A DNA stretch of 64,000 nucleotides from Piromyces finnis finn. Its lineage: Eukaryota > Fungi > Neocallimastigomycota. A model generated the notes under the pieces. It did not search any database. It was not told the origin of the DNA and saw only the letters and a program-made list of their open reading frames with translations. This document shows positions 1-64,000 of this stretch, piece by piece; position 1 is the stretch's first letter, and every line of letters begins with the position of its first letter. A program made the translations under genes and the position numbers. The stretch is taken from assembly GCA_002104945.1 (NCBI GenBank), contig MCFH01000010.1, forward strand, positions 744,001 to 808,000. The letters are read 5' to 3'.

Positions 1-73
1 AGAAAGAATATTAAAAGAAAAACAAGAAAGTAAAGCAAGATTAGCTGCTAGAGCTGCTATGTTCTCTCAATAA
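1..73 (+). CDS. 3' end of an unidentified upstream gene (partial)
   Basis: Open frame from base 2 reads ERILKEKQESKARLAARAAMFSQ then TAA at 71-73. Coding-like composition drops to AT-rich sequence after the stop. Too short to assign a family. Confidence 0.6.
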   Translation, partial: ERILKEKQESKARLAARAAMFSQ

Positions 74-894
74 ATGCTTTCTTATTTTTATCAAATATTA
101 AATTATACAATATAGCAGTAATTAATATAAATATAAAAATCAATATAATTTAAAATAAATTTTTAATTATGAATATACCTATTATTATGTTGTTTATAAG
201 ATTAAATGATATAAATAATAATAAAATAATAAATAAATAAATAAATAAAATCATTGAATATTTTTTTATAATTAAAATATTAAGATAGAATTGCTAATTG
301 AAAATGTTAAATATAAATAGTTCAATTATTCATATTAATACATTAACTCAAATAAAATTTTAATAAAAAATAATTATGATTAAATTATAGTTCAAGTAAT
401 AAATAACTTTTTTATTATATATTTATTTTAAATTACACAAAAAAAATATATATATATAAAATATACAAAAAATTCATAAAATTAATTTGATATAGAACAA
501 AAAAAAAAAAAAAAATTTACATTGTACAATATTTGATTTTTATTATATTAACATCTTTAATAAAGTAAAACATTAATATTTTACCTTCTTATAAATGTTA
601 ATCTTAAAAATTTAATTGGAAATTCATAATAAAGGTAGTAAAATCAAAAAAAAAAAAAAAAAAGAAATATCATTATAAAATAAAAAAATTATTATTTAAT
701 AATAAAGCCTTAATAATACAATTTAGCAATTTATTAGTTATACTGATATAATATAAAATATTTTACATTTTTAAATTGAAATTAAATTTCTTCTTTTTTT
801 TTTTTTTTTATTTTTTTATCTCATTAATAAATTGTATATAATATATAACTATATTAAAAGTATATATAAATTCAGTAATTTTTATAACAATAAA

Positions 895-6323
<5,429 letters not shown>

Positions 6324-6555
6324 ATAATTATATTTTTGCTTCTATTTTATTCCCATTTCATTTCATTTGATTATTATTAAAATATTAATAATTTGTTTAT
6401 TTAATCTTATAAAATATATTATTTATTGAATTTATCTTAATTTAATATGTATTTTTATTTAAAATAATAAAATAAAATGAAATTCTCAAATATAAATAAT
6501 CAAGAAAAAAAAGAAAAAAGATTTTTTTTTTTATTTTTTATTTTATTTTATTTTA

Positions 6556-6622
<67 letters not shown>

Positions 6623-6801
6623 TTTTCTATTGTCAAAATAACATAAAAATTTATATATAATTATACTTTAAATTTAATTGAAAAAAGGTGAAAAATAGAA
6701 CAAAGAACAAAATAATAAAATGGTAATAATTTTCTATAATATTATATATTAAAAATAATTAAGAGTTAAGAAAAAAAAAAATTTAAATTAACAAATTGAG
6801 A

Positions 6802-8712
6802 TTATAAAGCTTGTTGCATTTCTATTTGAAGTTTTGCCTTTTCAACAATAACTTCACAAATATCATCATGAAGTAAATCTGATATTTTATATGGAAGAGA
6901 AGCCTCATATGCATAAATTATAATTGAATCATTAATATACATATAACGTTTGGCAAGAGCTTTAATACAATTACATACTCTTGCTATAGTTGATCTTTGA
7001 TAGAACGTTATTTCCTAATGAATTAAAATAAGAACATATATTTAATAACGTCAAATTTTTAATTTTTTTTTTTTTTTTATAATATTGTTTGAAAGTAATA
7101 TATATTAAGAAATTGAAATTTATAATTACTTCATTTTTATCTGAGTATAACTCTTCTGGACTTAATTCTTCTACCTTTTTCTCAGGGTGTTTACTAACAA
7201 ATATATATCCATTTAATCCTAATATTAAATCGACACCACATGGTAATGTATAAAAGTGTGATTTACATCTTCTAACAAGTGCTGGTGGGACAACAACTAA
7301 TGAACCATTGCGAAGCTACATACGATAATAAATATTTGAGTTTAGTTCATTAATTTAACATAGTTACATTGAATTATATCTTTTATAATTACTTTTCCAT
7401 ATTTTAAATTTCTGGTATGTAATGAGGAAGCACCATCATGGAAAAATGCTTGAACTTCAGCCTATATTTTAATATTTTTTTTTTTTTAATTTTATCTATT
7501 AAACCAATGCTGTACAGAAATTATATTCTTTTTACTTTATGATTTTATTTATTTACCCCAATTAAATCGCCTTCAGCGAAAAAACTTTTCATGTTTAATT
7601 CATCTAATTCTGTCTTTCTTCTCTTTTATAATTTAATATTTTATATGAAAATATCAATTAATATTAAATAAAATGAAAAAAAAAAAAAAAAAAAAAGTTT
7701 TCTATTTCATTTAATGATTACTTGAACACCTCCTGGGAGATTAACTGAAGATAATAATAAAATAGCATTTTGTTTTCCATTAATATCGACTTTCCATCTT
7801 TTTTGAGCAACCTACAATTTTAAAGATATTTAATGATAAAAAAAAATATATACAATTAATATAATTATTGTATTTAATTTATAATATTTTGTAATTAAAT
7901 GAAATTTTAATCTATTACTTCAGTAATTCTTCCAACAACAACATCACCAATTTCTGCAGTATATCTAGTTCTAAGTGGTTTAACAGATATTAATTTATTA
8001 ACACGTTCAACAACACCAGCTACTGAAGACATAACAACATCATCTTGAGTATATGTACCATGTCCTCTATTTTTTTATATTTTTTTATTTTATCAATACA
8101 AAAATAATAATGATAAAACCTGTTAATAATTGTTTTTTATTAATTTTTTTTTTTTTTAAATTCCACTATAAAAAAACAAAATAATAATTATAATAAAAAT
8201 TATTTATCAAAAATGATGCATTTCAATTCCATTTTCTAGTGAAAAAAAATAAAAAATTAAGGAAAATAAAATCTTATCAAATATTTTTTAATTTTTAAAA
8301 TACTTTTAATAATAAAGGTTAACTATTAATAAGTTATAATTATATAATGATAGAAAATTATAATAATAGTAATAATAATAATAATAATAATAAATTAAAT
8401 TTCAAAATGAAACTGAAATTTGTACAATTTAATATTCAATTTTTAATAATTATTTTTTTATGAATTGATTTCTGAAATCTATATTTAATCTATTTTATTT
8501 CTTTTAAAAGTAGTATGTGATAGATCATTTTTTTGGGTAATATATATAATTATAGGTAATAATTTTTGTACTTATATATTTAATAATAATAACCTCATGA
8601 AAGCAGGATCTGAAGTAATTTGTTCACCAGGAGTCACAATATGAAAATTTTGTTTATTTTCTACATTTTCAGTATCTTTTGGTGCAGTTGGAGTATTAAA
8701 TATTATTTCCAT
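6802..8712 (-). CDS. RRP4: Exosome complex cap subunit Rrp4 (EXOSC2), multi-exon
   Basis: Minus-strand exons give MEIIFN...[22 protein letters not shown]...[84 protein letters not shown] and LILGLNGYI, typical of Rrp4. Stop at 6802-6804. Confidence 0.95.
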
Positions 8713-9525
8713 GATTTATTTTATTTTATTATATTAATTTATTTTATTATGCTTTATTTATACTAAATGAATGTTTGTTTTATCAATTATTAAATATATT
8801 CATAAAAAAAAAAAAATGAAAATTTAAAAAAAAAATTTTTTAATAAAAGCATAAATTTTAACAATTTATGTATTATTGAAAAACTATATTAATATTTTTT
8901 TTTCGAGTCAATATATCAATTCAAAATTTTCATTTTGATTCGCTTATTTTCATTCTATAAAGTTAAATTTTTTATAAATTTTTTCTTAAATTATTAAATA
9001 TCTATACATATTTTTTTTTTTTTTGTTAAATAAAAAAAATAAAATATAATAATCAAACATAATTATAAATATTAATTGGTAACAAATTTATATATATTAT
9101 TTATATACTACTAATAATTTAATCTTAAAATACAATGAATTTCAACATAATATATAAAAAATTAGAGAGTATCAATTGATAAAAATCTTCAATATAAAAT
9201 GATTAGTAATAAAGTCAATATAACTAATATGAAACTATATTTCCCTTCAAATAATAGTTAGGAATTTAATATATCATATTTATTTTACTTAAATTAAATA
9301 ATTAGTATTAATAGTATATTAATGATTTCAAAAAAAAAAAAAAAAAAAAAAAGAAGATAGAAGCATTTATAAATATAATTTATACACCCCAGAAAAAATA
9401 TAATTACTTTATCTTTAAAGAATTAGAAAATGGTTTATTTTTAAGAATTAATATTTGGTATTAGGCAATAATATTATATTGACAATAATTTATATAATAC
9501 TTTATTATACTTTAAAGAATATAAA

Positions 9526-9921
9526 ATGGCCAAGGCTCTCGGTTTCCGTACTGCTGTTGATGCAGTTTTATTATCAACAGCTTTAGCTGGTATGCGTCGT
9601 GTTGGTAGATATGGTAAATATAGAATAAAAGTTGTAATTATAAATTAAAAAAAAATAATAAAATAAAATTATATATTAATAAAATATAATATATATTTAT
9701 TCTATCATTAAACATAATATATATATATTGCAAATAATTTAAAAGAATATGCTACCGACAGAATAAATAATGGACCAATTAGAACTGTTTTAGAAACATA
9801 TTTAGGTGTTGGTGAATGGATTTTAGAACGTGGTACTCGTACTATGGCTAGATATCCAATGACTTTTAGACGTATACCTGAGGACCAAGTCACTCGTAGA
9901 GGTTATCGTGGACGCACATAA
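9526..9921 (+). CDS. ATG44: Atg44/mitofissin-like (former DUF1748) microprotein, 87 aa, 2 exons (9526-9613, 9746-9921)
   Basis: Spliced ORF with consistent phase: MAKALGFRTAVDAVLLSTALAGMRRVGRYEYATDRINNGPIRTVLETYLGVGEWILERGTRTMARYPMTFRRIPEDQVTRRGYRGRT*. The D-x-V-L-x-S-T-x-L-A-G-x-[KR]-R and Y-L-x-x-G-E blocks and their spacing match the family as recalled from yeast Atg44. Confidence 0.82.
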
Positions 9922-11763
9922 ATAATTTTTTTAGAAAAAATTAATAAATAAATAAAATAAATTCTTCGATTCTTATTTGTATTATAATAATAATAGGCTA
10001 TTGGGAAAAAAAAAAAAAAAAGATAAAAACAAAACACAAAAAAATGCATATCATAATAAAAGTATATTTAATACATATGAATAATAAATAATAATAAATA
10101 ATATTTAACTTTATATAAAAAAAATTCAATTTTTCAATAAAAATATAATTTTTTATATAACAAAATAAAAATTAAGACAACAAATAACTAATAATAAAAA
10201 TAATATTAAAATCATAAGGATAAAAATATAGAAAGTAAAACTATAAAAATAATGTTATTATTCGTATTAATAAATAATATAATTTAAAAGAATAATAATA
10301 ATAATAATAATAATAATTAGTAATAAAAAAATTGAACTTTATTTATTATTAAGTATTATTACGAGAAAAAATAAAATGAAATTTTATTATAACAAATTAA
10401 TCAAGAAAAAAATTTAGTTGCAAGTAGTTTTCAAATGATTATTAAAATATATATATTTTCCTTTAAATAGTCTCAAAAATAATTATTAATATTATAGGTA
10501 GAAATTCTTTCCTTTTCATTTAATTTATATATTTTGTAAAGATTAATATTTCTTTTTTATTAAGCCAATAAAATAGTTTCTTTTGCGTTAATTATAAAAT
10601 AATTAATTTAAATTAAATAGAAAACTAATTATTAAAGTTTTATAATTTCCAAACAATTATTGTTGTAAATATACGTAAGCTATTAAAAAAATATTTATTC
10701 TGTATATGTAATATTTTGTTTAAATAAAAATATTTTTATGATTTATAAAAGTTTTCATTTTATATGTTTTATTAGTTTTTTTTTATTTATTTAATTTCAT
10801 TTTATATATATAAATTATTTTTGCTTCTTAATCTTTTTTTATTTTATTTTATTTTTTAATTTCTAAACTATAAACTAATTATTGTAATATTTTCTATTAT
10901 TTTAAATTATTAAAATAATATTGATTGATATTATAGTTTAATGTCAATGTATTTTATTATAAAAATAAGATAAAAAGTAATTGAAGAAAATGCGTGAAGA
11001 GAAAAAAAAAAAAAAATACAAATACATTATTATTTATGTATTTTAATTTCCCTTTTAATTTTTTTATTAATTTTTCTCTTAATTATAAAAGATTTATTTT
11101 ATTTTTTATTCTGTGTTTTCTTTTTTTTTTTTATTTTATTTTATTTTTCATTTATTTATTTATTTTGTTTGTTTTTATTGTTATATTTATTATTGTCTTT
11201 TTTTAAATCCTTTTTTTAAATATTTTGTTTTGGTTTTATTGAATAATAAAATTTTTATTATATTTTTGTACTTATATGTGCAATTTTGCCATGATAAAAG
11301 TATGTAATTAATGACATTAAGTACATTAATAATTAATATTTTTTACTTTATAAAAATTTTACTAAGATTTAATGATTTTTACTACTACTATACCAAGATT
11401 TTTATCTTTATTCCAATCATACTAATAATAGAGTGATAGATATATTATGTTGTTTGGATAAATATGATGATTTTTATTATTTTTATAATATTTTGAAAAA
11501 AAATTGGTATATTTTAACTCTTTTAGTTAATATATAAAAAGATAGATAATCAACATATTTGATATATATTATCTTAATTTTAGTCTTTTTTAAAGTTCAT
11601 TTTATACTTTTATTTTTTTATTTTGCTAGTTCTTTTTGTTTTTGAATAGTTATTTTACTTTTCTATTATGTTTAAAAAATGTGCTTGTTAAATTATTGCT
11701 GCTAAACATATAATAAGTAATGATATATAATTTTCTATTATCTTATGTTTGAATGAATGATGA

Positions 11764-11901
11764 AAATATAATCTGTAATCCTTGATAATTTCTTATTGTT
11801 ATTATTATAAATATAATTATTTCAATAACTTTAAATATAATCTGTAATCCTTGATAATTTCTTATTGTTATTATTATAAATATAATTATTTCAATAACTT
11901 T
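11764..11901. repeat. Perfect 69-bp tandem duplication (2 copies)
   Basis: AAATATAATCTGTAATCCTTGATAATTTCTTATTGTTATTATTATAAATATAATTATTTCAATAACTTT occurs at 11764-11832 and 11833-11901, about 120 bp downstream of the RRM gene stop. Confidence 0.95.
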
Positions 11902-12019
11902 TTATTATAAAATATGATTTTGTAATTATATTAAATTATATTAATTATTTGAATTATATTAATATTTTGAAATGATAATTTTAATTAATGTAATATGATT
12001 ATTTCGATTTATAAACAGT

Positions 12020-15000
12020 TTAAAAGGTTTGTGAATTTTGAGCATATTCAAACTCTGATTCACTCTTTGTAGTTGATGTTACATCTAAATCATCAACCTT
12101 TTTAAAAGTACTTGTAAAGGATGATGCATGTTGTTGTTCTCTTATTGAATCTTTTCTTTTACGACTTGTAGCAACTTGATTTTTCAATTTCTTTTGTGCT
12201 ATACTATCAGCAAATCTAACTTGTAATGGATATTTAGCTCCCTTTAAGGTAACATTATTAAATAAATCAATTACATGTTGAGCGATTTCTCTTGAACCAA
12301 AACGTGCAAAACCAACACCACGGCTAGTACCGTCTGGATTTTTTAAAATTCTATGAGAAAGTACCTTGAAGTCACTAAATAACTCAAGTAGTTTTTCATT
12401 ATCATAATCTAATGGTAAATTAGAAATATATATATTCATTGAAGTTAAATCTTCCAAATTTTTCAATTTGCTACTGTATGATTCTTGAGATGCATGAGTT
12501 AATGATTTAGCAAAAGAGACATGATAACCTAAATTATTTAATTCGTTTAATGCTATATGAGCTTGATCTTCAGTTTCATACATTACAAAACCAAAACCTT
12601 TGCATTCATTAGTTCTCATATCAACAATTGCTTTAGAAGAAATAATTTTACCCCATCTAATAATATAAATGTATCCAAAAGTAAAAAATGTTAGTTTGTT
12701 TAATTATTTAATATTTTTTCAATTATTACTATATTTAGTTAAAATCTTACTACTATATATACCTAATACATAAATTGTATAAACTTTCATCAGTAGTATT
12801 TATTGGTAAACCACGAATGTAAATATTTGTACCAGGATATGGGAATTTAATGTTATTATTACCTGTAATAATTGGTAATACTGAAGGTGAAGTATTTCTA
12901 ACTGAAGCAATGACAGAAGAATTAACAGAAGAAGCTAGTCCAGAAGGTAATACACTTTCACTTAAAACCAATTCATCATTAAAACTATCAACCTCTTCAG
13001 AATCAACAAGAGTTGATGATGTAGCTAATGGACTTGTAATACTACTACTTGAATTTATATTAGAAGTAAGTGAATTTATTGAATGATTAATTAAACTTCC
13101 TTTTCTTCCCATAATTTGCATTTTCTTAAAATTTGAAATAGTTTCGTCTACAGACTTTGAACTTCTAATTTCTTCTTCAATAACATTTGGTTTATCTTCT
13201 ATATGAACTTTAGGTGTAATTGGCTTTATTATTGTTGTTTCACTAAGTTTAAATAACAATAAAATTTGATTGAATAAAAGACTAGCACTAGCCCACCAAT
13301 TTGATATTTCAGTATAACGATTGCCACGCCATTCAGATACAATGCAATTCTTTAAATCATAACATGTATGAATATGAAGTTTAAAATAGTATAAAGTAAT
13401 ATCAATATCTCCTGTATAATAAATATCGATATCAACCATCCATACACTTGGGTTTAACTTGAAAATATCTTGAAGTCTGTCTTTAATTTTTCTGATACTA
13501 TAATAAGCGTGTTGATACCATCCTTGAATAAGTAAATCCTTTTTAATATGATTTAACATATCCAACGGAATATTTGGATTACTTAATTTATCTATATTAT
13601 TAAATTAAAAAATATATAAATAAATATTTTTATTTATTTTTTATTATAAAAATTATTTTGATTATTTCAAAAAAATCAAAAATCATTATATAAAAAAAAG
13701 TATTTTTTAATCATTAGCTATTTATCATACCTTTATATTTAATTAAATCTTCAAATTTAAATTGAGAAGAACGAATCAATAATTCAATATCATTATTTAA
13801 ATGAGATAAATCACTCTCCCTCTCTGAACTTATTAATAATGAAGTATTACTAGAAACTGGTAAAGAATTGTGTCTCAAAATTTCTGAAGCACTATTATTA
13901 TTTATTGGTGATCCATGAAATATACCATTTTGCTCAGAATCATTATTAAAGAAAATATTATTATACATGTTTGATGTCGGACTTGTTTTTGAATTGTCTA
14001 AGGATAACTTTGAAAATTGTTTAATTAGCGGAGTTTGAGCATTAATTCCATTTGGTGATGTAATACTTCCATTTAAAGTATTATTGGGGGTAACATTATT
14101 AGAAGCATTTGCAGAAACATGACTACTGATTAATGTAATATCTGAATCAGAATGCATTAAACTATTTGATTCATTTTTAGAACCATCATTTATTAATGGA
14201 CTAAATGATTTAGAGGTAGGATTAAATAAGGATGGTACATTAAGATTAGAATTTGATGGTATAATAGATGAAGTATTAGGGTTACTACCTAAACCAATAG
14301 CATTAAAATCTTGAGTAGATGTTGTGTTTGTAGATTTTAATGATGAAGAAGCTGAAATGTTATTTACTGGATCGGAGCCAGATGTAGAAATTGTGGAAGC
14401 TATTGGTGATGTTGAAACAGAATTTAATTTGCTTTTTTCTTTCTCTTCTTCAACAATATTTGAATTTGAATTTGATATAAGACTTTTCACTTTAAATGAA
14501 GATCCATTATTCTCACTTTTCAATCCATGAGATGAGTTATTTGAAGTAGTAGGATTTGCTTTTTTGTTTATAAGGCTAAAAGATGTGCCTTTATTACTTC
14601 CATTTAAATAATTATTCCATTGTAAATGTGACCAGTTATTATTTGAAGTAATTGGCATATTTGCATTTGAAAATGTTCTATTATTAAACAAATTATATTC
14701 TTCGGCAGGTTCTGGTTTAATAAAATTTTTGTCTATAGTATTCATACTATTAACACTATTTCCTAATCCTACTGGATTGCTTATATTATTTACATTTAAA
14801 CCATTATTCATACCTATTCCATTTACAATAGCTGATAATTCACGAAGTGCTTGAGGATGTGGACGATGATTAGAATGAGAAATAGTATGATTTCTGAATA
14901 AAATATCTTCTGTAGCTGAAGTTTTGGATTGTAAATTTAAAGTTTGTGCAACGTTTTGATCCATTATTGAAACACTACCAGTTTTTGCTGCTGAATTTAA

Positions 15001-15144
15001 AGTTTTAATATTTTTTTCATCATTGTTCTGACTTATATTAATTGAATTGTTTTTGTTAATAAAATCTGCAGCTAATTGAGTTTGCTTTAAATCATCAATA
15101 TTTGTAGCTGTTGAATTTTGCGCATTTGTATCTTCAAAGTTCAT
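12020..15144 (-). CDS. RBMS/MSSP-like two-RRM RNA-binding protein with a long N/S-rich N-terminus; 3 exons (15144-13731, 13591-12763, 12656-12020), about 959 aa
   Basis: Exon phases are consistent. RRM1 TNIYIRGLPINTTDESLYNLCIR/WGKIISSKAIVDMRTNECKGFGFV and RRM2 NIYISNLPLDY...SRGVGFARF...LQVRFADS resemble the RBMS/MSSP RRM pair. Confidence 0.85.
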
Positions 15145-17293
15145 TCTTATGTATTTTTAAATATATAATATTTATTTTTAAATAAATATAAATTAATTTA
15201 AAATAAAATAAATCGTTAGTTGTTTTTGTAATAAATCAATAATTATTCTTATTGTTATTTATTTATAAAAAAAGTTAATTGTTGTAGATATTTATTATAA
15301 TGTGATAATATTAAACATTAGAATCTTTAAATAAATTGAATAGTATTTCTTTTGAACAGTTATATTCACATACTTTACTTTTTTTAATTAAATAGGCTTA
15401 TTATAATATATTATAAAAATATTTTCTTTTTTTTTTTTTTTTTTTTTTTTTTGAATATTAAAATGCTTTTTGATAAAAAGAAATTAATATATACATAAAT
15501 ATATAATTTCTTTTTTAAATTAATGTGATTTAATTAATAATAAATTATGTTGATTTTATTTTTTTATAAATAATATATGTTGATCTTTTCATTTAAAAGT
15601 AAAATATGATATTTTAATATCTATAATATTAATGTATTCTTTTCTTTTAATATAAATGTACTCAAAAAGAATTAGATATTAAGATATATTAAAAATAAAA
15701 TCAATATTATTATTTATGATAATTATTTATTGTATTTTAAAATATATATAAAAAAAAAGAATATTGAATGAATAAATAAAAAATAATCAATAAATTTATT
15801 TAAAAGTAAAAAAGGAAAAAAAAAAAAAAAGGTAAAATAAGATAAAAAAAATCAATTTCAAAAGAATAACTTTATTAAATAATAGTAATAATAAAGATAT
15901 TTTATAACAAAAAAGGAACAATAATAATTAATACTAAAAAAATATAGACAATAATAATTAATATATTATAATATATTTTAATTTATTTTGAATATATTTA
16001 TATATTTATATACTTTATATTATTTGTCATATATTATAATATATTGATAAAAGATTAATAATAAATTTATTTCTTTTATTAACCGATTATATTTTTTATT
16101 TTTTTTTTTTTTTGATTTAAAAAAATATAAACACTTATTATAATAATAATATATAGAATTATATTTACATATATTATTGACCGTTATTAGCACTATTAAA
16201 TTCAAATTTTTATATAAAGTTTATTTATTATTATTTTGAATTAAAGAAATTATAATACATTTTAAATTTCACATTCAAGGAAATTTAAATGTGGAATTTA
16301 ATATATAATTTCATATATATACCTATTTATTGTCAATATACTTTAAATATAATATTTATATATTAAATAATAAATAAATATTCATATAAAAACTTTTGTT
16401 TATTAAATAATCTATATATAAATAAATAAAATTATTTGTTAATAGCTTAATTAATTTTTTACTAGATTTAACCTTTTTAACACTAATAATATATTTATAA
16501 TTATAATAAATATGATTGTTAATATAAAAATTTTTGAAATATTATATATTAATATATTATATATTAAAGTATCATATAGTTTTTGTAATAAAAAAAAGTA
16601 GTTTTTATGTAACATCACACAATACTCTTCTATCTACTAAGATTATGGCTTTGTTTTTAATTTTGCAACAATAATTCTATCTATTAAAAATTGAAGCAAT
16701 ACATATGAATAATTATTTATATATATGTAGTTATTTAAATTAATTCATTTCTTCTTTTTAAAGAATTTTTATCTTAAATATTTCATTAAGTATTAATATT
16801 ATTACCTCTATTATTGATAAATATAAAACTCATCGAAATATTGATGAATTAGAATATATTAAAGATAATTATTTAAAAAACTATATTTCAAAACGAATAT
16901 TAAAAAATTTTTATATTTAATTAAAAAATATATTGAATCTTAAACTTTAATTAATAATGAAAAAATTATTTTCTTCTTAATATTAATTGTTGGTAACTGA
17001 TCATATTTAATTAAATTAAATATTAGAAAAAAAAATTCAAAATTCATATTGCTACTATTATTGCAAAGAAATATTTTTTATACCTTTAAAAGCTTGCTCC
17101 ATTTAAATTTCAATAATATAGAACTTAAATTACTATTAAAATAAAAGATATTTATCAACACTACTTTATTTTTTAAGGATAATGTATCTAAGACTTTTTC
17201 TATTAATACTATAAGTCTCAAATTATTTTTATTAACTATTTGTTTTTAAATAGCTAAAAAAATTACTCTTTCATAAACATTTATTTCAATAAT

Positions 17294-17399
<106 letters not shown>

Positions 17400-18139
17400 A
17401 AAATATTAAAATTATATTACCCTTTTTTTTTTAATACTGATTTAAAAAATAAAAAAAAAAATTAAAAAAAAAAATAATAAGCACTAACTTTTAAAAAATT
17501 TTATCAAACTTTTTTGTTTGTTTATTTTATTTCGAAATATTTAGTATTGTAATGATGAACTAGGTTTTCTTGTGCTACAATAAATCTTGAGATTTAATTG
17601 TTTATTTATTTTATTGGGTAAATCTAATATTAAGTTTTTTATTATTAATAAATAATATAATTAATAAAATTTAGATTTAGTCTATCTCTTTTTTTTTTTT
17701 CTTATACCTATAATAAAAAATAAATAATTTTAATTTTATATACTGACATTATATATAAATTATTGAATAGATATATAAACTTATATATTCAATTTATATA
17801 ATTTAAAATCCTTATAAAAACAAAAAAAAGTGAATAAAAAAATAATATTATAAATAATAACATAAATAAATGGATTCATTTATTTATTCTATAACACTTT
17901 TATAAATTTTTTTAATATATATTTATTAAAGTTTTTCTGTAAAAATAAAAAAAATACTTATTTGTTTTAAAATAAATAATATTAATTTTTATCCTATCTA
18001 TAAATTAAATATAATTAAATCTATGATAAATAAAGTTTATAAAAATTTAGGAAAAAAGGAGTTTTATTTTAAGATAATAAATAATAAGTAAAAAATACAT
18101 AAATAAGTACAAACATGATGGTTCATAAATAAATTAAAT

Positions 18140-21100
18140 TTATTCGAACCATTTCTTCATATTTGAAAAATCAGTACCCTTGAGAAGAGTTGATGAATCA
18201 TTGCCTTTAATTAAATTACTCTTTCCATGAAGTTTAATTAAATCATTAAATTGCTTTTCTTCTTTAACTTCCTTTTGTTCACGCTTTGACTTCTTTTTAT
18301 CCTTCTTTTCTTTTTTGTCCTTCTTTTCAGCTACTACTGGGGTGGATTTATTATTTTCTGAAACAACTGGTTTTTCAGTAGCTTCAGACTTCTTTGCCTT
18401 CTTATTCTTCTTATTCTTTTTATTTTTGTTAGAAGATTCATTACTAACCTTTTGTTTCTTTGCTGGTGGATTTTCATTACTACCATTTTCAGTATTGTCC
18501 TTCTTATTCTTTTTACCCTTCTTTTCTTCGCCTCTCTTACGCTTACCATTAAGGATATTAACTGTATTTTCATCACTATTATTAGACTTGGCTAATTGTT
18601 CTCTCTTATTCTTTCTATTCATACGATCTTCACGACGCTTTAAAATAATACGGTTTTCAACTGCAAATTCAACAATTGGAGTACGTTTAGACATACCAGG
18701 GAATATCTTACCATTATTATTCATATAACGTAAACAGGCCAAGGCATCAGCATGTGATGCGAATTCAACAAAACCGCAACCCTTTGAACGACCCAACTTA
18801 GTTTCATTATCAATACGATCTTTGGATCTTAAGATTTTAGCCTGCATTCATTAAATATAAAATAATAAGGTATATTATTATTATTAATAAAAAGAGTATT
18901 GTTTTAGTATCATTTAATTTATAAATTTTGTGAATAAAAATATATAATGCATATTTATAATATTATATTGTTAATTGTTTCTCATATCTTTCAAAAATCT
19001 TAATACTTATTATCCACTTACTTGAGTAATAACAATTTTTCTTTTAATACTTGGTACACCTTTTCCATTAGCCTTTTCTTCTTCAATAACATAGTCTTCC
19101 AAGGTCTTTCTCTTATTGTTTTGAACATCCTTCCAAAAACCAATAACACTTTCTCTTGCCTTTTGTTTTAATGTCTTATCATCAATATTAGCAATTAAAT
19201 TTCTAATACTTAATCTAGTCTTACTAATGAATAAATTTGGATTTTTGGCAAGCATTTGTTTTCTACTAGTATAAGAAGTAATTCTCTTACTTAATTCAGA
19301 TTGGTTAATTTGTTTACCTAAATCAGAATCTGGGAAAATAACACCTTCTCTAATTAAATACATATTACGGGTATCTTCCTTACGTTTTTTAGTTTTAGTT
19401 GCATTAATTAATTGTTCAGCTTCACCACGTCTTACAGCAATATTAACCTTTAAAAATCTTCCATCTAAAATAAATGGAGCAGTAGCATCATTTAACATTG
19501 GTTCTGGTCTTAATACAGAATGAATGGTACTTTCCTTCTTTTTACCCTTTGGCTGTTGTTCATTCTCAAATTCATATGCATGCTTTTCAGCTTCTTCATA
19601 TGCCTTTAAACATTTCTCAGCATCTTCTTTTTTATGGAAACAAACAAAACCAGTACCTCTAGATTTTCCAGTTTCATAATCTTTTGTAATTCTAGCATAA
19701 CTTAATGAACCAAATACCTTAAACCTTTTATTTAATTAATAATTAATAAATTTAGTATTTTATTTTTATTTGCCAATAAATATATTATTTAGCAATGATA
19801 TAACGAAAAGTAAATTAAAATTTTAATAGTTATAAACCAACTTATATATAATGTATTTCAATATAAATGAAAATAATGCTTAATTTTTATTAATACTTAC
19901 TTTTCATAAAGACCATCTTGATCTGTGTCAAATGATAAATTTCTAATAAATAAAGTTTTCTTTTCTTCAACTTCTGGATATTTATTATTATCTTCTTCTT
20001 CGCTATCATTTTCTTCATCATCCATAATAACTTCAATTCCATCATCTTCCTCATCATCATCTTCTTCTTCATCTTCTTCTTCATTATCATCATCATCATC
20101 TTCTTCTTCTTCTTCTTCATTTTCTTCATCATCATCATCATCATCATTATCATCATTTTCTTCCTTATCATCGTTTTCTTCATTTTCTTCTTCATCGACC
20201 TCCATATTATCTTCACCTTCTTCACCTTCCTTTTCTTTATTTTCTTCTTCAATTTGTTTATATAATGCTCTTGGAACAGACCAATCAATAGCAACTGTTC
20301 TACCTAATATTTTTTGACCATTCATTTCATTCAAAGCCTTTTTAATAGCAATAATATTATTATATTAATAAAATATTATAAATACATTTTTAATAAAAAT
20401 AATAAAATTAATAATGGATTAACAACAATATAAAATAACGAAACTTAATTAACATTTTAAAAAATATATATAAATAAAAATTTTATTATACTTTTTCAGC
20501 ATCCTTTTCATTTATGAAACCAACAAAACCATAACCTCTTCCTAAATCTTCTCTTCCTTGTTTTGTTGGAACATCAATATAATCTAATGTACCGAACTTT
20601 TCAAATGCTTTTTGAAGATGATGTTTTTTACAAAAGAATGATAAATTACGAATAATAAGGCGTGGTTTAACTGTTGACTATTTATTATGATTAATAATAA
20701 TAGAATATGATTTTTAATTAAATATTAAAATGTATATTATTAAAAAGTAAATATTTATTAATTTACTAAATTAAAAAAAAAAGAGGAAATTATATATACT
20801 TACAGAATATTCCTTAATTTTGTTTTTAATATTTTTGTTTTTAGCTTAATTTTTGAATTAAAGATTAATTTATTATTAAAAAATATTTAAGTATTTAATA
20901 AGAATTTTAAAAAGACTAAAAGAATCTTAATTTTATTAGATATACATATAATAGATATGATAATTACCAGCTTGATCTTTACTAATAGCCATTTTTTTTT
21001 CTGAGGTACTAGTATTTTTTTTTAAGGCTAATTCTAATCTTAAGATTCTCTCTTCTCTAAATTTTTTATTTTTTAATTCTTCTATAGCACGTGTTGCATC

Positions 21101-21310
21101 TTCTGGAATTGCATATTGAACAAAACCATATCCCTTGTTAAGTCTTTTAATATCTTTTTTATCTTCTGGTAAGTTTTCCATTACTACAAAACAAGATCTT
21201 ACTGGACCAACTTCACTGAAAAATGCTTCTAATTGATCGTTTGTAGCATCATGAGGTAAACCTCTAACAAAAAGAGTTGCCTTAGCTCTACCACCATTAT
21301 TTGAACTCAT
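18140..21310 (-). CDS. NOP4: Nucleolar 4-RRM protein Nop4/RBM28 with a central acidic tract
   Basis: RRM1 TLFVRGLP...KGYGFVQYA, RRM2 PRLIIRNLSF, acidic E/D run, RRM3 KTLFIRNLSF...KSRGTGFVCF, linker DTRNMYLIREGVI, RRM4 NPNLFISKTRLSIRNL...RSKGCGFVEFASHADALACLR...RTPIVEFAVEN, then a K-rich tail. Confidence 0.93.
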
Positions 21311-23611
21311 TTTTTTTTATTTTTGAATATTTTAATATTGATATAAATTTATCTACTTATTAATAATTATATGATATTGATATATGTTGAAAATGGATTT
21401 ATGTGAAAATATATTAAATAATAATAAAAGTGTAAATAAACTTTACTGGTTATATATCATTAAATTAAAATCTTCAGATTTTCAAATCACACTTTTTTAT
21501 TATTTTAAAATTTATAAATTTTAAAAAAAAATAATATATACAATATATAATAATATAATCTAAAATTTTAAGAAATTTATCCAATCATAATTTTTTAATA
21601 TTTTTTTATTTTTTAAAAGAATTTTTTAGTATATCAATTTTGTAGAATATAAAATATTAAATAAATTAGAAAAAAAAAACTATTTTCTCTCAAAGGTTAT
21701 ACTAATATATCCTAAATATATATATATATATTATAATAATGAAGTAATTAACATTAATAGTTTTTTTAAAAGTATAAAATATACTTTTTATAATTTGTCA
21801 AAAAAAAAAAAAATAAAGGTACTTGAACTATTTTAGTTATAAAAATTAGTAATAATTTTAGTTTTTATATAATTAATATTTAAATGTTTTTAGCTACATA
21901 CTTATTATATCTTTTTTTTAAATTATAAAAAATTTTTTATAAAAAAAGATGATTACAAATATAATTTTTTACTTTTTTTTTTTTTTTTTTTTGAATTATG
22001 ATACTTATCATAAGGATTTAAGTTGTAGTTCTTGCGTGTGGTATTATCATATAACAATTTCTTTATTTATATTTTAATATATAATTTTTTAATTATATTT
22101 ATTTTTTATTGGTAAAAACTTAATTTTTAATAATTTTAAACAAAATTAAAAAAACACTAGTTTTAAATGCTACTTAATAGTTATTAGATGTAGAGTAATA
22201 ATTCTTTGAACTTTAATTATACAATCAATATATTTTTTAACAATATTTATAAATAAAAATATAATTTAACTATTTAAAATTTAAAATAAATGGATTCTTT
22301 TTAAAAATCACTATAGCTATGCTTACAAATACTTTACTAATTAATGTACTTTATAATTGAATTAATGATTTAAATACTTTAAATTATGATAATAAAGCTT
22401 AATGTTTCAATTAAATATTCATCCAAACTTGAATGATATTGATATATTACCTATTCAAATTTGAATGAATAAAAATTACTTATAATTTATTAATAAAATA
22501 TTGATAGTAATAGTATTAAAAGGAAATATATTGATCTTTCCATAAAATTATTGGATCAAAAATTTAGATGAATCGAAAGTAATGATTAGTAATACAGCAT
22601 AAAAAACTATAATTTTGTTAGTTTAATTTATAAATTCATTATTTCAAGTGATGAGGATATATCTGAAGCTAATGATGACATTTGATAATTATTATACTGG
22701 TTAAAAACTCTGAATATACCAACATTTTTTCTAAAATCATATTCTATTACTTGAAATTAGAATATTAATTCGAATGAATAGGGTATAATACTTGTAATGG
22801 TATCTAAAGGTTGTATTAATAAAATTGCTTGATTGCTTTATTTTTATATGAATAGTAATAATAGAATGATAATGTGCATTATTGGATTAAAGAACTCGTA
22901 AACATCACATTTAACTTTTTGTAACAAAATTTTAAAATCATATAGTATGAAAACATATAAAATAAATTTGTCGCATGCACCTGATAATCAAAAATAAAAA
23001 TCCTGACAACTCAAATATATTACATTCAAACAATTATCCACAAAGTTGAAAATACAATTATTCTAAAATATACTAATTTAATAGAAATTAATTAAAAGAC
23101 TATTTAATATATTGCATATATTTCATAGTTAAATATGGATAATATGCTTTAAGATGGTTTAAGGGTAGAATAAATAAAAAAGATTAACATTATATATTTA
23201 ATTAATAATATATACCATAAATGATGATATTTATCATTTTATTATTACTTATCTATAATTTAATATTTTGTTAGTTTTAATTTTAATAAAGTAAAATCGT
23301 TGGGTAAATTTTATGTTTTTAAATAGGTTATTTTTTTATCAAAATTTATTATCATTTTAATTTATTAACCAATAAAACTAATATACTTTTATAATAAATA
23401 AAACTTTATTAATCTATTTTAATATTTTAATATTTTATTATTATTATTATTCTATTGTTGTATTTGTGCTTAAAAGATAATAATTTTTCGTATGGGTATT
23501 ATTTTGATGTTTTATTTATATTAAATAAAATTTTAACTATACAAAATTGATTTTCTACTATTATTTATATTAAAGTTTAAATTATTTATAATTATAATTA
23601 TATTGCATTTG

Positions 23612-25531
23612 CTATTGGAGTTGAAGACTAATTCTGTATTCCATTAATCCATGTTCTTCATCTTGAATATATACGACAGCATCATGATCAATTAAATATT
23701 GGGCTACATTCAATTTTTGATTATTCACTGCAATTAATAAAGCAGTTTCATCACGATTATTTCGGGCATTAATATTTATTCCATGTTCTACCAAAAGTTG
23801 GACCAATTCTAAATCTCCATAAGCTGATACGTACATTAATGCGGTATAGCCCTCATTATCTTTATCGTTAATATTAGCACCTTGTTCAAGGAGATAACGT
23901 ATGACATTAATATCTCTATCTTCAAAAGCATTCAAAAAAGCAGTATATCCTCTATTTGAACTTTTATAATTAATATTTGCACCATGTTCAATTAAATATT
24001 TAACAACAGGGAAATGACCTTTAGCAGAAGCATACATTAATGCTGTCCATTCATACATATCCTTTTCATTAATATTTGCTCCATGTTCTATTAAAAATTT
24101 AACTGCATTGATACTACCAACACTTGAAGCATTCATTAATGAGGTTGAACCTTCATTGTCTTTTTCATCAATATTAGCACCTTTATTCAAAAGATAAACC
24201 ATTATTTCATAATATTTATTTTCAAATGATACAGAAAAGGCAGTCAAACCACTATTTTCACTTTTATGATTAACCTCAGCACCTTGCTCTACTAAATATT
24301 GAACAACTTCCATATGTCCTTTTTCAGATGCAAGCATTAATGGTGTCCAGTCATATGCATCTGTTTCATTAATTAAAGCATTCTTTTGTATTAAATATTT
24401 TACCATTTCAATATCACCTCGTGATGAAGCCCCCATCAATGCTGACCATCCATTACTTTCTGTGATATTTACATTATTTTGAATAAAATATTTTACTACA
24501 TCATTATAACCATTAAGTGAGGCAAGATTATAAGCTGTAAGTCCATTTACATTTTTTATGTCTGCTTTTGCTCCATGCTCCATTAAAAGTTTAACAGTAC
24601 CTAAATGACCATTTGAAGCTGCAAACATTAATGATGTATAATTAAACTCTCCAATAGCATTAATATCAGCATTGTTGTCAATTAAAAGTTTAACCATATT
24701 AAAATTTCCATTTCGAGCAGCGATAATAATGGCTGTTTCATCATATTCATTTTTTTCATTGACATTAGCACCTAATGAAATAAGGTAAGTTACTATATCC
24801 ATATCATCATTTTCAGCTGCTCTTAAAAGTAAGCCATAATTATTAATAATTTCTTTTTTACTTGAATTATTTGTATATTGAAAAAGAAATTTTAAAATGG
24901 TAATATCACTATCAATTGCTGACAAATAAGTAGATTTTGTTATTTGTATTTTAGTATTTTCTTTTTCTATTAACTCTTTAAATCTTTTTTTTCCTGTTAT
25001 TATTTTATTGACACTCATCATTAATAAATTTAGAATAAAAGTTTGGTTAAATATATAAAAATTAAATATAAAAAATAACCATTCTTTTTTGTGTTGTTCA
25101 ATAACATATTCAATAAAACATTTTTTTGAACCATCCTCATAATTTATATTTATTCCTCTTTGTAATAGAAAAGATAATTTTTTTGTTGTTAATAATTCAT
25201 TATTAATGAGATATATAAGCAAATTATCCTTATTGCTGTTGCAATAATTTATATCAGCTCCATAATTAATCAATGTTTCTGTTATTAAATAATTATCTGA
25301 AGCCATTGAAACAAATAATGGCGTTTGGCCCTTAAATTCAAAATTTAAAACTTGGTACTCTTTTATTAAAAATATTATAATTTCATTTGAGGCATGAGTT
25401 TCTATTGCATGTATTAAAATGTTAAAGTCTTCATTATTAATACTATTGACTTTAATATTATTAAAAATAAAGAAGGTTTTTAATTCATTTAAATTATCAA
25501 TTTTTATTAATTGTTTTAATTTTTTCTCCAT
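23612..25531 (-). CDS. Intronless ankyrin-repeat protein, 639 aa
   Basis: Single ORF with more than 12 ankyrin repeats (G-x-TAL-x-x-A-x-x-x-G-x-x-x-x-V-K-x-L-I-E-x-GA-x-IN). The N-terminal region contains degenerate repeats. Confidence 0.93.
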   Translation of the reverse strand: MEKKLKQLIKIDNLNELKTFFIFNNIKVNSINNEDFNILIHAIETHASNEIIIFLIKEYQVLNFEFKGQTPLFVSMASDNYLITETLINYGADINYCNSNKDNLLIYLINNELLTTKKLSFLLQRGININYEDGSKKCFIEYVIEQHKKEWLFFIFNFYIFNQTFILNLLMMSVNKIITGKKRFKELIEKENTKIQITKSTYLSAIDSDITILKFLFQYTNNSSKKEIINNYGLLLRAAENDDMDIVTYLISLGANVNEKNEYDETAIIIAARNGNFNMVKLLIDNNADINAIGEFNYTSLMFAASNGHLGTVKLLMEHGAKADIKNVNGLTAYNLASLNGYNDVVKYFIQNNVNITESNGWSALMGASSRGDIEMVKYLIQKNALINETDAYDWTPLMLASEKGHMEVVQYLVEQGAEVNHKSENSGLTAFSVSFENKYYEIMVYLLNKGANIDEKDNEGSTSLMNASSVGSINAVKFLIEHGANINEKDMYEWTALMYASAKGHFPVVKYLIEHGANINYKSSNRGYTAFLNAFEDRDINVIRYLLEQGANINDKDNEGYTALMYVSAYGDLELVQLLVEHGININARNNRDETALLIAVNNQKLNVAQYLIDHDAVVYIQDEEHGLMEYRISLQLQ

Positions 25532-26221
25532 TTAAATATATTTATATATTCTTGATTTATTTAAAAAAAAACAATATATCAGACAAAATAATATAAAGAT
25601 AAATAGATAATAATATATAATGATAAATCAACTATAAATTATAATTATAAAAAAAACTTTTGCTTAAGAAAAAGTTTTTAAAATTTTATTTTTTGAATAA
25701 TTTTAATATAATTTTATGTATACATAAATTTTTAATTAGCATATATTTTTTAATTCTTGATATAAAAAAAATAAAAATCTTTTTATTTTATATAGAAAAT
25801 GTTTAAGGTTTTTCATAATTCGGCATTTATAATATTATTACAAGTATTGGTGAATCACACATCTTGATAAATAAATGCTCTTCATTCTTGTTTTTGCTTT
25901 TATATAGATATTTTAATCTACTAATGTATATTTAAAATGATCTTTTTCTTTATAATTAAAATCTTATTTTTTTGTTCTTTTTTATTTTAATTATTCAGGT
26001 TATATTCTCTTTATTAATATATAAATAACAATAAAAAAGAACAAAAATTTAATGTTCATAACTAATTACAATTTATATATTCATATTTATAACAGATAAT
26101 AAAATTTTATTCTTTTATTTTTTTTTTTCTGTACTATAGATATTATGTTGCTGTTAATGTATATTGTTTTTTTTTGTTTGTTTTATTTCTATAATATACT
26201 AAATATACTAAATACTTATAC

Positions 26222-26412
<191 letters not shown>

Positions 26413-28333
26413 TATATTTTTGAGTTCTACTTTAACATTTCTTTTTAATTTATTCTTTAATATTTACTACATTTTTTTTTCTATATCACAAAATATTATT
26501 AAGTTAAAATAATATATACATGAATATATTATTTTATTTTTTATTTTCCAAATTAAAAGATTTGAAACCTTGTTGTACAAATAAATAATTAAAATTACAT
26601 AATTTATTTATCTTGTTATTATATTTTACAATTTAGTTTATTATATAATAATTAATGCTACTTTGGAGGAAGTATAATAATATTTCCATTATTAAATAAA
26701 GTTTATTTTTAATTAAATTTATTTGATATAACAATACTATAAATTTATTTAGAAGTTTATTTATTCGTTTATTCTACATAATTAAATTTTTTTATATATA
26801 GTACATAATATATTGGTTTATAAAGTAAATGAATTTAGCCTATATAATTATGTATATTTTTGATAAATAATTTTACCAATATAAATAACCTATAAATAAA
26901 TCTATATATTTTAAAGTTTATAATTTGTATTTAAGGTTACACAAATTTTTGATAGATAATTATTTTAAATTTAAAAAAAAAAAAACTTTTTTCAGTAAGA
27001 ATGAAAAAAATATAGTAATTTTACTCTATAATTAATGATATAAGATACTAAGTTTTTTATAATAAAATTATCTTATTTTAATGTATATAAATATAAGAAA
27101 TAAAAATTTGATAAATAATTTAATTCATATTGGTAGAGTATTTTATGCTATTATTTAAGGAATTTTTGGTATTATTAATTTATATATTCTTAAAATATAC
27201 ATATTAAACATGAAAAATTTTGAATTTAATCTTATTACGATTAAATTAAATTAATCACTTTAATTTACTAATATGGTATATTTGAGTATACTCCAATATA
27301 TTATTAATGTTTAATATAAATATAATAGAAAGAAAAAAAAAATTAAAATTATAAAATATAATATATATTGAAATGAATAACTTTTTTTCTTTTTTTTTGA
27401 AATATTTGTTATTAAATTGAACAAAAAAAAATAAATATTATTGATTTATTTTAATGTTTTAATTTAATAAACAATAAACTACTGAATAAACACAAGATTT
27501 ATAAAAAAAAGAAAATAAAAATAAAATCAATATTAATAAAAAAACAAATTTTTATTTAAAAATAATTTAATATAAAAAAAAAAATCAATAGTATAATTTT
27601 CTTAATGTTGATTGATTTTTAAATTGATTAATATTTTTATTAAAAAAAAATAAAGAGAATGAATTATAATTATAATAATAAATATATAAACCTTATTAAT
27701 GAATATTTATTTAAAAATATTTAAGTTGAAATATTGGTTATCTTAGCCGAATGAAACAATCTTAAATGGAATAAATAATTTTAAGATATTTTTATATTCA
27801 TTTGAATCAACATTATTAATAAAAGTTTATTTACACAAATATATTGATAATAAAAAATATAATTATTTATATTTAATAGTATAATATAATGAGTAATATT
27901 CTCAAAAGTACAACATAAAATAAAATATTCAATATATATAAATATTATTAATATTTAAATAATTAATACTAGAATTATTAAATCAACAATAGTAATAATA
28001 AAATTAAAAGTTTATCAATATTAATTTATAAAGTTGTATAATAAAAATTTATAATTTAATATTAGTTATAACATTCATATAATATTTTTTTCGGAATGAT
28101 AATAAAAATCATTTTAAATAAGGAATTTATGATTTTTTTATATATATAGGCATCCGAAAAAATATATTCAAAATTATACAAATGATAAAATTATAAACGC
28201 AATTACATCATATTTTAACATAATATAAAATAAAAATAATAAATTACTAAAAAATATCGATATAAATAATTATCTTGTAAATAAATCAATAAAACTATAT
28301 AATTATTTTTATAAATAATATAATATAGTCAAA

Positions 28334-31235
28334 ATGAGAAGAAAGAATTTAATTAGCACTATTATTATAATAGTATTTATGATAATAAAAGAAGTTCAAT
28401 CTCATAATGAAGAAAAAGAATCATTAATAAATCTATTCAAAAATTTGACCGTTCTAGATGTTTATGCAAATGATTATTATCAAATATTACAAGGAAATAT
28501 TAATAATAATAATAATTTAGTAACGTTAGATCAGAATGGTCATGTAATTAAACTGTAAGTGTGGAATACAAACTTTTTTTTTTAAAAAAAAAAAATTGAA
28601 GTATTTAAGAATTAACTGATTTTTATTTTAATTATTTTTGAAAAAAAAAATTGAATACAAATTCATATAGTAATATAGGTAGTAAGCTTGACAAATCAGC
28701 AAATAATATTCTAAATGAATCAATATGTAACTTAATACACTTAGAAGTATTGTAAGCAAACAATTATATTAAATTATTAAATTAATATATATATTTAGTA
28801 AACAATAGTAAGAATAATAATTTATTAAATTATATTTAATTTAATTCAATTATAACAGAGATTTAGCAAATAATAATTTAAAAGGAAATAGAATGTATTA
28901 TGGTCAATTACCCGAATGTTTAAATAATTTAACTTTATTGCATACTTTTAACATTAGTGGAAATAAATTTAGAGGTCATTTACCGAAATTAAATTCTTCA
29001 TCATTAAAAATATGTAACCTTGACCTTGGGGAAGAAAAAAATGAATTATGTTTATTTCATAAAGATACTATTCCTGTTTCTTGTTTAAATTTTGAGTCTG
29101 AATTAAAAAGTTTTATAGATTACCCAAATGATAAGATCTTCTTTAAAAATAATAAAATAGAATTATGTAAAAATATATTTGTATCTAATAAAGAAGAAGA
29201 TAAAAATACTGAAATAAGAAAAGGCGAGAAAAAAAATACAGATAAAGATGTAATAATATATTCAAGTATATTTCCATTAGTTAGTTTAATAATAACAGTT
29301 GGAGCTACAATGTATGGAAGGATAAAAAGTAAGTTTAACAAAAAAGATAATATTACAACCTTTACTGCAAGTTTATCTCATTTACCTAATAATTTTGGTA
29401 ACGGAAGTAATACAAATAATCATCAATCACACAATACTAAATTTGATTCATTTATACAACCAGCTCCAAGACCTGATAATGAAAATTCTTCATTATTTAA
29501 CAGTAAAACTAATTCATTAAGTATAGTAGATCAAAAAAGAATATCAAGTAATCCTTCTACTACTAGTGTTGCAAATACATCAGTTAGCTCTACTATACAA
29601 CAAAGTCCAGTAATGGCATCCAATGAAATAAAAAATCTTAATTATCGTGTAATTGGTAGTAATTATCCATTAAACTCATCTGAAGTTCTTCACCTTAAAA
29701 ATAACACATCTATAGGGCAAAGTAATAGAATTAATGCTATGTCAAGCAATATTAATAGTACACAATCAACAATAGTTCAAGAAACAATGAGCAAAGTAGA
29801 AAAAACCAATTGTATAGATAATTCAATTATTAATTCGAATATATCTAACAATACTAGCAATTCAACACCAAGCAAAGCTTTAGAAAGCTTAGACATGTTA
29901 CTTTCATCTCCACAAGCAATGTATTATAGGGAAAAAATCTCGCCCTCTCTTAGACCAGGGATGAAGTCATCAAAAGCTATATCACCAATTCAACTCACAA
30001 AATCATATCCTTCAAAAATGAATCCATATTCACCATCAATTAATTTATATTCTAGAAGTCCTATCAATAAGGATAAATCACCTACATTAGTAAATTCTAA
30101 TAGTGAATATTCTACTAAAATACCAACATCACCGGCAATCTCAGTTCCAAAATATATGTCTTCTTTATCTCCAGATATAAAATCGCAACAAAGCTTAAGA
30201 CTTAGTCAAGCAACTTCTTCTAATAATTATATTTCTCATATTCCTAAAAAACCAAGGGTTAGAAGAGTTGTATATAGTTTTATTGCAGATTTACCAGATG
30301 AATTGCAATTGACTCCAGGTCAAGAGGTTATTATTCATAAGGTATTTGATGATGGTTATGCATATGGTGAAAATGCCTCAAGTGGACAATTAGGTGTTTT
30401 TCCAATTACATCACTTCATCCTGATGACCAAGATATTTTACCAGAAGAAATAGAATCTTCACCAAGTCTTAACGATATGCAATTCTCTCAATTAAGTATG
30501 AATAAAAGTCCAACATTGATAAGTCCATTAATGAATTATTCTCTTTCCCCATCAAAGTTTAATAATATTAAAATTCAAGAGATATCGCAATCATTAATTG
30601 CTAATAAAAGTAATATTAATAGTCATGATATATCTATAGATAATTATGGAAGAGCAGTTAATACAAATAATTTATATCCAATAAATAATAGCCAAAATAG
30701 TAATAGTCAAAATAGTAATAGCCAAAATAGTTTAACAGATGAAGATGATATCGATACATTAAGAAAACAATCAAAGATAGGTTATTCTGCTTTTATGGAT
30801 CAGCAAAAACAGAAATTAATAAAAAAACAAGCGAAACAAGCTAGAAAAAATAAAATGAAGTCATTAAATAGTAATTATTATAATAATGATAAAAGGTTTT
30901 ACCAAGAACCCCCCTTTTCTCCAACAAATCTTATGCAAAATATTGTATTGAATGAAAATGTTAATAATAGAATGTTTGGAAATAATGGTTATCCATCTCA
31001 GTTATCATATAATTCTCAGCTATCTAACGATATAGCAAGTTCTTCATCACCATTTTATTCATCACAGTATAAAAATGGTATAAGTCCAGAGTCGCAACAT
31101 TCTTTGGAAATGCAACGTATAGAAGATCGTAGGTATAAACAAATAAAATTATTAAATGATAGATTAAGCAAGAAAGATATAGGACCTGAAGAAAAAAGAT
31201 ATTATTTAAAATTACTTCAACAATTAACAAATTAA
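28334..31235 (+). CDS. Receptor-like protein: signal peptide, plant-type LRR ectodomain, TM helix, cytosolic SH3; 3 exons (28334-28554, 28671-28751, 28859-31235), about 892 aa
   Basis: Phase-consistent splicing. N-terminal hydrophobic segment (LISTIIIIVFMIIKEVQS); LRRs LEVLDLANNNLKG and GQLPECLNNLTLLHTFNISGNKFRGHLPKL; TM VIIYSSIFPLVSLIITVGATMY; SH3 RRVVYSFIADLPDELQLTPGQEVIIHKVFDDGYAYGENASSGQLGVFPITSL. Confidence 0.85.
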
Positions 31236-31880
31236 GGGAATTTTAAAATTTTATAATTAATAAGATAAAATTAAATTTTGATAGAACATATTTTATTTTT
31301 TTTTTATTATAATATTACCCACAAGATAATTAGAATATTAATAGTCATTTAAAGATTAAAAGTATAATAGTATTAATGTAATGTAATTAAATGAAATGTT
31401 TTTATTAAAAAAATAAAAATATAAAAAAAAATCTATACCAAAAAAATAAGTCTAAACAAAAAAATAAATAAACTTATTTTACCATATATAAATAATAATA
31501 AAAAATATACATTTTATTTGTTACTTATTTATTATTATTTATTTTGTTGTTATATTGTTAGTTTACCTATCTATTATTTATTAATATTTTTTTTTTTCAA
31601 TAATGTAAATAATGTATTTTACATATTAATTTGATGTAATTAATTTGATAAATATGATTGGTTATATTATTTATTCATATTTAAACATAACTAAAAGAGT
31701 TTTTTTTTTAAATAAAAATTATAATATTATCATAAACATAATAGTTATAAAAGTAATATTATTATCAATATCATAGTTATTATTATACTATAATAAAATA
31801 ATGTTGTATATTATCTCATATCTAAAAAAGAAAAAAATTAACATAATATTTATTAATAAATTACAAATAGATATAACAAT

Positions 31881-32636
31881 ATGAGCGTATCTCTTGGTGA
31901 TTTAACTCCAAATAATATTAAGCAATTAAAAGTTTTAAATTCTGTTATATTTCCAGAAAAAAAATTTGAAGAATCTTATTATAAAGATTGTCTTGAAAAA
32001 TTAGAATGGTCTCAATTAGGTATAAAAAGATAGCAAAATAAATTTAATTTTGTTACTTTCAATTTTTATAAATCATAATAAAATCATTTTTATTCATACA
32101 TTAAAATTCTCATATATTCTAAAATAATTAAATCACTCGTAAAAATAAACAATATTATAAGGTTTCTTTAATGATGTTAATGTTGGTGGCATTAGTTACA
32201 TTGAAGAAGAAATTCCAGAAAATAAAGATCAATTACGTGTAAACATTAAGACCTTAGGTGTTCTTCCAGCATATCGTAGACTTGGTGTTGGTAAAATTCT
32301 TTATATGTTTAAATATTTTTAGTATTATTATTTATTAATTATATATATTGATAATACTGTTATAATATTCAGACTAAATTTTTTCTATATTTATACATGA
32401 TGTTATTTAAAATAACTTTAAATATTTCTTTAACATAAAATAAATAATATCAAATGTTAATAGCTTCAGAATTATTAAAGTATGTTTTTGATAATTGTAA
32501 AGAAAATGAAAAAATTAAAGAAATTTATGTACAAATTCAACAAAGTAATGAAAGTGCTATAAATTTATTCAAGAAGAATAATTTCGAGGTTAAGGAAAAA
32601 GATCAAGATGCTATTATTTTAATAAAAAATTTATAA
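31881..32636 (+). CDS. NAA50: Naa50/San-like GNAT protein, 146 aa, 3 exons (31881-32019, 32162-32290, 32464-32636); catalytic residues substituted
   Basis: Translation MSVSLGDLTPNNIKQLKVLNSVIFP...FFNDVNVGG...TLGVLPAYRRLGVA...IYVQIQQSNESAINLFKKNNF...DAIILIKNL aligns end to end with Naa50 as recalled (LGDVTPHNIKQLKRLNQVIFP, TLGCLAPYRRLGIG, SNESAI). Confidence 0.88.
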
Positions 32637-32803
32637 AATGAATAATTTTTATGATTATCAATAGGACAATACTGAACATTATATACATATATTCAAAAAT
32701 AAGTTTATGAATTTAAAAAGAGAGAAACAAAAATCATTTTAAATATCCTTTGAATATACCAATACTAACATATATATATGTTATTGTTATTAATAATAAA
32801 AAT

Positions 32804-32836
<33 letters not shown>

Positions 32837-33189
32837 TTTTTATTCTCTCATTAAAAGTTTAAATAATTATCAAAAATTAAAACTTTAAGATAAAATATTT
32901 TTTAATAATGAAATGTATTTAATAAATATATCAAAGTTTCTAAATTATTAATAAAAATTACACATAAAATATAAAATACCTAAATAATTCTATTATTCTT
33001 TTTATATTTAACACTTTATTTAGTAATAATATTTATTATTAGTATTTTTTTTTTTTTTTTTTTTTTTTGCTATTGATATTTTAAATAATATATTTTTAAG
33101 GATACTAGTGATTAATACAAGAACATATTATTTATATTTAACATTAATTTGCTTATTAAAATTTTTACAAGTTTTGTTAAATGAAATTA

Positions 33190-36166
33190 TTATTTTAAAT
33201 GTGTACTGAAGATTTCAAAAACTTCATCATTATAAGCATTGTACCAATTGGCTTTTTCCAAAAAGGCATTTATATTCTTTTTTTCATCAGATAATTCAAC
33301 GGCTGTTTCTTTTTCTTTTCTATGATCATTCTTTATTTTATTCATATTGTAATTGTTAACATTTAATATGTGAGTAATATAATCAAAAGCAATAAATGAC
33401 TTGACTTGATTACATAATAAAATCAATAAACATCTATAAATTATAATTATTAATAAACAAATGAAATAAAACAATAAATAAATAAAAATTAATGTATTTA
33501 TTTTAGAATAAATAATAATAGTTGCTATTATTATATTTACCCAGACCATTGAAGACCATCACCATATAATTCTCTGTAAAAAATATTTTATTTTATTAAT
33601 ATTTTTCCTATTTACATTAAAATTTAAAATAAACAGTAATTATTAATTACCTATTATTTAATCCTTTAGGACTTGTTACACATAAAGTAAATTGAATAGC
33701 ACTCCAGACTTTGAAAAACACATTAATTTCATTTCCGTTTTTTTCCCATTCCAATTGTAATTTTTCAACTGTACCTTGAATTTTTTTAATAAAATAGCTT
33801 AAAAGTAAATCATTAGAATTACAATTGATCTTGGTAAGATATTCAAATCTATCAAGTAAATCTTTGTAATTCTATTACGTACATATATAATATTATATAA
33901 AAAAAGTGAATTTAATAATATATATTTTGAATTAGAATTCTTATGAAATTGTTAAAATGATATACATACTGTTTGGAATTTTTTTGATTCTAATATTTCA
34001 TCAGCCATAGATAATTTAGATGAAAGAGTAAATGTTTTATTTTCTATTATATTTGTTAAAGAATTAAATTAAGAAGATTAGTTAATATAAACGATTAATT
34101 AGATATTCATATATAATATTTTAATATATACATACCATTATCCCAAATATTTTTAGTAAGAATCTTTGTTTTACATGATTCGTTTATCTAAATCAATAAT
34201 AATTATAAATGATTTTTAATACATGCATTGGTTTTTAAAGTATAATTATTATATATTCTATAATAATTACTATTGCTTTTTCAAGAAGAAAAACAAAAAT
34301 GAAAACATTTCCAAATGAAGCAAAAGACTTATAAACACCATCTAAATCTGGATAATTAATTAAATTAATGAAATTGTGATAGAAATATTCATAGGCACCT
34401 GTTTATGTTTCATGTTTTTTTTTTCCCAATAGTATATATATAATAAATTTTTATAAGTATTATTTCCATAAAATAACTTATTGATTCATAACACTTAATT
34501 CTATATTTACCATCAACACCATATTGATACATTGGCAATTTAATAGCTGGAAAACCTTTTTGGATAACTGAAATATATTGAGTAATGTATTCTTCTAACT
34601 AAATCATTATATATTATAATTATGAGATAATGAGATTAATATGATTAATAAACTATTTTATTTATGGTTAATAGTATAAAAAATTATATTGTATTATATT
34701 TTTTTTAAAAATTACTAAAGCTCGTTCATAACATTCTAATTCGCATATTAAAGTTGCAAGAGACTCGCGTTTTAAAACTCTTAGTAATGAACGGAAATGC
34801 TGAATACCAAAGAAATTCTTATAAATATTGTTAATTGAATTCATAGTAGTATATAATGATTTACTACCATAGAGGAATGAAGTATTGATTTTACGGTTTG
34901 CTCTTTGGAATTCCATATAATTTTGAGATCTGATAAATCTTTTTTTTATTTATAATTAATTGAATAGGCATATTGAATTATTCTTTATTAAAATAAAAAT
35001 ATCATATAAAATTTGAAAAAAAAAATTATTTTTTTGTTTACCTTTCAGTAGATGAATTATAACACCAGTTTTCCAAGAAATTGTTATATAATTCAGCAAT
35101 AATATGTGAAACAATTCTACCATTAAAGTTAACCATTGAAAATGACTCATCTACTTGCATTAATAAAGATTCAAATGGCTCTAATGTTAAGTATTTGCTC
35201 ATTAAATCATGTGCCATTTTGGAACTTTGAAGCATTAAATCTAAATCCTTTTTTTTTTAAATATTTAATGTAAATAATTCAATAATAAACGAATATATTT
35301 ATTAATATTTAATCGTTAACTACTAAGACTTTTATATAATATAAAAAAGAAAATTATTATACAATAACACCAGTTAAATCGCTTTGTTCAAATTTAGTTA
35401 TTATATTTTCAAGAGAACTTTTCATAAACATAGTAACATTTTCTGAAATAATCTTTGAAATGTTAATATTTCTTCCTAATAACTTTTTATCATAATATAC
35501 ATAATTATAAATTTATTAATCGTCTTTTCTACTATACTACATTTATGATAAAATATATTATTAATTATATACCATGAAACTTTTTTGTTTTAAAATAGAA
35601 TCATAATGATCAAGAGGTAAATATTCTTTTTGGAAATGACCAGTTTTATTTGTTTTATTTAATAATTCGGCACCCATTAATGCACTTTCAGAAATAATAT
35701 AAAATATTAATTAATATTTATTTAAAAATACTAGTTTTTTATATATAAAATATTATGTAATACATACGTTGTTCCATGAATCTTAAAATGATTAAAGATT
35801 TTTTTACTAAGGGAAATTGTAAAATGATGAAGACATACTTCGCACTATATTATATTTAGTGTTTATTAAAATATAAATTATCATATTTTGTATTATAAAT
35901 TGCTTTTGTAATATATATTTATACCTCTGCTTCAATTTCATCATATAAATATTTAGAATGTAAATTATGCAATATATATTGAGCTGCATCATTATAAATA
36001 TCTAATGGATATAAAATATATCTTATAATAAATATTAATAAAAATAAGTAATAGATTATTTAAATATAATTTTAAGTTCAGTTATATTTACTCGATTAAA
36101 TTGTAAGAATCAGAATTTAATATTTGTGAAATTAAAATCATTGGTAATGATGTTTCAATTGGGAAC

Positions 36167-36211
<45 letters not shown>

Positions 36212-39200
36212 TATTATTATTATTGCTTTAAATAAATAATTATACATATATACAAATTGATAAGATTATTTGTACATACATGATTCTTTTTGCTTAAATC
36301 AAGGAAGAATTCCTTATACCATAAGCTTGTTAAGTTTACACATTCATTAATGGTTTCTTTCATTATGATAGATAGTTATAAATTAACGATAATATATATT
36401 AAAATCAATTTTTTTGAAAAATAAATTGTCATTTTTAAAATATCTTTTTACGATATACCATTCATATTTAACATATAATTAAAATAAAAAAGTTTATTCA
36501 TAAATTGAATAACATCAGGAAAATCCTTCTTTTTGAAATTATTTTTGGATTTATTTTTTTCAATGAATGATAAATCTAATAAATATTTAACTAAGAATAT
36601 CTATTATTATAAAATTTTTTAAATGATATTTTTAGTTTTGTTAGTTCAGATATTATTAATTAAAAAATTCAAGAAAAATTTAAAATAATGAACATTGAAA
36701 AATAATATATTATATATTTAAATATTTACTTGAGTCTTAGTTAAACCAACATCTCTCTTTGGAATATCACTATCACTCTTTTGCTTATCACTTGAAATAA
36801 TACTTGAATCTTCAATAATTTCAAGAATTTGACTGTAAATACTGTTTATTGTTAAAATAAAATATAAGAAATTAATGTATAAATATAATTAATTATAATT
36901 AAAGCTTTCTTTTTTTTAAAAATGTTTTTCATTTTCAATTTTTAATTAAATACCTAGATACAGGTTTCTTCTTTTTAATAGCAATATCAACACATTTTTG
37001 TACAGATAACTTAGAAAATTGTTGAACTTCAACATAAATATAATTATTAATTGCAGTTGGTTGGAAACTAATATATTTTCTTAATAATGCACTAAGTGTT
37101 TTAATCATACAAATATACTTTTTAATTTATTTATATTTGTTTATGTTATTATATATTATAATAAAACAATTATTATATTATTAGAAACGAAATAAAATAT
37201 TATCTAAATGTATATAAATATATATATTTTTCATTTACTTCAATAATGGCATTTTTATCAATATTAGAAAGGTTATCTTTTAATGCCTATATTTTATATT
37301 AATATTAATATATGTAATAAATTTACAAGTATTTATATTTACATATTTTATTAAATATATATAATACCAATTCATAGTAGGTAACATTTTCTTCTTCTGA
37401 AGTATTATTATTATCTACGGAATTTGGATTAACATCTTTTCGATTTACAAGTTTCCATGCGATCTATTTGTATTAAATAAATATTTTTATATTTTTAATA
37501 TTTATATATATTATTTCTATATGAATTTATCATTTTATCTAATAATGTCTTTCATACTTGATCTTCTAATTGACATGATATCTTTGATAATAATTGTAAA
37601 CCTTTTAAAGATATATTATATATTTGCTTATTTTCTTCAAATAGGAAGCTTGTTTTTTTAGTTAAACCAATTCTCATCTACGTACAGAATTATTTTAAAT
37701 TAAATTTTACTTTAATAAATTACTAATAAATGTAACGATAAATAAAATTCATATACCTTTTCCATAATTAATCCATATTCGCAAATAAAGTTATTATATT
37801 CATTCCTGGTTTGTTCAATAAAATTACATATATTATATTGTCTTGAAGACATATCTATATCTATATCACAATATTTTTTCATATCAATATGTGGAGCCAT
37901 TGAATTAACATTTGAATAAAAGGTATGAAAATCAATCTGTAAATCGCCAAAAGCAGGAATTATTGGATACATCTACCATTATGAATTAAATATGAGGATT
38001 AAAAATTAATTTAATATATTATACTAAATATTGAAGTATTATCATAATTATATATTTAATTTAATTTTCTTCGCACTTTAAAGAATTTAGTAAATCTCTC
38101 AATTTTGATTTTTTTCTTCATAATAGATCTAGAATCATCTTTATTATCTAAAATGAATAAACCAACAGCCATAGCCTAAAATATTTATACATTTATAATA
38201 GATTTTGAAAAAAATTATATAATTAAATAGGTGTTATAAGTAAATATTATAATAAGTAATGAACATTTAAAAATAAATTCCATGAAATATTTTTTAATAC
38301 TTTTAAGAGTGTGTTTCTTTCTTTTGGCAATAACCATTGATTATTTTCGAAGGTATCACAATAGAAATTCATAATTTCAATAAAAATCTCTTCTAATCTA
38401 CTATTATTTTGGAAAATTCTTCTAATTTCTTGTATAAATTGATAATGCTCAGCTAAAAAGTAGTATAGTTTTTGATTAATATCATTAATAGTATCTTTGT
38501 CAATCGAAACAAGATATTCCTTTGGTAAATTAGAAAATGCCCTTTTTTTATTTATTTATATAATTATAATTATTTTATATTATATATATGTTATAAAATT
38601 TATATTATAAATTTTGAAATTACTAATTATTAATTACCTTCTATACATTGAAAAATCGTTGTTTAATGATGCTTTTGACATTTTTACTGAATCAACAGTC
38701 ATAGCCATATCTAAAAATTCTGCTAATGTCATACAGAAATAAGAGGAAACACTAGTAACATTAATATCAACATCAAGCATAATATTATTCATAATTCCAC
38801 TCAATTCTTTTGAGGTATTAGTATAGAATTGATATAATTGTTTAACTTTTTCAATTTCTGTTCCTAAAACTTCAAAAGTCTTTAAATGGAGTTGACTCTT
38901 ATTTTCTTGATCATTAACTTTAACCTGAATTATAATAATACAATAATTATAATTATTATGCATTTAATAATTTTTATAATTTTTTTTATCTTTTTTTTTT
39001 TGACTATTTAAATTTTCCATACTTGAGGAATAATACGAGAACATGAACGGTATGTGTACAATATATTTAAAATATCATTACCTTGATTAATTAATTCACT
39101 CTAAAAATTCAACAAAAAATTACACAAAAGTAAATATATAATAATAACATCATTATTATTTTTAATTTATACAGTTATTAATTACATACTAAGCCTTTAA

Positions 39201-39795
39201 TACATTTAATTTCGGTTTTCAACTGAACCATATTATCATCAACAACATATTGACATGAATTTTCTAAATTTGAAAAATCAACTTTTTCAACCTTTTCATA
39301 TTTATAAAGTTCTTGTTGTGTTTGAATAGCTGGTTCTTCTGAAAATGGAACAACCATTTCTAGTTGATTCTATTATTACAATATCATATCAATTAATAAT
39401 ATAATAATAATAAATAAATTTTTAGATATATCCAATTCATTATATTTTATTTTTTGCGATATATGTTTTAATTTAATATTTTGATTATTGCCAATAAAAT
39501 AATATATATTGTTTAATTATTTATTATTAATTAATATTGTAGAAAAATGAAAAAGTCATTTATCAATAATAAAAAGATTTGAATTATATATTATATACAT
39601 GTATATATAATGATTCGAAGGAAAAAGAGTTAATGTAAATTTAAAATGAATTAGTTATTAATTAGTTATTAATTATTGTTTAATTGATATATTAATGGTT
39701 TAATTATTTTATTAGCATTTTCAATACCGAAAAAATTACTATATTATAATATATGAATATAAAATTACCAAATATTGTTTAAATTCGGTACCCAT
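33190..39795 (-). CDS. CYFIP: CYFIP/Sra1/PIR121, WAVE regulatory complex subunit, many exons
   Basis: Exons give [111 protein letters not shown] and [11 protein letters not shown] followed by CLLILLCNQ, collinear with CYFIP. The 27-nt first exon (39795-39769) is inferred. Confidence 0.9.
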
Positions 39796-40738
39796 TTTTT
39801 ATTTATCTCGATAAATAGATTGTATAAAGGGTTCAATAAGATATATTTTAATTATGGATACAATTATATTGAATAAAAAATATGAAGGATAATCTATAAC
39901 CTTTTCTAAATAATAGTTTTTATATAGTAATACAGAAAAATATATAATATTGTAATTGAAGAATACGAAAATATATACAAAATATGCAAAATATGAATAT
40001 AAATAATAATAATAATAATAATAATAATAATTATAAAGAAATAAAAATAAAAAATAAGAATAAAAAATAAAAATGAAAATAAAAATGAATAAACTATAAA
40101 CTATCAAAATTTAAAATTTTTTTAAAATACTATACATTAAAATTTAAAGTATTTATTTAAGAAAAAATAAAAATTTTAATATGAACTTTAATTAATACTA
40201 AATATAATATTTTTAGTATTAATTAAAAATATTATAAAAAAAAAACATAAAATTTACTTTTCTGCTATAATAATTATTTATAAATAATATTCAAAATAAA
40301 AAAATGGTAAAATATAACGATTTTTAACTAATCTTTGTGACTTTCCAACCGTTCTTTATAAAAGTTATTTATCATCAATATATTTTACAACAAAATGTTT
40401 TTTAACTACTTCTTTTATATAAATATGAAAACTAGGCTATTTTAATATATATAGTAATATATTAATAGAATATATATTTTTTATTTTTATATTTCCATAA
40501 AATATCATATATTAAAATTTAAATATTTAAAAATTTTCATATTTTTTTTTAAATCTTTAAAATAAATACATTTATATTAATACATTATTAGAAAATAGAT
40601 GAATGTAGTTAGATTATTGGTGATTTAAAGAATGTATAGGATTGACGAAAATGATCAAAATAATTTAAAAAAAAAAAAAAAAAATTTTTTTTTCTACACC
40701 TATAATATTTATTACATAAATTCATATTTATTGCGAAG

Positions 40739-42315
40739 ATGAGTAAGGCTATTCTTGAATGCAGCTGCCCAGACTTAAAGCTTATTAGCAGAGGTAAAGT
40801 TCGTGAATTATACGATATTGATGAAGAATCTCTTTTATTTGTTGCTACTGATAGATTAAGTGCCTATGATGTCATTATGAAGAATGTAAGGAAATTAAAC
40901 ATTTAATATAAAATAAAAAAAGATAAAACAAAAAAGGATATAATATTTTATATAAATTAGTTAAAATAGAAAATTTATAAAATTAGAAATAAATAAAATA
41001 TTATATGTTAATAGTTAAAAACTTATAATGTCTTTTTTTTTCAATAGAAAAACAATTTATTAATTAAAAGTTTAAGATAGTATATATAATTTATTTTCTT
41101 AATTTTCTTTCTATATATGAAAATAAGAAAAAAGTATTAATATCTATAAATTTAATAAAATTATAGGGTATTCCAGGTAAAGGTAAAATCTTAACTCAAA
41201 TGAGTGTCTTCTGGTTCAACTTATTAAAGGATGTTATGAAAACTCATCTTATCACTGCTAACATTGATGAAATGCCAGAATCTGTTCAAAAATACAGAGA
41301 CCAATTAGAAGGTCGTTCCATGCTTGTCAAGAAGCTCTCTATCTTACCAATTGAAGCTATTGTCCGTGGTTACATTACTGGTGAATATTAATAATATTTT
41401 TTTAATAATATTAAATATAATAAAGTAATTTAATATTAATTTTTTATAATTATATATTTTTATATGAATAATTAAAAAGGTTCTGGTTGGGCTGAATACA
41501 AGCGCAGCGGTACCGTTTGTGATATTCCATTACCAAAGGAATTAAAGGAATCTCAAAAGCTCCAAGAACCACTCTTCACTCCAAGTACTAAGGCTGAATA
41601 CGGTGAACATGGTAAAGTATCTATATAATTAATTTATAATACAATTATTTAAATTATTTTGTGAAAGAGTTGAACATTAATTAATATTAATTTCGTTTTT
41701 AATAGATGAAAACATTCACCCAAGCAAGGTTGCTGGTATTATTGGTGAAAAGTACGCTAAGGAAATGGAAGAAGCCGCCTTAAAGGTTTACAAGGCTGTA
41801 AGTGTTTAATAAAAATAATAAATATTAATTTTTTTTATTAATTTAAATGTTAATAATTTTATTTATTTTATAAAATAATAATAGGCCCGTAACCATGCTG
41901 AAAAGAAGGGTATCATTATTGCTGATACTAAATTTGAATTCGGTACCAACAAGGATGGTGAAATTGTTTTAGCTGATGAAGTTCTTACCCCAGATTCTTC
42001 TCGTTTCTGGCCAGCTGACAGTTACGAAGTTGGCAGAGGTCAAGACAGGTAATTATTTTAGAAAAATATTTTTATCCTTCCTTTTTAAAAAATATTATTT
42101 ATCAAAATTAAATGAGATTGTTATTAAATATTTAATTTAATATTATATATTAAATAATAATTAGTTACGATAAGCAATATGTTCGTGATTACTTAACCAG
42201 CATTAACTTCGATAAGAAGACTCCAATTGAATTACCACAAGACATTATTGACAAGACTGTCAACAAGTACGTCGAAGCTTACACTCGTTTAACTGGTGAA
42301 GCTCCAAAGTTATAA
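40739..42315 (+). CDS. ADE1: SAICAR synthetase (monofunctional fungal Ade1), 6 exons
   Basis: [103 protein letters not shown]. Stop at 42313-42315. Confidence 0.97.
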
Positions 42316-42887
42316 ATGAATTAAGATATAAATTAAGTGTTCAATTAATTTATATATAAAATATTCATTTAGGAATAAAAAAAAAGCTTATTTATTAAAA
42401 ATAATAAATGTTTTTTTAATAATTGAATAAAAAATGAAACATAAATATACCAAAATGAAATAATTCTGTTAAAAAAAAAAGTATATTTAAAAAATTTCAA
42501 CGAAATAATAAGCAAAGTTAATAATAATCTAGAATATCATAAATATAATAATAAAAATAAAAATAATATTATAATAAAAATCTTTTAACTCAAAAAAAAA
42601 TTTTTTTTCCTTTAAATTTATTTATTTAATTATCTTTAAAAAAAAAAAATAATAATGATAATAATTAAAACGGAATAAATTCTTTTGTGTTTTTAAATAT
42701 AATGTATACCTTAACATTGATAGTATAAAGAATTAACAGTGATTTTTATTGATAAACTTTCTATAATAGATATTTTAATGTACAAATTCTAATAATATTA
42801 AATTAATTAAATTTCTATAAAATTTACTAAGAAAAAAAAAAAAAAAAAATTAAAATAGAAATAAATATTTTAATATTAAAAAATAAT

Positions 42888-45610
42888 CTATGGATTTAAT
42901 TTATAATAAAGTTCTCTTATTCTTTGGCGATTCAATTCTTGTTCTTTTTGAATCCAAATTATAGAACCTAAAAATGATTTACATTGTCGTATATATGGTT
43001 CAATAAAATGAAAAGTAGTATCTTCCTCATTATCATCATTAAAACGTTTATGTTTTGATGAATTATTATTTTTTTTTCGTTTATAACGTTGACGTTCTTG
43101 TTCTAATTCATCCTTATAACCAGGTTGTATTCTAGAAAATTGAGCACACATTTTACCAGTTATAGTAGCAAATGCTTGATCGAAAGCTTGCATAATTTTT
43201 GGAACAGCAAATGAATTTTTACTTACATCATTTTCTGTAGAAATACAATTCAATAAAATTATTATGTTATTTTTAATATTAAAAAATATGTTTAATATAT
43301 ATAATATATATTTTACCTTTATCTTCTGGATCTTCGATTGATAATAAACGTGGTCTATTATAATTAAATCTATCTCTATCCTCCTATTGTTTGATATATA
43401 AAATTAAAATTAATATTTGCATTATATAAAAAGCTATTATTTTTTTTTTTTTTTTTACAATTTTATTAAAATTATTAATGTATAAAATAATTTTTTTATA
43501 TAATTACCTTTCTATAATAATAAGCACCTTTTTTCAAACTAATTCCTAAGCCAACTTCTTCAATATTAAAAACTCTACCAAATAATTCTAGAAATTCTAA
43601 AAGTAAAACACCTAAATTTTCTTGAGGTAATACTAATTTATTTTGAACACATGGATGCATCTATTAATACCAATATCACAAATATTAATTATTAGTATTA
43701 ACTAACAATATAAAGAATAAAAAGAATAAAGCAAATAGTTTTTAATATTTATATATGTATTTCATTACCATAACGAAATTGGTAACTAAAATAAATACTG
43801 AATAACTTCCTAAACCACCAGAATATACTTCATTCATATATCTTTGAGCTAAAAATTGTTTTATTACTAGTACTAATGCAACAATTGCTTGTTTATAGCC
43901 AGAATTTTCAAGGAATTTCTCCATAATTTTTGCTGATTTTAATCCACTTTCGGTGTTAGCACTAATATCAAAGTGATATCCAGTTTCTTTTTCAACTAGT
44001 TTAATGATTGGAATCTTTATATATTATAAAATTTCAATTTTATATATATAATTATTTATAATTTTATATTTTTGTTTGTGTAGATATATTTAATATTTTA
44101 AATTGAAGTGAAAAAAAAAATATATATATATATATTTATTATTCGTATTTCATATTGAAGAAAAAAATTAAAGATAAATAATTTGTTAATTAAGGAAAAT
44201 AACTTTAATTTATAAAACTATTATTATTATTATTTATAATAACTAAAACATACTCTTGCTTTATCAATAACTTCAATTTTTGAAGTAACACCAGCTTCTT
44301 CTAAGGCTTCTTCTAAATCAAAAAAACATGAAGGAACAAATAAATCTTCATTCATTATAACTATATCAACATCACTATTAATAATAAAAATCATATTAAA
44401 ATATTAATGTTTACATTTAATTAACAAATAAATGAAACAAAAACAAATATAAAGTATAAAAGGTATATAATAGGATTTATTATAAATTACCTAGTAGGTA
44501 AATAAAGATTTGTTTTATAACTTCCAAAAGTTTTTACTATAGTATTTGGCCATAATTTTAAAATAACATCTGAAATTTTATTCAATGCATATTCTCTCAT
44601 ATATTTTTCCTCGGGTGTTGGAGAGATATATTTAACAAAATCTAAAATTTCTTCATGCAACCTAATTTAACGTTAAGAAATAATTATAGAGTATAATTAA
44701 TGGTGTTAAAATTGATTTTATATATATAATTGAATTTCATTTGTATTTTTTAAAATTGAAATTTCATTAATAATAAAAAGTTTATAAATTTATTTAGCAA
44801 AATGTTGAAATTATTTAATTTTTTTTTCATTTTTAAAATATAAATAAAATTAAAAGCTTAAACCTACATTTGAGGGCCAAATTCAGAGTATTTTTTACCC
44901 TCTTGTATCCAAGGAGGTACTGATATTGGCGTTAAAATGTCTCGTGAATGTATTTCATAATTTCTTTTTCTCTTTCTTCTATTATCTTCTTCCTCTTCTT
45001 TTTCACTTTTTTCTTCTTCTTCATTATCAGAAGATTCAAAACCAATATAATTTTCTTCTTCATGTTCTTCTTCTTTTTCTTCTGTTGATTTTTCATTATT
45101 ATTAGAAGAAACACTAATGATTTCATTTTCATCATTTATTGTATTCGAATTACTTTCATTATTTTCAATAATATAACTGTCATTATCACTAATAACAATT
45201 TCAATATTTGAATTATTATCATTTTTCATACTATTTTCAACTGGAGTACTAGCATTAGTATTGGAAGTTGCTGATATTGGAGATATTTTTACATCACTAT
45301 CATTATCACTATCGTCAATTTTAATTACTTTTGAATTTTGTGATTTCTTTTTTGAAATTGGTTTAGTTTCAGTTTTTGGATAGGAAAATGAAAATCTTTT
45401 TGGCTTCTTTATTTTTTCATCTTCATGTACAATTGTAATGCTATTATCATTATCAGAATCTGAACTATCAATGGTAATTAATTTTTCCTGTTCCTTTTTT
45501 TTATTACTTGAAGAGGTTTTGCTATCCTTTGACAATTTTTTGTTTTTACTCTTCCTTGAAGGTACTAAAGAAGAAATTCTCTGTTTCAAAGTTTCTTGTG
45601 AAATCTTCAT
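42888..45610 (-). CDS. TRF4: Non-canonical poly(A) polymerase Trf4/5 (PAPD5-like, TRAMP)
   Basis: LHEEILDFVKYISPTPEE, FGSYKTNLYLPTS/DVDIV (GS..DxD), IDKARVPIIKLVEKETGYHFDISAN, FLAQRYMNEVYSGGLGSYS, NLGVLLLEFLELFGR, IEDPED...NDVSKNSF. The N-terminal exon is K/S/E/N-rich low complexity. Confidence 0.93.
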
Positions 45611-45826
45611 TCCTTATATGAATTTAAATATATACTATACTATTATTGTTATTATCCTTATTTAGTAATTGCGAAAATAGTTATTGAAAACCAAAATTAA
45701 ATTTTTTTTTTTTTTTTTTTTAAATTTAGAAATTTAATTTTTATGATGTTTTTCAAATTTTTTCATTACAGAATTTTTTTTTTTTTTAAAATTAGCAGTA
45801 ATAAAAATTTTTAAAAAGTGTGTGTG

Positions 45827-45834
45827 CACGTGAT
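45827..45834 (-). promoter_or_regulatory. Candidate bHLH E-box (ATCACGTG, Cbf1-type RTCACGTG)
   Basis: GC-rich motif GTGTGTGCACGTGAT stands out in the AT-rich divergent promoter between TRF4 and DPM3. It is a single site with no functional data. Confidence 0.35.
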
Positions 45835-46236
45835 ATGTATAGATCTATAAAAATTTTATTTCTTCAAATAAAAATACAACTATAATAATATTAAATAATT
45901 GATTTTATAAATAAATTCAATAATAGTTCTTTTAAGTCAGTCAAATTTATAATAAAGAAGAAATTACTTAATTATAGGTTTATCATTACAGTAAATCATC
46001 TTCTTAAAATGCCACAATATTATAAAACTTTAAAAAAAATAATTATTGACTTTTGTTAATTTTTTATTATTAAATTTCATACATTAATAAGAAGAAATGA
46101 TTGGACTATTACCTATACAAATCTATTATGATATTAAAAATTCAATGTTTATGTATACAAGAACAATATTAAAAATATGATCTATTAAAAATAATAAATA
46201 AAAAATAAAGAAAAAGATTTAAAATATTAGTTTTTA

Positions 46237-46274
<38 letters not shown>

Positions 46275-46589
46275 AATAAAATAAAATTTAAATTTATTTT
46301 TTATATTCATAAAAATATATAAAAAGAAAGGTAATAAAAAATGGTTTATACAAAAAACATTCAATATCAATTACATATAACAAAATTTCATTTAATGAAA
46401 TTAATATATGGTTAAAATAATTAACTAAATTTATATTTTATTCTTAATAAATAATCTTTTATCAATTTTTAATATTTTGGATAACGAAATAAAATTATCT
46501 ATTAAAATAAAAAACACATATTTTTAAATGTTCTATAAACATAATTATTTATTTTAAAATAACTATAAAAACATAACATACAATTAAAG

Positions 46590-47728
46590 ATGTCAAAGGC
46601 AACACAATTTTTAACTATTGCAGGAGGCTGTGCTCTCGCTTGGCTTATTTTATCTTTACATAATGTTTTATTCCCATTCATTAAATTCCCACTTTGTCTT
46701 GAACAAATTTTACCAGTGGTAAATATCAAATAAAAGTGACTTTTTTTATATAACAATATATTTAAATTGAAAATGATTTTATTCCATTTACTTAATTAAG
46801 CAATCATCCATCAAAAATAAATCATAGTAAATATCAACAAAAATCTTTAATATAAACAAAGAAATAATAATGATAATATATGATTATTTAAATCTAGTGA
46901 TTAAATTAAACCTACAATATTTTAGTATCCCAGAGATTTTTTATACATATAAATTAAATCCAATTTGATAAGTAATTCAATATAAAGTTAAAAGTTTATT
47001 TATTTAATGAATATTCACAATAAAAATATTAAATAAATAAAATTTGGATATTTTGAGAAAAATAAATAGTTAAAAACTGGAATATATATTTTAAAATTCA
47101 ATGAAATCTACCAATATATGCATTGTTAGAACTTATTATTATTAATTTCTAAATGTTAATTTTTCATTATAGAATTTATAAATGTTGAAAATATAAATAT
47201 ATTTAATTATTAATACATAAATATTTATTCTAATTATTTCTATCCCAATACAAAAATATTTATGTTATTTCCAATACATTTATAAATTTTTGATATTGTT
47301 TTAAAATATATATTTTTAAATAATAAAACATAATGTTTAAAATAGAAAAGAGAAATTAATTATTTTTCTTTCTTTATATTTAATAAAAATATTAGATTCC
47401 ATGGGAATGCTTAATTGCTTTCTGCGCTTATTCTATGATTAATGTTGGTTGGAAATTAGTTACTTTTGTTGATACTCCAGAAGATTACAAAAGTCTTTTA
47501 AAGGTAAAAATTAACATTTTGACAATTAAACAAAATATATATATATAAATATATATTAAAAAAAAACTTTTTTCAAGAATAGTTTATTTTTATTATTACT
47601 ATATAATTATTATTTATAATAAAATTACTATATTAATACACAATTTATTATATTCATATATAAATAAAACCAAATAGGAAATCGATGCTGCTAAGGAAGA
47701 CTTACGTTCCAAGGGTTTAGACTTATAA
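46590..47728 (+). CDS. DPM3: Dolichol-phosphate mannosyltransferase subunit 3, 95 aa, 3 exons (46590-46718, 47396-47503, 47678-47728)
   Basis: All-phase-0 splicing gives MSKATQFLTIAGGCALAWLILSLHNVLFPFIKFPLCLEQILPV/IPWECLIAFCAYSMINVGWKLVTFVDTPEDYKSLLK/EIDAAKEDLRSKGLDL*, with two TM segments and the TF.D.PE...L.KEI..A..DL..KG tail of DPM3. Confidence 0.92.
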
Positions 47729-48259
47729 GTTGTCTTTTATATTAAGAATATTCGTTAAATTTCAAATAATGAAAATTAAAGTAAATAAATAGTAAAGGAT
47801 AAACAAATAAATTTAAAAAAAAAATAATAATAATAACTACATATTATTAAAAAAAAAAAAAAAAGAGTAAAATAAAATAAATTAACAAAAAAAAAAAAAT
47901 ATGTAGAATTTATTATATTTAACTAAATAGATTAATATAAAATATAATAATTTCAAAAAAAAATAATACTTTTAAAAGTAAACAACAAAATAAAATAAAA
48001 ATAAATTAAAAATGAGATTAAATATGACACAAAGAAAGATGATATTAACAATTATAAATAATTAGTACTGAATATATAATATAAAAGTATTTAGATAAAA
48101 AAAAAGTTGTAATAAAGATATTTTATAAGAAAGGTTGTATAACTTTTGTTTTGTTTATTATGTTATATATATATATTGAAAATACTAATTATCAGAAAAG
48201 TAGCGTTAAAATTTAGTAGGTTATTTTTTTTTTTTAAACTAGGATGAGGAATATTCTTC

Positions 48260-48298
<39 letters not shown>

Positions 48299-48420
48299 TT
48301 TTGTGATTTTACATTATATTAGATGATAATATATATTGATATAATGAATAATAATAAATAAAGTAAAATATATATAAATAAAAATAAAAATATATATAAT
48401 ATAAAATAATGATTTAAGTT

Positions 48421-48890
48421 GCATAAAAGTTAAATGAACTCTGCCATTTGTATTGTGTGGGATTGATACCTTCTTAATAAATTAAATGAAATAAAAAAGA
48501 GAAAAAACATCAGGTATGATAGTGTGGTATCCACTAAACTCTCTCATGAGTTTATAATGATTTTATTCGAAGAAATACTAACATTGAATCCTGCGTACAA
48601 AACATTTGTAATGTTACTTTGCCATATCGGTAAGACGTCGGTACTCTTTATTACATTAAGTATCTTACTAAGCTTATCAAAAAAAATAGCTTCATTGAGC
48701 TACTAATGATAAGGATTGTTTTTTTAATAAGAAAAACCGTGAAATCCTTTACCAATGAAATATAAAACAGACCCCAATGAACTGTAAAACTGTTCATTCA
48801 AATGTCTTTGTTCCGCCTTATCGATTTGCAGCTCATCATAAGTTAATGTTCCACCAAGAAGAAACGAATTTAGTAGATTATAATTGTATA
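48421..48890. other. Unexplained GC-elevated island (about 470 bp)
   Basis: Hand counts on two 60-bp lines give about 30% and 37% GC, versus about 5% on the line just upstream. I found no convincing gene model or known RNA motif. Confidence 0.5.
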
Positions 48891-51332
48891 AAATTTACTT
48901 TTTTTTTTTTTTCTTTTTTTAAATCTTTAAATATTGTCTTAGATTATGTATTTAACTTATCATTTTCAAATAAAAAGCCAAAATATCAACATTAATTTCT
49001 GTTAAAGAAACACTTCAAAATGAAAAAGGGGAATAATATAAAATATAAATTGGTTTAAAATGCATATGGATATATATAAAGAGAATTATAGAGCATATTC
49101 TTTTATATTACTATTAGCAAACATTCAAAATATATAACTAATATTTTCTATATAATTATCATTATTTATTCTATTATACTTAATTTTCATTTATATTACT
49201 TTTTTCAATAATATTAAAGAATAATATGTTAATATATTTTAATCTTTTAATTTGAATAAACAAATATTTTCTATCTATTTAAAAATTAAAAAGTAAAGGC
49301 AAAAGAAAAAATTCATAATAAATAAATTGGCTATAAATATAGAATTTAACTCTTATTTCATACTGCACAAAAATATAAAGAAAAATTTTATTTTCTACCA
49401 ATTTTTTTTTAAAAAAAAATTCTTTTAGTATGGAAGAAATATACTTTTTTTTTTTTTTGAGTATATCAAAAAAAATAATAATAATAATTAATAATTATTA
49501 TAAAAGAAACAAAAGCTTTTGATTTTTATTATATAATTGATGAGTATGTTACAAAATAACCATTTTAAATTATAATGTATTTAAAAAAATTTTATTTTTA
49601 ATATTTTGAATATAACTTTTAATTTATAGGGAAAATTTATATAGTATGGCAAATTCAAACTATGATTATTATTTTTTTTAGCAATTTTTAATCTATATAA
49701 TTTAGGATATTTATTATATTTAGTACTAACAATAATAAAAAACGGCCTAAAGATTTAATTTCAATTCAGAAGGTTTTCATTACTCAATTTAAAATATATA
49801 TATATCATATGATGAAATTAAAGTAATTCATTTACAGGTAATATAGATATAATAAAACAGAGTATTAATTTAAAAAGTAATGAAATTTATTTTTTTCAAA
49901 AATAAAAAATAAAAATAATAACAATATCAATAATTAATAAATTTTTATTAATGTTTATTTTTTAATAATTAAAATTTTTAAATAGTTATAATCTAAAAAA
50001 GAATTTAAATAATATTATAATAAAAATTAATATTCCTTGTTTATTCTTTATACTATTTTTGCTAAATGCAATCAATTCAAGAAAAATTATACTCTTATTA
50101 ATCTCTATTCCTATAACTATTTTATAATCATAAATCATATTCATTTAAAAAAATCAATAATACTATTTTATTAATTAAAAAATAGTTAATAACAAATGGC
50201 ATTTAATAATAAAAGACAAAAGGCACATTTATCTTTTTTTATTTTTATGTGATTCTTCAATATTAATTGAAATTGTTGTTTAGAATTTGGATTATACTTT
50301 CTATATATTCTATTAAAACAATAAATTTAATTAAACAAAAATAGTAAAGTCATCCTAATTAAAAAACATAATTTTAAAATTTTTAATTTAATAGATTTAA
50401 TATAAATTTTATTATATTATTAAATAAATAAATAGCAAAATCCATCGATAACTAAATAAACTGTAAATTTTTAATTTCTAATATTCTTTTATTCCATCTA
50501 TATTAATATAATACTTTATAATAAATATTACAGTATATTATACAATATATATAATTCTTTTTTACTTTATTCTTAATATATTAAAATATGGTTAGACTAT
50601 GGAAATATTTAAATATATTTTATCCCCATAAATATTATCCAATAGAATTTTATGGATAATCTTTATTTAATTTTTTTTTTTACCAATAAATACTATTTAC
50701 CATTTCATGTTTTTTTTGACATTATAAATATATAATATTATAGATATAATTAATTATGTATATTATGAACATTATGAATATTATATATAGTAATATATAT
50801 ATATTATCCTAATTTAATAATATTTTTTTCCTAAGATAAAAGCATACAAAAAAAATATAATAAAGATACATTGATCAACTTCAATGTGTGTAGCATTTTT
50901 ATACTAATAATAAGAAGAAAAGATAAAATTGTATTAAAAGAGTATTCTTCAGTTAAAAAAGTAGCAATTTTCTATATTCGAATGAACTAGTTTGTTCGAT
51001 GATTTTTAAGTAATATAATAGAATAATTTCTTTATTTAGTTAAATTAAATAGTAAAATTTTATAGTAAAATATTCTATAATTTTTACTTTTTAAAGGTAT
51101 TAATAATACGAGTGAATAATTACTGCTTTATATAATACAATATATTGATATTATTTTTTTATTTTTAAATTCAATAGTTATATATAAAAAATAAATGATT
51201 AGCTTAATTGAAATAGAAGCAATATTGTTTTGATGTTTATTTTTAAGAAATAGCTTTTTATATAAAGTAATCACCAAAAATCATAATTTTTTTTTAATTA
51301 TATTATTATAAATTAATAAAAATTAGAATGAA

Positions 51333-51334
<2 letters not shown>

Positions 51335-51424
<90 letters not shown>

Positions 51425-51436
51425 GAATAATAATAA

Positions 51437-51472
<36 letters not shown>

Positions 51473-51648
51473 TAAAAATAAGAATAAGAATAATAAAAAT
51501 AAGAATAAGAATAATAAGAATAATAATAATAAGAATAATAATAAGAATAATAATAAGAATAAGAATAATAATAATAATAATAATAATAAGAATAAGAATA
51601 AGAATAATAATAAGAATAAGAATAATAATAAGAATAATAATTAGAATA
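51335..51648. repeat. Compound (AAT)n / (AAT-AAG variant) microsatellite, about 310 bp
   Basis: Pure AAT run to about 51422, then AAT interleaved with AAGAAT and AAAAAT variants. Confidence 0.95.
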
Positions 51649-52907
51649 AATAAATAATTTAAATAACTCAAAATTTTATATCAAACAATCAATTAATTAA
51701 TTACTTTTCTATTATATAATTAAATAACTAAACTAAATAATATTTATTTTCAAGTAATAATAGAACAAAGCATATTTATAATAATTAAATTTTAAACTAT
51801 ACTTTGTGATATAAATTTTTATTGTGATTATGTTTTAGCGAAATTAAGATGTTACAACCTTAATAAAGTTCTATTATTAATGTCATGAGGGATTTATGAA
51901 TGACATGCCATAGTGTAGTTAATTAAATAATCATTCAATATAATTTTATTTTGACTACATAGAAAAAATTAAATTTAATAATCTTTAATTATAATTAAAA
52001 ATAGAGTATTAAAAACTTCATATTTCTCTTAAATATTTTAAATATATTATACAACTTTATATTTCTTTTTTTATTATTATTTTTTTAAATTTAAAATATA
52101 AGAATAACATATATATATATAAGTAACAATTTTATATTTTTTAACTTTGTTATTTTTAGTAATTTGTTCAGGTTTGTTATTTGTAAATCAAAGTTTATTG
52201 AATTTAAAATTTGTATGCTAAAGTTATCACATGGATAAAAAAGTTTTTGTATAGATTTTTATGGTTAGAAACAAAGTAAGTTGAATATTACATTTTTAAT
52301 ATAATTAAAATTTAAGGATATACAAAAAGATCATATATAAATATTAAGTATATAACGTATGCAGTCTAAATATTTGTATAGTAAATACTAACCAAAAAAA
52401 TATATATATATATAATATTTCAAACAATTAATTTATATAAATTTAATATCAATATATTTAATTAAATTGTTTTAAGCATATTTTATATCAAATAAAATTA
52501 ATAAATTTAGAATAATATTAAATTATAATAACAATATATTGATTATATTTAATAATTAAATAGATTATATCTTAATATATAATTGTGTTGCTATGAATAT
52601 AAAAATTCATGGCAAAGTCAATTTTTCCTTTTTTTTCTTCAAAGTAAAAAATTATCGATTTTTAAATAATAGGAATTCCAACCACCAAATAATAATAACA
52701 AATAGTAATTGAGAAATAAAATAAATTTTAATGTTCTTTTTTTTTTATCATTACAATAAAATAATAATTTTAGCATTTAAATTAAGCTAAATGGTATTGT
52801 GGCATTCTAGTTTCATTCTTTAATATCATATGTAATATTTTTTTTAAATATAATAAATGAATTAGACCATTTTATTTCCATATTAAAAAATGACCAATTA
52901 AAAATTG

Positions 52908-52948
52908 AAAAAAGGACACTATTATGTACTATATAGTGTACCTTTTTT
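52908..52948. other. Near-perfect inverted repeat (hairpin)
   Basis: AAAAAAGGACACTAT - 10-nt loop - ATAGTGTACCTTTTTT: 15 complementary pairs with one bulged A. Confidence 0.7.
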
Positions 52949-54606
52949 ATCATTACTTTCTATATGGTGTATTGGAAACATAAATAGAACAGAAATTATA
53001 TATTCTACTATATAAAATGCATACTGGATCCTTTAACTGATCATCTGTTTTTCAATGAACAATTAAGAGGTCTTGAAAATTTAATTCTTATAATTAACCA
53101 GTTTTTATGGCGTTTTTTTTTTTTTAAATCTATATTCAATAGAAGTATTTTAAGAAACCTTTGCTATAAAGCAATTATTAATTTATAGTTTTATATATAT
53201 TTAATTTTTAATTTTTAATATATATGGTATATCAATAATTTCTAATGATGGGTTAGTAAATATTGAGAATTATTAGTTAATCATTTCAAATTTAATATAA
53301 TGTATGTTTGTTTTATAATATTTAAAGTTTATTAATATATTAAAATTATTAATATATGATAAATTTATAATAAATGAAAATTTATCTTTTAAATTTTGAG
53401 GCTTATTCTAGACCTTTAAATATTTAATACAAATACATAAATTGATTAGTTTGTAGACAATATAGTAAATTAATAATATAAATTTAATTCTTTTGGTTGT
53501 TAATATAATGTAATATACCACAATATATATAGATGATAAATTAGAAAGTACCAAAAAAAAAACTTTTATTAATTAATAAATATATTATATTATTTAATTA
53601 ATAATAGTTTGGTTTTTAATATTAATACTATATGGGCAGGTTAAGTTCAAGCTATTAGAAATTATGCCATAAACAATTCATAAGTTTAGCTAATTTAAAC
53701 TTTATATGTATTGTGTAATTCTGCATTAAATATTATCTTAATTATAACATTATTTTTTTATAAATATATAATTACTTAAATTATATATGGCGTTAGTCCA
53801 ATATTATTTGAAGGTGATAGATTTTTTATTATAATCCACTATAAAAAAATATTTTGATATATTTTCACTATATCATATATTATAATGATGTGAAACCCAC
53901 CACCATACTAATTGTACAATTTTTGTGTTTTATAGAAAATCGAAATTTTAAAAAATATTTGATTTTATTTTATATGGATCCAATATATAATTATATATAC
54001 GAATAGCATTTAAGTATATATAAAAAATAAAATAATATATTTTTATATAATAAAAATTAAAGTTTTAAATAAAATGAATAGTATTAAATTGAAGTGTTAT
54101 TTTTAAAGTCTATAATAGTTAAATTTATTAAAAATTTTATTAAAAACATATATAATAATATATTAAAATATATTAAGAGATGAAATTAAATTTGTTTTTT
54201 TTTATATTGAAAAAAACTAATTTAATTTTTAATAGACAATATATAAATTTTATTAATTTATAAGGTTTTTATTTTATTTTTTTTTATTTTTAATTATATA
54301 TTAAGTTTCTAATAAGTTTTTAAAAATAAAACCTATAAAAAGAAGAAAAATTCCTTCATATTTTTAAATGAAAACTTAAAAATATTTTTAAAGAAAAAAA
54401 ATATAAACAATAAATAAAATAAAAAAAATTTATAATTAAGCAATAAAAATAATATTATAATTTTTTATTGTAAATAGTAAATAAATATTTAAAAAAAAAA
54501 CAAAAATAAATCAAGAAAAGTGAAAATAAAAACAAATAAAAAATATTCAAAACAAAAATATAATATAAAATACAAGTATAATAAAAAAATAAGTATATAA
54601 AAAAAA

Positions 54607-54921
54607 ATGCCACTTAATCTTGTTGAACACACTATAACTTACTCCTCTGCTTCAGCAAAATCTGTTAAATTAGTAGGAAAATTCGGTAATTGGACAGGAT
54701 GTATGGATATGAAGAAGGAAGAAGGTGATGGTGATGACTGTATGAACTATTACCATTCTAAAGTTTTTGTTCCAGAAGGTTGTACTATTAAATATAAGTT
54801 CTTTGTTAATAACAAACATTGGGGTTTTGATCCATATATTGAATCAACTATAGATGATGATGGTTTTAGAGTAAACATTACTCAAGTGTCCTCTGATACT
54901 GAAGAATCAGATGCTGACTAA
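54607..54921 (+). CDS. Stand-alone CBM48 / AMPK-beta-type glycogen-binding domain protein, copy A (104 aa, intronless)
   Basis: ITYSSASAKSVKLVGKFGNW...YKFFVNNKHWGFDP...DDDGFRVN matches the V.L.G.F..W ... YKF.V.G.W..DP ... G..NN pattern of this fold. Confidence 0.85.
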   Translation: MPLNLVEHTITYSSASAKSVKLVGKFGNWTGCMDMKKEEGDGDDCMNYYHSKVFVPEGCTIKYKFFVNNKHWGFDPYIESTIDDDGFRVNITQVSSDTEESDAD

Positions 54922-54929
54922 TTTTTTTG

Positions 54930-54989
54930 ATACTTTTAAAATGTGTTATTTCTAATTATAAATAAAATCATAACACATTAAAAAAGTAT
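54930..54989 (+). other. 20-bp-arm inverted repeat immediately 3' of CBM48 copy A
   Basis: ATACTTTTAAAATGTGTTAT (54930-54949) and ATAACACATTAAAAAAGTAT (54970-54989) pair at 18 of 20 positions around a 20-nt loop. Confidence 0.65.
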
Positions 54990-56371
54990 GAAAAATTATG
55001 GTCGTTTTTATATTTACTCTATTATCCAAATATTTATTAGCTATTCTATTAGCAACATAGAGTAAAATTTAATAAATATGTGGAGTAAATGTTTTAATAT
55101 TATTATTTATTCTCAATAATGCATAGCAAATTGAAAATAGATAAAATAGATATATTTATCTATAAACATCATTAATAATTATTATATATATTTATATAAT
55201 AAACATACATATACAAATATATTATATTTTTTCTCTAATAAGTTATCAATTATTAGTGAATTAATTTATTACAGTTTTAATAATAATATCAAATGTTTAT
55301 TGAATTCAGAAAGAAAATTTATACATTAAGGAGAAATAAAAATAACGTCTTAGTGGATAGTCTTTCATTCTTTAATAAACATTTGAAAAAAATAATAATA
55401 GTTAAAAAAAGCAAAAGAAAAAATTTAAAACTTTGTAAATATTATTAAATTATTACAATTTCATATTAATAATATATATTAATAATATTAAATAAATAAA
55501 TAAAAAAATAAAAGTATATTTAAATAATATAAAGTATTGTGTATTGTTGGTGATAATGGAATAAATATAAATTGAAAAAATGTATTAATTTGAAAATTGG
55601 TAAAATAATATTGGAATATAAAATTTTTGCTAAGTTTTAAAAAAACTTCAAAAAATATAAATTATTTTTAACTTTTAGTGTGCTGATAATGGGTGGTAAT
55701 TATTACAACAAAAACAATTAGAATTTTAATTTTTTTTATAGTAAAATACAATGAAACATTTAAAAAAACGAATCATAAATATTATATAGATAGTTTTGAT
55801 CATATGATCAAAATTAAAAAAAGTTTTCTAAAGTATCTTCAAAACTTTACTGTTATTATTGATTAGCTAAACTATTTGTATTTCAATGAAATTTATTTTA
55901 AAGTTTAAACATAAAAAAATAAACAATTATAATAAAATAATGAAAAAGGTACATTAAAAGAGTGTGATATATGTAAAAAAAAATTTTTTTTTTTATTAAT
56001 TTTTTGATTTCTATTTTCGAAAATTCTTATAATTAAAGTTTGATCCATCGACCAATATTATCTTTTTATTTTTTACTAAAAGTTATTGGCTAGAAACTTA
56101 AATTACAGATATCTATTATTATTTAAAATGTTAAAATTTTCATTATTAGTTTCTTTTTTGATAAAAATTTATTGATAAAGAAAACAAACCGCTCTATTTA
56201 TTATACAAAAATAGATAATATATCATTAAAAAAAAATAAATAAATAGATAAATAAAAAGTATTTCATTATTTAAATACATTAAATAGGCAACAAAATAAA
56301 ATAAAAAGAATAGGTATTAAAAATAAATAAATAAATAAATATATATATATTTATTTATTTCAAGTAACAAA

Positions 56372-56662
56372 ATGACAAGAAATCTTGTTGAATATACCAT
56401 TACATATTCTTCTGCGTCAGCAAATTCCGTTAAATTAGTTGGAAAATTCGGTAATTGGACTGGTTGTATAGATATGAAAAAGAAAACAAGTGAAGGAGAT
56501 GACGATGACTGCATGAATCATTACCATTCAATTGTATATGTTCCAAAAGGTTGTACCATTCAGTATCGATTCTTTGTTAATAATAAGCATTGGGGTTTCG
56601 ATCCGTATATTGCCTCAACTATTGATGATAGTGGTTTTAGAGTAAATGTTGCAAAGGTATAG
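56372..56662 (+). CDS. Stand-alone CBM48 / AMPK-beta-type glycogen-binding domain protein, copy B (96 aa, intronless)
   Basis: Same motifs as copy A. Manual alignment gives 76 of 94 identical residues (about 81%). Confidence 0.85.
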   Translation: MTRNLVEYTITYSSASANSVKLVGKFGNWTGCIDMKKKTSEGDDDDCMNHYHSIVYVPKGCTIQYRFFVNNKHWGFDPYIASTIDDSGFRVNVAKV

Positions 56663-56958
56663 AAGAAGAATAGCAGCATACATATATTCAAAAAAAAAAA
56701 AAAAAGGACTAAAATATATTTGGTTTAATAAACTTTATTTTATAGTCCAAATGCACTTTATAAACATAGATATTTTTCTTTTTTTTTATAAAAAAAAATA
56801 AAAATATAGAATTTTCTAATAAAATATAGTAAAGAATAAGTAGTTGAGAATATCTATATTTATTCTTTTGATATTACTATAGTTTAATAATTGTAAATAA
56901 TATTAAATCTTTTAATGATATATTTATCAAAACAATATCCCATACCTAATATTTTTGG

Positions 56959-56993
<35 letters not shown>

Positions 56994-57882
56994 ATTCTTT
57001 ATAATTATAGAAAAAAAAAAAAAAATAAAAAAAAAAAATAAAAAAATAATAATAATAATAATAATTTCTATTAAAAAAAATAAAATAAATATTTTTTATA
57101 TCACATTCTATCATTTTATTTCTCTCTCGAATATACCTTTTTTTTTTTTTTCTAAATAAAAAAAAATATATATATTTCAATAAACTCTATCTTTCTTTTA
57201 TTTTTATTATTAATATTTCAATTATTTATTTATTTATTTATTTATTTATACAAAAATCTAATAAAATCATTCTTTTATAAAATAGTGTTTTATGAAAAAA
57301 AAAAAAATATATATTTAGATTTTTATTATTTTTTTATTTATAATTTTATTTATTATTTTTGTTAGCTTGAATGATTTGTTTTTTATTAATTATAGGATAA
57401 TACAAAATTTATATATTAATTATATATTGATAAAAAAGTTTTATGTATTTGTTATAATTATTATTATTATAATTATTCTTTTTTTTTTTTTTTAATTTTA
57501 AACCATTTATACCATTTATAGTTTGAAGAAATATATTAGGAAAAAATATATATATATATTAATTAAAGTAAAAGTAATACTATTAGGAGTAAGAAGGGAA
57601 AAAAAAAAAAATCTTATTTTTCTAAATAATTAAGAATTTTTTTTTTTTTTTTAATCATTAATCATTTGCTTTTAAATTTATATATTATGAATTACTGGGT
57701 TTTTTTAGATTATTCTTTTTTTATATATATATAATTTTACTATCATTGTTTTTTTTTCCTTTTTTTTTTTTTTTTTTTTTTTATTTCCTATTATGTTAAT
57801 CCATTTAGATTAATTAATTCATTAGCAAAAATAAATAAATAAAAAGTCATCATTGATTAACTGTTTTTTTTTTTTTTTTTTT

Positions 57883-58726
57883 TTAGTTTTCAACTAAGTA
57901 TGGATTAACATAGGCAAAGCCATCAAATAATTCTTGTTCAAATGGATCTAAGAAACATTGTACTGGGGTTAAAACTGGTGGCTCCTTTGTGAATTCTTCA
58001 TCGAATAATGATACATCAACCTTTGATTTCTGTTTTCATTTAAAATAAATAAAAATTTAAAAAAAAAAAAAAAAAAAATTAATAATGCAAGATTTTTTAA
58101 AGGGTGAAGTTGTGAAAACTTATTTAATAATAAAAATTATTTAAAATTACCAAGGTTGGAACATATGGTGGTGGAATACGTTTTTCAAGCATAGCTTGCC
58201 AGTCAACATCACTAAAGAAGGCTTGTGCCTTAATTTCTTGGGCATCCTTTGCTGAATAACCAAGTCTTTGGGTTGGATTCTTTTTTAATAAACCACGACA
58301 AACAGTCATAGCATCCTTACCCATGCTAGATGGATAGTGTGGTTGAGTATTAATAATATTTTCAAAGATTTCTTCATCATCTTCACCAGAGAATGGTGCT
58401 TCCTTAACAATCATTTCATAAATTAAAACACCAAAAGTCCACCAATCGACAGCTCTTGTATATGGACTACCAATTAAGATTTCTGGTGCAATAAATTCAG
58501 GAGTACCACAGAAAGTTTTAGTGGTAGCATTCCATTTCATATTACCCTTACATAAACCGAAATCAGTTAATTTAATATGACCTTCAACAGTTAACAAGAT
58601 ATTATCTAACTTAAGATCACGGTAAATAATATCCTTTGAATGGAGATATTCTAAAGCTAATAAAACTTCGGATAAATAGAACCTGATTTTTTTTTTTATA
58701 AAGATTATATTATTATTGTTAGAATA

Positions 58727-58762
<36 letters not shown>

Positions 58763-59166
58763 TTGTAAAGTTTTTGTATATAATTTAATATTTTTTAACT
58801 TTAAAAAAAATACTTAATGCTATTTGAAACTTACTTTGCACGAGCCTTGTTGAAACCCTTCTTTCCAATATGAGAAATTAAATCACCACATTGACAATAT
58901 TCCATAACGAAATAAATTCTTGTAGTAGTAGAGAAACAAGAATGAAGGTTAACTAAGAATGGATGATTAACTTGAGAGGCAGCAAGGAATGCTGATTTTT
59001 CATTCATCATACTTTGAACTTCATCATCTTCAATAATAGCTTGCTTCTTTAAAACTTTAATTGCATATAATCTCTTTGAAGTCTTTTCTTCAGCTAACAT
59101 AACCTACATATTTTATCGTATAATATTTAATAAAGGGTATTATTTAAATTTTATATAAACTAAATT

Positions 59167-59198
<32 letters not shown>

Positions 59199-62100
59199 TT
59201 ATATTATTTTTGTATATACAAGAGTAAAGAAAAAAATTAAATATATAATTACCTTTCCAAAGTTACCACGACCCAAAACAACCATAAAGTGGAAATCGTT
59301 GATAGTAACCTCACGTTTTTTAAGAGTTGGAGGTGGTTTTCTAATTAATGTCTTATGGTGACGTTGAAGTTCAGCAACTTGGTTACGTTTCTTTTCACGT
59401 TCAGTTTTTTCAATAGCTGCTGTAAAGCTTTTAACCATATCCATTGATAAACCACACAAGTTTTGAATGTAAATTTTACAGCTATGATGGCATATCATAT
59501 TACATTCACTACACTTTAAAATACAGTTTTTACCGGTTGGTAACATTTGACCACAGTGGGAACACCATGATGTTATTATATTACTAGCCAACTTGAAACG
59601 ATGTGGTATATTGTATTTGGATACAAAAATAGTGAGTGGGTCGTTCTTTTTTTCCTCCATTTCACTATTAGTTTGTGATATACACTTTGAAGTAATTGTT
59701 GCCACACAGTGTTGATGAACAGCATAATTACATTCCGCACATTGTAAACCTGAACCACTTAAGATAAAGCCGCCACACATTGCACATTTTAATACACTTG
59801 AAGTTGATTTACCAAGTTTATGTCCAAATTGATAAATTAACATCTTGTTAGCAGCCTTACGACGTTGAATACCTGGACGGAGAGTAAGATAATTTCCATT
59901 AGCTCTCATGTATGATAATTGAATAATTAATTCACCAATTGGTTCGACTTGAAGAGCAAATGTATTATCATTTTTATTACCGCTTTCTGCATATTTCAAT
60001 TTTAAAGCTTCTTCTAAATCAGATGATTTGAACCATACTAAACCAACAATAGATTTTCTATCATTTTGGAACACAATTTCAATTTCAGCATCTTTAGTTG
60101 CCATGATATCAATCTCATTATTCCATTGGAATCCTTTGGACATTAAAATATGACTGATAGTTCTACCATTAACATGAATTATGGCAGAAAGTTCAGTATT
60201 AACATTTTGAATACATATGAATTTCATTTGTAATTTACCCTCATTTTGGGCATTTCTAATACGACCAAGAGTTTTAACTAAAGTATGGTGTTGTGGAGCT
60301 TTGGAATCTTCTTCAATTTCAACAGGATATTCTGTTAACATAATATTTAATATTTAATATATAATAATTTGTTAATATTTTATTATTTTTGTTTTATAAA
60401 AAATATTAATTTATATTATACCTGTTAAATCTTTTTCAATAGGTTGACCCTTATACATTTTTTCGTATTTTTGTTTAGCAGTTTTCAAGCATTCAATCTT
60501 TTCGTTACTTTCCTTCAAACGCATTTGAGCTTCATTGTATTGTGTTGAGTTTTTAGGAACACCAGACATACTAATAACATCAATGGCTTTTTCAGAACCA
60601 ATTTTATATTTATTTTCAATTTCTAATTTTGTTTGGATTTTTTTAATTCTATGTTCTACCGCCTTATCATCTAAATCTGTTGGAGCTGTAATAAAATCTA
60701 ATGCATTCAAATTTGTAGAACTAACACTTCTTGCTGGTATTTCTGGTTGAGTACTGGAAATAGCAACAGGTGCTGGTGATCTTGGTGGGATTTTTGGATT
60801 CATTTGATCAGTACTTTTAGATGGTGGTGGGATTTTAACTCTTGGTGGGATATATATACCAGATGCGTTAGCATTTGGTGATACGGATTGTCTGGGTGAA
60901 TTAACAGCTGAAACTTTTGGTGACTTTAAATTAGGTGAAGAACCTTGTACATTAAGATTTGGTGATTTTAAATTTGGTGAAGAACCATTAACACTAAGGT
61001 TTGGCGAATGAACTTTTGGAGAAATGATTTTTGGAGAAAGACCACTAGGAGAATGAATACTTGGTGAGTTTGGTGTATGACCAGTGTCACTTCTTATAGA
61101 TAATTGCTCAAGCTTGTTATTAGAGTTATTTGCGGATGTTGTTTTCTTTGGTGTATATTCTTTTTCACTTTCTTCATCTTCTTTATCATCAGCACCATAT
61201 ATATCAAGATAAAGTTCAAGATTGTCATCTTGTTCTGAACCGCCATCATCTGAGTATATTGACTCATGCTTCTTCTTTTTACTTTCTTTGGATTGAGTTA
61301 CTTTTTTATCATTATAATCATTATAATCATCGTCATATTTCTTGCGATCATCATAATCATCGTCATATTTCTTGCGATCATCATAATCATCATCATATTT
61401 CTTGCGATCATCATAATCATCATCATATTTCTTGCGGTCATCATAAGCATCATCATATTTCTTGCGATCATCATAATCATCATCATATTTCTTACGATCA
61501 TCATAATCATCATCATATTTCTTGTTGTCATCATGATAACTATTATCATAATTTGTCTTTGCTGGTGAAGTTACAGTTGATTGAATTTGGGATTGATGCT
61601 GAGGTGATTGATATGACGTTGGTGCTTGTGACTGTGTTTGAGATACATTAGTACGTGATTGATGAACTCCAGATGCAGCTGAACGAGTTGGAATAACTGG
61701 TGGTTGAGAAGCTTGAGTACGTGGACCATATGATGGAGCCGAGGTTGGAGCCGGTGTACTATAATTAGCATTCTGAGAAGGTTGAGAATATGTATTGGCT
61801 TGATAATTATTTGATGGAGGTGGTTGAGAATATGAGCCTTGATAGGTATTAACAGGTTGAGCATATCCTTGAGAATAATTTCCATTATTAATTGGTTGAG
61901 CATAACCTTGTGAATAATTGCCATTGTTTATTGGTTGAGCATAACCTTGAGAATAATTACCATTATTTACTGGTTGTGCATAACCTTGAGAATAATTATT
62001 ATTGTTAATTGATGTAGCATATCCTGTTGAATAATTGCTGTTTGATTGAGCTGCATAACCTTGAGAATTACCTTGATAAATAGTTGCTCTATTTTGTGGT

Positions 62101-62277
62101 GATCCTTGATAACCTTGTGGTCTATAATTTGGTTGACTATATCCTGTTTGTGGAAGAGGTGGAGGTTGACGATGAACTGGCTGTATAGATGCTTATATAA
62201 TAATATTATAATTCCAAATGAATATAATTTATTAGCTTTGCTTTTATTAACTTTTAAAATATTAAAAACAGTGAAAT

Positions 62278-62349
<72 letters not shown>

Positions 62350-63050
62350 TTTTATACAACAATTTCATTATTAAAAATAGTTATATATTTTAATAGATAT
62401 ACACGGAAAATTGATAATGTTCAAATGACTCTAAAAATCAACGATATTTAAAACTAATAATATATAAACATACCTCTCACTTGATTATTCTGTGAATATA
62501 CAGGAACTGATTGTTGTCTCGGTGGAGCACCCATTTGACTCTGATTACTTGCAAATGTTCTTGGTGAAGTTGGGGCTACACTACCAACACGAGATTTTGA
62601 ACGAGGTGGTGCACCCATTTGCTGTTGTGGCTGAAGTCTATTATTATATTGAGGTTGTTGTTGATATTGAGGTTGTTGATATTGAGGTTGCTGATATTGT
62701 GGTTGTTGTTGATATCCATTTCTTTGATTTTGCAATTGCTGAATTTGATTTTCTAGGTTTCTAATTCTTTTATCTTGTTCAACAATTTCAGGTCCATAAT
62801 CATAACCTGGAGCACCTTGTGTATTTCTTCTTAAGTTAAGTAAATCATTTTTAATTTGGTTTTCATATGCAATTGAATCTTGCAATGTTTTTATTTTTTG
62901 GTCAATCTTTATAAATTATTCATAAAACAAAACAAAACAAAAAAAATAAATAAATAAATAAAATAAAATAAAAGATTAATTTTGATATGTATATAATAAA
63001 CACAAATTTAGTATTATTATTACCTCATATGCAGATTGATTTGAATACAT
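57883..63050 (-). CDS. PKC1: Fungal Pkc1-type protein kinase C (HR1, long insertion, HR1, C2-like, C1A, C1B, kinase), 7 exons
   Basis: Exons yield two HR1-like coiled-coil hairpins, pseudosubstrate RRKAA, two C1 zinc fingers (H..C..C..C..C..H..C) and kinase motifs [46 protein letters not shown], then turn motif LTP. ATG at 63050 (27-nt first exon), TAA at 57883-57885. Confidence 0.93.
61321..61530 (-). repeat. Coding 30-bp minisatellite, 7 units, encoding (DD[R/N]KKYDDDY)n inside PKC
   Basis: Unit TCATAATCATCATCATATTTCTTGCGATCA (+ strand) repeated 7 times with few substitutions, in frame within PKC exon 3. Confidence 0.93.
61855..62049 (-). repeat. Coding 39-bp repeat encoding ([12 protein letters not shown][IV])n inside PKC
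   Basis: Four well-conserved 39-bp units plus one degenerate unit, in frame within PKC exon 3. Confidence 0.9.
62279..62352. repeat. Intronic (TTTA)n microsatellite in PKC intron 2
   Basis: About 18 TTTA units seen directly. Confidence 0.9.
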
Positions 63051-64000
63051 TCTTTAAATTTAAATAAATAAATAATTACTTTAATAAAAAAAAATAGATA
63101 AATATTGTGTTAATATATTATAATGTCAATTGAAATTCTTTTTATAATAATTAAAATTAAATTAATATTTTTTATTTTTTATTATAAAATATCTTATAAT
63201 AATAATTCATTATAAAAAGTATAAAGTTAAGCACTATACTATTTAATTTTAATTATTTTATTAAAATATTTGAAAAATTATATTTGTTTTTATTAATTAT
63301 ATAAAAAAACCCGAGAAAAAAACAATATAAATTTTAAATTAATTGTAATATATATTATTTACTTTCTATTATTCTATAAAGTAATTTATTGCTATATTAG
63401 ACTTTATTATTATCTATTCCTTTACTGTTTTATGTTATTTGTTCCTTTTTATATATATGGATAGATTATTATCAAATATATTTCTTTCAAATAAATTCTC
63501 TTATTGAAATAATTAAAGTATAATAAATAATTATTTTATAATAATCCTTTTAATGTTTTAGAATTCTTATATTTGATAATACTATATTATTTGGTTAAAT
63601 ATATATAAAAAGGATGTTATCTTTTATTTGTATAAAAAAGATAATGAAAAAAAGTGTTAAAAGAATATAATATAAAAATAAAAAATATCAAATATTCTTA
63701 TAATATTATTAAATTTTAATAAGGTTTATTAAATTTTTGAAAGTAGATTCTATTATCATTTATAGTTCAAAGATTTAATTTTTGTAATTATTAAGATTTA
63801 TTAAATTTTTTTGAAATAAGTATTTTTAATACTTTTTTTTTTAATGGAAAATACAACTATTTAATATAATATATGATATAATTAAATAATTTATAGTATA
63901 ATATTATTTGTATTACATTGTAATATTAAAAATTTTATTTAATAATAAATAATTATTATATGTTTAAATAAAATAATATTTATTTTTTAATATTTATATT

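Follow-up and report, generated by a model that had tools for sequence, protein, structure and literature searches.

The genome of Piromyces finnis, an anaerobic gut fungus of the Neocallimastigomycota, encodes a mitofissin. The two-exon, 87-residue gene was confirmed as real and intact at positions 9526–9921 of the plus strand of the window (i.e., the whole 64,000-nucleotide stretch of DNA analyzed), and there is ample sequence evidence that its product is a member of the mitofissin (Atg44/Mdi1) family. By analogy with the yeast proteins, the P. finnis mitofissin probably does the job of Atg44/Mdi1 from inside the hydrogenosome, as a membrane-fission helper for division of this organelle.

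The coding frame opens with the ATG at 9526, runs to a GTAAAT at 9614, resumes behind the AG at 9744–9745, and continues in frame through the TAA at 9919–9921. By direct reading, the closest in-frame stop upstream of the start codon is at 9469–9471, with no ATG in between. Exon 1 (9526–9613, plus strand) holds the start codon, codons 1–29, and the first base of codon 30, and contains the first of the two conserved mitofissin blocks, D-A-V-L-L-S-T-A-L-A-G-M-R-R. Exon 2 (9746–9921, plus strand) holds bases 2–3 of codon 30, codons 31–87, and the stop codon, and contains the second block, Y-L-G-V-G-E-W. They are separated by a single phase 1 intron of 132 nt (9614–9745, plus strand) with donor GTAAAT and acceptor ...TTTAAAAG; part of the intron, at 9658–9701, is A+T-rich simple sequence. 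Pfam was searched separately with exon 1 (9526–9612) and exon 2 (9748–9918), which matched positions 5–23 (22.1 bits) and 30–69 (26.1 bits) of the Mitofissin profile PF08520 (formerly DUF1748), respectively. The six residues linking the two matches correspond to the six absent profile positions in exact register (with a split codon G/AA), which fixes the splice sites. The Mitofissin domain (residues 8–72) spans 9547–9873 of the plus strand, interrupted by the intron, and is followed by an Arg-rich C-terminal tail (residues 73–87, IPEDQVTRRGYRGRT; 9874–9918, plus strand) that lies past the end of the Pfam domain.

The same protein is already in the databases as ORX54810.1 (UniProt A0A1Y1VH72), an 87-residue "hypothetical protein BCR36DRAFT_282426 [Piromyces finnis]", and every full-length analysis reported here was run on this database protein. 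It is 100% identical to the translations of both exons (29/29 residues for exon 1, 57/57 for exon 2), and its residue 30 is Glu, as the split codon predicts. The initial annotation had described a hidden two-exon gene of 87 residues that is absent from the open reading frame track. The exon structure, the length, and the absence from the track are all correct, but only a naive ORF scan would miss the gene, which is part of the GenBank annotation, where it lacks a name. The ORF track overlooks it because the mechanical list has just a 40-residue and a 25-residue piece at 9526–9921. The taxon, guessed from the DNA as Neocallimastigomycota, is borne out by the identity to ORX54810.1, and the claim of an intact gene with clean splice signals holds, given the open frame, the conserved intron site, and the spliced form found in relatives (see below). 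Exon 2, used in a word search, hit two clusters only, both of 87-residue proteins with PF08520 precomputed, and no word-sharing protein outside the Neocallimastigomycota.

The full-length protein matched PF08520 with 54.8 bits (E = 7.9e-15), residues 8–72 aligning to profile positions 6–69 of 69, against a curated gathering cut-off of 27 bits; the profile search that the initial annotation had proposed as a check thus came out clearly positive. No other Pfam domain was found. The protein has zero cysteines, and with its 87 residues it fits the single-domain microprotein architecture of about 70–90 residues. The two signature blocks that had been pointed out from the DNA were both recovered, one per exon, in the form D-x-V-L-x-S-T-x-L-A-G-M/I-R-R and Y-L-x-x-G-E-W, and they also align to the S. 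pombe protein of known structure. In an alignment of 19 sequences from two phyla (Neocallimastigomycota and 13 DUF1748 proteins of Xylariales), the residues D12, A13, V14, L15, S17, T18, L20, A21, G22, M23, R24, R25, Y48, L49, G52, E53, and W54 are invariant.

Among solved structures, the sole significant relative was 7YDO (S. pombe C26A3.14c, "Crystal structure of Atg44"): the single sequence matched it at E = 4.9e-8, and the 19-sequence profile at E = 1.2e-21 (79.5 bits). An AlphaFold2 model built from the same alignment was of low confidence (mean pLDDT 48.2) and placed helices at residues 10–26, 39–48, and 56–63. A Foldseek search with this low-confidence model (pLDDT 48) ranked 7ydo_A first, at a non-significant E of 0.32 and a TM-score of 0.35–0.40.

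We compared the P. finnis protein with the characterized mitofissins and their relatives. S. pombe Atg44 (SPAC26A3.14c; 7YDO) belongs to the same Pfam family, is likewise small, cysteine-free, and single-domain, shares both conserved blocks, and aligns without gaps over residues 7–61. It differs in that it ends at the domain end, whereas P. finnis adds 15 Arg-rich residues, in its N-terminus, which is longer than that of P. finnis, and in its organelle, a respiring mitochondrion and not a hydrogenosome. The functional reference is S. cerevisiae Atg44 (also Mdi1 or Mco8; YIL156W-B, 73 residues), a protein of the same DUF1748/Mitofissin family that resides in the intermembrane space, has an amphipathic helix, completes Dnm1-driven fission, and takes part in mitophagy-linked fission (PMC10403340, PMC10473966). 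Compared by description, it has nothing equivalent to the C-terminal tail, and in budding yeast it is joined by another mitofissin, on the outer membrane. The DUF1748 proteins of Xylariales (e.g., Hypoxylon and Daldinia; 85–90 residues) are 39–44% identical to the P. finnis protein across the full alignment, share its motifs, and are of similar length; however, their extra length is N-terminal (about 13 residues) and they end right after the domain.

The gene is conserved within the phylum. Orthologs of 87 residues were found in Neocallimastix californiae, N. lanati, Pecoramyces, and metagenome-derived contigs, with 89–94% identity that includes the tail. In the P. finnis genome assembly (56,455,805 bases, 232 contigs), the two exons were the only matches to PF08520, hence the gene is single-copy. 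Neocallimastix has two mitofissin paralogs at separate loci (L008/L009 and L012/L013) to the one of P. finnis; one is located downstream of a gene for the exosome subunit RRP4, which is encoded on the opposite strand, and the other downstream of an ISWI gene. One member of the pair, from N. lanati (KAG4091791.1), is annotated with 65 residues and a start at Met23, as if its first exon had been missed. At four Neocallimastix genomic loci an intron of 250–257 nt follows coding base 88, with a GTAAAT donor and an AAG/AATATG acceptor, and at these loci this placement is the sole GT..AG solution that gives back the protein.

In five contigs of relatives, one from the Logan assembly of SRR9694924 and four from JGI samples, the 264-nt coding sequence is uninterrupted and joined exactly at the predicted junction. 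As the intron is present in every genome assembly examined, these contigs are best read as cDNA-derived, i.e., as the spliced form in at least four relatives. Comparison of the window with the intronless contigs gave an overall dN/dS of 0.08–0.18 (about 0.1; Nei-Gojobori, per exon, split codon excluded), and by these codon comparisons the gene is under purifying selection. In addition, 0.48–0.53 of the sampled words of 9440–10010 were found in four small runs of 20–45 million letters each (one organism, three studies). The expected share is about 1.0 for full genomic coverage, about 0.70 for spliced mRNA with complete flanks, and about 0.38 for coding exons alone, so the observed share fits spliced mRNA and not full genomic coverage, an indirect sign of expression for P. 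finnis itself. We regard it as highly improbable that this is a relic gene, silent or in decay, or that its product works on a membrane unrelated to the hydrogenosome: a dN/dS of about 0.1 across genera, the intact frame, and the conserved splice sites all count against a relic, as do the spliced cDNA-like contigs in relatives and the recovery of about half of the words of this stretch in the small runs.

Hydrogenosomes of anaerobic fungi have two bounding membranes and must be divided and inherited. The P. finnis genome (18% G+C) was searched in six frames, exon by exon. Fis1 is encoded (80.7 bits), as is a dynamin-related protein, with its GED exon scoring 105 bits. The best solved relative of the GED exon was human DNM1L/Drp1 (65 bits), followed by 6FGZ (52 bits), which we take to be Chaetomium thermophilum Vps1, and by classical dynamins (43 bits). 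Atg8 genes were also found, along with two loci of the PRELI/Ups type, of which the stronger scored 132 bits; in mitochondria, PRELI/Ups proteins are intermembrane-space lipid carriers. The same search of the genome returned no match for the Atg11 C-terminal, Atg17-like, and mitofusin domains, nor for Tam41 and a Gep4-type PGP phosphatase; because it ran exon by exon through a genome of 18% G+C, these blanks do not show absence.

The presence of both Fis1 and a Drp1-like dynamin makes it economical to assume that the P. finnis mitofissin has kept the same job inside the hydrogenosome. Yeast Atg44/Mdi1 is soluble, resides in the intermembrane space, and has amphipathic helices; it attaches to curved membranes, can sever lipid nanotubes unaided, is required by Dnm1 to finish division, and is also required for the fission that lets the phagophore take a piece of the mitochondrion (PMC10403340, PMC10473966, PMC11423663, PMC12936173). 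By analogy, the P. finnis protein would sit between the two hydrogenosome membranes, where it would bind and destabilize highly curved membrane, and constriction from outside would then finish the cut through both membranes. The external force could come from the Drp1/Dnm1-like dynamin encoded in the genome, recruited by Fis1, or from a closing phagophore. It is reasonable to see here a retained fission or turnover pathway for hydrogenosomes, as the initial annotation had suggested, with indirect backing from Fis1, the Drp1-like dynamin, and Atg8. Given that mitofissin has a general part in Dnm1-dependent division besides mitophagy (PMC10403340, PMC10473966), division is the safer of the two readings, and routine organelle division is likelier than autophagic turnover, a possible role for which the backing is the presence of Atg8.

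That the protein is dedicated to autophagic, mitophagy-type turnover of hydrogenosomes and not to their routine division is decidedly unlikely. Such a role would agree with the Atg8 genes and with the history of Atg44, which was first found as a mitophagy factor (PMC12936173, PMC10473966), but two yeasts need Mdi1/Atg44 for ordinary, Dnm1-dependent division as well (PMC10403340, PMC11423663). The six-frame, exon-by-exon genome search, whose blanks do not show absence, gave no match to the Atg11 C-terminal and Atg17-like domains, and an inherited organelle must divide whether autophagy acts or not. Atg32 and Atg43, the mitophagy receptors known so far, are to our knowledge specific to yeast lineages, which also counts against dedication to turnover.

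A membrane-fission helper for division thus remains the preferred reading. Fis1, the Drp1-like dynamin, and mitofissin together suggest that the fungal division toolkit outlived respiration, cristae, and the organelle genome, all of which were lost, in which case mitofissin would serve double-membrane scission as such and not a task tied to respiration. The mitofissin family is widespread in fungi (PMC10403340), with members also reported from algae and some plants (PMC10473966). Its retention here is mostly to be expected of a descendant of aerobic fungi and is not surprising. Little is known about the division and turnover of hydrogenosomes and other reduced mitochondria; our literature search found no publication linking Atg44 to hydrogenosomes, and the mitofissin literature consulted in this search did not mention anaerobic fungi. 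A hydrogenosome-enriched proteome is available for Caecomyces churrovis (PXD073882; PMC13556243).

The C-terminal tail sets the anaerobic fungal proteins apart. The initial annotation had drawn attention to a basic C-terminal extension, and such an extension of 15 residues past the domain is indeed present and nearly invariant in six Neocallimastigomycota sequences. It was not detected in the 13 Xylariales homologs aligned, and S. pombe Atg44 stops at the equivalent of residue 72. The tail has a dN/dS of 0.14–0.21, a value based on 15 codons with few sites. Residues 58–87 include nine Arg or Lys, all of them Arg, and the whole protein has a net charge of +8 and a pI of 11.0, versus +3 to +4 and 9.7 for the Xylariales homologs. 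Judged by these alignments, the tail is conserved across the phylum, under constraint, and lineage-specific, and it could alter the topology of the protein relative to yeast Atg44.

A precedent for such an extension is S. cerevisiae Mfi2/Mco12, which, compared by description, extends C-terminally past an Atg44-like domain (PMC12936173). Its authors suggest that the extension blocks import and holds Mfi2 on the outer membrane (PMC12936173). The P. finnis protein might accordingly act at the outer membrane of the hydrogenosome, from the cytosolic side, with the tail blocking import, as the sole mitofissin cooperating with or replacing dynamin. Although the conserved tail, missing in S. pombe Atg44 and the Xylariales homologs, and the single mitofissin locus of P. 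finnis are in line with this topology, we consider it unlikely: the tail has 15 residues versus about 33, of variable sequence, in Mfi2, the match to the Atg44-based Pfam model is strong, and both Atg44 motif blocks are present. Moreover, Mfi2 orthologs reportedly show less conservation among fungi than those of Atg44, and this family is reported as narrowly distributed and as missing in S. pombe and most filamentous fungi (PMC12936173).

Both yeast mitofissins, Mfi2/Mco12 included, depend on cardiolipin to bind membranes and drive their fission in vitro (PMC12936173). The tail and the high charge of the P. finnis protein may be an adaptation to the hydrogenosome, either to different anionic lipids (e.g., little or no cardiolipin) or through a changed topology, though we hold this idea to be rather unlikely. 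If the topology option were true, one protein would cover the work that is shared out in budding yeast between Atg44 inside and Mfi2 outside. In either case, the tail offers a concrete handle on what sets the topology and lipid preference of mitofissins, a question that the Mfi2 paper leaves open.

The cardiolipin side was followed up in the genome. For N. lanati and Anaeromyces, a flattened supplementary table appears to list Psd1 and no transferase-type cardiolipin synthase, as far as that table can be read (PMC10648710). The P. finnis genome has four loci of the CDP-alcohol phosphatidyltransferase family. One of them, at G000:C178:161780-161986 on the minus strand (L018; G000:C178:160280-163486), matched pgsA TIGR00560 with 41.7 bits over 59 residues of one exon. 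Its two adjacent exons, at locus positions 1755–1937 and 1528–1704, both matched the CDP-alcohol-type ClsA model NF053678 and were collinear, and the closest solved relative is a PGP synthase. In opisthokonts, PGP synthase belongs to the phospholipase-D type and Crd1 is the PgsA-like enzyme, so this PgsA-like locus is a candidate for a PgsA/Crd1-type cardiolipin synthase. A scenario of a fungus without cardiolipin for which the tail compensates was set aside, as this candidate exists despite the Tam41 and Gep4 blanks and the published table, and we make no claim that the fungus lacks cardiolipin.

The genomic neighborhood is very A+T-rich, with a G+C content of 0.11–0.32 in 2-kb windows. An ISWI-type chromatin remodeller is encoded upstream at 2306–5995 on the plus strand (SNF2-related domain at 2306–2683, SLIDE at 5843–5995), and an RRM protein downstream on the minus strand (12020–12619; 12020–15144 with its long Ser/Asn-rich low-complexity exons). 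At the Neocallimastix loci the neighbors are identical in kind, i.e., an ISWI-type remodeller and an RRM protein. The mitofissin gene stands alone within about 6 kb of DNA with 13–18% G+C.

Two of the intronless contigs carry other company. On L003 (1–1293), an uninterrupted arginyl-tRNA-protein transferase gene is located 200 nt upstream of the ortholog, and on L015 (398–3106), an uninterrupted ABC ATPase and a kinase fragment are located near it. Synteny with the arginyltransferase gene of L003 was rejected, given that no such gene was found in the 64-kb window. The gene company on these two contigs may stem from transcript assemblies that are chimeric or contain read-through, or the gene order may really differ. 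Finally, the P. finnis gene is flanked by plus-strand poly(A) runs at 9331–9353 (about 23 bases), about 170 nt upstream of the start, and at 10007–10021 (about 15 bases), about 85 nt downstream of the stop; these probably reflect the base composition of the genome.
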